A program made the position numbers and the translations under genes. Below, piece after piece: positions 1 through 64,000 of a stretch of DNA of 64,000 bases. This DNA is from a virus, in the IMG/VR virus record IMGVR_UViG_3300047558_000077, positions 1-64,000 of that record. The stretch is one strand, 5' to 3'. The notes beneath the pieces are model-generated. The model did no database searches, was not told where the DNA came from, and saw only the letters and a list, made by a program, of their open reading frames with translations. Numbering within the stretch: position 1 is the stretch's first letter; each line of letters begins with the position of its first letter.

Positions 1-1
1 C

Positions 2-421
2 GCACACGACTCTACTAAGATAAGTGCTCCGCCTAGAATTGTTTTCACGTATGATACAGATAGAACAGGATGTCCTCCGACTGCCGCTGCTTTTGCAGCT
101 TGGTGTTCAATTACAGTAACGATAAATAATCCGGCAGCAATATATATTACTGGTAAAAATATTAGAAATTGGAATGGAAGAACTGATTTGTATCTGTATG
201 CTACTGGTCCTAATGGATGGAGCAACACCGTATTAAGAAATAGATTGAATTGGACCAATGGCGCAAATTGGGAAACAACAATGATGAGATATAATGCTTT
301 TCTTTCCACAACAGGAACTTATACGTTTTGGTTAGCCGGTGCTGGTGCAAATGCTTGGGGTTGTCCCGGTGATGGTCCTGCAAGATATGGATATCTTGGG
401 GCCCTTATAATGGAATGCTAA
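2..421 (+). CDS. Cys/Trp-rich putative virion protein, 5'-truncated by the window edge; paralog of 423..839
   Basis: The frame of ORF 188..421 is open back to base 2 (AHDSTKISAPPRIVFTYDTDRTGCPPTAAAFAAWCSITVT...). It aligns by eye to the next ORF. Confidence 0.6.
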   Translation, partial: AHDSTKISAPPRIVFTYDTDRTGCPPTAAAFAAWCSITVTINNPAAIYITGKNIRNWNGRTDLYLYATGPNGWSNTVLRNRLNWTNGANWETTMMRYNAFLSTTGTYTFWLAGAGANAWGCPGDGPARYGYLGALIMEC

Positions 422-422
422 A

Positions 423-839
423 ATGCCTATAAATTTTGCAACAAACGGAAGTATAGGTTTCACTAGACCTCCAAGAGTAGTTACTACAACAGATAGTTTT
501 GCTGGATGTCCTGGAACTAGAGCGGCAGGAACACCTATGTGTTCTACCACTATAACTATGGCGTCCGAAGGATTAGTAATTGTAGAGGGAAGAATTATTC
601 GTATATGTAGTCTTAACTCAGGAAGATGTGACACCGCCTTAGTTGTCAATGGAACTAATGTTAATAGATTTATCGATTGTTGTGATGGTGCGACGAGTGA
701 CTGGGTTCAGCATGTTATATCCTGGATGGGACCGCTATCAGCAGGTACACATACAATTAGTATTCAAGGTACATTCTGTGATAATGTTTTTGGTTGCGGA
801 GATTCCTGGGGCCATTTACAATTTTTAATTTTTGAATAG
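423..839 (+). CDS. Cys-rich putative virion/fibre-associated protein
   Basis: 138 aa, beta-rich, 8 Cys. Shares PPR-x-GCP-x-C and GTxT...GC...G.L..LI.E patterns with the upstream ORF. Confidence 0.55.
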   Translation: MPINFATNGSIGFTRPPRVVTTTDSFAGCPGTRAAGTPMCSTTITMASEGLVIVEGRIIRICSLNSGRCDTALVVNGTNVNRFIDCCDGATSDWVQHVISWMGPLSAGTHTISIQGTFCDNVFGCGDSWGHLQFLIFE

Positions 840-848
840 GAGATAATC

Positions 849-1271
849 ATGATAGAGTTTAGTTCATATGAAGATGTTATTAGTTTTTGGAACGCTCCGA
901 ACAGTAAGATCAAGTGTGTGATCTTTTATAAGAAAGATTGTCCAACTTGTGACGATTTTATTCCGCACGTATTAGAGCCTACCCTTTTAACTAAATCAGA
1001 TCATTTTGATGTTAGAAAAATATGTGTAGACACTGGAAACATACCTTTTCCTCCAGCAAACACACCCACTGTTTATTTTCATATACCAAACACAGAAGAA
1101 CCTATGCCGCTAATAAGAACCAGTGGGGCAACACCAGAAATACTTAATAATGATCTAGATGCTATGATTGACATCAAGGACAACGGAAAAACTATTACAC
1201 AAGCATTTTTCGAGAACAAGGCACCCGTTCTATCTGGATGGTCACAACAAATGCTTAGTTTGTTCAGATGA
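849..1271 (+). CDS. Thioredoxin-fold protein
   Basis: VIFYKKDCPTC (CxxC after a beta strand) plus a cis-Pro-like TPT motif. SD AGGAG upstream. Confidence 0.7.
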   Translation: MIEFSSYEDVISFWNAPNSKIKCVIFYKKDCPTCDDFIPHVLEPTLLTKSDHFDVRKICVDTGNIPFPPANTPTVYFHIPNTEEPMPLIRTSGATPEILNNDLDAMIDIKDNGKTITQAFFENKAPVLSGWSQQMLSLFR

Positions 1272-1450
1272 AAATAGATAAAAAGTTAGGAAAATATAGA
1301 CAGTCTATATGTAACAGGTGTGAACATAGAAGAAAGATAGTAAATCAATGTAAGTTGTGTGGATGCTTTTTGTTTTTTAAAACCAAGATGTTGTATTCAG
1401 AATGCCCCATAGGAAAGTGGAAAAGTCCTATGAATAATTGGGTGGGATAA
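1268..1450 (+). CDS. Small Cys-rich, probably metal-binding protein (DUF6171-like)
   Basis: R..IC..C...QC..CGC...K.....CP.GKW pattern. ATGA overlap with the thioredoxin gene. Confidence 0.6.
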   Translation: MKIDKKLGKYRQSICNRCEHRRKIVNQCKLCGCFLFFKTKMLYSECPIGKWKSPMNNWVG

Positions 1451-1457
1451 ATAGAAG

Positions 1458-2303
1458 ATGGCACTTAACTTTCCGACATCACCAGTAGATAAGCAGATAT
1501 ACATCAACACTAATACTGGAGCCCAGTATGTGTATGATGCTGCCAATACACGTTGGACAACCAACACGTTTGTCTCTAATGTCGTTAGTGCATTCTATGG
1601 TTCTGTCTATGACTCAGCCAATGCAGCTTATAACGCATCCAATGTGTCATTCAATGCTTCTAATCTAGCGTTCACTCACGCTAACGCTGCTTTTGATACT
1701 GCCAATGCGGCTCTACCAAACGTTAGTAACTCCGTATTCAACGGCAATCTAAGAGTTACAGGTACACTATTAGTTGGTACCAACACAGTAACGATCAAAG
1801 AAGATCATATCATATCTGCCGAATACTTCCGTATGAACACAGCCAATCATATGGTTGTGATTCCTGACGGTAACAGGGTAAACGCACTATTCACATTAGC
1901 TAACTCAGCATATGACTCAGCTAATAGCATTGCTGCCGGCACATTAACCGTAAACAACATCTCACTATCAGGCACTATCAATCCTGGAACAGTGAATGTT
2001 TTATCACAGACATTGACCGATGGTGCAACAATCAACTGGAATGTTGCACTTGGCACAGTAGCCACAGTTACTCTTGGTGGTAATAGAACAATGGCAGCAC
2101 CAACCAATCTTAAAGTCGGAACGCTAATTCTACACATTGTTCAGGATGGAGTTGGCGGTAGATCGATAACTTGGAACTCAGTATTCAAGTGGCCCGCTGG
2201 TGTGGCTCCTACGCTTACTCCTACGGCAAATCGCCGTGATATGATTTCATTTGTTTGCGATGGTACAAATCTTTATGGCGCATATATTCCAGACGTAAGG
2301 TAA
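1458..2303 (+). CDS. Virion structural/tail-fibre-like protein
   Basis: N-terminus MALNFPTSP, ANAAFDTANAA helical repeats, C-terminal fibre-type beta domain (QDGVGGRSITW..KWPAG.APTL). Late promoter TAAATA upstream. Confidence 0.65.
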   Translation: MALNFPTSPVDKQIYINTNTGAQYVYDAANTRWTTNTFVSNVVSAFYGSVYDSANAAYNASNVSFNASNLAFTHANAAFDTANAALPNVSNSVFNGNLRVTGTLLVGTNTVTIKEDHIISAEYFRMNTANHMVVIPDGNRVNALFTLANSAYDSANSIAAGTLTVNNISLSGTINPGTVNVLSQTLTDGATINWNVALGTVATVTLGGNRTMAAPTNLKVGTLILHIVQDGVGGRSITWNSVFKWPAGVAPTLTPTANRRDMISFVCDGTNLYGAYIPDVR

Positions 2304-2307
2304 TCAA

Positions 2308-3057
2308 ATGTCACTCAACAAACCCGCTAACAAAGAAGAACTAAAAGAGTTTTGCCTACGTCAGCTAGGCTATCCTGTTATTCAGATTAACGTTGATGAT
2401 GAACAGGTCAATGACGCTGTAGAACTTGCATTTGAATACTGGAATGAGTTTCATTTCAATGGCACCGAACGCACATATGTTAAACATCAAGTTACCTCTC
2501 AAGACAAAGCAAATCGCTATATCACAGTTAGCGATAGTCTAATTGGTGCAACACGAGTATTCAAAGTTGGTCAGAACAAGATGGCTATGAATATGTTCGA
2601 CCTACGTTATCAGTTGCGTCTAAACGATCTATGGGATCTATCATCAACATCATACGTAAACTATTCATTGACTATGCAGCATCTAGCAACTCTTGATCTA
2701 ATCTTTACTGGTGAGACTCCTATTCGCTTCAATCGTTTGACAGACAAACTTTATATTGATTGGGATTGGGATACTGACGTAGCAGAAGCGGAATGGATTG
2801 TCGTCGAAGGATTCATTATCACCGATCCTAATACATACACACAAGTATGGAATGATCGTATGCTTAAAAAGCTGGCTACCTCATATGTTAAAAAGCAATG
2901 GGGAACTAACATGTCAAAGTTCGATAAAATGCAGCTACCTGGCGGTGTAACGATGCGTGGTGTTGATATCTATAATGAAGCCGTCAATGATATTGAAAAA
3001 ACAGAACAAGAGATACGGAATGTTTATGAAGCGCCGCCCTCGTTCCTCGTTGGCTAG
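2308..3057 (+). CDS. gp13: Neck protein gp13
   Basis: ELKEFCLRQLGYPVIQINVDDEQ...KQWGTNMSKF..MQLPGGVTMRG, typical T4 gp13; synteny with gp14-gp19. Confidence 0.93.
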   Translation: MSLNKPANKEELKEFCLRQLGYPVIQINVDDEQVNDAVELAFEYWNEFHFNGTERTYVKHQVTSQDKANRYITVSDSLIGATRVFKVGQNKMAMNMFDLRYQLRLNDLWDLSSTSYVNYSLTMQHLATLDLIFTGETPIRFNRLTDKLYIDWDWDTDVAEAEWIVVEGFIITDPNTYTQVWNDRMLKKLATSYVKKQWGTNMSKFDKMQLPGGVTMRGVDIYNEAVNDIEKTEQEIRNVYEAPPSFLVG

Positions 3058-3123
3058 ACCCAACCAGAATATGTGGAGGTAGTAAGTTTACTATATAGTT
3101 ATATCAGGTAAAGAGGTTATGAT

Positions 3124-3789
3124 ATGACTGTATTTCACAAACACCACATTATACCAAAACATATGGGCGGAACAGATGATCCATCAAATTTGATAGAATT
3201 GACAGTAGAAGAACATGCCGAGGCTCATAGAAAGTTGTGGGAAGAGCATGGAAATGAATATGATAAGATTGCTTGGTTGAGTTTAACAAATCAGATTGAC
3301 AATGCAGAAGCAAGAATACTCGCTGTTATTGAATGGAATAAGAATAGGATCATATCTGATGAAACAAAAGAAAAAATGTCGGAGAGTTTGAAAAAATATT
3401 ATAGTGATCCGGATAACAGAAAGAAAACGTCAGACGCAACTAAAAATGGTATGAAGTCTTGGTGGGATAACTTATTAGAAGATGAAAGACAAGAGTGGAT
3501 TGAGAAGTGTAAAAAACGTCCTGAAGATTGGGTTCCACCTAAAGGATGGAAACTAAGTGAAGAAACCAAACAAAAGATGAAAGGACCGAGAGAACCATAT
3601 GGTCCACAGTCAAAAGAACACCGTAAAAATGTAAGCAAGGGGCGCAAAGGTAAAGGAACAGGCGAAAGAAACGCAATGTCTAATGAAGAAAATAGAAAGA
3701 AAGTTTCTCAATCTAAGATTGGAAGAAAGCGTGTCTATCAACCTGATGGATCGTTCAAGTATCTATTTCCTAGTGAAATAGGAGGTTAA
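3124..3789 (+). mobile_element. Free-standing HNH homing endonuclease with NUMOD3-like repeats
   Basis: HKHHIIPKHMGGTDDPSNLIELTVEEHAEAH nuclease motif and SEETKQKM-type repeats. Inserted between gp13 and gp14. Confidence 0.85.
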
Positions 3790-3790
3790 C

Positions 3791-4681
3791 ATCGCACTGA
3801 ACCGATATTTTCAAAATTTTCCTGGCAAGAATCGCTTTAACAATGAGCATAGACTCATGGAAGATGTTATTGTCGAATCGATTGAGATCATGGGTCATCA
3901 GGTTTATTACATTCCTAGAGAGTCCTTTGATAATGGTGATATGATCTTTGGTGAGTATAGCAAGTCTAAATTTGAAAAGGCTTATTCGATTGAAGCGTAT
4001 ATAGCCAATGTGGAAGGCTTTGAAGGTGATGGTGACTTCTTTTCCAAGTTTGGTCTAGAGATTAGAGATACATCCAACTTTGTAATCTCACGCCGTGCAT
4101 TTACCCGTGGTCTACCATCAGTGTTGAGAGAAAGACCACAAGAAGGCGACTTGATCTACATTCCTTTGATGCATCGTCTATTTGAAATTAAATTTCTTGA
4201 AAAGAAGCTAATGTTCTATGCTCTTGGAAACAGAGAGCCATACATATACGAAATTCGTTGTGAACTATTCCGCTATAGTCAAGAAGCGATTGATACTGGT
4301 GTTGATGAAATTGATCAGATAGAAGAAGATAACGCATACACAATGAGATTAAATCTCAATACATCCGGTCTTGGTAACTTCAAAGACGGTGAAGTTGTTT
4401 ATCAATCTTCTACAGGAAGATGGTCAGAACAATTGGCACATGCTACGGTCGGAGAATGGTATAAAGCTAACGGAACAATGTTTATCTATGGTATTACAGG
4501 TAGCTTTGCAGCAAACACAACACTTTATGGAAATACTTCACTTGCACAATATACAGTCAACAGTATCGCTGACGAAAAGAATGATTACGTTAAGTTTGAC
4601 ATATTTGATAATGAAGATTTTGACACTGGCGCAGATTTGATCCTTGATCTATCTGAAACAAATCCATTCGGGACACCATAA
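3791..4681 (+). CDS. gp14: Neck protein gp14 (probable non-canonical ATC start at 3791; first ATG at 3857)
   Basis: EGFEGDGDFFSKFGLEIRD, RPQEGDLIYIP and LDLSETNPFG motifs. In-frame extension (M)ALNRYFQNF follows SD GGAGG at 3781-3785. Confidence 0.9.
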   Translation: MALNRYFQNFPGKNRFNNEHRLMEDVIVESIEIMGHQVYYIPRESFDNGDMIFGEYSKSKFEKAYSIEAYIANVEGFEGDGDFFSKFGLEIRDTSNFVISRRAFTRGLPSVLRERPQEGDLIYIPLMHRLFEIKFLEKKLMFYALGNREPYIYEIRCELFRYSQEAIDTGVDEIDQIEEDNAYTMRLNLNTSGLGNFKDGEVVYQSSTGRWSEQLAHATVGEWYKANGTMFIYGITGSFAANTTLYGNTSLAQYTVNSIADEKNDYVKFDIFDNEDFDTGADLILDLSETNPFGTP

Positions 4682-5685
4682 TGCTAGGCAATGCACACTA
4701 CTATCATCAACTAACTCGTAAAGCAGTTGTTCTATTTGGACGGCTATTTGATGATATTAGCATCATTCGTAAAAACGACCAAACAGGGCAAGAAGTTAAC
4801 CGTTTTATCGTGCCTATCATATATTCTCCAAAAGAGAAAATGGTTACACGTTTATTCTCAGATCCTGATCTAACAAGACAGCTTCAAGCTATTCTGCCTA
4901 GAATGTCGTTTGAGATTTCCGGTTTGTCATATGATGCATCTAGAAAGCAGAACAACTTACTTAAATCATCTAAGGCACTTGCCGGAGGATCAACAGCATC
5001 TTCGGCATACATGGGTGCACCATATGATCTAAACTTTCAGTTGAATGTGTATGCTCGTAACATTGATGACGGAACGCATATTGTTGAACAAATACTACCA
5101 TTCTTTAATCCAGACTTTACAGTATCAGCAAGTATGGTTCCTGACTTAGGTTTTATCAAGGACATTCCTGTCATACTCAACAATGTGACAAATAACATTG
5201 AATATGAGGGTAACTATGATTCTGTTCGTTATGTATACTGGACATTAAACTTCACAATGAAATTACACTACTATGGTCCAGTCACAACACCTAAGATCAT
5301 TCGTACCGTTTACGCAAACATTCATAACGATGAAAATCTAAATCCAAGATATATTACTAGACTGTTGGTCGCTAATACATCTGGTCAATACAAAATAGAA
5401 GACACAGTTTTCCAGGGCAATAGTTTAAGAACAGCCAATGCACAAGGAATTGTCTTAAGTTATAGGCCAGATTCAGGTCTATTGACGCTTGGTGCAACTC
5501 AAGGAACATTTGTGGTCAACAATACTATTCACGCAGCATCAACAAATGCCACAAGTAGAATAACTTCATTCTATGAACCACCATCAAAGATGGTTGAGAT
5601 TAGAATTAGACCAGATCCAATTGATGCTGAACCTGGTGATGATTATGGTTATACGACTACAATAACAGAATGGCCTGACGCATAA
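4681..5685 (+). CDS. gp15: Tail sheath stabilizer/terminator gp15
   Basis: FGRLFDDI, VPIIYSPKEK, LPRMSFEI, YDASRK, QILPFFNPDF motifs. Confidence 0.92.
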   Translation: MLGNAHYYHQLTRKAVVLFGRLFDDISIIRKNDQTGQEVNRFIVPIIYSPKEKMVTRLFSDPDLTRQLQAILPRMSFEISGLSYDASRKQNNLLKSSKALAGGSTASSAYMGAPYDLNFQLNVYARNIDDGTHIVEQILPFFNPDFTVSASMVPDLGFIKDIPVILNNVTNNIEYEGNYDSVRYVYWTLNFTMKLHYYGPVTTPKIIRTVYANIHNDENLNPRYITRLLVANTSGQYKIEDTVFQGNSLRTANAQGIVLSYRPDSGLLTLGATQGTFVVNNTIHAASTNATSRITSFYEPPSKMVEIRIRPDPIDAEPGDDYGYTTTITEWPDA

Positions 5686-5713
5686 ATAGAATAAAGAATT
5701 AGGATAGAGGCAA

Positions 5714-6658
5714 ATGTCACAACTTATTATCAATGTGGGCACAGTATCTAATGACGGCACAGGCGATACCATTCGTGGAGCCTTTGTCAACGTCAATACT
5801 AACTTCACAGAAGTCTATAATCACATTGCAAATCTAACAGCAAATGTCGCTAGTATTGATGTAATCCAAAATGTGGTTATTGGAGCAGCTTTTAATACTG
5901 CTAATGCTGCATTTGATTATGCCAACACAGTGAATACACTAACATACAATGTTGGCACAAGTGCAAATCTGTATTCCGTTTCTGTTGGTGTTGCTGGCAA
6001 CTCATTCACAACGACAGTTGGTGCATCATCTAACGCATACACAAATGCGGTAGGAACGGCAGTAAATGCATATGCACAATTCGTAGGAAATTCTGGTAAT
6101 AGCTACGCCACCATACTCTCAACTAACAATTCTGCTAGTGCAAATGCATGGGCTAACACTATTCAGATTACAACTTTAGAATGGGCAAACGCTAAGTTTG
6201 AATCAGTATCTAATGTTGGTGTAGTCTTCACCCACGCTAACAATGCTTTCATCAAAGCAAATAACTCTCTTCAAAATACATCAATCACTATTCAAGGTAA
6301 CGTAACAACACTCGGCGTATTTAGCGACCAATATGCACCTATCAGAGATAAGTTAGCATTCGTAGTCAATTCGAATGTATCGATGATCTATATTACGTCT
6401 CTTGTTCTGGCTAATAATTCTAATAACATCTATATCAATATCGAAGAAGATACCAAGTTTCCATCATATGCTAACGTTGGTACGACAATTGAGGTCTTCC
6501 AGGTCGGCACAGGCACCACAACATTTGTTGCTAATGATGCTGCCGTAACAGTAAATGGTCCCAACAATTGTTTAACGATGGGTAATCAATACACAGTTGC
6601 TAAACTCGTTAAGTTAGCTGCGAATAACTGGTTCGTTACAGGAGATTTGAGGGCATAA
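5714..6658 (+). CDS. Virion structural protein with gp9/gp10-like N-terminus (fibre/baseplate)
   Basis: INVGTVSNDGTGDTIRGAF..VN.NF.EVY N-terminal motif and Asn/Ala repeats. Late promoter at 5684. Confidence 0.7.
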   Translation: MSQLIINVGTVSNDGTGDTIRGAFVNVNTNFTEVYNHIANLTANVASIDVIQNVVIGAAFNTANAAFDYANTVNTLTYNVGTSANLYSVSVGVAGNSFTTTVGASSNAYTNAVGTAVNAYAQFVGNSGNSYATILSTNNSASANAWANTIQITTLEWANAKFESVSNVGVVFTHANNAFIKANNSLQNTSITIQGNVTTLGVFSDQYAPIRDKLAFVVNSNVSMIYITSLVLANNSNNIYINIEEDTKFPSYANVGTTIEVFQVGTGTTTFVANDAAVTVNGPNNCLTMGNQYTVAKLVKLAANNWFVTGDLRA

Positions 6659-6667
6659 GGATATACT

Positions 6668-7138
6668 ATGAACGTTGAAAAAAACTTGTCAGATGCTTTA
6701 GGCATCGAACATACTCCTGCCAATCGTGAGGTAATATCAAATGAAGTTGGCAAAGAGGTTGTTACTTATGAAGTTCCTAAAAATTTGCCAGATGAAGATG
6801 AAGACTATACTCTAGTAAGAGGCACATTGCGTAATCTAATACAAAAGGGAAATGATGCTCTAGATGAAATCGTCCACATCGCTAAACAAAACGAAAGTGC
6901 AAGAGGTTTTGAGGTTGTTTCTACTCTCATCAAAACTATTGGCGAAACGTCGAAAGACCTATACGCACTACAGAAACAGAAAAAAGACCTAAAAGAACCT
7001 GATCCAGCCACAGATCCTCGCAAGAAGAATGCAGAGAGTATTAATGTGGAACAGGCTGTCTTTGTAGGATCTGCCGCCGAGTTGCTGTCAGCCATAAAGA
7101 AGAAAAAAGAAGAAGATGAAAAGGTAATCGATGGCTAG
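6668..7138 (+). CDS. gp16: Terminase small subunit gp16
   Basis: DYTLVRGTL, ESARGFEVV and VFVGSAAELL motifs; directly upstream of gp17. Confidence 0.9.
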   Translation: MNVEKNLSDALGIEHTPANREVISNEVGKEVVTYEVPKNLPDEDEDYTLVRGTLRNLIQKGNDALDEIVHIAKQNESARGFEVVSTLIKTIGETSKDLYALQKQKKDLKEPDPATDPRKKNAESINVEQAVFVGSAAELLSAIKKKKEEDEKVIDG

Positions 7139-8813
7139 AACGCCTTTTAGTTATCAGAATAACCCAAACTTACCTAACGAGCAATACAGACATTCGTTCA
7201 CACAACATGAGTTGGATGAATATCTAAAGTGTGCTGACGATCCTGTTTACTTTGCCAAGAGGTATGTGAAGATCATCAACGTCGACCGTGGTTTGATTCC
7301 GTTTGAGATGTGGGACTTTCAGGAGCGTATGTTACAGACGTTCCATGAAAATCGTTTCTCTATTTGTAAGTTGCCACGTCAGGTAGGTAAGTCAACCACA
7401 TCGGTAGCATATATTCTACACCAAGTTCTATTCAATGAGAACTTTGTGGTTGCTATTCTTGCTAACCGTGCGCCTACTGCCCGTGAGTTGTTACAGAAAC
7501 TAAAACTAGCGTTCGAGTATCTACCTATGTTCCTCAAGCAAGGCATCAAAGAATGGAACAAAGGCTCTATCTATCTTGCTAATGGTTCGAGAGTTCTAGC
7601 AGATTCTACATCTGGTTCATCGGTTCGTGGTTTCTCATTCAACCTAATCTTCTTGGACGAGTTTGCGTTCGTTCCCAATAACATTGCCGAAGAGTTTTTC
7701 AATTCAACCTATCCTACCATTTCATCTGGTCAGAGTTCTAAGGTCGTTATCGTTTCTACACCAAACGGCATGAATCTATTCTATAAGATGTGGCAAAAAG
7801 CAGTAGAAAAAGTCAGCACCTATGTGCCTATTGAAATCCATTGGTCCATGGTACCAGGTAGAGACGAAGCATGGGCTGCCGAGACGATTCGAAACACCAG
7901 TCAGAGACAGTTCGACCAAGAGTTTGGTTGTGAGTTTCTAGGTTCATCTAATACACTAATCAGCGGCGCAAAACTGGCTACGCTCCATTGGAAAGAACCT
8001 ATTCGCAAAATCGAGTGTATGGATATCTTTGAAGAACCTGTACCAAAGCATACTTATGTTCTATGTGCCGACGTATCCGAAGGTCAAGGATTAGACTACT
8101 CGACATTCTCGATATTCGACGTTACAGAAATACCTTATAAACAGGTTGCTAAATATCGTAGCAATGAGATAAGTCCTATGCTTCTACCTGCCGTAATATA
8201 CTCAGCGGCGACACAATACAATGAAGCGTTTGTTCTAATAGAAATCAACTCTATTGGTCTTCAAGTTGCTGATATTTTGCATTTTGAACTAGCCTATGAT
8301 AATCTTTTAAAGTTTCAGATAAAAGGTAAACAAGGTATGCAAGCCTCGGGCGGATTTGCTGCCGGTAAGAATAAACTCGCATTTGGTCTAAAAGTTACCG
8401 CACAGTCCAAAATGATTGGTTGTTCTAACCTAAAAACTCTGGTAGAAAATGACAAACTAATACTAAACGACGAAGACACGATTACAGAGTTGTTCTCGTT
8501 CTCTGCCGATAAGAAAACATTCAAGGCAGAAGAGGGTTCAAATGACGATCTAGCCATGACGCTAGTTCATTTTGGCTGGTTAACAGCACAAAAGTTATTT
8601 AAAGAAACGGTTTCGAATGATATCCGATATACCTTACAGAAAGAGATATCTTATCTGGAAGATGTGAATAATGTACCTTTTGGATTTATCGATAATGGCA
8701 TTGATAGTCCTCATGATAGTGAAGTCGATGTTAATGGTGATCGATGGGTGCGTGAGAGAGAACAGCTATACCCGCTTGATGATCTAAACTACTCGTGGGA
8801 CGGTCGGCTATAG
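7131..8813 (+). CDS. gp17: Terminase large subunit gp17
   Basis: Walker A LPRQVGKST, Walker B IFLDEFAF, STPNG, nuclease ADVSEG...DDLAM. Confidence 0.97.
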   Translation: MARTPFSYQNNPNLPNEQYRHSFTQHELDEYLKCADDPVYFAKRYVKIINVDRGLIPFEMWDFQERMLQTFHENRFSICKLPRQVGKSTTSVAYILHQVLFNENFVVAILANRAPTARELLQKLKLAFEYLPMFLKQGIKEWNKGSIYLANGSRVLADSTSGSSVRGFSFNLIFLDEFAFVPNNIAEEFFNSTYPTISSGQSSKVVIVSTPNGMNLFYKMWQKAVEKVSTYVPIEIHWSMVPGRDEAWAAETIRNTSQRQFDQEFGCEFLGSSNTLISGAKLATLHWKEPIRKIECMDIFEEPVPKHTYVLCADVSEGQGLDYSTFSIFDVTEIPYKQVAKYRSNEISPMLLPAVIYSAATQYNEAFVLIEINSIGLQVADILHFELAYDNLLKFQIKGKQGMQASGGFAAGKNKLAFGLKVTAQSKMIGCSNLKTLVENDKLILNDEDTITELFSFSADKKTFKAEEGSNDDLAMTLVHFGWLTAQKLFKETVSNDIRYTLQKEISYLEDVNNVPFGFIDNGIDSPHDSEVDVNGDRWVREREQLYPLDDLNYSWDGRL

Positions 8814-8888
8814 TTCTGAAAAACACTAAAACGATAAATATTGGTTGAAATGGATTACACACCATTCCAACCTACAAAGGAGTAAAAG

Positions 8889-10634
8889 ATGGCATATTCA
8901 CTTTCCCCAGGCGTGACATGGTCTGAAATTGATCTAACGACCGTTGTTCCTGCCGCATCTACTACAGAAGGGGCGTTTGCCGGAAACTTTGATTGGGGTC
9001 CTATTGACGAGGTTGTAACAATTGCTAATGAGATCGAGCTAGTTCGCTGGTTCGGTAAGCCTTCAGATAATACAGCAGTTTCATTTTTTACTGCCGCTAA
9101 CTTCTTGGCATATGGTGACAACCTAAGAGTAGTTCGCTCAGCCAATACACATCAGGTAAAGAACGCAACATCTGGTAACACAGCAGCACTAGTTAAGAAC
9201 AGAGACGATTGGGACGTTAATTGGGACGTTTTCGCAACTAACAATCCAAGTTATGGTATGTTTGCCGCACGTTGGGCAGGCACACTAGGTAACGAAATCA
9301 AGGTTTGTGTATTCGCCAAAGCAGGTGTCGATGTAAACGATTCCGAATGGCAGGGCTGGGAATACGGCGCACAGTTCGATGCACCTCCAGGCACATCAAA
9401 GTATGTTGAAGATCGTGGTGGTGCTAACGACGAAATGCATATTATCGTCCTAGATACCAAAGGCACCTTCACAGGTGGTATCGCTAACTCAGTTCTAGAG
9501 AGATATTCTAACCTTTCTAAGGCTGTTGACGCTACACTTGATGACGGTTCTTCAAACTACTACGTAAACGTTCTAGCTGATCGTTCAGCCTTCCTATGGC
9601 CAATCAATCACGCTATTTCAAACACAACTACTCCAGTTGTTCAGACCTCTACATGGGGTTCAACCGCTTCTGGTACATCATTTGCTCAGTCAAATGCGTC
9701 ATTTAACTTTACTCTATCTGGTGGTGTTCTAGCTGCTCCTAATGACGGTCAGCTACAAAACTCATACGTAAAGTTCTCTGATACTGATGCTTACGACACA
9801 TCATTAATCATGATGGGCGGCGCTTCAAATACCGTTTGTAAGTATGTTATCGACAATATTGCTGCTCCTGGTGGCACATATGGTCGTGGCGACGTAGTTG
9901 TATTCGTTTCACCACAATACACCGACGTAGTTGATCAACCAGGTCAGGAAGTAAACAAGTCACTTGCAACAAGAAACTTCCTTGGTTCATCTTCATACGC
10001 TTTCATGGACTCTGGTTGGAAGAAGCAGTTTGACAAGTATAACAATAAGTATCGTTGGATTCCTCTCAATGGTGACGTTGCTGGTCTTTGCGCTCGCACC
10101 GATCAACAGAGAGACGCTTGGTTCTCACCAGCAGGTCTAAATCGTGGTCAGATCAAGAATGTTACAAAACTTTCTTGGATGCCTACAAAGGCTGATAGAG
10201 ACAACCTTTACAAGAATGGTATCAACCCAGTTGTTACATTCAAGGGTGAAGGAACAGTTCTCTATGGTGATAAAACACTACAGTCAAAACCATCTGCCTT
10301 TGATCGTATCAATGTCCGCAGATTGTTTATCGTTCTAGAAAAGACAATCTCTAGAGCAGCCAAGTATTCACTATTCGAGTTCAACGATGAATTTACTAGA
10401 GCCCAGTTTGTTGCTCTTGTAGAACCATTCCTACGAGACGTAAAAGGTCGTCGTGGTATCTATGATTATAGAGTTGTTTGTGACGATACAAACAACCCAC
10501 AACAGGTCATCGATAGTAATCAATTCGTCGGGGACATTTACATTAAGCCTGCCCGTTCTATTAACTTTATTCATCTTAACTTTGTGGCCGTTAGAACTGG
10601 TGTTGCCTTCTCCGAAATTGTCGGCAAATTCTAA
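8889..10634 (+). CDS. gp18: Tail sheath protein gp18
   Basis: LSPGV...EIDLT, WFSPAGLNRG, FDRINVRRLF, YIKPARSINFI.LNFVA. Confidence 0.97.
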   Translation: MAYSLSPGVTWSEIDLTTVVPAASTTEGAFAGNFDWGPIDEVVTIANEIELVRWFGKPSDNTAVSFFTAANFLAYGDNLRVVRSANTHQVKNATSGNTAALVKNRDDWDVNWDVFATNNPSYGMFAARWAGTLGNEIKVCVFAKAGVDVNDSEWQGWEYGAQFDAPPGTSKYVEDRGGANDEMHIIVLDTKGTFTGGIANSVLERYSNLSKAVDATLDDGSSNYYVNVLADRSAFLWPINHAISNTTTPVVQTSTWGSTASGTSFAQSNASFNFTLSGGVLAAPNDGQLQNSYVKFSDTDAYDTSLIMMGGASNTVCKYVIDNIAAPGGTYGRGDVVVFVSPQYTDVVDQPGQEVNKSLATRNFLGSSSYAFMDSGWKKQFDKYNNKYRWIPLNGDVAGLCARTDQQRDAWFSPAGLNRGQIKNVTKLSWMPTKADRDNLYKNGINPVVTFKGEGTVLYGDKTLQSKPSAFDRINVRRLFIVLEKTISRAAKYSLFEFNDEFTRAQFVALVEPFLRDVKGRRGIYDYRVVCDDTNNPQQVIDSNQFVGDIYIKPARSINFIHLNFVAVRTGVAFSEIVGKF

Positions 10635-10661
10635 TAAATAAAGGAAAAGGAGAAATCACAA

Positions 10662-11219
10662 ATGGCTTTTAATGTCAATCAATTCAGAGCAACCTTGATA
10701 AATGATGGTGCCCGTCCAAGTATATTCGAGGTTGTTATGGCGCTACCACCAATTCTTGGTGCCGCACCATTGACGCCTGATATTATCTTTCGTGTGAGAT
10801 CAACATCACTACCAGGTAACGGTGTTTCATCTATCGAAGTTCCATATTTCGGTAGAACAATTAAGATTGCTGGCACAAGAACCTTTCCAGATTGGTCTTT
10901 CACGCTAATCAACGATGAGAACTTTGTGGCTCGCCGTAATCTAGAAACATGGCTAAATCTAATCAATGGTCACGTTTCTAACCTTCGTGCTCCACAGGCA
11001 CTAGCGGCAGCATCTTATCAATCAGATGCTATAGTTACACAGTTTAGTAAAGCTGGACCTCCAATCAAGAGCTACAGAATTGTTGGTTGTTTCCCAACAG
11101 ACGTTGCTCCAATTGAACTGGATTGGGGTCTAGGCGATCAGATTGAAGAATACGGTGTTACACTTGCCTATCAGTGGTGGGAGTCACTCGACGGTTCTAC
11201 AGATATTTCTGGTGCTTAA
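10662..11219 (+). CDS. gp19: Tail tube protein gp19
   Basis: GARPSIFEV, VPYFGRTIKIAGTRTFPDW, FPTDVAPIELDW, IEEYGVTLAYQWW. Confidence 0.95.
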   Translation: MAFNVNQFRATLINDGARPSIFEVVMALPPILGAAPLTPDIIFRVRSTSLPGNGVSSIEVPYFGRTIKIAGTRTFPDWSFTLINDENFVARRNLETWLNLINGHVSNLRAPQALAAASYQSDAIVTQFSKAGPPIKSYRIVGCFPTDVAPIELDWGLGDQIEEYGVTLAYQWWESLDGSTDISGA

Positions 11220-11241
11220 TAGTTAGACTAAATATAAGATA

Positions 11242-11267
11242 AGTCATGGGGCTTCGGTCCCATGACT
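11242..11267 (+). promoter_or_regulatory. cUUCGg-capped 11-bp hairpin just downstream of late promoter CTAAATA (11228-11234)
   Basis: AGTCATGGGGC-TTCG-GTCCCATGACT. No U-tract, so more likely a 5' stabiliser or processing signal than a terminator. Confidence 0.7.
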
Positions 11268-11294
11268 ATTCATCATGTTCAAGGAGTAGGGACC

Positions 11295-13154
11295 ATTCGC
11301 TTATTCGGCTTTCAAATTGGTGTTGACGACCAAGATAAAAAACCAGATCAATACGGTCAACCAACACAGAAAACATTTGCTATACCGCAGACAGACGACG
11401 GCGCCGTAACTGTTGCTGGCGCTGGCTATTATGGTACCTATGTTGATCTTGATGGTACATTCAGAAACGAAACACAACTTATTACGAAGTATCGTGAGTT
11501 AGCAATTCAGCCAGAAATGGAAACTGCTATTGATGAAATCGTTAATGAAGCTATTGTCATTGAAGATTCCGGCACCTCGGTAGAAATCAACCTAGACGAA
11601 CTTAAAGTTCCAGCAGGAATTAAAAGAAGAATTGAAGATGAGTTTGAACTAATACTAAAGATGCTAAACTTTGGTAATATGGGGCATGATATCTTTAGGC
11701 GCTGGTATATTGATGGAAGACTTTTCTATCACCTTGTTATCGACGAAACACAACCACAATTAGGTATTCAAGAATTAAAGTATATCGATCCTCGCCGTAT
11801 TCGTAAGATCCGTGAAATTCAAAAGATGCGTGATCCTAATACAGGCGTTGAACTAATCAAAAAGACTATTGAGTATTATCTTTACAACGAAAGAGGAATG
11901 ATTGGCTCTGGTACCAATCTAGGCTCTAAGATTGCCGTTGACTCAATTGTAAATGTTAATTCTGGTTTGCTTGATCCTAAGCAGACAATGGTGCTTTCTT
12001 ATCTACACAAAGCAATCAAGCCATTCAACAATCTACGCATGGTCGAAGATGCTACAGTTATCTATCGTCTATCTCGTGCTCCAGAACGCCGAGTTTTCTA
12101 TATTGATGTTGGTAATATGCCAACAGTTAAAGCGGAACAGTATGTCCGTGATATCATGGTCAAGTATCGTAACAAGTTGGTTTACGATTCTAATACTGGT
12201 GAAATCAAAGACGACCGCAAACATCTATCAATGCTGGAAGACTTCTGGTTGCCTCGCCGTGAAGGTTCTAAGGGAACAGAAATTTCTACATTAGAAGGCG
12301 CACGTAATCTAGGTGAACTAGAAGACGTTAAGTATTTCCAAAGCAAGCTATACAAGTCACTAAATGTTCCAATCGGTCGTTTAGAACCACAACAAGGTTT
12401 CTCACTAGGTAGAACAACAGAAATCACAAGAGATGAACTTAAGTTTACTAAGTTTGTCCAAAGACTACGTAACAAGTTTTCATCACTATTTGACGATCTA
12501 CTAAGAGTTCAATTAATTCTTAAGAATGTCTGTACCGAAGAAGAGTGGAAAGAGTTTAAAGAAGATATCTGGTACGACTATAAGAAAGATAATAACTTCG
12601 ATGAACTGAAAGACGCAGAACTATTAAACATGCGTCTAGATGTTCTAGCTAAAGTTGATCCATTCGTCGGTAAGTATTATTCTGTAGCATGGGTTAGAAA
12701 GAACATTCTACAGCAAACCGAAGAAGATATGGAAGAGATTAACGCTCAGATGGAACAAGAGAATGCTATTCTTGCTCAACAGCAACAGCAAGCAATGGTT
12801 GATCAACAAGCACAACAGCAACAGGATATGGAAAATCAGATTGCTTTTGGAGCACAGCAACAGATCGCTCAGGCACAAGTCAATAAAGAAATCGATAAGA
12901 TTACTGGACCGGATGAAGGTCCAGGTAAATCTGAAAAAGCTGGTCAAGATCATGAATCCAAGATGATGGACAAGAAAATCAAACTAGCACAGATACAATC
13001 TAAAAAGTCTGCACCAGCACCAGCAAAGAAAAAGACTGTAGCAGAACAAGCAAAAGATTTAGGTCTAGTTTATGTTGGCTCAAATAGATATGCTGATACA
13101 AGTGGTAATGTAACACATCTTACCGAAAACGGTATATTAGTTCCGACTAAATAA
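11295..13154 (+). CDS. gp20: Portal protein gp20 (probable ATT start at 11295)
   Basis: WYIDGR, YRLSRAPERRVFYIDVGNMP, EDFWLPRREG and ITRDELKF motifs. (M)RLFGFQIG N-terminus follows AAGGAG. Confidence 0.96.
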   Translation: MRLFGFQIGVDDQDKKPDQYGQPTQKTFAIPQTDDGAVTVAGAGYYGTYVDLDGTFRNETQLITKYRELAIQPEMETAIDEIVNEAIVIEDSGTSVEINLDELKVPAGIKRRIEDEFELILKMLNFGNMGHDIFRRWYIDGRLFYHLVIDETQPQLGIQELKYIDPRRIRKIREIQKMRDPNTGVELIKKTIEYYLYNERGMIGSGTNLGSKIAVDSIVNVNSGLLDPKQTMVLSYLHKAIKPFNNLRMVEDATVIYRLSRAPERRVFYIDVGNMPTVKAEQYVRDIMVKYRNKLVYDSNTGEIKDDRKHLSMLEDFWLPRREGSKGTEISTLEGARNLGELEDVKYFQSKLYKSLNVPIGRLEPQQGFSLGRTTEITRDELKFTKFVQRLRNKFSSLFDDLLRVQLILKNVCTEEEWKEFKEDIWYDYKKDNNFDELKDAELLNMRLDVLAKVDPFVGKYYSVAWVRKNILQQTEEDMEEINAQMEQENAILAQQQQQAMVDQQAQQQQDMENQIAFGAQQQIAQAQVNKEIDKITGPDEGPGKSEKAGQDHESKMMDKKIKLAQIQSKKSAPAPAKKKTVAEQAKDLGLVYVGSNRYADTSGNVTHLTENGILVPTK

Positions 13155-13169
13155 TAAAAAGGATTTTAT

Positions 13170-14891
13170 ATGTCACTCAAAAGCGTAAAGACTTTATCAG
13201 CAACACAACTTGCCAAAAAGTGGAATCTTTCACTTGGCGAAGTTGGTAAACTTATTGCACAAGGTGCCGCTGTTGAGAAAGAGCATACTAAGAACGAAAA
13301 AGAAGCAAGAGAAGTTGCTAGAGACCATCTTGCCGAAAGACCAGATTATTATAAGAAACTAAAGAAAGTAGAGAAGTCTCCTATTTCTATGAAAGAAGGA
13401 ATCTCTGCTGGACCTGAAAGAGAAGTAGATCATACTATTGGTGATCTAACAGGTTCATCCAGAAAAGTTATGAAGGTTGATGAAGTAAAGATATCACCAA
13501 AGATTAGAAAAGCGGCTGCTGTTGGTATGACCGCTGCTAACATAGCAACTGGTGCAAGCGTTTATGATAATGCATCAAGAGGTGTAGGAAGTCCTATTAG
13601 AGATATTGCTGCCGCAGCATCTGGATTACCAGGTAAAGTTGGCTATGCTGCTATGGGAACAAACTACACAATCAAAGGTTTTGATAAAGCCAGAGAACAT
13701 CTAAGAGCAAAAATGAAAAAGAAAATAGAAGAAGAACAGATTGACGAAATCTCCGCAGAACTAGTCGGTAAGGTTTCTAATGCTCGTTTTTTTCGTGGTG
13801 AAGCACCAAGCAAGACACTAACTCGTGCTATCAATAAGAAGTTTATTGAATCAGGTAAAAAAGATAAAGGTAAGATAAACAAAGATAAGAAAGAAGTAAA
13901 AGAGGCTGTGATGGCAATGCCTCCACAAGCTCAGCAACCTGCTATTTATGGTTCGCAGCGTGCAGGAGTTCAAAGACAAGTATCAAGACCAACATCTGTG
14001 TCTGGTAGTGCGTCAGGAAGAATCGCTGGTCAGGCAGGATCTATGTCAGCAAAACCAAATGTTAGAGTTTCTTCTGGTGTTCAGCCATCAATTGAAAGAA
14101 CATGGAAAACTCCTGGTAGAGGAACAATGGGAACAAGTGGTGGTTCTATGTCAGCCACTCCAAAAGTTTCTACAGCATATTCACAAGGTGGTGTAAATGT
14201 TGGTAAAGCAATGGGTGCTTCAAAGCAGACTAGTCCTGTTGTAAAGGGTATGACTTCTGCTGGTCGTGAAGCCGCAGCCGCTGTATCTAAAGCAGCACCT
14301 ATGGCATCAAGAGTTGCTGGCGCCGCTCTAAGAGTTGCTGGTGGACCAGCCGCTACTGCCGCTGCCGCTGTAATGTCACCAACACCCGCAGGCGCAGGCG
14401 AAGATGAAAAGAAAAGACAAGCAACACTAAAGGATTATAATCCATACAAGCCATCTGGTCGTTCTGTTGCTGATTATGAAAAGCAAGCACTAACACCACA
14501 AAAATATGACAAGCCAAAAGCACCAGAAACACCTAAAGTTGATGCTCCTCAACCACCAAGTCGTCCTGAATACTTCACAAGAGGACAGGCATTTCAGGCT
14601 GCTCGTGGCGAAGCAGGTGGAGCAGGCGCCAAGTTTTCTTATGGTGGTAAAGAGTATCAGACAAATGTTGCTGGTGAGAAGTATGCTTCTAAACCAAAAC
14701 AAACAAGCGTAACAGATATAAAGGAAACAACTATGGATACCAAAGACCTTATCAACGAGGCACTAGATGATATTCTAGAAAACAATCTAGGTAGTATGAA
14801 AGAAAACTTTATGCTTGCTCTACAAGAGAAGGCTGTTGAAAAGCTAGAAGAACGTAAGAAAGAAATCGCTTCTAACTATTTTGCTGAATAA
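13170..14891 (+). CDS. Large basic low-complexity internal head protein ending in a gp67-like prohead-core module
   Basis: Lies between portal and gp21. EKEHT...ARDHLAERPDYYKKL domain. The C-terminal 52 aa (MDTKDLINEAL...LEERKKEIASNYF) resembles the small prohead core protein. Confidence 0.6.
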   Translation: MSLKSVKTLSATQLAKKWNLSLGEVGKLIAQGAAVEKEHTKNEKEAREVARDHLAERPDYYKKLKKVEKSPISMKEGISAGPEREVDHTIGDLTGSSRKVMKVDEVKISPKIRKAAAVGMTAANIATGASVYDNASRGVGSPIRDIAAAASGLPGKVGYAAMGTNYTIKGFDKAREHLRAKMKKKIEEEQIDEISAELVGKVSNARFFRGEAPSKTLTRAINKKFIESGKKDKGKINKDKKEVKEAVMAMPPQAQQPAIYGSQRAGVQRQVSRPTSVSGSASGRIAGQAGSMSAKPNVRVSSGVQPSIERTWKTPGRGTMGTSGGSMSATPKVSTAYSQGGVNVGKAMGASKQTSPVVKGMTSAGREAAAAVSKAAPMASRVAGAALRVAGGPAATAAAAVMSPTPAGAGEDEKKRQATLKDYNPYKPSGRSVADYEKQALTPQKYDKPKAPETPKVDAPQPPSRPEYFTRGQAFQAARGEAGGAGAKFSYGGKEYQTNVAGEKYASKPKQTSVTDIKETTMDTKDLINEALDDILENNLGSMKENFMLALQEKAVEKLEERKKEIASNYFAE

Positions 14892-14901
14892 GGATTAGAT
14901 T

Positions 14902-16182
14902 ATGAAGACCGTCAAGCAGATCAAAGAAGAATATGATAATATTTATTTGGAGCAGACAGCTCCAGATAAACTCATGCTTGAAGGTCGTGAAAGTGCAGTG
15001 AAACCTTCGCCAAGAACTGTTCCTTCTGTTAGTGAAATGCCTAACATGCTTCTCTTTAGAAGAGTTGCATATAGACTGTATCCTAATAAACAAGTAGTGG
15101 CTCTTTACTATTCAAAGACAGTAGATAAATATCTATCAGTTCCTTTTGGTCCAGATGGCAATCTAAATCTTAGTGAGTCAGAAATACATGAAGGTGCATT
15201 AAAGACAGCCGCTAAAACCGTTGCTGGCGGTGTATCTGGTGCCATTCATGGAGGCATAAGAGGATTTGCAAGAGGAGTTTCTGTTGGTCTATTACCCGGA
15301 GCTACAGCAGGTGGTGTAGTAGGAGCAACAATCGGCGCATATAAAGGTGCAAAGAAGGCATATGATAAAGCAAAGGATAAAGATGTGAATGAAGATTGGC
15401 AGAGTGTAAATCGTAAAGATAAAACAGACGGTCTTTCACAGGCCGCTGTAAACGCATATCGTCGTGAAAATCCTGGTTCTAAGTTACAGACAGCCGTAAC
15501 AGAAAAGAATCCAAAGGGCAAAAGAGCAGCCCGTCGTAAGTCATTCTGTTCTCGCATGGGTGGAATGAAAAAGCGTTTAACATCTGCCAAGACAGCAAGA
15601 GATCCAGATTCACGCATCAATAAGGCACTACGCCGTTGGAACTGTGAGGAATCATTCCAAGCTAAACTAGCTGAAAAGCGTCAACAAAGACTTGAAGAAA
15701 ATCCTTTACTAAAAAGTCTGGGCTCTTTAGCTTTAAAGAAGACTTTTGATTATTTTACTAAAGGCGATAATAAAGATAATAAAGCAAAAGAAAATCAGCC
15801 ATCTGATACTATTGTAACTCGTAAGGCATCGTTGGTAAAAGATAAACCCGGAGCAAGAACCAAGAGTTCATGGGAGAGAGCTAAATCAACCGACGCAACT
15901 TTTCAGGCAAGACAAAAAGCAGCCTTAAGTAAAGAATTAAGTTCATCTCAGAAAGTTCAAGAGAATAAAATTTCCGATATACAAAACATGATTGATGAAG
16001 GATTCGATACAATGAATCTTTCCATCAACGGAAGAACTGTTACACTAAATAGTAGTATGGCAAAAAAGATTATAAGAGTTTATGAGTCCGTTAATACTAA
16101 GAACAAGAAGATTGTTGAGAGTATGTTAAACGAAGACCTAGACTCTTTCAAGAAACTACTAAACTTTTCAATAAAGGCATAA
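14902..16182 (+). CDS. Modular internal head protein containing a DUF6321-like basic domain
   Basis: GLSQAAVNAYRRENPGSKLQTAVT...RRKSFCSRM...SRINKALRRWNC module; position in the head module. Confidence 0.6.
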   Translation: MKTVKQIKEEYDNIYLEQTAPDKLMLEGRESAVKPSPRTVPSVSEMPNMLLFRRVAYRLYPNKQVVALYYSKTVDKYLSVPFGPDGNLNLSESEIHEGALKTAAKTVAGGVSGAIHGGIRGFARGVSVGLLPGATAGGVVGATIGAYKGAKKAYDKAKDKDVNEDWQSVNRKDKTDGLSQAAVNAYRRENPGSKLQTAVTEKNPKGKRAARRKSFCSRMGGMKKRLTSAKTARDPDSRINKALRRWNCEESFQAKLAEKRQQRLEENPLLKSLGSLALKKTFDYFTKGDNKDNKAKENQPSDTIVTRKASLVKDKPGARTKSSWERAKSTDATFQARQKAALSKELSSSQKVQENKISDIQNMIDEGFDTMNLSINGRTVTLNSSMAKKIIRVYESVNTKNKKIVESMLNEDLDSFKKLLNFSIKA

Positions 16183-16185
16183 TAA

Positions 16186-16674
16186 ATGGCAACTACTCTA
16201 ACAACACAAACATTGGTTGATACCAATCGTCATTCGGTCATCAAGATTGTTGGCTCTGGTGGCGGTGATGCTAATACATTACTAGTTAAAGCATCCGATC
16301 TAGCCTATGCTATCAATGCTACTGGTGTTGTTAGCACAACTAATCCAAAGCGTCTTAATAGAGTTGCTATTAAGCGTGTATGGGGACAGGGTCAGATCGC
16401 AGGTGATAAAGCCGTAACTCTACAATGGGGCGGCAATACAAATACAGCTATTGTTACATTTGGTTCTGGCTCATTCGACTATAACTTTGATAGTAGTGCA
16501 ACACAAGGAACAATTGAGATTCCTGATCAAGCAAATTGCACAGGTGATATTGTGTTCACAAGCACCGCAACAACCGGTGATAACTGGACATTGTTTATCG
16601 ATCTAAAGAAAGACGGACGAGACTATGATCAAGGTCAAGCTCGTGATCCTCTAGCATTTAATAACGGAATCTAA
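16186..16674 (+). CDS. Hypothetical head-module structural protein
   Basis: 162 aa, beta-rich ORF in the head gene cluster. Confidence 0.5.
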   Translation: MATTLTTQTLVDTNRHSVIKIVGSGGGDANTLLVKASDLAYAINATGVVSTTNPKRLNRVAIKRVWGQGQIAGDKAVTLQWGGNTNTAIVTFGSGSFDYNFDSSATQGTIEIPDQANCTGDIVFTSTATTGDNWTLFIDLKKDGRDYDQGQARDPLAFNNGI

Positions 16675-16675
16675 C

Positions 16676-17191
16676 ATGTCAAGACAACTAATCGAATCCA
16701 TTGTATCAGGTAATATGCTAGAAGCAAGTGATATGCTTGAAGCAAAGTTAAACGAAATTCGTGAACGCAAGATGTATGAAATGAAACGCATGTATGCTGC
16801 CGAAGCATTTGGTGGTATGTCAAAAGCAGAAATCGAAGCTAAGAAAAAAGCTGGATATAGAAAGGCCGCTGACGTTCTTAAAGATCCTAGAGAAAGAAAA
16901 CTTCCACCCCTTCCCGATATGAAAAAAGAAAAGAAGATATCAGAGAGTTGGGCAAGAGCAATAAAGATGGGTATCAAAAGAACAGGAACCCGATTGAATG
17001 TAATGCGTCATATCCCAGGCGCAATGAAAGACATAGCTGTAGATGCTGCTAAAAGTGCTGTTGCTGATCCATTAGATACAGCAAGTAAAGTTACCAAAGC
17101 AACAGGTGGTGCCGCAGTAAGAGCAGTTAAAAAAGCCGGCGATGCACCTGTATTCAGTGATCTCAAATCCATCGGAATGCGAAATATATAA
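16676..17191 (+). CDS. Prohead core-like protein (gp67/gp68 region) with basic C-terminus
   Basis: N-terminal LIESIVSGNMLEA...KLNEIRERK resembles the core module at 14733; immediately upstream of gp21. Confidence 0.5.
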   Translation: MSRQLIESIVSGNMLEASDMLEAKLNEIRERKMYEMKRMYAAEAFGGMSKAEIEAKKKAGYRKAADVLKDPRERKLPPLPDMKKEKKISESWARAIKMGIKRTGTRLNVMRHIPGAMKDIAVDAAKSAVADPLDTASKVTKATGGAAVRAVKKAGDAPVFSDLKSIGMRNI

Positions 17192-17212
17192 ATATACTAA
17201 ACAGGTAAACAA

Positions 17213-17860
17213 ATGAAACTTATTAGAGAAGAAATTCGAGACGTAAAGTATCTTGTAGAATCGGATGGTAAAGGTGGTAAGAACCACTTTATCACTGGCA
17301 TCTTCATGCAGGCTGAAAAGCAGAACCGTAACGGTCGTGTTTATCCTATGAATGTGCTTGCTAAAGAAGCAGACAGATACAATAAAGAATATGTTCAAAA
17401 GAACAGAGCATTTGGTGAGCTAGGTCATCCAGAGAATCCTCAAATCAACCTAGATCGTGTTTCACATATGATTACGAAGTTGTATCCAGATGGTACAAAC
17501 TTTATTGGTAAGGCTAAGATATTAGATACTCCTAACGGAAAGATAGTTAAGAGTCTACTAGACGGCGGTGCAAGTCTTGGTGTGTCTACAAGAGGCGTAG
17601 GGTCTCTTCGTCCACACAATGGTTATCAGCAAGTCCAAGACGACTTCAAGTTGGCTACAGCGGCAGACATTGTAGCAGACCCAAGTGCACCAGACGCTTT
17701 TGTGCAAGGCATTATGGAAGGTAAAGAGTGGGTTTTTGAAAATGGTAAATGGAAAGAAATGCATAACGAAAGAGCAAAGAAACTAATTCGTGAAGCATCT
17801 CGACATGATATTGAAGAAGTTGCCTTGAAGATTTTTGAAAACTATATTTCAAAACTTTGA
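17213..17860 (+). CDS. gp21: Prohead protease gp21
   Basis: GIFMQAE..NRNGRVYP, GELGHP, LGVSTRGVGSL, DIVADPSAPDAFV. Confidence 0.97.
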   Translation: MKLIREEIRDVKYLVESDGKGGKNHFITGIFMQAEKQNRNGRVYPMNVLAKEADRYNKEYVQKNRAFGELGHPENPQINLDRVSHMITKLYPDGTNFIGKAKILDTPNGKIVKSLLDGGASLGVSTRGVGSLRPHNGYQQVQDDFKLATAADIVADPSAPDAFVQGIMEGKEWVFENGKWKEMHNERAKKLIREASRHDIEEVALKIFENYISKL

Positions 17861-17895
17861 AATTACTAAATAAGGAAAAAAGGAGTAATCTAACT

Positions 17896-19284
17896 ATGGC
17901 ATCACTAACAGAAACAGCTAAGGCTGTTCTAGAAGGTAAGCAACTTGTAGAAGGTGCAACACTACCAACCGTAGGTCCATTAAGCGGCGGTGTGTCTAAT
18001 CCTAATCCAGTTGATCCTTCTACAGCATCTACAGCTAATGCTAAAACACTAAAACCAAAATCAAAGCTCTCAGAGCCAGATCCAAAGCACAATGAAGCAC
18101 AGGATCTTGGTGGTCAGACACCAACACAGCTACCATCTGGTAATCTAGGTGCATCAGCCGCTGGCGGTGAAAAGAGAGATACTTCCGTTAAGGGTTCAGG
18201 TTCAAATGCCGAACCAACAAAGAAGCTATCAGAAGACGAGGAACTAGAAGGCGAAGTCTTCGAAGAAAACGCATCATCTTCTTTCGCTGATCGTGTAAAG
18301 GCTATCAAAGAAGCCCGCAAGATGTATGAGAAGAAGGAAGAAGAGAAAGAAGATGAGGACGAAGACGAGAAGGACGAAGGCGAGATGGAAAAGTGCGACG
18401 AAGAACTAGAACTTTCCGAAGAACTAGAAGACTTCATCAACGAAGCCATCGAGGCTGGTCTTTCCGAAGAAGAAATCATGGAAGCAATCGATGAGAACTT
18501 TGAGTTTGTTTCAGAAGAAGCAGAAGAGATTGCAGAAGAAATCGAGAACTACGAAGTTGATATGTCCGAGCATATTAACGCACTTCTAGAAGGTGAGAAC
18601 CTATCAGAAGAGTTCCATGCTAAGGCTACCACAATCTTCGAAGCCGCAGTTAAGTCAAAGCTAGAAGAAGAAGTTGCTCTACTAGAACAGGCATATGCTG
18701 AAACTCTAGAAGAGAGAGTCGACGAAATTATGGAAGAACTTGCTTCCAATGTTGATGACTATCTAAACTATGTCATTGAACAGTGGATTGCAGAAAATGA
18801 AGTTGCTGTTGAGTCTGCACTACGTTCAGAACTAACAGAAGACTTCATTTCAGGTCTTCGTGCCCTATTTGCAGAACATTATATCGACGTTCCAGAAGAT
18901 TCAGTAAATGTTGTTGAAGAACTATCAGCAGCAAATGAGGAACTAGAAGCTAAACTAAATGAAGAAATTCAGCGTAATGTTGAACTAACATCTATGCTTG
19001 CTGAATCACGCAAGATCGAACTAGCCGCTACTGTTTGTGAAGGTCTATCAGACACACAGACACAGAAGCTACTAGCTCTTGTTGAAAATATCGCATACAC
19101 TGATGATGAAACATTCATCGAAAAAATTTCAACACTAAGGGAAAATTATTTCCCAACAGCCGTCAAGACTGATGCAGTTCTTGACCGTGTTGAGTCAGCA
19201 GATCCGCAGGCTCTAACAGAAGCCACTCTTGAGGGTCCAATGGCCAAATACGTTCAGGCTCTTGGTAAAAGTCTCCCAAAGTAA
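17896..19284 (+). CDS. gp22: Prohead core scaffold gp22
   Basis: Highly acidic; EFHAKATTIFEAAV, VDDYLNYVIEQW and LFAEHYIDVPE motifs. ATG at 17896 after AGGAG. Confidence 0.92.
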   Translation: MASLTETAKAVLEGKQLVEGATLPTVGPLSGGVSNPNPVDPSTASTANAKTLKPKSKLSEPDPKHNEAQDLGGQTPTQLPSGNLGASAAGGEKRDTSVKGSGSNAEPTKKLSEDEELEGEVFEENASSSFADRVKAIKEARKMYEKKEEEKEDEDEDEKDEGEMEKCDEELELSEELEDFINEAIEAGLSEEEIMEAIDENFEFVSEEAEEIAEEIENYEVDMSEHINALLEGENLSEEFHAKATTIFEAAVKSKLEEEVALLEQAYAETLEERVDEIMEELASNVDDYLNYVIEQWIAENEVAVESALRSELTEDFISGLRALFAEHYIDVPEDSVNVVEELSAANEELEAKLNEEIQRNVELTSMLAESRKIELAATVCEGLSDTQTQKLLALVENIAYTDDETFIEKISTLRENYFPTAVKTDAVLDRVESADPQALTEATLEGPMAKYVQALGKSLPK

Positions 19285-19320
19285 TTTTAACTAGTTAAAC
19301 AAAGAAAGAAGGAAATTCAA

Positions 19321-20688
19321 ATGTATCTTACAGAAAACCTAGAACAGAAGTGGTCCCCAGTTCTCGACCATTCTGGTCTCAATCCAATTAAGGATTCATA
19401 TCGTCGTGCTGTTACTGCCGTTATTCTTGAGAATCAGGAAAAGGCAATGGCAGAAGAGGCTCGCACTCTAAACGAAGCCGCTCCAACTAACTCTGGTGGT
19501 GGCCTTGGTGCAGGTACAAACATTGGTTCATACGACCCAATTCTTATCTCACTAGTTCGTCGTGCGCTTCCAAACCTAATCGCTTATGACGTTTGCGGCG
19601 TTCAGCCAATGACAGGTCCAACAGGCCTTATCTTCGCTATGCGTTCACGTTATAAGTCAATGTCTGGTACAAATGCTCCAGTATCTGGCTCAAACGAAGC
19701 ATTCTTCAATGAAGCCAATACAGCATTCTCTGGTCAGAACAATGCATTCGGTATCACCGAAGCTGGTTATCATCCAGATGCTAACAACAATCCATTCGCC
19801 GATACAACTCTTGCTGGCTCCTCAATTGCAGTCAACAAGGGCATGTCAACAGCACAGGCAGAAGCCCTAGGCGATGCCGCTGGCAACATGTTCAACGAAA
19901 TGGCCTTCTCAATCGATAAGGTTACTGTTACTGCTCGTAGCCGTGCGCTAAAGGCAGAATACACCACAGAGCTTGCACAGGATCTTAAGGCAATTCACGG
20001 CCTTGATGCTGAGACAGAGCTAGCCAACATTCTTTCAACAGAAATCTTGGCTGAAATCAACCGTGAAGTTATCAGAACAATCTATCGTTCTGCTACTCTC
20101 GGCGCTCAGTATGGTGTTACAACCGCTGGTACTTTCGATCTTGACACAGACTCAAACGGCCGTTGGTCAGTTGAGAAGTTCAAGGGTCTAATTTTCCACA
20201 TCGAGCGTGAGTGTAACGCTATTGCCAAGGCAACCCGTCGTGGCAAGGGTAACGTCCTTATCGTTTCTTCTGACGTTGCATCTGCAATGGCTATGGCTGG
20301 TGTTCTTTCTTACACACCACAGCTTTCTGCCGATCTAACAGTTGACGATACAGGCAATACCTTCGTTGGTACTCTACACGGCCGTATTAAGGTTTATATC
20401 GATCCTTACTTCGGTGGTTCAGAGAACGGCGACGAGCTAGTAACCGTTGGTTATCGTGGTTCTTCACCATTCGACGCTGGTCTATTCTACTGCCCATACG
20501 TTCCACTACAGATGGTTCGTGCAATCGGTCAGGATACCTTCCAGCCAAAGATTGGCTTCAAGACACGTTACGGCATGGTTGCAAACCCATTTGCTACTAC
20601 CGCTGGTGACGGTGTTGTTGGTACTCGTGACACAGCAACAAACGCTAACAGATACTATCGTATCTTCCGTGTTCGCAACCTAACCTAA
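19321..20688 (+). CDS. gp23: Major capsid protein gp23
   Basis: KWSPVLDH, GVQPMTGPTGLIFAMR, SRALKAEYTTELAQDLKAIHGLDAE, FQPKIGFKTRYG. Likely gp21 cleavage at TLNE/A. Confidence 0.98.
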   Translation: MYLTENLEQKWSPVLDHSGLNPIKDSYRRAVTAVILENQEKAMAEEARTLNEAAPTNSGGGLGAGTNIGSYDPILISLVRRALPNLIAYDVCGVQPMTGPTGLIFAMRSRYKSMSGTNAPVSGSNEAFFNEANTAFSGQNNAFGITEAGYHPDANNNPFADTTLAGSSIAVNKGMSTAQAEALGDAAGNMFNEMAFSIDKVTVTARSRALKAEYTTELAQDLKAIHGLDAETELANILSTEILAEINREVIRTIYRSATLGAQYGVTTAGTFDLDTDSNGRWSVEKFKGLIFHIERECNAIAKATRRGKGNVLIVSSDVASAMAMAGVLSYTPQLSADLTVDDTGNTFVGTLHGRIKVYIDPYFGGSENGDELVTVGYRGSSPFDAGLFYCPYVPLQMVRAIGQDTFQPKIGFKTRYGMVANPFATTAGDGVVGTRDTATNANRYYRIFRVRNLT

Positions 20689-20710
20689 GAGATAGGTGCG
20701 ATTAAACTAA

Positions 20711-20739
20711 AGGCGGGGGCTTCGGCTCCCGCTTTTTTT
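20711..20739 (+). terminator. Rho-independent terminator after gp23
   Basis: GGCGGGGGC-TTCG-GCTCCCGCT followed by a T-run. Confidence 0.9.
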
Positions 20740-20768
20740 ATGGGCTAAATACTGCATGGAGGTCCGTC

Positions 20769-21290
20769 ATGGCGATAGAATCTTTTGCATCTAATACACC
20801 ACAAAACTCTAGCTTGCTACAAACTGCTAGATTTACGTTTATCATTCCTGATAAACCCTATCTAAAGTATTTCTGCCAAACAGTCTCCATACCTTCTGTA
20901 TCAACTACAGAAGTTACAGTTGCCACACCATTCTCTAATACCTATAGACATGGTGACAAGTTATCGTTTGAAGCATTGTCAATCACATGTCTTGTGGATG
21001 AAGACTTGCGTATTTGGGAAGAGACATACAATTGGCTCAAAGGTCTTACTCGACCATCTTCTTCCGAGGAATATCTAAGAAAGAGTTTGACTGATAAAAC
21101 TCCTCTATATTTCGATGGTTATCTTACCGTCAATACGAACGCTAACAACCCTAACATTCGTTTCAAGTTTCATAACTGTCATCCAATATCTCTAGGTGGT
21201 ATTGACTTTGATACCAAGACGGATGCAGATAACATTCCAACATGTAATATTCAATTCCGTTACGATATCTTTGAAGTAGAAAGGCTTTGA
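20769..21290 (+). CDS. gp3: Tail completion/tube terminator gp3
   Basis: YFCQTVSIPSV, GDKLSFEAL.I..LVDEDL..WEE.YNW, FHNCHPISL. Follows gp23 as in cyanomyophages. Confidence 0.85.
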   Translation: MAIESFASNTPQNSSLLQTARFTFIIPDKPYLKYFCQTVSIPSVSTTEVTVATPFSNTYRHGDKLSFEALSITCLVDEDLRIWEETYNWLKGLTRPSSSEEYLRKSLTDKTPLYFDGYLTVNTNANNPNIRFKFHNCHPISLGGIDFDTKTDADNIPTCNIQFRYDIFEVERL

Positions 21291-21315
21291 CTTTTCCTAC
21301 TTGTTATGTTATAAT
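21287..21315 (+). promoter_or_regulatory. Sigma70-type early promoter for uvsY/uvsW
   Basis: TTGACT-17bp-TATAAT with extended TGn. Confidence 0.8.
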
Positions 21316-21335
21316 CTTCGTGAAAGGAAAAAGTT

Positions 21336-21782
21336 ATGAAAGTTCCGGTAAATATTGAATCTCTTATGAAGGAATGGTCGCAGGATTGTGATATTGATTC
21401 CACGGCCATGGAAAAAGAACTCCTAAAGATTTCACATCTACATAGTAAATATCTAAACGTTATGTCATATCATCGGCATCTTGTCCGCAAAATGGATGCA
21501 GACTATAAGATGATGAAAGGACTTCGTGAAGACTATTATCAAGGTCATCTTACCAAAGAAGAACTGGATGAACGTGGATGGGAGCCAATGCAGCATGTTC
21601 TCACTAACCCACAAATCGCACGCAAACTTGAGACTGACGGTGAACTAAATAAACTGTTGCTAAAGAAGATTGCTCACGAGGAAATCGTTTCTTATTGTGA
21701 GAGTGTTCTAAAGTCACTCAATAATAGAACTTGGGACTTGGGCAACTATACCAAGTATCTTCAACTCACCTCAGGTAGATAA
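21336..21782 (+). CDS. uvsY: Recombination mediator UvsY
   Basis: W..D..ID...ELLKI..LHSKYL, YYQG and LKSLNNRTW motifs; upstream of uvsW. Confidence 0.85.
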   Translation: MKVPVNIESLMKEWSQDCDIDSTAMEKELLKISHLHSKYLNVMSYHRHLVRKMDADYKMMKGLREDYYQGHLTKEELDERGWEPMQHVLTNPQIARKLETDGELNKLLLKKIAHEEIVSYCESVLKSLNNRTWDLGNYTKYLQLTSGR

Positions 21783-23251
21783 TGCGTCTGACGATTACCA
21801 ATGTCAATGAATCCTATGTTAGAATAGATTGCGAAGAAAGTATTGCCTGGGAACTAAGAGATGCATTCTCATTTCGCCCACCTGGTTTTCAATTTGTTCC
21901 TAGCTACAAACAAAAACTTTGGGATGGTTATCTAAGACTCTTCAATACTCTCAATAGACAAATCTATCGTGGACTAGCACCTCAAGTTATGGAGTGGGCC
22001 ACAAAGCGTGGCTATACATATGATTATGCTGATGAAGATTTAGACACATCTTTTTCAATCGAGGAAGCAAATGAATACATTAGCAAACTTAATCCAAAAC
22101 ATCCTCCTCGTGATTACCAGCTTAATGCTTTTGTTCATGCTATTCGTTCTAAGCGGAAAATTGTTATTTCTCCTACTGGTTCTGGCAAGTCTCTGCTTCT
22201 TTATCTTGTCTGTAATTATCTTCTTAAAAAGGGTAAGCGAGGACTATTGATTGTTCCTCGTTCTGCTCTTGTGGAACAGATGTATTCTGACTTTGAAGAC
22301 TATTCTGTTAAGAATGGTAAAGACATGGAGAAGTATTGTCATCGTGTCTATTCAGGTCGTGATAAGGAATCATCAAAGCCTATCATCATATCAACATGGC
22401 AATCATTACAAAGAATGCCTAAAGAATACTTTGCACAGTTTGATTATGTTATCTGTGACGAAGTGCATCAAGCTCAAGCAAAGGCGCTCACTGATATTGT
22501 AGGAAAATGTGTCAAAGCAGAGTATCGTCTTGGTGTAACAGGAACTCTTTCAGGTGCCAAGTCGCATGAATGGCAGCTAATAGGTCTGTTTGGACAAATC
22601 TATAAAGCTACTACTTCCGCTGAATTGATGAAGAAGAAACAACTTGCAGAACTATCAATCAAATGTCTATTACTCAAATATGGTGAAGAAGAATGTAAGT
22701 ATATGAAGTCTGCGTCATATGAAAGTGAGATCAAATATATCATTACCAATCCAGCTAGAAATACATTCATTACAAATCTAGCTTTATCACTTGAAGGTAA
22801 CACACTTCTGCTTTTCAACTATGTAGATCTACATGGTAAGGTCCTATACGACAGCATAAATAGCAAGGTGAAAGAAGGTAGAAAAGTATTCTTTATTCAT
22901 GGAGGAACAGATGTTGAAGACAGAGAACGCATACGAACAATCATCGAAAAAGAGTCCAATGCTATTATTGTTGGGTCCGTTGGTGTTCTTAGCACTGGTA
23001 CTAATATCGTGGCCCTCGATAATGTGGTCTTTGCATCTCCTTCCAAGTCCAAGATTCGTAACCTACAATCAATCGGTAGAGGTCTTAGGGTTAGTGACAC
23101 AAAGAAATCCGCCACCTTATATGACATTGCCGACGACTTTAGCTGGAAGTCCAAAGAGAACTATACTCTTAAACACTTTTTTGAACGAATCAAAACATAT
23201 AACGAAGAAAAGTTCAAGTTCAAAATCTACAAGATAGACATGAAAGGGTGA
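21782..23251 (+). CDS. uvsW: SF2 helicase UvsW
   Basis: WDGYLRLF, RDYQ, SPTGSGKS, DEVH, QSIGRGLR. Confidence 0.95.
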   Translation: MRLTITNVNESYVRIDCEESIAWELRDAFSFRPPGFQFVPSYKQKLWDGYLRLFNTLNRQIYRGLAPQVMEWATKRGYTYDYADEDLDTSFSIEEANEYISKLNPKHPPRDYQLNAFVHAIRSKRKIVISPTGSGKSLLLYLVCNYLLKKGKRGLLIVPRSALVEQMYSDFEDYSVKNGKDMEKYCHRVYSGRDKESSKPIIISTWQSLQRMPKEYFAQFDYVICDEVHQAQAKALTDIVGKCVKAEYRLGVTGTLSGAKSHEWQLIGLFGQIYKATTSAELMKKKQLAELSIKCLLLKYGEEECKYMKSASYESEIKYIITNPARNTFITNLALSLEGNTLLLFNYVDLHGKVLYDSINSKVKEGRKVFFIHGGTDVEDRERIRTIIEKESNAIIVGSVGVLSTGTNIVALDNVVFASPSKSKIRNLQSIGRGLRVSDTKKSATLYDIADDFSWKSKENYTLKHFFERIKTYNEEKFKFKIYKIDMKG

Positions 23252-23254
23252 GTT

Positions 23255-23647
23255 ATGAATGATGAACTACCACAAGCCAAGTTCATTAGACTACAGAATG
23301 GTGAAGATATCGTATCCGAGACAGTAGAATATGAAGACGAAAAAGGTGTGCTATATATGTTATGTAACCCTTTGAAAGTTGTTTACGCACAATCACCTCA
23401 CCATGGATATCTTTCAGTCTCTTTCATTCCCTGGGTATTCACAAAGATTTGTGACAGCCAAGAGTTTGTCATCCATGCTGATGATGTATTGCTTATTTCC
23501 AATGTATCGGAACAAATAAATGATTACTATTGGGCTAACGCACAATCGTCTAATAAATCTCTTGAGGAACAACATGAAGAAGTTATCGAGCCTGAACCAG
23601 AAGAAACTCCTGAGGTATGCTCTTACAACAAAAGGACATTTCACTAA
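23255..23647 (+). CDS. Conserved T4-like hypothetical protein downstream of uvsW
   Basis: KFIRLQNGEDIV...NPLKV...FIPW pattern common in this position. Confidence 0.55.
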   Translation: MNDELPQAKFIRLQNGEDIVSETVEYEDEKGVLYMLCNPLKVVYAQSPHHGYLSVSFIPWVFTKICDSQEFVIHADDVLLISNVSEQINDYYWANAQSSNKSLEEQHEEVIEPEPEETPEVCSYNKRTFH

Positions 23648-23919
23648 TGGATAGTAAGTATTTTGATTTAGATAAGGATCTAAACGACTTCGGATTTACT
23701 TTTGAGGAAGAGACAGACCTTACACCTATCAGTGACGAGGTGGATGATCTCAAGGAGAGACTCGTGGCGATCCGAAAGATTTATCTACCACTATTACAGA
23801 ACTTGGCTAAGAATGCCGATCAGCCTATCATCAAGTGGCCTGATAGGGGTTCTGTGCTTAAACGGCACATAGACAAACTCACGATGCTAACGGAACCAGG
23901 ATTTACTACTGCTAAGTAG
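23647..23919 (+). CDS. Hypothetical protein
   Basis: DFGFTF...PLLQNLAKN...IKWPDR. TAATG coupling to the upstream gene. Confidence 0.55.
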   Translation: MDSKYFDLDKDLNDFGFTFEEETDLTPISDEVDDLKERLVAIRKIYLPLLQNLAKNADQPIIKWPDRGSVLKRHIDKLTMLTEPGFTTAK

Positions 23920-23956
23920 TTGCTTCGCAACACTCGCTTCGCTCGTAGGTTGCATT

Positions 23957-24802
23957 TTGGTTAATACTTGGTGGTTGGATGCGGAGCATATTATACACAA
24001 AGTTGGAAACCTGTCAAGCCCTAAAATGAAAGAAAGTGATAAATTGTTCAACTTTTTTCACCGCACACCAGAGATTCATCTGGACTGCTTCACAACAAAT
24101 AACACCGTATATCTGACTACACCTATCATCAAAGCATCTAAAGCTATACCGGAATGGTGGCGAAAGATGACACCACATCAACCACAGTTTCGACAATCAG
24201 AAAAAGTTCCTTTTTATGTAGAAGACAACATGACAGTGAGAGATTGTTATGCGTTCATAGAGTTATATAAAAAAGGAGTCATCATCGAGAATTGGTGTGA
24301 CATCTCATTTAGAGTAGAGAACGGTAGTTATAACTATTGTTATTCACAAGGAGATTCTCCTCAAGATCATCCTAGGGAACAGCTTGGCGATTCTTTTCCT
24401 AATCATCACCACATAAAACTACTAAGTCCATGGGCGTTTAGAGAAACTACAGGTATCCAGTTTGCGTGGCTGGGTGCGGAATGGTCACTTGATAAACTTG
24501 AAATAAAAGTCTTGCCAGGAGTCATAAACTTTGATATAGTATCACAGATTAACGTGAACTTTATGTTTCCAGTTAGGAACGGTATGTTCAACATACCTGT
24601 AGGTAATCCTTTGGTGCATTTGATTCCTTTGTCAGAGAAAAAATTGAAAGTCCATAATCACTTGGTGACCGACCAAGAGTTTAAAAAGAACATACTTGAT
24701 TCAAAATCAGTTTCGTTCTATGGTTGGAAAAGAGCGTTACAGTTAAGAAAAAGAAATAGAGAACGAGGTACCTGCCCGTTTCAGGGAGATAACAATGACT
24801 AA
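23957..24802 (+). CDS. Hypothetical protein (true start probably ~24026-24044)
   Basis: IPEWWRKM, KLLSPW, LPGVI and GNPLVHLIPL motifs recur in freshwater phage proteins. Confidence 0.5.
   Translation: MVNTWWLDAEHIIHKVGNLSSPKMKESDKLFNFFHRTPEIHLDCFTTNNTVYLTTPIIKASKAIPEWWRKMTPHQPQFRQSEKVPFYVEDNMTVRDCYAFIELYKKGVIIENWCDISFRVENGSYNYCYSQGDSPQDHPREQLGDSFPNHHHIKLLSPWAFRETTGIQFAWLGAEWSLDKLEIKVLPGVINFDIVSQINVNFMFPVRNGMFNIPVGNPLVHLIPLSEKKLKVHNHLVTDQEFKKNILDSKSVSFYGWKRALQLRKRNRERGTCPFQGDNND
23990..24017 (-). promoter_or_regulatory. Antisense sigma70 promoter with no downstream minus-strand gene
   Basis: Reverse complement reads TTGACA-16bp-TATAAT. Confidence 0.65.
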
Positions 24803-25391
24803 AAAGAAAAAAAATCACTACGTAGATAATGAACGGTTCTTTGCCGAGATCGTTGAATATAAGAAACAATGTAAAGTTGCTGAATTAGAAGGTAGAGAAA
24901 AGCCTATGCTATCAGATTACATAGGCAAATGCATTTTCCTGATTGCGGAAAACCTAGCACATAAGCCAAGGTTCATGAACTACTCATTTGTCGATGAAAT
25001 GAAGTCTGATGCTATTGAAAACTGTTTGATGTATTTTGATAACTTTGACTCGGATAAGTATAGCAATCCGTTCGCATACTTCACACAGATTATTTACTAC
25101 GCTTTTCATCGCCGCATAAACAAGGAAGAAAAGAATCGATATATAATGTATAAGAAGTTTCAGGAAAGTATTCTAGATACTACTCAACATTTTGAAGGTT
25201 TTAACATTGACAGTCATTCACTACTTTTAGATAGTGCAGACAACCACGTTATGAATACTCAGATATATGATAACATTAATGACTTTATTGATCGTTTTGA
25301 GAAACGTGAGGAAGAGAAGAAAGCCAAGCGTAAAGTAAAAAAAGAAGGACTCGAAAAGTTTATAGGAGAAGATGATGAAAGAAGAGAATGA
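24795..25391 (+). CDS. gp55: Late-transcription sigma factor gp55
   Basis: HYVDN..F, YIGKC..LIAENL, EMKSDAIENC, NPFAYFTQIIYYAF.RRI.KE. Confidence 0.95.
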   Translation: MTKKKKNHYVDNERFFAEIVEYKKQCKVAELEGREKPMLSDYIGKCIFLIAENLAHKPRFMNYSFVDEMKSDAIENCLMYFDNFDSDKYSNPFAYFTQIIYYAFHRRINKEEKNRYIMYKKFQESILDTTQHFEGFNIDSHSLLLDSADNHVMNTQIYDNINDFIDRFEKREEEKKAKRKVKKEGLEKFIGEDDERRE

Positions 25392-25575
25392 CTTTGAAGT
25401 GCCGTTTCAGGTACAGACATTGATTTCATCCTTGAGAAATAAAGGCGAAAGAGTCCACATTCGTGGAAACTATCGTTCAAGGCTAGAAAGTATTCGTAAG
25501 GCTATTGACAAGGCTATTCTAGAATATGATCAGGAAATGACTGTCGCATCACGATATAAAATAGGAAGACGATAA
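25372..25575 (+). CDS. Hypothetical protein
   Basis: ORF with SD, coupled to its neighbours. Confidence 0.45.
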   Translation: MMKEENDFEVPFQVQTLISSLRNKGERVHIRGNYRSRLESIRKAIDKAILEYDQEMTVASRYKIGRR

Positions 25576-25757
25576 TGGATATAGATGATTTCGTCGCCGA
25601 GGTAGATCAGAATATAGAATGGTTCTGTGATAAAGTATGTGAACCGATTCCTTTGAATCCTCAGGACAAAGAGAAGATAATGAGAAGAATGGCAAACTTA
25701 GGATGGATAAGAGAGACGGAAATTGAAACGTATAAAGTGGCTACCAGAAAAGATTGA
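25575..25757 (+). CDS. Hypothetical protein
   Basis: TAATG-coupled ORF. Confidence 0.45.
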   Translation: MDIDDFVAEVDQNIEWFCDKVCEPIPLNPQDKEKIMRRMANLGWIRETEIETYKVATRKD

Positions 25758-25820
25758 CGAGTTCATCTTTTTGATGTATACTGTGTCCAAGAATATATTT
25801 TTGGAACTAAAGGATAAACT

Positions 25821-26897
25821 ATGGCGCTGATTGCTATGCCTACCGATACACACGCCGGAGTCAGAAATGATAATCCGGCGTTTCAGACGTATCAAAAGAA
25901 ATGTTGGAAGTGGTTCATTGATTATATTGATGCTAATAACATCAAGCATGTCATTCATCTTGGAGATATCTATGACCGTAGAAAGTATATCAACTTTATG
26001 TCGGCCAAGCGCCTGCGTGAGGACTTCTTTGAACCATTAGAGGAGAGAGGCATTGAAACTCACATTATACAAGGCAATCATGACTCTTATTACAAGGATA
26101 CACACGAAGTCAACGCTCTCGACGAAGTTGTCCGTGGGCGATATACTCACATTAGGACTTATAGCGTTCCTACTCTTATCAATATTGACGGCCTTGATAT
26201 TCAAATAATGCCATGGATTACCGACTCTAACTATGAAGAGTCCATGGAAGCAATCAAACATCCTAAAGCACCGATCCTCATGGGTCACCTTGAGTTGAAC
26301 GGTTTCACTATGCACAGAGGACTTATATCAGATCATGGATTGGATCGCAAACTCTTTGAAAACTTTGACGCTGTATATTCAGGTCACTATCACCACCGTA
26401 GCACTGTTGGTAATATTACTTATATTGGCGCCTTTGGTGAGTATACTTGGCACGATTACTCGGACCCTAGAGGATTTTCTGTCCTGGATACTGCATCCAG
26501 GAAACTAGAGTTCATACAGAATCCGCATAGAATGTTCCGTATTGCTAAGTATGATGATGTTGCTAATCCGGATATTATAGAGAAAATCCAGAAAACAGAT
26601 TTCAGTATGTATAAAGATTGCTACGTCAAACTGATTGTAGTGAACAAAAGCAATCCATACGCATTTGATTTGCTCTTTGATTCCATTTACAAAGCAGGTC
26701 CACTGGACATTCAGATTGTTGAAGATCCTACAGTTTTACTAGATTCCGAAGAAGATGTGGAGATTGACGAGGCCGAAGATACCGTAAGCATACTAAAAAA
26801 GTATGTTGAAGGGTTGACACTATCAGTAAATAATGATAGAATGAAAAAGTTTATGATTGATGTATATAACGAAGCCTTACAGGTTGAAACAGTATAG
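25821..26897 (+). CDS. gp47: Recombination endonuclease subunit gp47 (Mre11/SbcD-like)
   Basis: DTHAG, HLGDIYDRRK, GNHD, GHLEL.GF and SGHYH phosphoesterase motifs. Promoter TTGACG-17-TATACT at 25754-25782. Confidence 0.95.
   Translation: MALIAMPTDTHAGVRNDNPAFQTYQKKCWKWFIDYIDANNIKHVIHLGDIYDRRKYINFMSAKRLREDFFEPLEERGIETHIIQGNHDSYYKDTHEVNALDEVVRGRYTHIRTYSVPTLINIDGLDIQIMPWITDSNYEESMEAIKHPKAPILMGHLELNGFTMHRGLISDHGLDRKLFENFDAVYSGHYHHRSTVGNITYIGAFGEYTWHDYSDPRGFSVLDTASRKLEFIQNPHRMFRIAKYDDVANPDIIEKIQKTDFSMYKDCYVKLIVVNKSNPYAFDLLFDSIYKAGPLDIQIVEDPTVLLDSEEDVEIDEAEDTVSILKKYVEGLTLSVNNDRMKKFMIDVYNEALQVETV
26814..26842 (+). promoter_or_regulatory. Sigma70-type promoter for ftsH within the 3' end of gp47
   Basis: TTGACA-17bp-TAGAAT with extended TGn. 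Confidence 0.65.
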
Positions 26898-26908
26898 GAT
26901 AATATGAT

Positions 26909-28699
26909 ATGAAAAAACTAATCCCTTGGGTAGCATTTCTGTTGATTGCTGCTATGCTTTTTGCTTTTTCTATGGAAAGCAGAGGTCGTAACACAACAAA
27001 CGAAATCGCTTATACAGATTTTATGACACAGGTAGAACATAATAACGTCCATGATATCACTATCTATGGTAGTCAAGTCACAGGACATTATAAAACTGAC
27101 AATAGATCATTTACAACTTATGTTGCCTCACTAACAAATCTTATGCCTAAACTAGAGGAACATAAGGTTCACATTACAGTGAAGTCGGATGATCCTGAAT
27201 CATCTTTCTGGACAACACTATTTCTAAATCTACTTCCTGTTGTATTCTTTTTTGGTCTATGGATTTTTCTGTCTCGCCGTCAAGGTGGTGGCATGGGTGG
27301 TCCTATGTCCTTTGGCAAGTCAAAGGCTAAACTGCTAACAGAAGCAAATGGAACAAAGACATTTGATGATGTTGCTGGTGTAGATCAAGCAAAAGAAGAC
27401 TTACAGGAAGTTGTGGAGTTTCTACAGGATCCGCATAAGTTTGAACGACTAGGTGGTAAGATTCCTCGTGGTGTTCTACTTGTTGGTCCTCCTGGTACAG
27501 GTAAAACTCTACTAGCAAGAGCGGTTGCTGGTGAAGCGGGCGTTCCGTTCTTTAGCATTTCCGGTTCTGACTTCGTTGAAATGTTTGTCGGTGTCGGTGC
27601 TTCTCGTGTCCGTGATATGTTTGAGCAAGCAAAGAAGAATGCTCCTTGCATTATCTTCATTGACGAAATCGACGCCGTTGGTCGTTCTAGAGCAAATGGA
27701 TTTAGTGGTAATGATGAAAGAGATCAGACACTAAACGCCATGCTTGTTGAAATGGATGGTTTCAATGATAACGAAGGTGTTATTGTTATCGCTGCTACCA
27801 ACCGTGTAGATGTTCTAGATAAGGCACTAACTCGTCCTGGTCGTTTTGATAGACAGGTTCAGGTTCCTAATCCAGACTTTGTTGGTCGTGAAAAGATTTT
27901 GAAAGTTCACACACGCAAGGTTCCTATTGGTCCTGATGTTGATCTAAAGACTGTTGCAAGAGGAACACCAGGTTTTTCTGGTGCCGATCTTGCTAATCTT
28001 GTCAATGAAGCAGCACTACTAGCAGCACGCCGTTCAAAGCGTATTGTTACTAGTAGTGAGTTTGAGGATGCCCGTGATAAGATCCTAATGGGAGCAGAAC
28101 ATAGAACACTTCTAATGACAGAAGATGAAAAGAGAATGACAGCCTATCACGAAGCAGGTCACGCTCTTGTTTCTCTCAACATGACTGGTTCTATTCCAAT
28201 CCACAAAGCGACAATCATTCCTCGTGGCGGTGCTCTTGGTATGGTTCAGTCACTACCTGAAAGAGATAAAATCTCACAGTCTTATGAGGAAATGATTGCT
28301 CAACTTGCTATGGCTATGGGTGGTCGTGTAGCAGAAGAAATCATCTTTGGTAACGAGAAGGTAACTTCTGGTGCTTCGGGTGATATCCAGCAAGCGACAA
28401 AACTAGCAAGAGCAATGGTTACTGAATATGGATTCTCTCGTAAACTAGGTAGAATGGCATATTCAACACCTGGTGCTGATATGTTCAATAGTCCTAAGAT
28501 TTCAGAAGAGACTCAAAAGACTGTTGATGAAGAAGTCCTAAAGTTGGTTGAGGAAGGATATAAAACAGCAAAAGATATTCTTACATATCATAAAAAAGAC
28601 CTTGACAAACTAGCAGAAGGTCTGCTAACATACGAGACACTAACGGGTCAAGAAATCAAGGATCTGTTACAAGGAAAGACACCAACAAGAGATTTTTAA
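26909..28699 (+). CDS. ftsH: ATP-dependent membrane zinc metalloprotease FtsH
   Basis: Two TM segments, Walker A GPPGTGKT, pore FVGVG, Walker B IFIDEID, SRH TNR.D.LD.AL.RPGRFDR, HEAGH zinc motif, [10 protein letters not shown]. Confidence 0.97.
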
Positions 28700-30423
28700 T
28701 GATAACATTCCATGTGATTAGATACAAAAATTTTCTATCATCTGGAAATGTGTTTACTGAAATAGAACTAGACTCTCATAAGAATACTCTTATTATGGGT
28801 CACAACGGCGCAGGGAAATCAACATTGCTTGATGCCCTGTGCTTTGTTCTTTTCGGTAAGCCGTTTCGTAAGGTGAACAAAGGTAATGTTGTAAATAGCA
28901 TTAATAACAAAAACTGCCTTGTTGAGATTGAGTTTACCGCAAACAACAAGCGGTACAAAGTTATCCGTGGTGCCAAACCTAATGTGTTTGAAATCTACTG
29001 TAACGATGTAAAGATCAATCAAGATGCCGCTGCTAAAGACTATCAGGAACATCTAGAAAAATATATTCTAAAGATGAACTATAAGTCATTCACACAGATT
29101 GTTATTCTTGGTTCAGCATCGTTTGTTCCTTTCATGCAGTTGTCATCCAATGATCGTCGGTCTGTTATCGAGGATCTTTTGGACATTCAAATCTTTACCG
29201 CCATGTCTACGGTTGTAAAGAATAAACTACAAATGAACAAAGAAGGTCTAGAAAAGAACCGTGTTGTCTTGACTAGCAAGAATGAGAATAAGTCTTACAT
29301 TGAAAAGACACTTGCTTCCCTTCGTGCTAATAACGAAGAGAAGTTGAAAGAACTTGAAGCAAGGAAGGACGAACTTACGCAAGAGTCCATTAAGCAAGAA
29401 TGTATTGTTGAAAATCTTAAAATTGATTTTGAGAAAGCAACCGATCAAGACCTAAACCTAACACCATTAAAGACTAAGCATTCCAAGTTGGTCGCATTCA
29501 AGGCCAAGATTGAAGGCAATAAAGAAAGAGTTGTAAAAGAAAACTTTTTCTATCATGATAATGATACCTGTCCAACTTGTAAGCAGGATATCAGTCATGA
29601 ACATAAGTTCAATATGATGACAGATAATGACAAGAAGATTGCTGAATATGGAGATGGACTAAATAAGATCGAGGAACAAATCAACTCCGTTCTATCTGAA
29701 ATCGAGCGCATAGATGAAATCTTACAGAACATCAACAAGATTAAGTTGGATCTTTCATCTGCTAAGGCTACCTATAACAATACTGCTAATAATCTTCGTC
29801 AAATCGTGGAGCAGATTGAATCATTCGCTACATCGGACAAAACCACCCAAGAGTCAGAACGACAACTCCAAGTCGTTCAACATGATATTTCCACCCTCGA
29901 AGAAGAGAAGAAGGCCCTTCTAGATGACAGACAATACATTGACACGGCCATCACCCTACTCAAAGATGGTGGAATCAAGACTCGAATCATTAAGCAATAT
30001 CTACCTATCATCAATAAGCATATCAACAAATACCTGGCTAAACTGGGTTTCTTTGTTAACTTTAACATTGACGAATCCTTTAACGAATCCATCAAGAGTC
30101 GTTTCCGAGACGAGTTCTCCTATCAGAACTTCTCCGAAGGAGAGAAACTCCGAATTGATTTGGCCATACTTCTAACATGGAGACAGATTGCTAAACTAAA
30201 AAACTCCGTGAATGTCAATATTCTGGTGTTTGATGAAATACTCGACCGTGCCATGGACGCTAGTGGTATCGACGAGTTCCTTAAGATCATGTGGGATATG
30301 GGAGACAAAGGAACAAACATCTTCGTTATCTCACATAAGGACAGTATGGTCGATAGATTCCAGAGAACCTTGAAGTTTGAAAAGGTAAAGAACTTTTCGG
30401 TCTTGACAAGCGCCCAAGAATAG
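28699..30423 (+). CDS. gp46: Recombination ATPase gp46 (Rad50/SbcC-like)
   Basis: GHNGAGKST, zinc hook CPTC, FSEGEKLRIDLA signature, LVFDEILD, ISH. Confidence 0.96.
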   Translation: MITFHVIRYKNFLSSGNVFTEIELDSHKNTLIMGHNGAGKSTLLDALCFVLFGKPFRKVNKGNVVNSINNKNCLVEIEFTANNKRYKVIRGAKPNVFEIYCNDVKINQDAAAKDYQEHLEKYILKMNYKSFTQIVILGSASFVPFMQLSSNDRRSVIEDLLDIQIFTAMSTVVKNKLQMNKEGLEKNRVVLTSKNENKSYIEKTLASLRANNEEKLKELEARKDELTQESIKQECIVENLKIDFEKATDQDLNLTPLKTKHSKLVAFKAKIEGNKERVVKENFFYHDNDTCPTCKQDISHEHKFNMMTDNDKKIAEYGDGLNKIEEQINSVLSEIERIDEILQNINKIKLDLSSAKATYNNTANNLRQIVEQIESFATSDKTTQESERQLQVVQHDISTLEEEKKALLDDRQYIDTAITLLKDGGIKTRIIKQYLPIINKHINKYLAKLGFFVNFNIDESFNESIKSRFRDEFSYQNFSEGEKLRIDLAILLTWRQIAKLKNSVNVNILVFDEILDRAMDASGIDEFLKIMWDMGDKGTNIFVISHKDSMVDRFQRTLKFEKVKNFSVLTSAQE

Positions 30424-30450
30424 AGTATTATATTCATCTAACTGAAAGGA

Positions 30451-30780
30451 ATGAATATGCTAGATAAGTTTTTCCTGCGTGCTATGGCAGAGTCGGAACG
30501 ATTGATGGATGAAGGAAAGATTGCCTGGGTAATGGCGCCTAGTGTTTCTGGTGAAGGCATGGATAGACTCGCTGTAACTCCTGAGATTATGGAAGACCTA
30601 CAGTTGAAACAGGGTCAGACTGTAAACTCTATCCTTAGAGACGCTATCCTAATGATGACTTTGCAAAAAATAGGTGCAGATTTATCCGCTCTTAGGGAAA
30701 AGAAAGAAGAAGAAAAACTAACAGAAGACTTTGATTTCCGCACTATGATGGGAGATGATGATGCTAATGATAATCGATGA
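30451..30780 (+). CDS. Hypothetical protein
   Basis: ORF with SD, preceded by TTGACA-17-TATTAT (30403-30431). Confidence 0.5.
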   Translation: MNMLDKFFLRAMAESERLMDEGKIAWVMAPSVSGEGMDRLAVTPEIMEDLQLKQGQTVNSILRDAILMMTLQKIGADLSALREKKEEEKLTEDFDFRTMMGDDDANDNR

Positions 30781-30849
30781 TATCCGATACGGATATCAGA
30801 CATACAATATTGATAGTCTATGGACAGGTCTATCGCAAATGGGCTGGGA

Positions 30850-31497
30850 ATGAAATATCTTTTTTATGAAGATTGGGCTAACAAGCGTATTGATAGAGTT
30901 GTTAGCATCTTTGGTAAGGGCTGGTTCAACGGCAAAACTGTTCTTGAACTAGGTGCTGCTCATGGTGATATTGGTATCGAGTTACTAAAACTCGGTGCCG
31001 ATGTTACTTTCTCCGACGTAAGACAAGAGCATCTAACATCCATAAGAAACAATCTAAAGCAGTATAACTTCACACCAAAGACAATCTGTTTCAATCAAAA
31101 TGAAAAGTATGATCTTGGTAAAAAGTTTGATCTAGTTCTACACATCGGTGTTATCTATCATGTTAAGAACTGGAAACAAGATTTAGAATGTGCGTTAAAT
31201 CATACCAACACAATGATACTAGAGTCCGCAGTTTATCCTACAGATAAGCATATGAGACATCCAGTTTATGGTCCTTTCAAGTGTGAGAATCCACAATTCA
31301 CACAAGAAGAGATTGAAGAACATCTTACATCGTTAGGGTGCAAGTTCATTCGTTTCGATATTCCCGAGTTAGACTGTATGGGTGGTTGGCTAACATCTGA
31401 CATGAGAAACAACCATCTTTATAGTTGGACTAATGAAAGAGAAAACATAATCGGTGAGATGGATCATTACAGAAGGTTTTGGTTGGTGCTAAAGTGA
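30850..31497 (+). CDS. Class I SAM-dependent methyltransferase
   Basis: VLELGAAHG motif I, FDLVLHIGVIYH. Confidence 0.8.
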   Translation: MKYLFYEDWANKRIDRVVSIFGKGWFNGKTVLELGAAHGDIGIELLKLGADVTFSDVRQEHLTSIRNNLKQYNFTPKTICFNQNEKYDLGKKFDLVLHIGVIYHVKNWKQDLECALNHTNTMILESAVYPTDKHMRHPVYGPFKCENPQFTQEEIEEHLTSLGCKFIRFDIPELDCMGGWLTSDMRNNHLYSWTNERENIIGEMDHYRRFWLVLK

Positions 31498-32084
31498 TAT
31501 TAGAATTAGGCACAACCAAGATACTAAGAACACGTTACGATAGCACACCAGAGTTATATCAGTCCATATCAGACAAACTTAGAGATATAACAAGTCAATC
31601 AAACAAAGTTCCTTGGTTCATTCTAAACGGTAGTTGCTCATTTCATAATGTAGAAGATGAAGGAAGACAATTATACAAATGGGAAGAGTTGAAAGATTTG
31701 GTTGTGTTCCTTAAAGATGTTATGCGTGAGTATCTTGATAGTGTCTCTATAAAAGAAGAGGACGCTGCCGTTGCAGGAATGTGGGCCAATAGATATCCGC
31801 CAGGAACTTTTGTTGCTAGGCATAACCACAATCATTTGAAGAAAGAGGAACACATAGTCATTGGTGTGTTATACTACATTAGAAAAGATGACAATGCAGG
31901 AAGTTTGTATATTGACATTCCTGAATATGGCGAGTATAATGTGAATATGAATGAAGGAGATGTTGTTGTCTTCCAATCGTCTCTAGATCACTGGACTGTT
32001 CCTAACAATAGCAATACGGACAAATACGTTATAGGAATGGAACTAGTAGTAGGTGAAAAAGGTATGACCATAAATGAAATTTGA
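31479..32084 (+). CDS. Putative 2OG-Fe(II) oxygenase
   Basis: WANRYPPG..VARHNH, GVLYY, EGDVVVFQSSLDHWTVPN. Confidence 0.75.
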   Translation: MVGAKVILELGTTKILRTRYDSTPELYQSISDKLRDITSQSNKVPWFILNGSCSFHNVEDEGRQLYKWEELKDLVVFLKDVMREYLDSVSIKEEDAAVAGMWANRYPPGTFVARHNHNHLKKEEHIVIGVLYYIRKDDNAGSLYIDIPEYGEYNVNMNEGDVVVFQSSLDHWTVPNNSNTDKYVIGMELVVGEKGMTINEI

Positions 32085-32307
32085 CAGTGAGTTCTTTTTA
32101 GAATGGACATCGACGGCGCTGGTTATCACCGGCGCCGTTTTAACTGCTTGGAACATCTATCCACTGAACTTGGCAGTTCAGATTGTCGGTAATATAGGAT
32201 GGTTCATTGTTGGTTATATGTGGCGCAAATGGTCGCTTATGACCATTCAAGCAATAATCAGTGTAATCTACATTGTAGGTTTTCTAACGAAAGGACAATT
32301 CGTATGA
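32074..32307 (+). CDS. Small membrane protein
   Basis: Three hydrophobic segments; NIYPLN...GW..VG..W motif. Confidence 0.6.
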   Translation: MKFDSEFFLEWTSTALVITGAVLTAWNIYPLNLAVQIVGNIGWFIVGYMWRKWSLMTIQAIISVIYIVGFLTKGQFV

Positions 32308-32567
32308 GATACAATCATTGGTTCTGGAATAGTTCGTTTATGAATAAGGTGGCGACTTTTGTCGTATATCTAAACAACTATCTCTGGAGTAAGCAGTATG
32401 GCAAAAACTGATCCGCACAAAACACATTCATACTCACATGATTGGATGTTGATGACAGCCTTTGACTTTGAACTACGCAATCACCTCGCAGTAAAGTATA
32501 AGCACAATAATGAAAAAGCTATCATTGAACAATATCTCCAAGATCGTGTAAAAGAAATCAAGGAACG

Positions 32568-32795
32568 TTGGAAGTGAGAACTAACTTTTCACCGTTCAAA
32601 TCAGGTGATGTTGTGAGAATCAAATCTGACTTTCCCTATATCAATAGAGAACTGATGATTGATGAAATATATACTATCGAACAGATGTTTTCGGATGCTG
32701 GTATAGTATCGCTTGTAGGATTCCCTAAAGGTAAAACATTTCCAGAAGGCGCATTTGAGTTACTGTATAATGGAGAAATGAGTGGCAAAGACTGA
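32568..32795 (+). CDS. Small SH3-like hypothetical protein
   Basis: FKSGDVVRIK...IYTIE...FEL pattern. Confidence 0.45.
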   Translation: MEVRTNFSPFKSGDVVRIKSDFPYINRELMIDEIYTIEQMFSDAGIVSLVGFPKGKTFPEGAFELLYNGEMSGKD

Positions 32796-34059
32796 TGAAG
32801 AACTAAAAGATGTAGAAAGACAATGGGTCGAATTTCAGGCTAAGTTTGATCCTAAGTCTATTGAAGCACTATCAGATGATGAACTTAAAAAGGTTGTTGT
32901 TGATGATCTTACTACTGTATCCAACATGACAGTGGAAGAGTATACACTTTTTCAGAAGTGGTTAGAAGTTCACATCAAATATCCTACACACGAGGTCTCT
33001 ACGCTTTTTGGTGAAGAAAGGCAAATGGTTGATCTTGAAGCTGAACGAGAAATAATGAAGATCAAAGAGAATATTTGGATTCCAAAAGAACCTCAAGATT
33101 ATATCAATCTAAAACCTGTACTGGTATACACACCGCAATTTAAGTTGCAAGAGACTTGGAACACAATCCGTAATTTTACATCCACGATGAAGAATAACTC
33201 CAACATTGGACGTAATCTTTCTTATCTTGTTCAAGATGATGTTACAGGCAAGTATCTTGGTGTTATCTGTGTTTCATCCGACTTTCTCGATCTTACACCG
33301 AGAGATAAGTTTATTGGCTGGGACCGTGACGTTAAGACTAGTCAAGGTATGATCAATCATACTGCTATTGGTTCTACTATCGTTCCTCTACAGCCTCTAG
33401 GTTACAATTACACAGGCGGCAAGTTGCTAGCCTTACTTTGTCTTGCTGACAAGGTGCAACAAGATTGGAAGGATCAATACAATGATACGCTCGTTGGTGT
33501 CACTACTACATCTCTATACGGTAGAAATAAGACTGGTGGTCTATCGCAGTATGATAGACTTACACATTGGAAGAAAATGGGCTTCACAAGCGGTTCTGTC
33601 TCTTATGAAACGAGAAAACCTGTTGTAAAGCAAATGTTGGATTGGTTGAAGAAGAACCATACTCGCAAGTATTTTGAATGGTATGAAGCGAAGAACCTTG
33701 ATGGTATGCCTTTCAAACGTGACCATAAGAACCGTTCTTATACATTCATCTATTCACAACTCGGTGTTCCAAAAGAATTAGTTCGTTCAGAACATGCTCG
33801 TGGTATCTACTTTGCTCCTTTATACAACAATGCTTGCGAGTTTCTTCGTAAAGACATTACAGAAGATAAGTTGGTGAAGACCATCGATACTAGTTACGAT
33901 GCACTCGTGAATAACTGGAAAGAAAAGTATGCGGCTAAACGGATTCGATCCTTGATTGAACAGGACCGAGTATCACATGAAACACTATTTTATGATGATC
34001 TGATCTATATGGATTGGGAAGAAACCAAGGCTAAGTATCTAACACAGGTGGGAAGATGA
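32782..34059 (+). CDS. DUF4338 (DruA-like) domain protein
   Basis: GRNL.YLV.D..TGKYLG, RDKFIGW, VPLQPLGYNY.GGKLLALL, TTTSLYG and SQYDRL motifs. Confidence 0.7.
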   Translation: MAKTDEELKDVERQWVEFQAKFDPKSIEALSDDELKKVVVDDLTTVSNMTVEEYTLFQKWLEVHIKYPTHEVSTLFGEERQMVDLEAEREIMKIKENIWIPKEPQDYINLKPVLVYTPQFKLQETWNTIRNFTSTMKNNSNIGRNLSYLVQDDVTGKYLGVICVSSDFLDLTPRDKFIGWDRDVKTSQGMINHTAIGSTIVPLQPLGYNYTGGKLLALLCLADKVQQDWKDQYNDTLVGVTTTSLYGRNKTGGLSQYDRLTHWKKMGFTSGSVSYETRKPVVKQMLDWLKKNHTRKYFEWYEAKNLDGMPFKRDHKNRSYTFIYSQLGVPKELVRSEHARGIYFAPLYNNACEFLRKDITEDKLVKTIDTSYDALVNNWKEKYAAKRIRSLIEQDRVSHETLFYDDLIYMDWEETKAKYLTQVGR

Positions 34060-34186
34060 CGTTTACTCCTGACTCTCATTACTTCAACTTCTATGCTATA
34101 CAGTCACAAATGGAACATGCCATTCATTGGCTAATTCTACCATTCTTACTATACATCGTTTATAGATTGGTAAAGGGAATGGTTGG

Positions 34187-34705
34187 TTGAAGGTAGCAGA
34201 ACTCTTTTCGTATAAAGAGATTGATGGCAAATGGCGGGCTTTCAAGGTCCGTCGTTTGTCGTTTGTTCCTCTAGAATACACTGATAGAAACATAGAATGG
34301 GCTTCCAATAAGATACTAGAAACATTGGATCAATCCTATCTTTCTAAAAGATACAAAGAAGAAAACAAAATCAATCCTACATATGGTCATTGTTATCATG
34401 TCACACAGGCTATGTTTTATATGTTCGACACCGACCTGCTCGTGCCCATGCGTGGTGAAGATCACAGGAATGAATACCATTGGTGGCTGCAAGACGGTGA
34501 AAAAATAGTTGACCCGACCGCAAATCAGTATTATACTAGAGGCGAGTTACCTCCTTATGAGAACGGAAAGAAAAGTCAGTGGTATGCATGGCAGCGTCAA
34601 CCGTCGGCACGAGCATTCCGTTTGATTGTAAACGTCCTAGACAATGTGATCGATTCCACTGAATTGGTTGTCAACGAACACCATAACTCATTGATTTCAT
34701 TATGA
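34187..34705 (+). CDS. Hypothetical protein (possible papain/transglutaminase-like C-H-D triad)
   Basis: GHCYH...HWWL...IVDPT. Confidence 0.4.
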   Translation: MKVAELFSYKEIDGKWRAFKVRRLSFVPLEYTDRNIEWASNKILETLDQSYLSKRYKEENKINPTYGHCYHVTQAMFYMFDTDLLVPMRGEDHRNEYHWWLQDGEKIVDPTANQYYTRGELPPYENGKKSQWYAWQRQPSARAFRLIVNVLDNVIDSTELVVNEHHNSLISL

Positions 34706-34706
34706 C

Positions 34707-34735
34707 TTGACAAATGCAACCGGTTTTGCTATGAT
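34707..34735 (+). promoter_or_regulatory. Sigma70-type early promoter
   Basis: TTGACA-17bp-TATGAT with TGn. Confidence 0.8.
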
Positions 34736-34759
34736 ATTGAAAATCGTGAAAGGAAACAA

Positions 34760-36946
34760 ATGTCGGTTATCTCTACTTCTTCCAATTCGCTTCTAGCAAA
34801 ACTTCTTGCTACGGAAAACATTACGGTCCAGCATCAGTCTGGTATTAAGACTGCTATGTTTGACCTCAAGAATCGTATTCTTATGCTGCCTGTGTGGCAG
34901 GATGTTTCTGCTGACCTTGAACATTTGCTTATTGGTCACGAAACTGCCCATGCGATTGATACACCTAATGCAGAAGAATATCGTAAAGCATATGAAGGTA
35001 TTGCCAAGCGTGTATTTGGTAGCGAACTGACTGACCAGTTGACTAAAACTGTTGCTGGCTTTCTTAACGTTATTGAAGATGCTCGCATTGACAAGCGCCA
35101 GAAGCGCCGTTATCCTGGCCTTCGCAAAAACTATCTTCTTGGTTACAAAGAGTTGTTTGATCGCAACTTCTTTGGCACCACTGGTCGTGATATCAACGGC
35201 ATGAACTTTATCGACCGCTTGAATATCTATTTCAAGGGTGGTAATGTCAATCTCAATATCGAGTTTACACCCGAAGAAAAGGCATTGTTGAAGCGTGTTG
35301 AGAATGCTGAAACTTTTGCCGAAGTTATCGAACTGACCGAAGAAGTTTATCGGTTCTGTAAGGGTCAGATTGAAAATCAGCCTGACGATATTGATATCGG
35401 TCTTGGTGCTTCCGAGAACGGTGAAGACGGTGATGAATTTGACATGGAAATGTCAGATGATGCTGATGGTTGGGAAGATGGTGAAGATGATGATGCCAAA
35501 GGTGGCAAAGGTCGGAGCACTGGCGAAGGTGATATAGCGCCTACTGGTTCTGGTGGACCTTCTCGTGGTGCCGGTTCTGATGGTGTTGTGAATGATAAAG
35601 CACCAGAGTCCGTTACTGATAGCGTCTGGGAAAAGAAGCGTGAGGAACTTGTTCGTGATGCTAACACGGACTATATCTATCTTTCGCTTCCTCAGATTGA
35701 TTATAGTCAGTGCATTGACAACTACAAAGTTGTCCTTGCCGATTGGCGTAAAGAAATGACCAATGGTCACTGGCGTGGTATTGATCCGCCTCGGTTCGCC
35801 GAATTTCGCCGTGAGTTTATGGAATGGCGATCAAAAGAAAAAGATACTATTTCGTTTCTTGTAAAAGAGTTTGAACAGCGCAAGAGTGCCGAACTTTATT
35901 CTCGCATCTCTATCGCTAAGACTGGTATGATTGATACCAACAAACTCCACTCTTACAAGTATAACGATGATATCTTCCGTCGTTTGTCTATCATTCCTGA
36001 AGGCAAGAACCACGGTTTCGTTATGTTTCTTGACTGGTCTGGTTCCATGCTGTTCGGTCTAAAGCATACAATGAAACAGTTGTTTACACTGGTTTTATTC
36101 TGTAAGCAGATCCAGGTGCCCTTTGAAGTCTATGCGCTCAAAGATGCTCATGGTAATAATGCATATACTTACGAAGGTCAAAACATTCTGGAACTGAATA
36201 AAGTATGTCTTCGTCAGTTCCTGTCGTCTAAAATGAATACGGCAGAACTAAATGAGGCTATGACTTTCTTGTGGGGTATGGCTCATGGTGCTTATCTTTA
36301 CTGTGACGGTATGGGTGGCACGCCTTTGAATGAGGCTCTTATTCTTGCGCCGAAGATTGTAAATGATTTTCGTGCCAAGTATAAACTTGAAATCGTGAAC
36401 ACCATTGTTCTTACGGACGGTGATGCTAACGGATTCAATGGCGTGTTTAACGAAACTAATAACAACAAATCATACTCTCTTGGTCGGCGTAAGAGACAGT
36501 ATTTTTACACCGACAAGATTACAGGTAGAACGCATGAGATTTGGCCTCATAGTAATGGTTACACTAACAACACCAACATCTTTCTGCGTATTCTGAAAGA
36601 CCAGACTGGTTGCAATCTTATCGGGTTCTTTCTCTTTACAGAGTCTTGGACCAGATTTACATATCGTTTCTTGGATCAAAACACAATGGAGCATAAGAGC
36701 AAGGTTCAAAAGTTCTGGAAAGATAACAAGTTCTATCCTGTCAAGAGTGCCGGTTACGATGATTATTATGTCATCGATGCCAATGCTCTAAGAGAAGGTG
36801 ATGTAGGTCTTGAAATCGACAACAGCAAGTCCACGAAAGTTATGGCTAAGGCATTCTCCAAGTTTGCCGCTAAGAAGGCTGTAAATCGTGTCCTTCTTCG
36901 GAACTTTATCGACCACGTAACTGGTCAGGCCAAGAAGGTTGCATAA
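34760..36946 (+). CDS. CobT-like protein: N-terminal HExxH metallopeptidase-like domain, acidic linker, vWA domain
   Basis: HETAH, NVIEDARI, MIDAS DWSGSM...GGTPL...LTDG. Confidence 0.85.
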   Translation: MSVISTSSNSLLAKLLATENITVQHQSGIKTAMFDLKNRILMLPVWQDVSADLEHLLIGHETAHAIDTPNAEEYRKAYEGIAKRVFGSELTDQLTKTVAGFLNVIEDARIDKRQKRRYPGLRKNYLLGYKELFDRNFFGTTGRDINGMNFIDRLNIYFKGGNVNLNIEFTPEEKALLKRVENAETFAEVIELTEEVYRFCKGQIENQPDDIDIGLGASENGEDGDEFDMEMSDDADGWEDGEDDDAKGGKGRSTGEGDIAPTGSGGPSRGAGSDGVVNDKAPESVTDSVWEKKREELVRDANTDYIYLSLPQIDYSQCIDNYKVVLADWRKEMTNGHWRGIDPPRFAEFRREFMEWRSKEKDTISFLVKEFEQRKSAELYSRISIAKTGMIDTNKLHSYKYNDDIFRRLSIIPEGKNHGFVMFLDWSGSMLFGLKHTMKQLFTLVLFCKQIQVPFEVYALKDAHGNNAYTYEGQNILELNKVCLRQFLSSKMNTAELNEAMTFLWGMAHGAYLYCDGMGGTPLNEALILAPKIVNDFRAKYKLEIVNTIVLTDGDANGFNGVFNETNNNKSYSLGRRKRQYFYTDKITGRTHEIWPHSNGYTNNTNIFLRILKDQTGCNLIGFFLFTESWTRFTYRFLDQNTMEHKSKVQKFWKDNKFYPVKSAGYDDYYVIDANALREGDVGLEIDNSKSTKVMAKAFSKFAAKKAVNRVLLRNFIDHVTGQAKKVA

Positions 36947-36958
36947 AATCAAAGACTT

Positions 36959-36996
36959 AGGAAGGGGTTGACAAGACCCCTTCCTTGTGCTATAAT
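36959..36996 (+). promoter_or_regulatory. Consensus sigma70 promoter whose -35 box lies within a 10-bp inverted repeat
   Basis: AGGAAGGGGT-TGACAAG-ACCCCTTCCT; TTGACA(36968)-17-TATAAT(36991). Confidence 0.8.
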
Positions 36997-37032
36997 CCTT
37001 ATATAATGAGAAATGTGAAAGGAAAATCTCAT

Positions 37033-38253
37033 ATGACTAATGATCGTGATGTGTTTCTCGACAAAGTTCGGTTCGAGTTGGGTGGTGTGACTGAAATTAC
37101 CCGTCAACAGGCAATTGAATTGGCTGAAAAGTATAATCTTCCACGCCCACGCTGGGTTTGGAACGACCCTGCTCGGCGCCTCGGTCGTGGTGTATATGCT
37201 CTTCCTGAGCATAGTGGTTCCGTTGTTGCCACTTCTGCGCCTGTTACTAAAGTAAAGGCTCCTCGTAAGACTGCTAAGATCCAGTCTGTTGTTCCTGTTA
37301 CCGAAAATATGATTGCTATGGCTTCGACTGTTTCTATGTCTGCTCCTTCTACTAGCGCAACCGCTGAAATCTCCCTTGTGCCCGAAAAGGCTTCGGGTTA
37401 TGTGCCGTTCGGTAACTTTGCCGATGTTCGTGCTATTATCAAGTCTAAGAAGTTTTATCCTGCATATATCACGGGTCTTTCTGGTAACGGTAAGACTATG
37501 ATGGTCGAACAGGTTTGCGCTCAGGAAAAGCGTGAATGTGTCCGTGTCAATATTACTATTGAAACTGACGAAGATGACCTTATCGGTGGTTTCCGACTTG
37601 TCGATGGTCAGACCGTTTGGCAGGATGGTCCTGTTATCACGGCTATGACTCGTGGTGCGGTTCTCCTTCTAGACGAAGTTGACCTTGGTTCTAATAAACT
37701 AATGTGTCTCCAGCCTGTTCTCGAAGGCAAGTCTGTCTTCCTCAAGAAGATCAATCGCCTTGTTCATCCTGAAAATGGTTTCAATGTGATTGCTACAGCA
37801 AACACCAAGGGTAAGGGTTCTGACGATGGTCGCTTTATTGGCACCAACGTTATGAACGAAGCGTTCCTTGAGCGTTTCTCTATCACTATGGAGCAGGAAT
37901 ATCCTGCACAGAAAACCGAGACTAAGATCCTCAACAATGTTCTTGGTGCTTCTGGTATTGAAGCAAAAGAGTTTGTGGATAAACTGGTGACTTGGGCAGA
38001 TGTTATTCGCAAGTCCTTCTATGAAGGTGCTTTGTCTGAAATCATCTCCACTCGTCGTCTCGTCCATATCTGTGAGGCTTATTCTATCTTTGGGCAGAAC
38101 CGTGTGAAGGCACTTGAACTGTGCTTGAACCGCTTTGATGTGGATACTAAGAATGCGTTTATGGAACTCTATAAGAAAGTCGATGAAACCATTGATCCGC
38201 AGCCTGTTTCGGAATCGGAAACAGCCAAAGTGGGTGAAGAGATTGCTTTCTAA
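37033..38253 (+). CDS. MoxR/CobS-like AAA+ ATPase
   Basis: GLSGNGKT, ETDEDDLIGG, LLLDEVD, TANTKGKG, NEAFLERF and STRRL motifs; partner of the upstream vWA protein. Confidence 0.9.
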   Translation: MTNDRDVFLDKVRFELGGVTEITRQQAIELAEKYNLPRPRWVWNDPARRLGRGVYALPEHSGSVVATSAPVTKVKAPRKTAKIQSVVPVTENMIAMASTVSMSAPSTSATAEISLVPEKASGYVPFGNFADVRAIIKSKKFYPAYITGLSGNGKTMMVEQVCAQEKRECVRVNITIETDEDDLIGGFRLVDGQTVWQDGPVITAMTRGAVLLLDEVDLGSNKLMCLQPVLEGKSVFLKKINRLVHPENGFNVIATANTKGKGSDDGRFIGTNVMNEAFLERFSITMEQEYPAQKTETKILNNVLGASGIEAKEFVDKLVTWADVIRKSFYEGALSEIISTRRLVHICEAYSIFGQNRVKALELCLNRFDVDTKNAFMELYKKVDETIDPQPVSESETAKVGEEIAF

Positions 38254-38268
38254 CCCATAACAAGAATA

Positions 38269-38335
38269 CCCGTGTATAGTAAAATGATGCTGGTGGTTAT
38301 ACACGGGGCCTTTTCTTTCACGACCACCAGCATCA
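38269..38335 (+). ncRNA. Predicted pseudoknot or two-state RNA leader
   Basis: Perfect helices 38269-78/38298-307 (10 bp) and 38285-97/38323-35 (13 bp) are interleaved. Confidence 0.6.
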
Positions 38336-38359
38336 AAACTTTGAATGGAGAAATATATA

Positions 38360-38581
38360 ATGGCTACCCCACGTAAGACTCAGATTGAGAAGATTGAAAA
38401 CGTTCTATGGCGTCACAACACCGGTGCTGGTGTTACTGCCGATAAGATTGCTTCACTAGCCCGTGTTCCTCGCAGTGCCGTCGGCAAGCGTGTTTATGAT
38501 CTTCGTGAAGATTACACAATCTATACTAACTATCGCAATGTAAATGGCAAGCGCACAGCATTCTATCGCATTGCTGGCTGA
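38360..38581 (+). CDS. Small winged-HTH DNA-binding protein
   Basis: GVTADKIASLARVPRSAVGKRVYDLRE helix-turn-helix followed by a beta wing. Confidence 0.65.
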   Translation: MATPRKTQIEKIENVLWRHNTGAGVTADKIASLARVPRSAVGKRVYDLREDYTIYTNYRNVNGKRTAFYRIAG

Positions 38582-38651
38582 TTTGTAAAAAGTCTGCTAT
38601 ATAAGCGTAGGGACAGAAATGACCCTACGCTATTCGTTTATGGAGAATAAT

Positions 38652-39482
38652 ATGGAAATAAAAATCAGTGCGGATGAATTGAGAAAGAAGAAGTTGTTTG
38701 TAGCAACACCTTGTTATGGTGGTCAGTGTCTAGGTCTTTACGCTAAAGCATGTCTCGATTTACAAGCTATCTGTATTCAGTATGGTATTGAATGCCGCTT
38801 TTCATTCATCTTTAATGAGTCTCTAATTACAAGAGCAAGAAACTATTTGGTTGATGAGTTTCTTCGTTCTGGTTGCACACATCTACTATTCATCGACGCT
38901 GATATCAATTTCAATCCTCAGGATGTTCTAGCACTTCTGGCACTTGATCGTGATATCATCGGCGGCCCATATCCAAAGAAGTCAATCAACTGGTCAAACA
39001 TCGTCAATGCTATTCAGAAGAATAGTAAAGTTGATGGCGAGAATATCAAACTGCGTGATGGTTTTAATCCTGGTGATCTTGATCAGATTACTGGTGACTT
39101 TGTTTTTAATCCTGTTCCAGGCACAACATCTTTCCGTGTAACTGAACCTGTCGAAGTTATGGAAATCGGCACAGGCTACATGATGGTCAAGCGTGAAGTA
39201 TTTGACAAATTCAAAGAAGCATATCCAGAACTAAACTATAAGCCCGATCACATTGGTCAGGCTAACTTTGATGGTTCAAGATACATTCATGCATTCTTTG
39301 ATACGGTTATTGATCCTGATTCACATCGTTATCTCTCGGAAGATTACATGTTCTGTCAGTGGTCACGAAAGATTGGTATTAAGATTTGGCTATGCCCATG
39401 GATGAAGACAACCCACGTTGGAACATATGGCTTCCAAGGTGATCTACCCGCAGTCGCAGCACTCTCGGGAAACTTGAGATAA
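38652..39482 (+). CDS. GT-A fold glycosyltransferase-like protein conserved in T4-like phages
   Basis: FVATPCYGG, NESLITRARN, LLFIDADI (DxD), GTGYMM, YLSEDYMFC. Confidence 0.75.
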   Translation: MEIKISADELRKKKLFVATPCYGGQCLGLYAKACLDLQAICIQYGIECRFSFIFNESLITRARNYLVDEFLRSGCTHLLFIDADINFNPQDVLALLALDRDIIGGPYPKKSINWSNIVNAIQKNSKVDGENIKLRDGFNPGDLDQITGDFVFNPVPGTTSFRVTEPVEVMEIGTGYMMVKREVFDKFKEAYPELNYKPDHIGQANFDGSRYIHAFFDTVIDPDSHRYLSEDYMFCQWSRKIGIKIWLCPWMKTTHVGTYGFQGDLPAVAALSGNLR

Positions 39483-39500
39483 GAGGAATACTAAATAGAT

Positions 39501-39558
39501 GTAGGCCACGGTGCTACCAACACCTGCCTACCCTAACGCTATGAAGGAGCGCCAGCCT
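39501..39558 (+). ncRNA. Structured leader RNA motif, copy 1 (upstream of HNH gene)
   Basis: Follows late promoter CTAAATA. Same architecture as 55989-56044, with compensatory changes. Confidence 0.65.
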
Positions 39559-40172
39559 ATGTCTATTTATCGTCGGATCTATACAGAACATTTTGGTCCA
39601 ATTCCAAAGGGTTATCATATCCATCATAAAGATGGAAATCATTCTAATAATGATCCTTTGAATCTTGTTGCCATTGCGGCAAAAGAGCATTATGATATAC
39701 ATTTTAGTCAAGGAGACTATGGTGCCTGTTGGGCAATGTATCGCACAGGTCATATGACACTAACAAGTGAGGAACGATCCGCACTAGTTAGTAAGCAACA
39801 AAAGATGTTGTTAGAATCAAACAAACATCCTTTTCAAGATCAAAAAATCGTGAAAAGAACAGGCAGATTCATTTGGATAAAATATCTAAAAGAACACACC
39901 ATCTTCAATCAGGATCTATTCAAAGAATACAAAACGCCAAGAGGATTCTTGAAGGAACACACAACTTATTAGGTGAAAACAATCCGATTCACGAAAGAGT
40001 TGAAAAAGGTTTACACCAAGAGATGATGAAGAATGAGAATAAAAAACGATTGGCAAATGGGACACATAACTTTACCATGAAATGGATATGTCCAATATGC
40101 GGTAAAAGTGGAACCAACCAAACAAACTATAGTAGATGGCATGGTGATAGATGTAGGGAGAATATAAAATGA
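39559..40172 (+). pseudogene. HNH homing endonuclease split by a single frameshift near 39841-39847
   Basis: YRRIY..HFGPIPKGYHIHHKDGNHSNNDPLNL HNH motif. Reading continues in the -1 frame as KNREKNRQIHLDK...GTHNL...CPICGK...RWHGDRC. Confidence 0.75.
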
Positions 40173-40765
40173 TTATTGGTTTGGTAGGATTTATTGGTGC
40201 AGGTAAAGGTACGGTAGCAGATATTTTAGTAAGAGAACATGAATATCATAAGTTTAGTTTTGCTGATGCTCTAAAGGATGCCGTTGCCACAATCTTCACA
40301 TGGCCACGAGGTCTTCTAGAGGGTGACTCAAACGCTTCTAGAGCATTTCGTGAGCGTGTTGATCCGTGGTGGTCACATAAACTCGGCTATGAGGTTACTC
40401 CACGGCTCATTCTACAAAAGATGGGTACCGAAGCATGTCGGCACGGAATCGCAGATAACATCTGGATTGCCGCATTAGAGAAACGCATTCATGGATATGA
40501 TGATGTGGTTATCTCCGATGTTCGTTTTCCAAACGAAATCGATTTTGTTCGGAGTGCCGGTGGTATCATAGTTCAGGTCAATAGAGGTAATGCACCCACA
40601 AAAGAAGAACTATCCAAAATGCATATATCGGAGACAGCATGGAACTATGTTGTGCCAGATTACATCATAGATAATGATGGTTCATTACAGGAACTGAAAG
40701 ATAAGATAAAAATAGTCTTGACAGTAGAACAAAAACCTACTACAATATTTCATCATCCGGTATGA
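40169..40765 (+). CDS. gp1: Deoxynucleoside monophosphate kinase gp1
   Basis: IIGLVGFIGAGKGT, SFADALKD, TPRLILQKMGTE, ISDVRFPNE, HISE. Confidence 0.92.
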   Translation: MIIGLVGFIGAGKGTVADILVREHEYHKFSFADALKDAVATIFTWPRGLLEGDSNASRAFRERVDPWWSHKLGYEVTPRLILQKMGTEACRHGIADNIWIAALEKRIHGYDDVVISDVRFPNEIDFVRSAGGIIVQVNRGNAPTKEELSKMHISETAWNYVVPDYIIDNDGSLQELKDKIKIVLTVEQKPTTIFHHPV

Positions 40766-40778
40766 TAAGGAGAATATA

Positions 40779-41432
40779 ATGAAGCTAAGTGAGAATACAC
40801 TATCCGTCCTAAAGAACTTTGCCACGATCAATAGTGGTGTTGTTTTAAATGCAGGCAAGATTCAAAAAACAATCTCACCTGAGAAGTCTATTCTAGTTGA
40901 AGCAACACTTGATGATGACATTCCAACACCATTTGGAATTTACGATCTAAATCGGTTCTTGGGCAATCTAACAACACTAAAGAATCCTGAATTGACCTTT
41001 AATAATGAATCCGTTACTCTAGATGATGGAGAGTTTTCATTCGATTATCATGCTTGTTCTGCTAATCTTATTATCACTCCTCCAAATAAGGATATTATGT
41101 TGCAAACGATTGATGTTACATTCTCTCTTCCTAATGTGATTCTACAGAAGCTACTTAAAGTTGCCACCATGAACGGTCTACCTAATCTCTCTGTTGTAGG
41201 TAAAAATGGTGAGTTGCTACTTCGTATTCACGAAAAGGCAAACGATACATCTAACAGTGGAACTATGAAGATTGGTGAGTATGCGGGTCAGGACTTCACT
41301 GCTACATTCAACACAGAGAATCTAAAGCTATTGTCTGATGACTACACCGTAGAAATCCAGAAAGGTGCTTTTGCGAAGTTTGTGAATGCCGCCGGCAATC
41401 TAAAGTATTTCGTTGCTCTGGAGACAAAGTAA
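40779..41432 (+). CDS. gp45: Sliding clamp gp45
   Basis: MKLSENTL.VLKNFATIN, FGIYDLNRFL, ENLKLL..DY.V and YFVALE motifs. Promoter TTGACA-17-TACAAT at 40718-40746. Confidence 0.95.
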   Translation: MKLSENTLSVLKNFATINSGVVLNAGKIQKTISPEKSILVEATLDDDIPTPFGIYDLNRFLGNLTTLKNPELTFNNESVTLDDGEFSFDYHACSANLIITPPNKDIMLQTIDVTFSLPNVILQKLLKVATMNGLPNLSVVGKNGELLLRIHEKANDTSNSGTMKIGEYAGQDFTATFNTENLKLLSDDYTVEIQKGAFAKFVNAAGNLKYFVALETK

Positions 41433-41601
41433 TGTCCATGTTTTCTAGAATATATTTTGGCGGAATATTTCTACTATTCTTATCACTAGGATTGATTGCA
41501 TATCAAGACTATACAGAGAATAGAAAGTGTGAAGATGCTGGTGGCATCTATGGTGGCCACGACATGTGTGTGAATCCGGCAGCAATCATTGAGGTAGACT
41601 A

Positions 41602-41898
41602 ATGAGTATGATGGGACATAATCAGCAACAGCGTTCGGTTCAGGGACTAACCGAAGAAGAACGCAAGGTCTTTCGCAAGGCTATTATGGAGTTGAATGAC
41701 TCCATGACTCGTGTTGGTGCCGAGCGAGAACTACAGAAAGAGACTATCAATGAACTAAGTGATAAACTGGATATTGATAAGAAACTCATTCGCCGTATGG
41801 CACGCACATACTTCAAGGCAAACTTCAACTCTGAGGTTCAGGAGAACACAGACTTTGAAGAGTTTTACACCACTGTGATGGAGAAGACACAACTATGA
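41602..41898 (+). CDS. Phage dsDNA-binding protein (T4 DsbA-like)
   Basis: SMTRVGAERELQKE.......IDKKLIRRMARTYFK.NF..E......FEEFY pattern. Confidence 0.7.
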   Translation: MSMMGHNQQQRSVQGLTEEERKVFRKAIMELNDSMTRVGAERELQKETINELSDKLDIDKKLIRRMARTYFKANFNSEVQENTDFEEFYTTVMEKTQL

Positions 41899-42049
41899 TG
41901 GCGCTTATCTTTGAGTTGCTAAGTGTAGTAAACTTTATAACTGCATCCTACTATTGGATTATGGATCACGATGATATCAATCGCTGGTTGTTTCTTCTTC
42001 TAACATCTATTATAATGCAACTTAGCGCATCTCGTTATGAGGAAAATGA

Positions 42050-42988
42050 ATGAGCAATGACTTCCTTTGGGTAGAAAAGTATCGTCCTCACAAGATCGAG
42101 GACTGTGTTCTTCCTGATCGTATCAAACAGGCATTTCAAGAATATGTGAATAAGGGGGAGATTCCAAATCTCCTTCTTTCTGGGCCCGCTGGTTGTGGTA
42201 AAACTACCGCAGCCATGGCTATGTGTGATGAAATCGGTTGTAACTATCTTTTCATCAACTCCTCAGAAGAAAGAGGCATTGATGTTCTAAGAACAAAGGT
42301 CGTAGGTTATGCGTCGACCGTATCGCTTACTGGTGGTCGTAAGGTTATCATTCTAGACGAAGCCGACGGCCTGACACCAGATACGCAAGATGCTCTTAGA
42401 GGTGTTATTGAGAAGTTTGCTTCCAACTGTTCTTTCATCTTCACATGTAACTTCAAGGCAAAGATCAAAGACGCTATTCATTCTAGATGCTCCGTCGTTG
42501 ACTTTACCTTGAAGTCTACTGAAAAGCCTGCTATGGCTGCTAAGATGTTCAAGCGTATTGAACAGATTCTAAAAATCGAGAGTGTAGATTATGACAAACA
42601 AGTTCTTGCCAAAGTTGTCGAAAAGTATTTCCCAGACTATCGTAGGACTCTTAATGAACTACAACGGTATTCTGTTGCTGGAAGCATTGATGCTGGTCTT
42701 GCTGCTCAACTTGACAGCGTTCGCAGCCTTAACGATCTAATCAAGTCTCTCAAAGATAAAGACTTTACGGCTATGCGTAAGTGGGTGGTTCTAAACTCTG
42801 ACATTGATCCTTCACGCATTTATCGTTCGGTGTATGATAATCTAAATCAGTATCTAAAGCCAGAGTCCATTCCCGCTGCGGTTGTAACGCTTGCTAAGTA
42901 TCAGTATCAGTCCGCCTTTGTTGCTGATCAGGAACTAAACTTGGTTGCTTGTCTGACGGAAATCATGGTTGAGTGTGAGGTGAAGTAA
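42050..42988 (+). CDS. gp44: Clamp loader large subunit gp44
   Basis: LWVEKYRP, GPAGCGKTT, IILDEAD, HSRC, FPDYRR.LNELQ. Confidence 0.96.
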   Translation: MSNDFLWVEKYRPHKIEDCVLPDRIKQAFQEYVNKGEIPNLLLSGPAGCGKTTAAMAMCDEIGCNYLFINSSEERGIDVLRTKVVGYASTVSLTGGRKVIILDEADGLTPDTQDALRGVIEKFASNCSFIFTCNFKAKIKDAIHSRCSVVDFTLKSTEKPAMAAKMFKRIEQILKIESVDYDKQVLAKVVEKYFPDYRRTLNELQRYSVAGSIDAGLAAQLDSVRSLNDLIKSLKDKDFTAMRKWVVLNSDIDPSRIYRSVYDNLNQYLKPESIPAAVVTLAKYQYQSAFVADQELNLVACLTEIMVECEVK

Positions 42989-43479
42989 TGGCTAAAATGG
43001 ATTGGAGTAAAGCGAATCATTCAAATAGTTTAGAATTGGGTTCTAAATCATCTTTTGAGGCTAGAAAAGCGAAAGAACTCAAACAAATTGTAGATTTACA
43101 AGAAGAGAATGTGGGAAAATATAAGAAGTCTTATGTTCAAGAAACATTCGATAATAGTCCTTTTCAGACAACCGAAGAATTTGAAAAGTCAATAGTAAAA
43201 TCCATAAAAGAAGAACAAGAAAAAGAACTCAATGGATCAAAAATCAATGGACATGTAAAGTTAACTGGAGGTAAGTATAGACATTTCAACTATGATGATG
43301 TTTGGAATGCCGATCCTGATTACATCCTTTGGTTATTCTGGAATACACCACATGACTTTATTAGACAACAGATATTGAGGTCTGTGCCTATTACTGAAAA
43401 TGTTGGTATGTATTTCAAGAAGATCGAGATGCCTACCGTAAAGAAACTTGCCGTTCAACCTACATGGTGGCAATATTGA
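42988..43479 (+). CDS. Hypothetical protein inserted between gp44 and gp62
   Basis: Carries a GKYR......V...DPDYILWL small module; overlaps both neighbours. Confidence 0.55.
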   Translation: MAKMDWSKANHSNSLELGSKSSFEARKAKELKQIVDLQEENVGKYKKSYVQETFDNSPFQTTEEFEKSIVKSIKEEQEKELNGSKINGHVKLTGGKYRHFNYDDVWNADPDYILWLFWNTPHDFIRQQILRSVPITENVGMYFKKIEMPTVKKLAVQPTWWQY

Positions 43480-43892
43480 CTGATCTATTCAAAGATGTCA
43501 TTCCATCCATTCTACAGACTAAGAAGAATGTTCTGGAGAATGAAAAAGACTATAGTGCTTTCGTGGTGAATCGGGCCCTCTCGTTTCACTACGATTGCGT
43601 TTTACAAGTCAATGAGATGAACCAGTATCCAGGTTTGCCTGCTAATATGCAATATCACTATTTGCTAAATAGCATTAGAGGCTATAAACGCCCTTTTAGA
43701 AAATGGGAAAAGCGTGAAACCATTGAGGACTTGGAAGCCGTAAAAGAGTATTACAACTACTCTAACGAAAAGGCCAAAGAAGCATTGGTTTTGCTAAACG
43801 CTACCCAGTTAGAACAAATAAGAAAAGAACTAAACAAAGGTGGCATAAATGACAGCAAACCTAGAAGACTTCGTGGAAGTAAGACTTCCTGA
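43476..43892 (+). CDS. gp62: Clamp loader small subunit gp62 (probable TTG start)
   Basis: YSAFVVNRALS, MQYHYLLNSI, VKEYYNYSNEKAKEAL. Confidence 0.9.
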   Translation: MTDLFKDVIPSILQTKKNVLENEKDYSAFVVNRALSFHYDCVLQVNEMNQYPGLPANMQYHYLLNSIRGYKRPFRKWEKRETIEDLEAVKEYYNYSNEKAKEALVLLNATQLEQIRKELNKGGINDSKPRRLRGSKTS

Positions 43893-44262
43893 TCCTCAAG
43901 CCTTCTTGAAAGTGAAGGAGACTTTGACTCGTATTGGTGTAGCATCTAAGAAAGATAAAACTCTCTATCAGTCATGTCATATATTACATAAGCAGGGTCA
44001 TTATTACTTGGTACACTTCAAAGAGATGTTTATGTTGGACGGTAAGCCAACAGACTTCTCCGAAGAAGATCGTGGCAGAAGAAACACGATTGCTAATCTA
44101 TTAGCAGAATGGGGTCTAGTCACGCTAGTCGATAAAACTAAATCACAAGAGCCACTAACACCTCTAAACCGCATCAAGATAATCTCTTATGGTGAGAAAG
44201 GTGAGTGGAATCTAGTCGCCAAGTATTCTCTTGGTAAGAAAAGATTTTCAGATACAGAATAG
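43849..44262 (+). CDS. regA: Translational repressor RegA
   Basis: FLKVKETLTRIGVAS, LYQSCHILHKQG.YYLVHFKE, RRNTIA.LL.EWGL. Confidence 0.97.
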   Translation: MTANLEDFVEVRLPDPQAFLKVKETLTRIGVASKKDKTLYQSCHILHKQGHYYLVHFKEMFMLDGKPTDFSEEDRGRRNTIANLLAEWGLVTLVDKTKSQEPLTPLNRIKIISYGEKGEWNLVAKYSLGKKRFSDTE

Positions 44263-44276
44263 AAAGTGAGTTTGTT

Positions 44277-44885
44277 ATGACTACATTGAAGATTTGGAAA
44301 ACACATCCCGATATTCAAATACCAAAGCACCAGACCACACAGTCTGCTTGCTTTGATCTAGCTTTTCAAGGTGCCGGCAAAAGAGAGTATAAAGGCTATT
44401 CGCATATGAATAAGCCTTTCTCTCGCCTACTTTCAGGATCTATCACAATCGCTCCTGGTGATCGTGTTCTAATTCCAACTGGTTGCATCATGGATATTCC
44501 AGAAGGATATTCGGTTCGTCTTCATGCTCGTTCTGGAACATCTCTAAAGCAGGGACTTGTTCTAGCTAATGCGGAAGGTGTCATTGATTCTGACTATGTT
44601 GAAGAAGTGTTTATCATGCTATGGAACATTTCTGGTAACGCTGTTACGATTAACAACGGTGATCGTATTGCACAGGCAGAACTTGTGAAGAATGAGGAAT
44701 ACACAATTGAGCAAACACCAGCCCGTCCTTTGCCCAGAACTAATCGCACAGGCGGATTTGGTTCTACAGGAATCACATCAAAAGATGATATGATTCTAAT
44801 AAATATACCACAAACTTTGGTTGTCGAGAAAGTTGAGGAACCTGTCGTGAAGCGTGGTAGAGGAAGACCGAGGAAGAATGCCTAA
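44277..44885 (+). CDS. dut: Trimeric dUTPase with C-terminal AT-hook
   Basis: SACFDL, RSG, GVIDSDY, GDRIAQ and RTGGFGSTG motifs; tail KRGRGRPRK. Confidence 0.92.
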   Translation: MTTLKIWKTHPDIQIPKHQTTQSACFDLAFQGAGKREYKGYSHMNKPFSRLLSGSITIAPGDRVLIPTGCIMDIPEGYSVRLHARSGTSLKQGLVLANAEGVIDSDYVEEVFIMLWNISGNAVTINNGDRIAQAELVKNEEYTIEQTPARPLPRTNRTGGFGSTGITSKDDMILINIPQTLVVEKVEEPVVKRGRGRPRKNA

Positions 44886-45420
44886 AGCACATAGAATTGG
44901 TGATCAAAGAATGTGCGGCGCTACTACCACAAGCGCCGGATTGAACACCAACGTCTTTGTCAATGGTATGTTAGCCGCTGTTGCCGGTGACCGTAACGAT
45001 CATAATAATCTAGGTGCATTGATATCATCATCACCTGGTACCATATTGATTAATGGTGTTCCTATGATCGCATCTATCATGGATAATTCCTCACCAGATC
45101 AGATTGGATTAATCACACACGTTACAGGACTTCCTACACCAGCAACAGGTTCACCAAACGTAAATCTATATGGAGGTTCCGGATCGTTTGCGGGTGGACT
45201 AGGTTCATTTGGCGTATCCGGACTTCCTAATGTGGGCGAGCTTTTATCATTTGCTGGTAATATTGTAGGTCAAGTATATCGAACTGCAAATCAAGGAAGC
45301 AACTCTGGTATGCTGGCGATGAACAACATAACATCAAACACACAACCAACCACAGGATCTACAGTTACAGGAGTCACAACAGGGAGAACATTCACGTTTT
45401 CCTCATATTATACATCTTGA
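44878..45420 (+). CDS. PAAR-domain spike-tip protein with C-terminal extension
   Basis: MPKAHRIGDQRMCGA, NVFVNG..AAV.GD..DH, TILING.P, TGSPNV. Confidence 0.75.
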   Translation: MPKAHRIGDQRMCGATTTSAGLNTNVFVNGMLAAVAGDRNDHNNLGALISSSPGTILINGVPMIASIMDNSSPDQIGLITHVTGLPTPATGSPNVNLYGGSGSFAGGLGSFGVSGLPNVGELLSFAGNIVGQVYRTANQGSNSGMLAMNNITSNTQPTTGSTVTGVTTGRTFTFSSYYTS

Positions 45421-45451
45421 CAACAGTATAGAGTTTACTATATAATATAAC

Positions 45452-45504
45452 AATGATAGCCGAAAGGTATCATTCCTTATAATCTCGCTGAAAAGGAGAA
45501 ACAC
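45452..45504 (+). promoter_or_regulatory. ROSE-like RNA thermometer in the hsp20 leader
   Basis: 5' hairpin AATGATA..GAAA..TATCATT, then UCUCGCU-GAAA-AGGAGA with a bulged G opposite the SD. Confidence 0.7.
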
Positions 45505-46044
45505 ATGACAAACTATAAGTTTAACACAGAAAACTTCGCATTTCCTTCCGCTCTAGCCAGACAATTCATTGGCTTCGATTCGGTACTTGAAAATTTCAAT
45601 CGAGCTACCGAGCAATTGACCAAAGCTACTAATTATCCTCCATACAATATCAAGAAAATTGACGAAGAACATTTTGTAATCGAAATGGCAGTTGCTGGTT
45701 TCGGTAAGCAGAATCTTGATATTGAATTAAAGGACGGCGAACTGACCATTACTGGTAGACATGACGCCGACGAAAGTGACTACATCTACCAAGGCATTGC
45801 TAACAGGGCTTTCACCCGTAAGTTTACTCTTGCCGATACAGTGGTTGTAAAGAATGCCGAATTGGTCAACGGCCTATTGAAGATCGCTCTTGAACGTTAT
45901 ATTCCGGAAGAGAAGAAAGCGAAGAAGATCGACATTCTAGATCCATTCGGTGTTGGTGAAACGACAAGGCAATTTCTCACCGAGAGCGGCAAAGTTTGGG
46001 CCGAAGGCCTACAGAAAGTCGCAGAAACTATGACGCCTAAATAA
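45505..46044 (+). CDS. Small heat shock protein Hsp20 (IbpA-like)
   Basis: FIGFD, NYPPYNI, IEMAVAGF, GIANRAFTRKFTLAD, NGLLKIALE. Confidence 0.95.
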   Translation: MTNYKFNTENFAFPSALARQFIGFDSVLENFNRATEQLTKATNYPPYNIKKIDEEHFVIEMAVAGFGKQNLDIELKDGELTITGRHDADESDYIYQGIANRAFTRKFTLADTVVVKNAELVNGLLKIALERYIPEEKKAKKIDILDPFGVGETTRQFLTESGKVWAEGLQKVAETMTPK

Positions 46045-46118
46045 GACTGACATGGCCGAGGCCTCTGCCGCAAGGTACGCCTCGGTCCTCTTTATATGAT
46101 GTTACTATGGAGCATGTG

Positions 46119-46415
46119 ATGAAAAAACTCATTCTATTATTCTGTCTTATTCCATCTATCTCACTAGCCGAAGGCTTCGAATGTAGCAAACATGACGGTA
46201 ATGTTGTGTGTAAGGCTAAAGAAAATGGTGTTGCGGTAAACTCTATTTCAATTAATGGTGGTGAATGTGCTTCTCCTTATGATGCTAAGATATATCATAA
46301 GGTAATGAAAAAGGGCGACAAGTTCACCGTTCCTGGTTCTAAAGATTGTTTCTATGTTAGATCGGTGCATATAAATACGCACGACGGTGAAACACATCGC
46401 CATAATGCCATGTGA
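46119..46415 (+). CDS. Secreted small protein with 4 Cys in the mature part and a His-rich C-terminus
   Basis: Signal peptide MKKLILLFCLIPSISLA/E; tail HINTHDGETHRH. Confidence 0.55.
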   Translation: MKKLILLFCLIPSISLAEGFECSKHDGNVVCKAKENGVAVNSISINGGECASPYDAKIYHKVMKKGDKFTVPGSKDCFYVRSVHINTHDGETHRHNAM

Positions 46416-46422
46416 GGATAGT

Positions 46423-47163
46423 ATGAAACTAGTGATTGAAAAACCCGTTACAGTTATCACACCTACAATCGGTTCCCCAAAACTTATTGACGCTATTGAG
46501 TCTGTAAAGAATCAGACTTACAAGTGCAATCATTTGATTGTCGTTGACGGTTCTGAGCATCTATCAGATGCTAGGTCTATATTCCATCGTGATACCAACT
46601 ATGTCGTTTCTCCAGAGAACACAGGAAAGACAGGTGGCAACTTCTATGGTCATCGTATCTATGCTGCTTATCCACATCTAATCAATTCAGATTACATTCT
46701 GTTCCTTGACGAGGACAACTGGTATGAACCAGATCATGTTGCCTCACTAATCGAAACAATCGAGAAGAAAAATCTAGATTTCTCCTATTCGCTTCGAAAG
46801 ATTTTCTCACCTGATAAGAAGTATCTTTGCGATGATAATTGTGAAAGTCTTGGTAAGTGGCCGATCTTTATGTCTCGCAGTTCTCCACATGGTCCTCAGT
46901 TTCTAATCGACACATCTTCCTTCTGCTTCAAGCGAGAGTTTATTCAAAAGACTTGTCATTTCTGGCATTCTGGATGGGGTGGCGATAGACGATTTTTATA
47001 CTCGGTAAAAGATAATGCTAACTACGATACAAACGGTAAGCATACTCTCTGCTATCGTCTAGATGGTAATCCCAATTCAGTAACACGAGAATTTTTTGAA
47101 CAAGGTAACAAGACACAAGAAGCATATTATGGAGGAGCGAAATATCCATGGCTAAGGACTTGA
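46423..47163 (+). CDS. Glycosyltransferase family 2
   Basis: VTVITPT, AIESVKNQT, LIVVDG, FLDEDNW, WGGD. Confidence 0.85.
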   Translation: MKLVIEKPVTVITPTIGSPKLIDAIESVKNQTYKCNHLIVVDGSEHLSDARSIFHRDTNYVVSPENTGKTGGNFYGHRIYAAYPHLINSDYILFLDEDNWYEPDHVASLIETIEKKNLDFSYSLRKIFSPDKKYLCDDNCESLGKWPIFMSRSSPHGPQFLIDTSSFCFKREFIQKTCHFWHSGWGGDRRFLYSVKDNANYDTNGKHTLCYRLDGNPNSVTREFFEQGNKTQEAYYGGAKYPWLRT

Positions 47164-48047
47164 TTATAGGTGGAGCGGCAGGTTACAATTGGGATCAATT
47201 GAAATACTGGGTGAACTCCATCAACAAAACAGGATTTAAAGGTGATATTGTTCTAGTAGCAACAGACATGTCAGGTGAAACCGTAAAGAAGCTGGTAGAG
47301 AACAATGTAAAAGTATATGCATATGGTAAGCGTAATGAAAGTGGCGGAATAGAAAAGAGTGCAAACGGTATTCCGCCGCATGTTGAACGATTCATTTTCA
47401 TTTGGGATTATCTACGTAAGAACAAAGACGACTATCGATTTGTAGTTGTCACGGATACGAGAGACGTTATCTTTCAGAAAGATCCAACAGAATATCTGGA
47501 ACAAAATTTATTGTTTGGAGCAGCCTCTATCGTATGTGCGTCAGAAGGACTAGCATACAAAGATGAACCATGGGGCAGTAAGAACTTACTTGACACATTT
47601 GGTCCATTAGTATACGATGAACTTAAAGATAACTTGATATACAATGTAGGCACAATCGCTGGTTTTTACGAAGAAGTGAGAGACCTTATATTGCAGATAT
47701 TCTTTCAGTCAGTCAATCGTCCTATTCCTATTGTTGATCAGGCTGTGTTCAACTTTATCATTAGCATGAGCACATACAATCTAGAAGTGTTGAGAACAAA
47801 CAATCAGTCTGCATGGGCTGTTCAATTAGGCACAACACTAGAAGCGGTCAAGGCAGGTGCCGGTGATATTGGACAGATTGTCAGACAAGATCCATCTAAA
47901 CTTGAAGAATATATAAAAGCGTATCAAGATAAACAGCCTACAATTGATAATGAACTTGTGATGGCTGATCATGTTCCTTTTACAATCGTTCACCAGTGGG
48001 ATCGTGTTCCTGCTATCAAAGAATTGGTAATGAAAAACTATGCATAA
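47148..48047 (+). CDS. Glycosyltransferase-like protein
   Basis: ERF, TDTRDVIFQ.DP, NVGTIAG, DQAVFN, IVHQWDR. Confidence 0.7.
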   Translation: MAKDLIIGGAAGYNWDQLKYWVNSINKTGFKGDIVLVATDMSGETVKKLVENNVKVYAYGKRNESGGIEKSANGIPPHVERFIFIWDYLRKNKDDYRFVVVTDTRDVIFQKDPTEYLEQNLLFGAASIVCASEGLAYKDEPWGSKNLLDTFGPLVYDELKDNLIYNVGTIAGFYEEVRDLILQIFFQSVNRPIPIVDQAVFNFIISMSTYNLEVLRTNNQSAWAVQLGTTLEAVKAGAGDIGQIVRQDPSKLEEYIKAYQDKQPTIDNELVMADHVPFTIVHQWDRVPAIKELVMKNYA

Positions 48048-48894
48048 GTTGAGATTAGGTTTCGCTGACACATTCGATGGTGCCAAAGAATACTTTACAC
48101 ATCTTTTATCAAAACGTTTTGAGGTAGTTCGGGATGATGTTCATCCTGACTATCTTATCTTTGGTGATAGAAACTTTGGTGAAAGCAATCTAAGGTATCA
48201 AAATTGCGTTCGTATCTTCTACACAGGTGAGAACCAACGTCCTATTGATTATCGCTGCAACTATGCAATCTCATTTGATCATCCTACAGATAGTCGGATG
48301 TTTAGACTTCCTCTATATCTAATCTATGAGTATGATCATAAGATTTGGCAGAATAGAGAAGCAAGACATGAGGATGATTTTGACAATAAGAAGTTCTGTT
48401 CCTTTGTTGTCAAGAATCCTGGTTGCAAGTATCGCAATGACTACTTCAATATTCTTTCTAATATTGCTCAAGTGGATTCTGCTGGTCCTTTGTTCAATAA
48501 CATGCCTGACGGATGGCGACCAGAAACTGTTTCTGACAAAGTAAAGTTCATGAGCAACTACAAATTCAATCTTTGTTTCGAAAATAGTTCTTATCCTGGA
48601 TATTGCACAGAAAAGCTATTTGAGGCTTTGTGTGCTAAGACTGTTCCGATTTATTGGGGTAGTCCAACAGCCGCACTAGATTTCAATCCTAGAGCGTTTC
48701 TCAATCGTTATGATTATTCTAGTGACCAGGCTTTCTTTGATGCTATCGTGAGACTACATACTAACAAGGATGCATATAATCAAATGTATCTACAGCCAAT
48801 GTTTAGGGATGATGAGTTTGTTAGAAACTTTAATCCTGATAACTTCCTAGATTGGTTTCAACAAAATGTTTATCAAGGTGTGATCAACAAATGA
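48040..48894 (+). CDS. GT10 alpha-1,3/4-fucosyltransferase-like protein
   Basis: FYTGEN, KFCSFVV, YKFNLCFENS..PGYCTEKLFEA....TVPIYWG fucosyltransferase motif. Confidence 0.88.
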   Translation: MHKLRLGFADTFDGAKEYFTHLLSKRFEVVRDDVHPDYLIFGDRNFGESNLRYQNCVRIFYTGENQRPIDYRCNYAISFDHPTDSRMFRLPLYLIYEYDHKIWQNREARHEDDFDNKKFCSFVVKNPGCKYRNDYFNILSNIAQVDSAGPLFNNMPDGWRPETVSDKVKFMSNYKFNLCFENSSYPGYCTEKLFEALCAKTVPIYWGSPTAALDFNPRAFLNRYDYSSDQAFFDAIVRLHTNKDAYNQMYLQPMFRDDEFVRNFNPDNFLDWFQQNVYQGVINK

Positions 48895-49619
48895 ATAAAG
48901 CTCTAATCATTACTCCCACAGGTCGTTCAATCTATCACCACGAAGATTATGACAAAGACAATCACTGGCGCTTTACAAAGCCAGAGAGAACATATGAAAC
49001 ATGTGTGGTGGTCTATAATGACTTTCAGCCAGAGCCAGGAACATATGACTATATCATTCGTCGTAAAGGTCTAAAGTGGAATCTCGTTCCTGAGGTTTCT
49101 AAGATTATCAACTGGCAGGACTACGACTACATTGGTGTGTGGGATGATGACTATGCTACAGATATTCAATCTATCAATAAGGCTCTTGCATATGCTCGGC
49201 GCTATGACTTTAGATTGTTTCAACAAGCAACAACCTCATTTCAAACTTACGATTGTCTAAAGCACAATCCAGAGTTTGCTTTCACGGAAACAAACTTTAT
49301 TGAGTTAGGTGTTCCATTCTTTCGTAATGATATCTATCGCAAAGTTCTTCGCTTTCTTGAGGACTACCGTTATGAGAAGTCTGATTGGGGAATTGATAAA
49401 GTTCTTTGTTACTATCTACAGGCATCGGCTCATGTTGTCCATGATACAACAGTTAGACACATGCTTCCAGATGAAAGCACCTATAATAAAGAAGATGGCT
49501 TTAGAGAAATGGAATATCTAATGCGTGACTTCTTTCCCAAGTATATGAAAGAGAACTTTGGATTAGAATATCAGTATACAGATGTTCAACAAGTGATAAG
49601 GGCTTATAAACATGGATAA
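48891..49619 (+). CDS. DUF707-like glycosyltransferase
   Basis: YDYIGVWDDD, TNFIELGVPFF, WGID. Confidence 0.6.
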   Translation: MNKALIITPTGRSIYHHEDYDKDNHWRFTKPERTYETCVVVYNDFQPEPGTYDYIIRRKGLKWNLVPEVSKIINWQDYDYIGVWDDDYATDIQSINKALAYARRYDFRLFQQATTSFQTYDCLKHNPEFAFTETNFIELGVPFFRNDIYRKVLRFLEDYRYEKSDWGIDKVLCYYLQASAHVVHDTTVRHMLPDESTYNKEDGFREMEYLMRDFFPKYMKENFGLEYQYTDVQQVIRAYKHG

Positions 49620-50412
49620 TATGACAAGATACATCAACTGGATGGAAGTATCAGATCAGTTTAGAAAAAGTCTTCCTTTCAATCACGTTATCATTGATGA
49701 CTTTTTTCTACCGCATATTGCAGAACAGTTAGCTAACGAGTTTCCTGATTATAATGATCCGGCTCTTGGCTATTACAATAATGCCATCGAGAACAAGAAG
49801 GTCTTTAACAAGTGGGATAAGTTTCCGAAGTTAACATATCAGGCATTTACTATGCTTGGTCGTCCTAATTTTTTGTTTCATATTAGAGGTCTTATCGGCA
49901 ATCCTAACAACACCGAACTATGGATGGACTATGGATTGAATGGTGGTGGTTGGCACATGCACACCAAAGGCGGTAAGAACAATGTGCATCTTGACTACAA
50001 CATTCATCCTAAGTTAGGTGAACAACGCAAACTAAACATCATCGTATACATGACTCCTAACTGGAAGTCGGAATGGGAAGGTGGTCTAGAACTATGGTCA
50101 CATGATAATGTAACTCGTAGGCCAAAGGATCTGGTTAAGACAGTTGAAAACAAATTCAATCGTGCTGTTATTTTCGATACTACACAGAATAGCTGGCATG
50201 GATTGCCTAAAGAACTAAAGTGTCCTGATGGTGTTGTTCGTAAGTCTCTTGCTGCTTATTACGTTCAACCTGCACCAGAAGGTGCTGATCCTCGTGGCAA
50301 GGCTCTATTTGCTCCTACAAAGGAACAAGAAGGTAATCCAGAAATCGAACAACTTATCCGTGAACGCTCGAATGTGGCAACTGCCGATAAGTTCCATGCA
50401 GGTGACAAGTAA
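49612..50412 (+). CDS. 2OG-Fe(II) oxygenase
   Basis: PFNHVIIDDF, GGGWH, HLD, WEGGLELW, FNRAVIF...SWHG, RKSLA.YY. Confidence 0.85.
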   Translation: MDNMTRYINWMEVSDQFRKSLPFNHVIIDDFFLPHIAEQLANEFPDYNDPALGYYNNAIENKKVFNKWDKFPKLTYQAFTMLGRPNFLFHIRGLIGNPNNTELWMDYGLNGGGWHMHTKGGKNNVHLDYNIHPKLGEQRKLNIIVYMTPNWKSEWEGGLELWSHDNVTRRPKDLVKTVENKFNRAVIFDTTQNSWHGLPKELKCPDGVVRKSLAAYYVQPAPEGADPRGKALFAPTKEQEGNPEIEQLIRERSNVATADKFHAGDK

Positions 50413-51122
50413 TGGAAGAAATAGATGTAGTATTCTTTATCAATAGTGCTATGAATGTCACTGGTCGTTCCCTCTACTCTAACGATGTTAGATGGGAACA
50501 GACACAGGAAACGATTTTATCTATTGACAAACAGGTACCAAATAATATAAAATACTTAATTGATGGTTCATTCCTACCAATTGAGGAATACAAACTTAAT
50601 TGGTTGAAAGACCATAATGTTCGTGTAGCTCTAACTGGTCATATTCCAGGTATTACAGAGATATCAAAGAACATCGCACAGTATGGTATTGGTAATAGTA
50701 TTGCAGAGACTCGTTCAATGTTCATGTTTGTGGATCACTTTCTACAGTCTGAATATGGAAACATCAAAGCAAAGCGTATATGTAAGTTATCTGGTAGGTA
50801 CAAGATAAATGAAAACTTCAAGTGGGATGATCCTAACTTTGAAAATAAGTATGTCTTCGTGAAGCATCATGCGTCAAATAGTCCTGTGAAAGAACAACTT
50901 GGTCTAACTGGATTGTTTGTCGTGCGTTGCTGGCATATGGATTATGCTCTACTACATAACTACAGAGAAGTCATTCTTAGCATCGCTAACGATTGTGCCA
51001 ATCTCGGTATCGATGCAGAGAACTCTTATTATAAAAACATTCCTAAAGATTTACTTTATGAAGTGGAAAAGATTGGCGTAGAAGGTTATGTCTCACCCGT
51101 GGGAGTCTATGAAAATGAGTAA
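50412..51122 (+). CDS. Hypothetical glycan-cluster protein
   Basis: R.EQT..TI.SI and KLSGRY motifs, often seen in phage glycan loci. Confidence 0.5.
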   Translation: MEEIDVVFFINSAMNVTGRSLYSNDVRWEQTQETILSIDKQVPNNIKYLIDGSFLPIEEYKLNWLKDHNVRVALTGHIPGITEISKNIAQYGIGNSIAETRSMFMFVDHFLQSEYGNIKAKRICKLSGRYKINENFKWDDPNFENKYVFVKHHASNSPVKEQLGLTGLFVVRCWHMDYALLHNYREVILSIANDCANLGIDAENSYYKNIPKDLLYEVEKIGVEGYVSPVGVYENE

Positions 51123-52161
51123 AACACTATTGATTACAGGTGGTGCTGGGTTTATCGGTCACCACGTTATTGACTTGTTCCTACAGAAAACTGATTGGAA
51201 CATTGTCTCACTAGATCGCCTAGATTACTCTGGCAATCTAAATCGTCTTGATGATGTTGTGCGGCGCTATCCTGTGGAAACTCGTAAGCGTGTCAAGGTT
51301 GTATATGGTGATCTTCGTGCAGAAGTCACAGCATTACAGCAAAACTTTATTGGTGATGTTGATTACATACTTCACATGGCTGCGTCGTCACACGTTGACC
51401 GCTCTATTGAAGATCCAATGTCATTCGTTATGGACAATGTTGTTGGTACAGTCAACATTCTAAACTTTGCCCGCAAGTGTAAGAACCTCAAGCGGTTCAT
51501 CTATTTCAGCACAGATGAAGTTTTCGGTCCTGCACCAGGTACTATTACATATGGCGAGCGTGATCGCTATAACTCAACTAATCCTTATTCAGCATCTAAG
51601 GCGGCTGGTGAAGAAATGTGTGTTTCCTTCGAGAACACATACAAGCTACCTATCTTCATTACACATACAATGAACGTCTTTGGACAGCGACAGCATCCAG
51701 AGAAGTATATTCCTATGTGTATTCGTAAAGTTCGTAATGAAGAGACTGTTACTATTCATTCCGATCCTTCTAAGACTACACCTGGTTCACGCTTCTATAT
51801 TCATGCCGCTGACGTTGCTGATGCCATGTATTTTCTATTGCATCTAACACCAGAGCAAGAAGCAAAAGTTCATGAGCCTGATTATGGTGGTGCCAAGTGT
51901 CCAAAGTTCAATGTAGTTGGTAAAGAAGAAATCAACAATCTTGAACTTGCAGAGTATATTGCACAAGCAGAAGGTAAGATTCTAAACTTTGAAATGGTTG
52001 ACTTCCATTCTTCACGTCCAGGTCATGATCTTCGATATGGTCTATCGGGTGAGTATATGAAGTCTCTTGGTTGGGAACCAAAGTATACTCTTCGTGATCG
52101 TATCAAGGAAGTAGTTGATTGGTCGCTTGCTAACCCAGAATGGATCGAGGTGACAGAATGA
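51115..52161 (+). CDS. dTDP-glucose 4,6-dehydratase (RmlB-like)
   Basis: TGGAGFIG, HMAASSHVDRSI, STDEVFG, PYSASK, RPGHDLRY. Confidence 0.9.
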   Translation: MSKTLLITGGAGFIGHHVIDLFLQKTDWNIVSLDRLDYSGNLNRLDDVVRRYPVETRKRVKVVYGDLRAEVTALQQNFIGDVDYILHMAASSHVDRSIEDPMSFVMDNVVGTVNILNFARKCKNLKRFIYFSTDEVFGPAPGTITYGERDRYNSTNPYSASKAAGEEMCVSFENTYKLPIFITHTMNVFGQRQHPEKYIPMCIRKVRNEETVTIHSDPSKTTPGSRFYIHAADVADAMYFLLHLTPEQEAKVHEPDYGGAKCPKFNVVGKEEINNLELAEYIAQAEGKILNFEMVDFHSSRPGHDLRYGLSGEYMKSLGWEPKYTLRDRIKEVVDWSLANPEWIEVTE

Positions 52162-52724
52162 GTGTAACATATAACTTTTACGAGCCACTGAAAGACCCAC
52201 AATGGATATCAGGAAAAGATATTCTTCCTCTACTAGCAGACTTTAAGAATCCTGTTGGTATTGAAATTGGTGTTGATGAGGCACCAACAAGTTGGTTCTT
52301 TCTAAAGAATAGACCAGACCTGAAACTATTCGGTGTTGATCCGTTTCAGGCATATCAAGATTGGTATCCTGAAGGTTATATCAGTCAGCGTCAACAGGAT
52401 GAAAAGTATGAGAACATGCGTCGTCGTACCGCAGAGTTTGGTGATCGATGGAAACATTATCGTTTAACTTCTGATGATGCTGTTCCTCTATTTACAGATG
52501 ATTCATTCGACTTTATCTTTATTGACGGTCTGCATGAGTATGAACAGGTCCTAAAGGACTGTAAGAACTATTGGCCTAAGATCAAGAAGGGTGGTGTATT
52601 CGCAGGGCATGACTATCGTGTTATTGAAGGTGTCGGTCGTGCTGTTGATGAATTTGCTGCTACAGTAGGCGCAACGCCTATTCATCTACCAGAACAAGAT
52701 GCTTGGTACTGGATAAAGGAGTAA
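52158..52724 (+). CDS. Class I SAM methyltransferase (Methyltransf_24-like)
   Basis: GIEIGV, FDFIFIDGLHEYE.V..D, GGVFAGHDY, GV.RAVDEF. Confidence 0.85.
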   Translation: MSVTYNFYEPLKDPQWISGKDILPLLADFKNPVGIEIGVDEAPTSWFFLKNRPDLKLFGVDPFQAYQDWYPEGYISQRQQDEKYENMRRRTAEFGDRWKHYRLTSDDAVPLFTDDSFDFIFIDGLHEYEQVLKDCKNYWPKIKKGGVFAGHDYRVIEGVGRAVDEFAATVGATPIHLPEQDAWYWIKE

Positions 52725-52727
52725 ACT

Positions 52728-53948
52728 ATGGATTGGGAATGTCGTCCGATTACAGAATGTATTGCATGTGGTTCAAGCGATTTGGTTCCTGTGTTGGATC
52801 TCAATTCTCAACCATTAGCAAACTCATATAAGAAAGATAAACTAGAACAACAACCAGAGTATCCTCTAGCAATCAATCGCTGTAAACATTGTTATCATGT
52901 TCAACTAACGCATCAAGTAAATCCAAAACTAATGTTCACGGATTATGCTTATGTGTCAGGTACAGCTAAAACGTCGCTAGACTATTTTGATTGGCTAGTT
53001 GATCAAATAGTAAGAAAATACGGCTCTACACCAGAGTCAGTTCTAGATATCGGATGCAATGACGGTAGCTTTCTAAACGCATGGGGTGGCACGGGCACCG
53101 TTACGTTTGGTGTTGATCCTGCTGAAAACTTGCATCCGATATCTTCTAAACATCATCGTGTTCATTGTGGCTTCTTTACAGGTAAAGAGTTTGGTGACAA
53201 AAGATTTGACGTTATTACATGTCTAAATGCATTCGCTCACAACGCAGATCAGTTATCATTACTAAAGAATGTGGCGACACGTATGCATGAAGATACGTTA
53301 TTGTTTTGTTCCGTGTCTCAGGCTAATATGATATTAAATGGTGAGTTTGATACAATCTATCATGAGCACCTATCATTCTATAACATCAAATCTGCAAGAG
53401 CCTTGTGTAAACGAGCAGGGCTAAATTTGATTGATGTTATCAAGCACAGCATTCATGGTGATAGTTATATCTTTGTTATCTCGAAAGTGAAAGAAGCAAA
53501 AGTCTATATCGAGTCATTGATTCTAGAAGAAGAGAAGATGGGTCTTTATGATCCTGAAACCTATGATGAGTATGCTGAAAAGTGTTATTTCATTGCGGAT
53601 AAGTTTGCAGAAACGATCAGAGGTTATCGTGCATTAGGTGTCACTGTTATTGGTTACGGTGCTCCTGCCAAGGGCAATACACTAATGAACTTTGCTAATG
53701 AAGGTCCAGACTTTATTGTTGATGATAATCCTTTAAAGCAACTCACATTTACTCCTGGTATGTCTGTGCCAATCTATTCACCTTCATACATGACGCTAAA
53801 CTATTTTGAAACGAAACGTGTTTGCTTTGTTCCGCTTGCTTGGAACTTCTATGATGAAATTGTTGCTAACATAAGAAAGATTAGACCAGCACATACACAT
53901 AAGGATATCTTCGTGCGTTACTTCCCAAAGTTTGAAATCAATGAATAG
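52728..53948 (+). CDS. NDP-hexose C-methyltransferase
   Basis: Zn site CIACGS...C.HC.HVQL, DIGCNDG, FDTIYHEHLSF, GYGAPAKGNTL, PLAWNF. Confidence 0.88.
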   Translation: MDWECRPITECIACGSSDLVPVLDLNSQPLANSYKKDKLEQQPEYPLAINRCKHCYHVQLTHQVNPKLMFTDYAYVSGTAKTSLDYFDWLVDQIVRKYGSTPESVLDIGCNDGSFLNAWGGTGTVTFGVDPAENLHPISSKHHRVHCGFFTGKEFGDKRFDVITCLNAFAHNADQLSLLKNVATRMHEDTLLFCSVSQANMILNGEFDTIYHEHLSFYNIKSARALCKRAGLNLIDVIKHSIHGDSYIFVISKVKEAKVYIESLILEEEKMGLYDPETYDEYAEKCYFIADKFAETIRGYRALGVTVIGYGAPAKGNTLMNFANEGPDFIVDDNPLKQLTFTPGMSVPIYSPSYMTLNYFETKRVCFVPLAWNFYDEIVANIRKIRPAHTHKDIFVRYFPKFEINE

Positions 53949-54726
53949 AGTTGCCTACTATCACATTCATCTAACAGATGATCCTCTAATCTGGACTTCT
54001 ATCTTTCTTGAACAAATGAAATGTATAGAGGATTCTGGATTGATTCAGAATCTAAATAAGATGCGAGTTACTTGCATTGCACAGGATGATGACCGCATCC
54101 AGATGTTTGTTCGTCTATGCGAATCCTATAACATTCCTATGGAACTAACAGCGATCAAGAACCCATTTGACAATGATCGTGACATGCTCTATAATAGAAA
54201 CACTAATAAGTCATGCACGGAAGACATTACGTTAAAGCGTATATGGGAAGATTGTAAAAAGGAAGATATGAAAGTTCTTTACTTTCATTCTAAAGGTTCT
54301 ACATCATATTCCACTAATGTCAATGTCAATAACATCGTCAAACATAAGGAATACTTTTACTGGCGTTCCTTTATGAATTGGGCTGTGTTGGAGCAATGGG
54401 CTTTTTGTGAGAACGCATTGGATAGATATGATATTGCTGGTGGTGACTATCATGAATTACCTTCCCCACATTTTTGCGGTAACTTCTGGTGGGCAACTTC
54501 GGATCATATCAAGCAATTGCCAGACCCACTAGATAAAGCATGGTGGCATGAATTACAAAAGAGGACAGATGATGCTTGGATCAAACAAGCACCAGTTAGA
54601 ATGTATGATGAAATGTGGATCGGTGCTAGAGAAGGTATCAAAGTATATAACGTGATTGATCTAAAGGGTAAGAACCCAGTCAATCAATGTTTATCTGAAT
54701 TAGACTGTGAGAGGCTTATGCAATGA
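53941..54726 (+). CDS. Hypothetical glycan-cluster protein
   Basis: LYFHSKG, WR.FM, HFCGNFWWA and EMWIG motifs. Confidence 0.55.
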   Translation: MNRVAYYHIHLTDDPLIWTSIFLEQMKCIEDSGLIQNLNKMRVTCIAQDDDRIQMFVRLCESYNIPMELTAIKNPFDNDRDMLYNRNTNKSCTEDITLKRIWEDCKKEDMKVLYFHSKGSTSYSTNVNVNNIVKHKEYFYWRSFMNWAVLEQWAFCENALDRYDIAGGDYHELPSPHFCGNFWWATSDHIKQLPDPLDKAWWHELQKRTDDAWIKQAPVRMYDEMWIGAREGIKVYNVIDLKGKNPVNQCLSELDCERLMQ

Positions 54727-55964
54727 AAGTAACAGTGATTGGTGCGGGAGGTCATGTTGGTCTTCCGTTTTCTCTTGTGGTAGCAGATGCGGGACATATC
54801 GTATATGGTGTTGACCTGAATGAAGAACTTATTCTAGCACTGAATAGTGGTATTGTGCCTTATATTGAACATGGCGCAGAAGAACTACTAGTAAAGCACA
54901 CATCAGAAGGTAACATCGTTTTCACTACCAACGCATCTATGATAAATGAATCAGATGTTGTTGCCATCATGCTTGGCACACCTGTTGACGAAGAGAACAA
55001 TCCACGACTAGATGATTTGTTTGACTTTGTTGATCATACTCTTATGCCTAATATGAAGAAAGATACGTTGGTGCTGTTAAGGTCAACAGTATCACCAGGC
55101 ACAACAGAAATACTTCGTGATCGTATTGAATCGATAACTGGATGGATAGAAGGTAAAGATTTTTATCTGGTGTTTGTTCCTGAAAGAGTTCTACAGACAA
55201 AAGGTATTGAAGAGACAGCAAATCTACCAGCATTGATTGGAGCATTTGGAGATAACTCATATTATAAGGCTAGAGAGTTTCTAGGAACATTCATCAAGGC
55301 ACCTATGTTTCTTCTAACACCAAGAGAAGCGGAGATCGGTAAACTTATGACGAATATGTTTCGTTATGTTACCTTTGCTCTTGCTAATGAGTTTTGGATG
55401 ATTGGAGAAAAGCAAGGTGTGGATATGCACCGTGTCATCCAAGCAGCAAATTATGGTTATGAAAGAAATGCTATTCCTCTACCAGGTCCTAATGTCGGCG
55501 GTCCATGTCTATTCAAAGATGGTAGATTTCTTCTATCAGACATACCGTTTGCTGATCTTATTCAGACCTCGTTCCATATCAATGAAGGTATGCCAGACTA
55601 CATCTTCAATCGCATCAAGGAGATGAATCCTAAGGTAAGATGTGTTTTGATTCTTGGTGCGACCTTCAAGAAGGACTGTGACGATACACGAAACAGTCTA
55701 TCATTCAAAATGAAGAAGGTATGTAAGAAGAATGGTGCCGAGGTGTATATGTGGGATGACTATATTCCGTGGCCAAAGGACAAGGATTTTCCATACAGAG
55801 AACATTTTGATGCTGTTATTGTAATGACACCTCATACAGGCACAGAAGCAAAGTGGCCGCTAAATGATTTCAATGATGATTGTATCATCGCAGATATCTG
55901 GAAGATGTATCCAGAAAGTAAACTAAGTAAGTCAGGCATTTATAGAGTTGGAGATATGTTGTAA
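54723..55964 (+). CDS. Nucleotide-sugar dehydrogenase (UDP-Glc/GDP-Man/UDP-ManNAc DH family)
   Basis: GAGGHVGLP, RSTVSPGTT, PERV, AEIGKL..N, GGPCLFKD, LGATFK..CDD.RNS. Confidence 0.9.
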   Translation: MKVTVIGAGGHVGLPFSLVVADAGHIVYGVDLNEELILALNSGIVPYIEHGAEELLVKHTSEGNIVFTTNASMINESDVVAIMLGTPVDEENNPRLDDLFDFVDHTLMPNMKKDTLVLLRSTVSPGTTEILRDRIESITGWIEGKDFYLVFVPERVLQTKGIEETANLPALIGAFGDNSYYKAREFLGTFIKAPMFLLTPREAEIGKLMTNMFRYVTFALANEFWMIGEKQGVDMHRVIQAANYGYERNAIPLPGPNVGGPCLFKDGRFLLSDIPFADLIQTSFHINEGMPDYIFNRIKEMNPKVRCVLILGATFKKDCDDTRNSLSFKMKKVCKKNGAEVYMWDDYIPWPKDKDFPYREHFDAVIVMTPHTGTEAKWPLNDFNDDCIIADIWKMYPESKLSKSGIYRVGDML

Positions 55965-55988
55965 GGATCGGATTTACTAAATAGTATT

Positions 55989-56044
55989 GTCCGTCACGGA
56001 GTTGGCGCTCCCACGGACTCTAATACTGTTTAGGAGTATCAGCA
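55989..56044 (+). ncRNA. Structured leader RNA motif, copy 2 (upstream of GIY-YIG gene)
   Basis: Follows late promoter CTAAATA (55977-55983). Covaries with 39501-39558. Confidence 0.65.
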
Positions 56045-56668
56045 ATGTTCTATATTTATGCCTATCTCAGGCAAGACAACACACCATATTATATCGGTAA
56101 AGGAAAAGGTCGTAGGGCTTGGACTAAGTATAAGGGAGAAGTGTATCCTCCTAAAGACAAAACTCGTGTGGTCATTATGGAAGATAATCTAACAGAACTT
56201 GGCGCTTTGGCTTTAGAAAGAAGATATATTCGTTGGTATGGACGTAAAGATAATGGCACAGGTATATTGAGAAATATGACAGATGGTGGTGACGGAACAA
56301 CAGGTATCATCAGAGACGAGGAATGGAGTAGAAAGCAAAGAGAGTCACAACCTAAAAAATTTGGTTTAGATAATCCATTCTATAACAAGCAGCACAATGT
56401 AGAAACAAAAAAGATAATGAGTATCAAAAAACAGGGTGAAAATCATCCTATGTTTGGAAAGAAACAAAGTAATACTACAATAGAAAGAAAAGTAAAGAAA
56501 CTATCAAAGAAGTGGATGATAACATTTCCAGATGGTCATAGTGAGATTATAAAGAACATAAAAGAGTTTTGTAGAGATAAAGATTTTGGTCCGAGCCAAC
56601 TATATAATGTCGCTTATGGAAATCAAAAATCTTGTCACGGATATAAATGTCAGAAAATGGAGAACTGA
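56045..56668 (+). mobile_element. Free-standing GIY-YIG homing endonuclease with NUMOD3-like repeats
   Basis: FYIYAY...YYIGKG...[26 protein letters not shown] and HPMFGKKQS repeats. Confidence 0.88.
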
Positions 56669-56669
56669 A

Positions 56670-57659
56670 ATGCGTGTATTGGTCACTGGAAGTGAAGGAT
56701 CGTTGGGACAGGCTGTCATACCACTATTATTGAAAAAAGGTTATGTTGTGACCGGCGTAGATAATCTTGCCAGATACGGTGAAAGATTCGGTTTAGCAGG
56801 TAATGATTATACGTTTATCAAGTGCGATCTAACTGACGGACTTAGTGTCCAGAGATTGATGGATCAGGTAAAACCGGATTATATTCTACAAATGGCTGCC
56901 ACTATTTACGGGGTTTCAGGGTTCAATAAGTATTGCGGTGAGATGTATAAGGACATTGCCCTACACGATAATGTCCTTCGTGCTGCTGCTAATCATAATG
57001 TTGAAAAGGTAATCTACATTTCATCTTCTATGGTGTATGAGAACTGCCCACAAGACATTGCTTATCCGGTTCCTGAGGATATTGTTGATAGTAATCCAGC
57101 ACCTTATACAGACTATGGTCTATCAAAGTTTGTCGGTGAGCGTGTATCTAAGGCATATCTAAAGCAGTATGGTCTAAAGTATACTATCTGGCGTCCATTC
57201 AACATCATTACACCATATGAAAGAAGTGAGTCCGAAGAAGTTGGTATCTCACATGTCTTTGCCGACTACATCAAGAATATCGTTATTGAAAAGAAGAAGC
57301 CACTACCTATTCTAGGTGATGGTTATCAGATTCGGTGCTTCACATGGATTGATGAAGTTGCTGCGGCTATTGCTGACTATTCATTTGATACTAAGACCGA
57401 CAATCAGATTTACAATCTCGGTAATGCTGAACCAATCTCTATGCGTGTTCTAGCAGAGAAGATCAAAGACATTGCCTCTAAAGAATATAATCTGATTGAA
57501 GATTACTTCCTTCTATATGAGACTATCGGTGATTATCAGAACGATGTTCGTGTCCGTATTCCAGATTGTGAAAAAGCCAAGAATGAACTTGGTTGGGAAG
57601 CACGAATGAAAGTTGATGACTCTATTCGTATGTGTCTCAAGTATGTTGCGGAGAAATAA
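56670..57659 (+). CDS. NAD-dependent nucleotide-sugar epimerase/dehydratase (possibly UDP-GlcA decarboxylase-type)
   Basis: TGSEGSLG, SSSMVY, YGLSK, RPFN, GDGYQIRCFT. Confidence 0.85.
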   Translation: MRVLVTGSEGSLGQAVIPLLLKKGYVVTGVDNLARYGERFGLAGNDYTFIKCDLTDGLSVQRLMDQVKPDYILQMAATIYGVSGFNKYCGEMYKDIALHDNVLRAAANHNVEKVIYISSSMVYENCPQDIAYPVPEDIVDSNPAPYTDYGLSKFVGERVSKAYLKQYGLKYTIWRPFNIITPYERSESEEVGISHVFADYIKNIVIEKKKPLPILGDGYQIRCFTWIDEVAAAIADYSFDTKTDNQIYNLGNAEPISMRVLAEKIKDIASKEYNLIEDYFLLYETIGDYQNDVRVRIPDCEKAKNELGWEARMKVDDSIRMCLKYVAEK

Positions 57660-58606
57660 TGACAACATTCATCGTAACAGGTTGTAATGGATATATTGGC
57701 AGTCATATGTGCCATGAACTTGGTGCGTTATACAATGATTGTCATATCATAGGTATTGATAGAGTTGAGAAGAAGCATCTCAAGCATTTGTATGACGAGT
57801 TTATTCAGGTAGACTTGGCTCTTGACCCTATTGTATTATCAAATGGAAAGAAACGGCACATAGATGCCGTTTTTCATTTTGCTGCCGAGATATCAGTAGA
57901 AGAAGGCGAGTCGGATCCATGGAAGTATTACTTTAACAATGTGGTCGGTTCGCTTCGTATGATGAAAGAAGCAAAGCAGTATGGTATCAAAAACTTTATC
58001 TTTTCATCTACTGCGGCTGTCTACGGTAAATCAGAAAGTTCTGCGTTCGGACATTTGTTTGAAACAAGTCCAGTCAATCCTTATTCTGTATATGGTAAGA
58101 GTAAGGCGATGGTTGAAAATGTTCTGCTAGATGAAAAAGAAATGAACTGTGCCATTCTTCGGTACTTCAATGTTGCCGGTAGAAGTCAGAAAGCCAATCT
58201 ATACGAAGAACATGATCCAGAAACACATTTGATTCCTCTTCTTGTCAGAGGAGAAAATCCTGTGATCTACGGAACAGATTATCAGACAAGAGACGGAACT
58301 TGTGTTAGAGATTTTATTGACGTTAGAGACGTATGCCGTGCCCATACATTGGCTTATCGTTATATGAATGAAAAGAATGAAAGTCTCCTTCTAAATGTAG
58401 GAAGCGGTAGAGGATATACAGTCAAAGAAGTTGTTGACAAAGTGAATGAAATCATTCATAATGGTGAAATGAAAGTTACTTTTGAGGAACGGAGACCAGG
58501 TGATGTTTCCTATCTGGTTGCGGATACAACCAAGATAAAAGAGACACTGGATTTTCAGCCACAGTATTCTCTGGACAATATCATAGAAAGTATGAAGAAT
58601 GTATAA
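57659..58606 (+). CDS. galE: UDP-glucose 4-epimerase
   Basis: GYIGSH, HFAA.ISV.E, FSSTAAVYG, YGKSK, LRYFNVAG, ETHLIP, DGTCVRDFI, RRPGD. Confidence 0.9.
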   Translation: MTTFIVTGCNGYIGSHMCHELGALYNDCHIIGIDRVEKKHLKHLYDEFIQVDLALDPIVLSNGKKRHIDAVFHFAAEISVEEGESDPWKYYFNNVVGSLRMMKEAKQYGIKNFIFSSTAAVYGKSESSAFGHLFETSPVNPYSVYGKSKAMVENVLLDEKEMNCAILRYFNVAGRSQKANLYEEHDPETHLIPLLVRGENPVIYGTDYQTRDGTCVRDFIDVRDVCRAHTLAYRYMNEKNESLLLNVGSGRGYTVKEVVDKVNEIIHNGEMKVTFEERRPGDVSYLVADTTKIKETLDFQPQYSLDNIIESMKNV

Positions 58607-58793
58607 GAGAGACAAATGGGAGAAAGTGAGAAATCTGATTACAGCGGATATTTCTCATGCCGTTCATTATTCGTGCGATAAACTATACGAACATAACGTG
58701 GCGCTTCGGTATCTCCAATACATGGAAGCACTAGAGATAGAAGAAAACTGGCACAATGAATATATTAGATACATGGAAAAGGGTCTAGAATGA
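58599..58793 (+). CDS. Hypothetical protein
   Basis: Short ORF overlapping its neighbours. Confidence 0.4.
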   Translation: MYKRDKWEKVRNLITADISHAVHYSCDKLYEHNVALRYLQYMEALEIEENWHNEYIRYMEKGLE

Positions 58794-58993
58794 AACTTAT
58801 GAGAGTCTTAGACAAAACATTTAAGATTAATAAATCAATGCGACCCGAAATGATTTTAACAGTAGCATTTCCTTTGGAATATGCCAAAGATGAATCAGAA
58901 GTTATTTCTGGTGAAGAGTTTTTAAAACAGTTTAATGAAGCAATGGCAGAATACGAAAGAGAGAATGAAAATGAAGTATCATTCACCGATTGA
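58790..58993 (+). CDS. Hypothetical protein
   Basis: ATGA-coupled short ORF. Confidence 0.4.
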   Translation: MKLMRVLDKTFKINKSMRPEMILTVAFPLEYAKDESEVISGEEFLKQFNEAMAEYERENENEVSFTD

Positions 58994-60683
58994 TTCAACA
59001 CTATTTCTTCTCCGTGATGTTCTAGGTTTTGACAATGAACTAACGGAGCCGATTCTTACTGAGGCGGCCAAGTTGTGTGAAGAAGAAATCGCACCGACTA
59101 ATCAGATTGGTGATAAGGAAGGTTGTGTTAGAGTTCCTAAAGTAACCATTTTAAACGAAGATAAAACGATTAAAGAAACTCGTGAATCTTTCGTAAGAGT
59201 TCCAGAATGTTTCAAAGAACCATACAAAAAGTTTGCCGAAGGAGGTTGGCTTGGTCTATCAGTTCCTGAAGAGTATGGTGGACAAGGCCTACCATATACA
59301 CTTGCGGCTGCGGTCAACGAGTTTGTATCCTCGTCTAACATGGCTTTTAGTATGTTTCCTGGCCTTACTCGTGGAGCTATCCAAGCACTCTTAGCATCTG
59401 GTAATGATTTCCAGAAGCATGAGTATATACCTAGATTAGTATCTGGTGAATGGACTGGAACAATGTGTCTTACTGAACCACATTGCGGTACCGACCTTGG
59501 ACTGCTAAAGACAAAAGCGGTGCATGATTATGACGACTGGTATAAGATTACAGGTCAGAAAATCTTTATCTCTGGTGGTGACCACGATCTAACAGATAAT
59601 ATTCTTCATCTTGTTCTAGCAAGAGTTGAAGGTGATTCAGAAGGCGTCAAAGGTATTAGTCTGTTTGCTGTACCTAAAAATCTAGGAGAAAATAATAATG
59701 TCTCTTGCGGTTCTATTGAAGAAAAGATGGGCATTCATGGTTCACCAACATGCGTTATGAACTTTGATGGTGCTTATGGTATTCTAATCGGTGAACGCTG
59801 TAAGGGTCTCCAAGCAATGTTCGTTATGATGAACGAAGCAAGACTAGGTGTTGCTGTTCAAGGACTATCACAATCGGAGTTGGCTTATCAAAATGCTTTG
59901 GAATATGCTAAAGAAAGACTTCAAGGGACTAAACTTTCGAATCGATTGGGGGAGACTACTACTCGGAATCCGTGTAGTATTATACATCACCCTGACGTTC
60001 GCCGTATGCTACTTGATGTTAGGTCTATCAATGAGGCTGCTAGGCTTCTAATACTAGAAGCGGCGATGTTGGTTGATAAAGCCGACGAAGAATCACAAGA
60101 TCGCCTTGGTCTAATGACTCCTGTTCTAAAGGGTGTATTGACAGACTATGGTTTTGAAAATGCTGTAAAGATGCAACAGGTTTGGGGTGGCCATGGATAT
60201 GTTCGTGACAATGGTATGGAACAAATCGTAAGAGACGCCAGAATTGCCATGATCTATGAAGGTGCTAATGGTATTCAGGCACTTGATCTTGTTGGCCGTA
60301 AGTTGCCTAAGAACATGGGTCGTGCTATTACTAAGTTCTTCAAGGATAGTGAAAGTTTCTTGTCGGGTGCATATGATAAAGATATCAATCCAATCGTGCA
60401 GCCAATGACAAGAGCATTGAATGAACTAAAACAAGCAACAGAATGGTTGATGCATAATGCTATCAAGAATCCAAACAATGCTGGTTCGGCATCTTATGAT
60501 TATATGAAGATGATGGGACTTGTTATGCTTGGTATGGCACACATCAAGATTTGTCTAAAGACAAATGACAAGACACGCCATGACAATGCTACATATTTCA
60601 TGGAGCGTATTGTACCAGAGACAAGTTTTCTGTTGAAGCGTATCAAAGAAGGTTCTGATACTATGATGAAAGCGGAGTTTTGA
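58971..60683 (+). CDS. Acyl-CoA dehydrogenase (long type with N- and C-terminal extra domains)
   Basis: YGGQGLP, GTMCLTEPHCGTDL, GQKIFIS, EEKMGIHGSPTC, MMNEARL, QVWGGHGY, IYEGANGIQALDL. Confidence 0.95.
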   Translation: MKYHSPIDSTLFLLRDVLGFDNELTEPILTEAAKLCEEEIAPTNQIGDKEGCVRVPKVTILNEDKTIKETRESFVRVPECFKEPYKKFAEGGWLGLSVPEEYGGQGLPYTLAAAVNEFVSSSNMAFSMFPGLTRGAIQALLASGNDFQKHEYIPRLVSGEWTGTMCLTEPHCGTDLGLLKTKAVHDYDDWYKITGQKIFISGGDHDLTDNILHLVLARVEGDSEGVKGISLFAVPKNLGENNNVSCGSIEEKMGIHGSPTCVMNFDGAYGILIGERCKGLQAMFVMMNEARLGVAVQGLSQSELAYQNALEYAKERLQGTKLSNRLGETTTRNPCSIIHHPDVRRMLLDVRSINEAARLLILEAAMLVDKADEESQDRLGLMTPVLKGVLTDYGFENAVKMQQVWGGHGYVRDNGMEQIVRDARIAMIYEGANGIQALDLVGRKLPKNMGRAITKFFKDSESFLSGAYDKDINPIVQPMTRALNELKQATEWLMHNAIKNPNNAGSASYDYMKMMGLVMLGMAHIKICLKTNDKTRHDNATYFMERIVPETSFLLKRIKEGSDTMMKAEF

Positions 60684-60870
60684 TATGTTTAAGAATGAAA
60701 AACTAAACAAGATTTGTGATGCTGTATCTAAGGATGATCCACAGAATAAGATGACGACTATGTTTCTTTTGAAACTCGTGGAAAATTTGATTGAGGCCAG
60801 AGATGATGGTGAGCGTCTAAGACTTGCTCATGATATAATAAATGTGATGTCTGAATGATAGGAGCAAACA

Positions 60871-61080
60871 TTGATTGAACTGTTTAAAGAGCAATTAGAC
60901 GGAAGTCCCAATATAACAAAAGTTTGCTATGCGGTTCGCCAACTAAAGCCACATTCGTTAGAAATTCATTTTTGTAAATTAAATGAAATAGAAAAAATAT
61001 GCGAACAGTATGAAAATTGGAAAGTAACTTACGATATTCTTGGAAGTATTCCAATTTTCAACGAGGTAATAATGGAATGA
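60871..61080 (+). CDS. Hypothetical protein
   Basis: ORF with GGAG SD. Confidence 0.4.
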   Translation: MIELFKEQLDGSPNITKVCYAVRQLKPHSLEIHFCKLNEIEKICEQYENWKVTYDILGSIPIFNEVIME

Positions 61081-61283
61081 TTTTTGATTACAAAGAAGAT
61101 ACCTGTAAGTATGTTGTCCATTCCAAGAAGAACGGAAACGAGTTTGCTATTTCGTTTATCTCCATGGATCAAGTTGCTGAATATGTAGAGACGGAAGAAA
61201 ATGTAACTGGTGTTTGGAAAGTAACAGCACAGAAGATTCCACCAGAAGTTTATAAGAGAAGAGTGAAAGATGTGGTTCAGTAA
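61077..61283 (+). CDS. Hypothetical protein
   Basis: ATGA-coupled ORF (track start 61017). Confidence 0.4.
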   Translation: MIFDYKEDTCKYVVHSKKNGNEFAISFISMDQVAEYVETEENVTGVWKVTAQKIPPEVYKRRVKDVVQ

Positions 61284-61545
61284 TCATCATAACGGTATCA
61301 TCGTTCGCCGTAGATACAACTATAAACATCTAAGGCCATATGATACGTGTCTTTGTAGCACATGGTCGAGACACATTAGAACAGTCAATAAGAAAATGAG
61401 GAAAAAGTATGAGAATACATGACTGTAAATACAACGTTCGTCGTAGACCTAAACATTTTAAGGAAAGGCCATATAATAATTTTGCCCAAGCGCCTTGGTC
61501 ATGGTTTATTACATGTGTCAATTTGACAAAGAGAAAAAAGTATGT

Positions 61546-61782
61546 ATGATGAAATATTTGATGATAATCTCAATGGTGGTATTCCCCACGGTTACTAATG
61601 CTCAACTAGCAATGACCACGGACAATCATTCTTTGACACAATCTACTGCCAATCCTCCGTTGAGATCGCCAGCGTATTCTTGGCAGCCAAATACAAGTGA
61701 TGGTGCCACACAGGGTTGGCAGTCAACTGTTCCGACTGGTGGTGCCAGAGGAATCGTAACAGAATGGGAAGAAGTTGAGTGA
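61546..61782 (+). CDS. Small, possibly secreted protein upstream of pmoC
   Basis: Signal-like MMKYLMIISMVVFPTVTNA/Q followed by a polar Ser/Thr-rich mature part. Start uncertain. Confidence 0.4.
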   Translation: MMKYLMIISMVVFPTVTNAQLAMTTDNHSLTQSTANPPLRSPAYSWQPNTSDGATQGWQSTVPTGGARGIVTEWEEVE

Positions 61783-61850
61783 CGAAAAATGAACGCAGAT
61801 TGTCTAGAAATGAATGTCTTTCAGACGAGTTTTGTGTCATTATAGCGACA

Positions 61851-61930
61851 AGTAGTCAATGGTGACTACTAAATAAAAGACCGGGCATCCTATCCCGGAG
61901 ACCGGTCAATCACAAAATAGGAGTGAATAT
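61851..61930 (+). promoter_or_regulatory. pmoC regulatory region: palindrome, late promoter, structured leader and SD
   Basis: AGTAGTCA-ATGG-TGACTACT abuts CTAAATA. GACCGG/CCGGTC and CCGGG/CCCGG helices; AGGAG SD. Confidence 0.6.
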
Positions 61931-62704
61931 ATGAGCGTTGTAAAACAAACGGCAACTGCCGTGGCCACCGACGTTGATACACAGGTCGTTGACCTACGAG
62001 GCATGTGGATTGGGCTCGCCCTTCTAAATGTCTTTTATCTAATCGTCCGTATCTATGAACAGGTTTATGGCTGGCGTGCTGGTCTTGACTCGTTCGCACC
62101 AGAGTTTCAGACATATTGGATGTCTATTCTTTGGACAGAAATCCCACTAGAACTTATCTCAGGTCTTGGTCTTGCAGGTTATCTTTGGAAGACTAGAACC
62201 CGTGACTTCTCTCTTGTAACACCAAGGGAAGAAATGCGCCGTCTAGCGGTGTTGGTTCAGTGGTTGGTTGTTTATGCTGTTGCTATCTACTGGGGTGCAT
62301 CGTTCTTCACCGAACAGGATGGTACCTGGCATATGACAGTCATTCGTGATACGGATTTCACTCCGTCCCACATCATTGAGTTCTACATGAGTTACCCAAT
62401 CTACTCAATCATTGCTGTTGGTGCGTTCTTCTATGCTCGCACTCGTATCCCTTACTTTGCTCAGGGATATAGCCTAGCATTCTTGATTGTTGCTATTGGA
62501 CCATTCATGATCATCCCGAACGTTGGCCTGAATGAGTGGGGCCACACCTTCTGGTTCATGGAAGAACTATTCGTTGCTCCTCTACATTGGGGCTTCGTGT
62601 TCTTCGGCTGGATGGCTCTAGGTGTCTTTGGCGTTGTGCTACAGATCCTAGGTCGTGTCCACAGTCTCGTTGGACGAGATGGTGTAAGACTCCTTACCGA
62701 ATAA
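61931..62704 (+). CDS. pmoC: Particulate methane monooxygenase subunit C (Methylocystis/Methylosinus type)
   Basis: GLDSFAPEFQTYWM, WGASFFTEQDGTWHMTVIRDTDFTPSHIIEFYMSYP and PNVGLNEWGHTFWFMEELFVAPLHWGFV motifs. N-terminal VVDLRGMWIGLA matches type II methanotroph PmoC as recalled. Confidence 0.97.
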   Translation: MSVVKQTATAVATDVDTQVVDLRGMWIGLALLNVFYLIVRIYEQVYGWRAGLDSFAPEFQTYWMSILWTEIPLELISGLGLAGYLWKTRTRDFSLVTPREEMRRLAVLVQWLVVYAVAIYWGASFFTEQDGTWHMTVIRDTDFTPSHIIEFYMSYPIYSIIAVGAFFYARTRIPYFAQGYSLAFLIVAIGPFMIIPNVGLNEWGHTFWFMEELFVAPLHWGFVFFGWMALGVFGVVLQILGRVHSLVGRDGVRLLTE

Positions 62705-62712
62705 ATGTCAAC

Positions 62713-62741
62713 AGGGGTGCGACGCAATGTCGCACCCTTTT
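62713..62741 (+). terminator. Rho-independent terminator after pmoC
   Basis: GGGTGCGAC-GCAAT-GTCGCACCC-TTTT. Confidence 0.85.
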
Positions 62742-62744
62742 CTA

Positions 62745-62773
62745 TTGACAACGGCAATATCCATTGATATAAT
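62745..62773 (+). promoter_or_regulatory. Consensus sigma70 early promoter
   Basis: TTGACA-17bp-TATAAT with TGn. Confidence 0.85.
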
Positions 62774-62796
62774 GCAAAGACACTGGAGATTCCAAT

Positions 62797-63207
62797 ATGC
62801 CGTTGCTTCCCGCTTATTATACCACGACTAATCTTCGGAAGCGCAAGTCTAAAAAGACTAATACTTCCGAACATACTAAGTGGCTAGAGTCCATGGGTCT
62901 TACGCCCAAGCAGATAAAAAGTAAAAAGTCAAAGAATACTTCCTGGAAGTCTGACTATACTGCCTCTTTGCATGTCGACCGTTCCACAAAACATTACGAA
63001 AAATCTATTCAAGAGGTGTGTAACGCACCTGCTAATGCCACGGCTAATCGTTCCGTGATGGCTAATCTACATAAAGAGAACGAAGAAACTCGCAAGGCTA
63101 TTCTTGATAAAGCCAAGCGGGTCATGCCACTTTACAATAAGGGTGGACTCCAGGTTCTCTCTGAGTCTGATGATCTCAAAGCACTCAACAAAACTGTGAG
63201 GGTATAA
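62797..63207 (+). CDS. Basic hypothetical protein
   Basis: Lys-rich; C-terminal P.YNKGGLQ motif seen in T4-like phages. Confidence 0.55.
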   Translation: MPLLPAYYTTTNLRKRKSKKTNTSEHTKWLESMGLTPKQIKSKKSKNTSWKSDYTASLHVDRSTKHYEKSIQEVCNAPANATANRSVMANLHKENEETRKAILDKAKRVMPLYNKGGLQVLSESDDLKALNKTVRV

Positions 63208-63340
63208 TGGCATTAGAAGAACATGACTATATTGAATGGCATTTCAATATTCGTTATAGAGCCTGGTGGTATTTTCATATTCGCTGGCATGATGATTATG
63301 ATGCATGTGAAATCGAACCTGTAATCTATTGGGGTGCATG

Positions 63341-63607
63341 ATGAGCAAGAAAGCAAGACGTAGACCTTCATGGAAAAAGTATATTGGCCCAAGATCGTTT
63401 TATATCGATCTAATCAATGAAGAAACAGGAGAACTATTTGAGAGGGTCATGGTTAAAGATGGCACCTTTCTTCGTGATATGCTAAAGAGAAATGGTCCTG
63501 TTGTTTTAGAAGAAAATCTAAGACAGGCATTTATAGACCTTGCGGAGAGGACACTAAATAATGACAGACAAGTCCAGATTGAAAGCAATAACTCAAAAGA
63601 TGTTTGA
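63341..63607 (+). CDS. Hypothetical protein
   Basis: ORF track 63329..63607. Confidence 0.4.
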   Translation: MSKKARRRPSWKKYIGPRSFYIDLINEETGELFERVMVKDGTFLRDMLKRNGPVVLEENLRQAFIDLAERTLNNDRQVQIESNNSKDV

Positions 63608-63800
63608 AGTGCATGACGAAACTTTTAAGCAGTTAGCAGAAAGCGAACGCAGAGATCGTAAGTTTAGATTGGAGATGGCAAATGAAATCTGGAGAAAAGT
63701 CAAAGGTATTGACATTCCCGAAGACTACTCGGAAGAGGATCGTTTGTCAATATACGAGCGTTACTACCACCGAGCCGTCTCCATGTCCCAAGGAGAGTAG
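63561..63800 (+). CDS. Hypothetical protein
   Basis: ORF preceded by GAGG and CTAAATA. Confidence 0.4.
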   Translation: MTDKSRLKAITQKMFEVHDETFKQLAESERRDRKFRLEMANEIWRKVKGIDIPEDYSEEDRLSIYERYYHRAVSMSQGE

Positions 63801-64000
63801 AAGTTATTGGCCCACATTGCTAGGCGCATTCATTGGACTGTTATACATTTCTATTCTATTTGTATTATAAGGAAGAGTTATGGATCAAGATACTATTGTA
63901 GGCATCCAGAAGATGCGAGAACATAAACCCACAACTGTCTATGATCTTATGGACGAAAGAGATGCCTATAAACAGGCACTGTGGGATATCACAAAAGCAG

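What the first reader, a model, noticed from the sequence alone, without database searches (positions are those of the whole stretch)
61931..62704. Phage-encoded pmoC with intact copper-site ligands points to a Methylocystis-like methanotroph host
Seen: a stand-alone pmoC (no pmoA or pmoB in this window) with its own promoter and terminator. The CuC-type ligands (D in EQDG, H in TWH, H in PSH) and CuD-type ligands (N and H in NEWGH, H in PLH) are all present. Codon use is phage-like (many CTA/CTT/GGT), which suggests long residence. Known: pmoC-carrying large freshwater phages have been described from metagenomes, so the class is not new, but it identifies the likely host and an auxiliary role in methane oxidation.
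Basis: partly seen in the sequence, partly recalled or inferred. Interest (0 to 1): 0.72.

Follow-up and report, generated by a model that had tools for sequence, protein, structure and literature searches.

The report
Phage-borne methane monooxygenase subunit gene
A complete 172-kb T4-like lake phage carries its own intact, strongly conserved copy of pmoC, one subunit of the methane-oxidising enzyme of its probable Methylocystis host; the gene is real, but such "pmoC-phages" were described in 2020, so it is a confirmation and not a discovery.

Summary
ORF 61931..62704 (+) encodes a 257-aa PmoC (Pfam AmoC, E 3e-106). It is about 90% identical to the solved Methylocystis PmoC structures. All six copper ligands are present: D130/H134/H147 (CuC) and N201/H205/H219 (CuD).

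The 172,364-bp record is a T4-like myovirus (terminase, portal, capsid, sheath, gp46/47, gp55) with no pmoA or pmoB.

In a tree, the protein sits in a clade of viral PmoCs inside the Methylocystis/Methylosinus PmoC clade. It lies away from gammaproteobacterial PmoC and AmoC.

Codon use has been recoded towards the phage (GC3 0.47; phage 0.34; host 0.78). dN/dS against other phage alleles is 0.04-0.09. Three population variants differ by 14-30 bases yet encode the identical protein. Independent assemblies are 100% identical across the locus, so it is not a chimera.

The gene has a strong terminator. I found no sigma-70 promoter directly upstream. Instead there is a conserved T4-type late motif (CTAAATA).

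All this matches the alpha-type Lake Mendota pmoC-phages of Chen et al. 2020 (LM_3: 172,382 bp, 41% GC). This scan has also found pmoC-phages on other DNA. The class is already known and interest is low. The role in methane oxidation is still an inference.

The parts
61931..62704 (+). pmoC coding sequence (257 aa plus stop), stand-alone
   Evidence: ORF; PF04896 E 2.9e-106; about 90% identical to Methylocystis PmoC 4phz/3rfr/7s4m, E 1e-152; six Cu ligands present
61919..61923 (+). ribosome-binding site AGGAG, 7 nt before the ATG
   Evidence: read from the sequence; TAGGAGTGA conserved in 7 of 7 close relatives
61869..61875 (+). CTAAATA, a T4-type late-promoter-like motif 62 nt upstream of the ATG
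   Evidence: Conserved at -58 to -64 in 7 of 7 closest phage loci; the sister clade has TATAAATA at the matching place. In the genome there are 30 copies on the + strand against 3 on the - strand, and 14 lie within 90 nt upstream of a gene start, including portal. Function as a promoter is inferred.
61879..61907 (+). hairpin in the predicted 5' leader (GACCGG...CCGGTC)
   Evidence: RNAalifold consensus of 7 loci: 8 pairs, 3 of them with double-sided changes in at least one sequence, weak energy of -7.1 kcal/mol. Role unknown; a 5' stabiliser is a guess.
62713..62745 (+). intrinsic terminator: GC-rich stem-loop plus T-run directly after the stop codon
   Evidence: terminator scan; -24 kcal/mol, z -6.1, 0 of 200 shuffles as good; a GC-rich hairpin follows the stop in most of the related phage loci
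24795..25391 (+). gp55-like late sigma factor (trans-acting context for the late motif)
   Evidence: phrog_234 'late sigma transcription factor', E 1.7e-53
58935..60683 (+). acyl-CoA dehydrogenase gene, conserved neighbour of pmoC and a second Methylocystis-like gene
   Evidence: Four ACAD Pfam domains. Syntenic with pmoC in many IMG/VR phage loci. 60-62% identical to the best copy in four Methylocystis genomes (61% over a partial match in a fifth genome, the L081 MAG); best of 151 sampled alphaproteobacterial genomes.

Best explanation
This is the pmoC gene of an already described kind of virus, an alpha-type 'pmoC-phage'. The virus is a complete, roughly 172-kb, 41% GC T4-like myovirus of freshwater Methylocystis-type methanotrophs. 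It is very probably the same population as, or a close sibling of, Lake_Mendota_pmoC-phage_3. An ancestor of this phage lineage captured pmoC from a Methylocystaceae host long ago. Since then the gene has stayed at a fixed place downstream of an acyl-CoA dehydrogenase gene, has been recoded to phage codon use, and has been kept under strong purifying selection with both copper sites intact. Shown here: gene identity, intactness, phage context, phylogenetic placement, selection and terminator. Inferred: (1) transcription from a T4-type late promoter by the phage gp55 sigma factor; (2) insertion of the phage PmoC into the host membrane, where it joins host PmoA and PmoB (or replaces labile host PmoC) so that methane oxidation, and with it energy and reductant supply, continues while the phage replicates. 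This is the same logic as psbA in cyanophages.
For: Identity: PF04896 E 2.9e-106; PDB Methylocystis PmoC E 1e-152 against gammaproteobacterial PmoC 1e-100 and AmoC 1e-62. Six Cu ligands. The core, residues 19-240, is 94% identical (209/222) to the PmoC of a pmoCAB operon in a lake MAG. Differences concentrate in the N-terminus (6/18 identical), the loop at 90-97 and the C-terminus. Phage context: terminase, sheath, portal, scaffold, capsid, UvsW, gp46/47, gp55; CheckV 100% complete; 116 of 120 large ORFs on one strand. No pmoA/pmoB. Tree: a starred clade of 9 viral PmoCs inside the 99-supported Methylocystis/Methylosinus clade. Long residence: GC3 0.47 against 0.34 for the phage and 0.78 for the host; synonymous choices fit phage usage better than host usage (-1.14 against -1.69 log-likelihood per codon). 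dS against the host is saturated. At most 81% nucleotide identity to 78 Methylocystis-genus genomes, confined to 61985-62661. Selection: dN/dS 0.04-0.09 against 14 phage alleles; 14, 19 and 30 base differences in three wild variants with no amino-acid change. Not an artefact: 6,774 bp are 100% identical in an independent assembly, plus two more identical contigs; gene order is shared with many IMG/VR phage contigs. Late expression: CTAAATA conserved and strand-biased, gp55 present. This agrees with co-expression of pmoC and structural genes in other pmoC-phages (PMC7674155). The phage carries tRNA-Leu(UAG), which reads the CTA codons that make up 41% of pmoC's Leu codons and 0% of host pmoC's. 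Match to the literature: LM_3 is 172,382 bp, 41% GC, complete, alpha-type, predicted host Methylocystis.
Against: There is no direct evidence that the protein is made, enters pMMO or changes methane oxidation. No host link independent of gene similarity was obtained; no CRISPR match could be tested with these tools. The phage's structural genes are closest to cyanophages, at about 70% nucleotide identity, so the virion genes say nothing about the host. The late promoter is a motif-level inference. The window's copy of the -35-like element seen in relatives is degenerate, and read-through from upstream genes is not excluded. ARAGORN finds 24 tRNAs against 21 reported for LM_3, which may reflect a different program or a different genome.
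Confidence: 0.85

Rival explanations
1. The phage PmoC is functional but does not simply boost methane oxidation. It may act like the stand-alone extra copies of pmoC or amoC in bacteria, as a stress or recovery isoform. Or it may alter pMMO properties or membrane organisation through its divergent N- and C-termini and the 90-97 loop.
For: Differences from host PmoC cluster in the termini and one loop, while the core is 94% identical. Chen et al. raise the same possibility. Bacterial Methylocystis genomes hold many stand-alone pmoC copies: 38 of 80 loci showed no pmoA/pmoB in the flank held (a few of these flanks were too short to tell).
Against: In the tree the phage clade does not fall inside the 19-row clade of divergent stand-alone bacterial copies (SH-aLRT 96). 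It sits with operon-type PmoC of lake Methylocystis. Both copper sites are intact, so a catalytic role is the simpler reading.
Confidence: 0.2
2. The host is not Methylocystis itself but another methanotroph of the same family group (for example Methylosinus or an undescribed lake lineage). Alternatively, the gene records a past host and not the present one.
For: The phage clades sit in an unresolved polytomy at the base of the Methylocystis/Methylosinus PmoC clade. Nucleotide identity to 78 Methylocystis-genus genomes never exceeds 81%. No spacer or other physical link was found.
Against: The nearest bacterial PmoCs are lake Methylocystis MAG sequences (92% over residues 18-257). Methylosinus sequences form a separate starred clade deeper in the bacterial group. 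The neighbouring acyl-CoA dehydrogenase is also most similar to Methylocystis among 151 sampled alphaproteobacteria (62% against at most 58%). Chen et al. found co-occurrence of LM_1, LM_2, LM_3, LM_5 and LM_8 with a Methylocystis population over five years. A gene kept under strong selection is only useful in a host that has pMMO.
Confidence: 0.12
3. Assembly chimera or host contamination: a bacterial pmoC read set was stitched into a phage contig.
For: Chen et al. note that assemblies often break at pmoC because host and phage copies are similar.
Against: The gene's GC3 (0.47) and codon choices are phage-like, not host-like (0.78). Flanks and gene are 100% identical in three independent assemblies. 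The same gene order occurs in dozens of IMG/VR contigs from different samples. No bacterial-like DNA flanks the gene.
Confidence: 0.01
4. The gene is amoC and the host is an ammonia oxidiser.
For: The NCBIfam equivalog that matches is named 'bacterial ammonia monooxygenase, subunit AmoC'.
Against: That model also names Methylocystis and Methylosinus PmoC (names). PDB AmoC chains score E 1e-62 against 1e-152 for Methylocystis PmoC. Nitrosococcus and Nitrosoglobus AmoC are the outgroup in the tree.
Confidence: 0.01

Closest known systems
Alpha-type pmoC-phages of freshwater lakes (Chen et al. [quoted passage not shown]
   Same: A large myovirus genome with a stand-alone pmoC and no pmoA/pmoB. 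The PmoC is alphaproteobacterial (Methylocystis-type), more than 90% similar to a co-occurring lake methanotroph. CuC ligands are kept. Termini are divergent and the core conserved. An acyl-CoA dehydrogenase similar to that of Methylocystis lies near pmoC. The phage is related to cyanophages. Size and GC are nearly the same as LM_3 (172,364 against 172,382 bp; 40.8 against 41%).
   Different: Sequence identity with LM_3 could not be verified here. ARAGORN finds 24 tRNAs plus a tmRNA against the 21 tRNAs reported. Small details not in that paper: the CuD ligands (a site defined in 2022) are also intact; there is a T4-type late-promoter motif with a leader hairpin and a dedicated terminator; codon recoding and dN/dS are quantified.
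PmoC of Methylocystis sp. Rockwell and sp. M (PDB 4PHZ, 7S4M, 3RFR)
   Same: About 90% identical over residues 5-257 with a single one-residue gap. All copper ligands and the transmembrane core are conserved.
   Different: Encoded alone on a phage. The N-terminal 18 residues, the loop at 90-97 (RDRNVDAV becomes RTRDFSLV) and the C-terminal tail differ. Codon use is AT-shifted.
Cyanophage psbA (the photosystem II D1 gene carried by T4-like cyanomyoviruses)
   Same: A related T4-like phage lineage carries a single, labile, catalytic membrane subunit of the host's energy-harvesting complex. That subunit gene is under purifying selection and recoded to phage composition.
   Different: The enzyme system is different. 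For psbA, expression and function during infection have been shown experimentally (my own knowledge). For phage pmoC only metatranscriptomic expression in other phages is reported.
amoC-carrying viruses of ammonia oxidisers (cited in PMC7674155; bioRxiv 10.64898/2026.06.18.733297)
   Same: Only the C subunit of a copper membrane monooxygenase is carried by the virus.
   Different: The clade of the family and the hosts are different. Here the protein clusters with methanotroph PmoC.

Membership tests
PmoC/AmoC, subunit C of copper membrane monooxygenases (Pfam PF04896) | Full-length match to the family profile above the curated cut-off | tested here: met
   354.8 bits against a cut-off of 26.7, profile positions 4-244 of 245; TIGR03078 328 bits against 280.6
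PmoC/AmoC, subunit C of copper membrane monooxygenases (Pfam PF04896) | CuC site ligands Asp/His/His (Asp156, His160, His173 in M. capsulatus Bath numbering) | tested here: met
   D130, H134, H147; offset +26 in the 1yew_C alignment; ligand names from PMC12576850
PmoC/AmoC, subunit C of copper membrane monooxygenases (Pfam PF04896) | CuD site ligands Asn/His/His (Asn227, His231, His245) | tested here: met
   N201, H205, H219
PmoC/AmoC, subunit C of copper membrane monooxygenases (Pfam PF04896) | Assembles with PmoA and PmoB into an active enzyme | not testable with these tools
   Only indirect evidence: 94% identity of the core to an operon-encoded PmoC, and only 6 departures from columns that are at least 95% conserved in operon-type PmoC. 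Four of these are in the N-terminus; the others are V106A and K249R.
Methylocystis/Methylosinus (type II methanotroph) PmoC of pMMO1 type | Falls inside that clade in a phylogeny that includes gammaproteobacterial PmoC, AmoC, a divergent Methylocystis PmoC paralogue and Methylocapsa PmoC | tested here: met
   The 100-row clade has SH-aLRT 99. The window lies in a viral subclade (98) in a polytomy with lake Methylocystis MAG sequences. This was a quick IQ-TREE search, not a full bootstrap analysis.
pmoC-phages (Chen et al. 2020) | The genome is a phage (hallmark genes); large myovirus | tested here: met
   Terminase, tail sheath, portal, scaffold, major head protein, gp46/47, gp55; 172 kb, CheckV 100%
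pmoC-phages (Chen et al. 2020) | pmoC present without pmoA or pmoB anywhere in the genome | tested here: met
   tblastn with Methylocystis PmoA/PmoB gave E > 1 only, with positive controls; Pfam PF02461 and PF04744 absent
pmoC-phages (Chen et al. 2020) | The phage PmoC is closest to PmoC of methanotrophs from the same habitat (more than 90%) | tested here: met
   92% over residues 18-257 to the pmoCAB operon of MAG ME2012-09-07 (L081), and 90% to Methylocystis MAG ME2001-10-09 (L084). That the window's own sample is the same lake is inferred from record numbering, not shown.
pmoC-phages (Chen et al. 2020) | Same genome as the published LM_3 | tested here: inconclusive
   Length differs by 18 bp and GC is equal.
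AmoC of ammonia-oxidising bacteria | Groups with AmoC of nitrifiers | tested here: not met
   Nitrosococcus and Nitrosoglobus AmoC form the outgroup; PDB AmoC E 1e-62 against PmoC 1e-152

The most novel reading that the evidence does not exclude
pmoC in this phage lineage is a dedicated late gene. It has a T4-type late promoter, a conserved 5' leader hairpin and its own terminator. It would work together with the phage's own FtsH protease (26909..28699) as a phage-run repair cycle. In that cycle FtsH extracts damaged host PmoC from pMMO and the phage copy replaces it, as FtsH and D1 do in photosystem II repair. Nothing tested here excludes this, and nothing tested here supports the FtsH link beyond both genes lying in one genome.
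Probability: 0.12. Interest if true: 0.6.

Novelty: already known. Interest (0 to 1): 0.15.

Why it matters
Phage-borne pmoC suggests that viruses can tune the biological methane filter of lakes, which matters for greenhouse-gas budgets. That point was made in 2020. This window adds one more clean, complete example, probably the same Lake Mendota population. It also adds some supporting detail: both copper sites are intact, selection and codon recoding are quantified, the gene carries a late-promoter motif, and the phage supplies a matching tRNA-Leu(UAG). These details are useful for designing expression or complementation experiments. They do not change the picture.

Tried and rejected
1. GenBank phage collection: blastn and tblastn with pmoC found nothing. 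The structural module finds only cyanophages at about 70%. I could not compare with LM_3 directly.
2. CRISPR or host-DNA matching through the genome search: a 20-kb query against 78 genomes of the Methylocystis genus returned only the pmoC core, because only the three best candidates per genome are scored. The method does not suit spacers and I dropped it.
3. Sigma-70 promoter directly upstream of pmoC: none in the scan. The TTGACA-16-TATGAT site at 61523-61550 overlaps the start of the upstream 78-aa ORF, so I did not accept it as the pmoC promoter.
4. pqqA beside pmoC, a lead from earlier scan notes on other phages: not found with PF08042, TIGR02107 or a peptide-pattern scan of all six frames.
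5. Paper supplements for the gene content of LM_3: the stored tables are cut and gave nothing usable.
6. One or several captures by phages: in the best tree all 34 alpha-type viral PmoCs form one side of a branch, but with zero support. A single capture is neither shown nor rejected.
7. Structure and complex prediction were not run. At about 90% identity to solved structures they would pass by likeness and add nothing.
8. Chimera, AmoC and gammaproteobacterial-host readings were rejected (see the rival explanations).

Full report
**Observation.** The window holds an ATG-initiated ORF at 61931..62704 on the + strand (257 aa), preceded by AGGAG at 61919-61923.
- It matches Pfam AmoC (PF04896) over the whole profile (E 2.9e-106).
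- It passes the curated cut-offs of two NCBIfam equivalogs.
- Against solved structures the best matches are PmoC of Methylocystis sp. Rockwell and sp. M (E about 1e-152, roughly 90% identity, one single-residue gap) and Methylosinus trichosporium.
- Gammaproteobacterial PmoC scores 1e-100 and AmoC 1e-62.

**Copper ligands.**
- The alignment to M. capsulatus Bath PmoC (1yew_C) has a constant offset of +26 after the N-terminus.
- D130/H134/H147 therefore equal the CuC ligands Asp156/His160/His173.
- N201/H205/H219 equal the CuD ligands Asn227/His231/His245, as those sites are described in PMC12576850.
- All six columns are invariant in 113 aligned family members, so their presence marks an intact gene and not an unusual one.

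**Context.** The window is the first 64 kb of a single-contig virus record of 172,364 bp. It has 40.8% GC, and CheckV estimates it as complete.
- Nearly all genes lie on one strand.
- PHROG searches identify large terminase, tail sheath, portal, scaffold, major head protein, a UvsW-type helicase, the gp47/gp46 nuclease pair and a gp55-type late sigma factor.
- The nearest deposited phages for the capsid region are T4-like cyanomyoviruses at about 70% nucleotide identity.
- The genome also holds 24 tRNA genes and a tmRNA.
- Neither Pfam models nor tblastn with PmoA and PmoB from a Methylocystis pmoCAB operon find anything in the 172 kb. The same queries recover pmoA/pmoB in 42 of 80 bacterial loci. 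pmoC is truly alone.

**Not an artefact.**
- The exact protein is encoded on ten contigs from independent runs. One 9.7-kb contig is 100% identical to the record over 6,774 bp around pmoC, and two more contigs are identical over 1.9 kb.
- Dozens of IMG/VR phage contigs share the gene order acyl-CoA dehydrogenase, small ORFs, pmoC, downstream ORFs, at 65-89% nucleotide identity.
- Against 78 genomes of the Methylocystis genus, the only nucleotide similarity in 44-64 kb is the pmoC core (61985-62661), at no more than 81%.

**Phylogeny and host.** I built a tree from 113 PmoC/AmoC sequences: the window, 40 viral, 64 bacterial from genome contigs and 8 references. It was a quick IQ-TREE search with SH-aLRT support.
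- The window lies in a clade of nine viral sequences (98).
- That clade sits within a larger viral group, inside a 99-supported clade that holds all Methylocystis and Methylosinus pMMO1-type PmoCs.
- The viral groups sit in a basal polytomy with three sequences from lake Methylocystis MAGs. One of these is a pmoCAB operon that is 92% identical over residues 18-257.
- Gammaproteobacterial PmoC (with its own viral relatives), Nitrosococcus and Nitrosoglobus AmoC, Methylocapsa, and a divergent Methylocystis paralogue all fall outside.
- The phage clade does not join the clade of divergent stand-alone bacterial copies.
- All 34 alpha-type viral PmoCs form one side of a branch in the best tree, but without support. 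A single ancient capture is compatible with the data but not shown. The shared position next to the acyl-CoA dehydrogenase in members of both viral subclades favours it.
- A second gene points the same way. The neighbouring acyl-CoA dehydrogenase is 60-62% identical to the best copy in four Methylocystis genomes, and 61% over a partial match in a fifth genome, the L081 MAG.
- In an even sample of 151 alphaproteobacterial genomes the Methylocystis centre genome scored best, 62% against at most 58%. One of those comparison genomes, G045, is unpublished. The claim uses it only as one non-best comparator.

**Residence time and selection.**
- pmoC has GC3 of 0.47, against 0.34 +/- 0.05 for 119 other large phage ORFs and 0.78 for the nearest host pmoC.
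- Its synonymous choices fit phage usage better than host usage. CTA is 41% of Leu codons (phage 36%, host 0%) and GGT is 48% of Gly codons (phage 58%, host 9%).
- Some C-ending preferences (TTC, ATC, CAG) remain host-like.
- The phage encodes tRNA-Leu(UAG).
- Synonymous divergence from host genes is saturated. Against 14 other phage alleles, dN/dS is 0.04-0.09 with dS 0.5-2.3.
- Three wild variants differ from the window's gene at 14, 19 and 30 bases with no amino-acid change.
- Differences from host PmoC concentrate in the first 18 residues (6/18 identical), the loop at 90-97 and the last 17 residues. Residues 19-240 are 94% identical. This agrees with the published description.

**Transcription signals.**
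- A stem-loop at 62713-62739 followed by TTTTCT is a strong intrinsic terminator (-24 kcal/mol, z -6.1). Equivalent hairpins follow the stop in most of the related phage loci.
- No sigma-70-type site lies directly upstream.
- Instead, CTAAATA at 61869-61875 is conserved 58-64 nt before the ATG in all seven closest loci. The sister clade has the canonical T4 late box TATAAATA, often 17 nt after TTGAC.
- In this genome CTAAATA occurs 30 times on the coding strand and 3 times on the other. Fourteen copies lie within 90 nt upstream of gene starts, including the portal gene.
- With a gp55 homologue present, the most likely reading is a late gene. This fits the co-expression of pmoC with structural genes reported for other pmoC-phages.
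- A short leader hairpin at 61879-61907 shows some compensatory change.

**Comparison with what is known.** Chen et al. 2020 (PMC7674155) described 22 pmoC-phages. Among them are the Lake Mendota alpha-type phages LM_1, LM_2, LM_3, LM_5 and LM_8, whose predicted host is Methylocystis. LM_3 is 172,382 bp, 41% GC and complete.
- The paper already reports the stand-alone gene, the CuC ligands, the divergent termini, the acyl-CoA dehydrogenase similar to Methylocystis, the kinship with cyanophages, and the idea of augmenting methane oxidation.
- The present record differs from LM_3 by 18 bp in length and is most likely the same or a sibling population. I could not verify this base by base.
- Other agents of this scan have reported pmoC-phages on other DNA. 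The pqqA partner they saw elsewhere is absent here.

**Verdict.** The finding is an instance of an already known class. The mechanistic claim (phage PmoC joins host pMMO late in infection to sustain methane oxidation) remains an inference. I rate the identity and context as near certain, and the functional model at roughly 60%.

Noticed in passing
window 26909-28699 (+): A full-length FtsH (FtsH_ext, AAA, AAA_lid_3 and Peptidase_M41 domains) lies between the gp47-like (25821..26897) and gp46-like (28699..30423) nuclease genes. A phage-encoded membrane protease in a genome that also carries a labile membrane-enzyme subunit is suggestive, but no link was tested.
   Followed up: partly
window 62717-62735: The palindrome TGCGAC-N5-GTCGCA, which other notes of this scan read as a RegR/PrrA-like operator before the promoter at 62745-62773, is the stem of the pmoC intrinsic terminator (11-12 bp stem plus T-run, z -6.1). 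A terminator followed by the next gene's perfect TTGACA-17-TATAAT promoter is the simpler reading for this copy.
   Followed up: partly
whole genome (G000) and window 11228, 13147, 20745, 39491, 46037, 55977, 61869: CTAAATA occurs 30 times on the + strand and 3 times on the - strand. Fourteen copies lie within 90 nt upstream of gene starts. It is probably this phage's late-promoter box, served by the gp55 homologue at 24795..25391.
   Followed up: partly
G000 75119-83779 and 125940-126300 (beyond the window): There is an array of 24 tRNA genes, including tRNA-Leu(UAG), which reads the phage-preferred CTA codon. ARAGORN also finds a tmRNA, which it marks as permuted, with tag AANDNVPFDYALAA.
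   Followed up: no
window 58935-60683 (+): A 582-aa acyl-CoA dehydrogenase (AidB/FadE-like, with the Acyl-CoA_dh_C domain) is conserved next to pmoC in many related phages. The nearest copy found in named bacterial genomes is about 62% identical (Methylocystis). Its role in the phage is unknown.
   Followed up: partly
window 54723-58606 (+): A sugar-nucleotide cluster sits upstream of the ACAD gene: a UDP-glucose/GDP-mannose dehydrogenase (54723..55964) and two NAD-dependent epimerase/dehydratases (56586..57659, 57632..58606).
   Followed up: no
protein P0002 (database relative of the window's PmoC): A 247-aa variant is identical to the window's PmoC except for a clean 10-residue deletion (LVQWLVVYAV, residues 108-117). 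This recalls the within-population partial pmoC reported for another pmoC-phage. It could be real variation or an assembly artefact.
   Followed up: no
window pmoC residues 90-97 (DNA 62198-62221); protein P0031: The loop variant TRTRDFS(L/T)(V/L)TPREE of the phage PmoC, where host operon copies have TRDRN(V/I)DAV(T/A)PREE, also occurs in a divergent PmoC paralogue of Methylocystis sp. IM3 that is only 72% identical overall. This may be convergence or an old recombination.
   Followed up: no
window 61546-61782 (+): A 78-aa ORF with a signal-peptide-like N-terminus (MMKYLMIISMVVFPTVTNAQ) lies just upstream of pmoC. It matches no Pfam or PHROG family. Its 5' part is conserved at 82-94% in several related phage loci.
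   Followed up: partly
window 61851-61870: The hairpin AGTAGTC-N6-GACTACT abuts and overlaps the CTAAATA motif. Both arms change together in relatives (AGTGATC/GATCACT in L007, AGTAATC/GATTACT in L031). Its function is unknown.
   Followed up: no
G000 114406-115629 (beyond the window): This ORF has the highest GC3 (0.53) of the large ORFs, and its N-terminus looks RtcB-like by eye. It may be another gene of cellular origin that is less adapted to the phage than pmoC.
   Followed up: no
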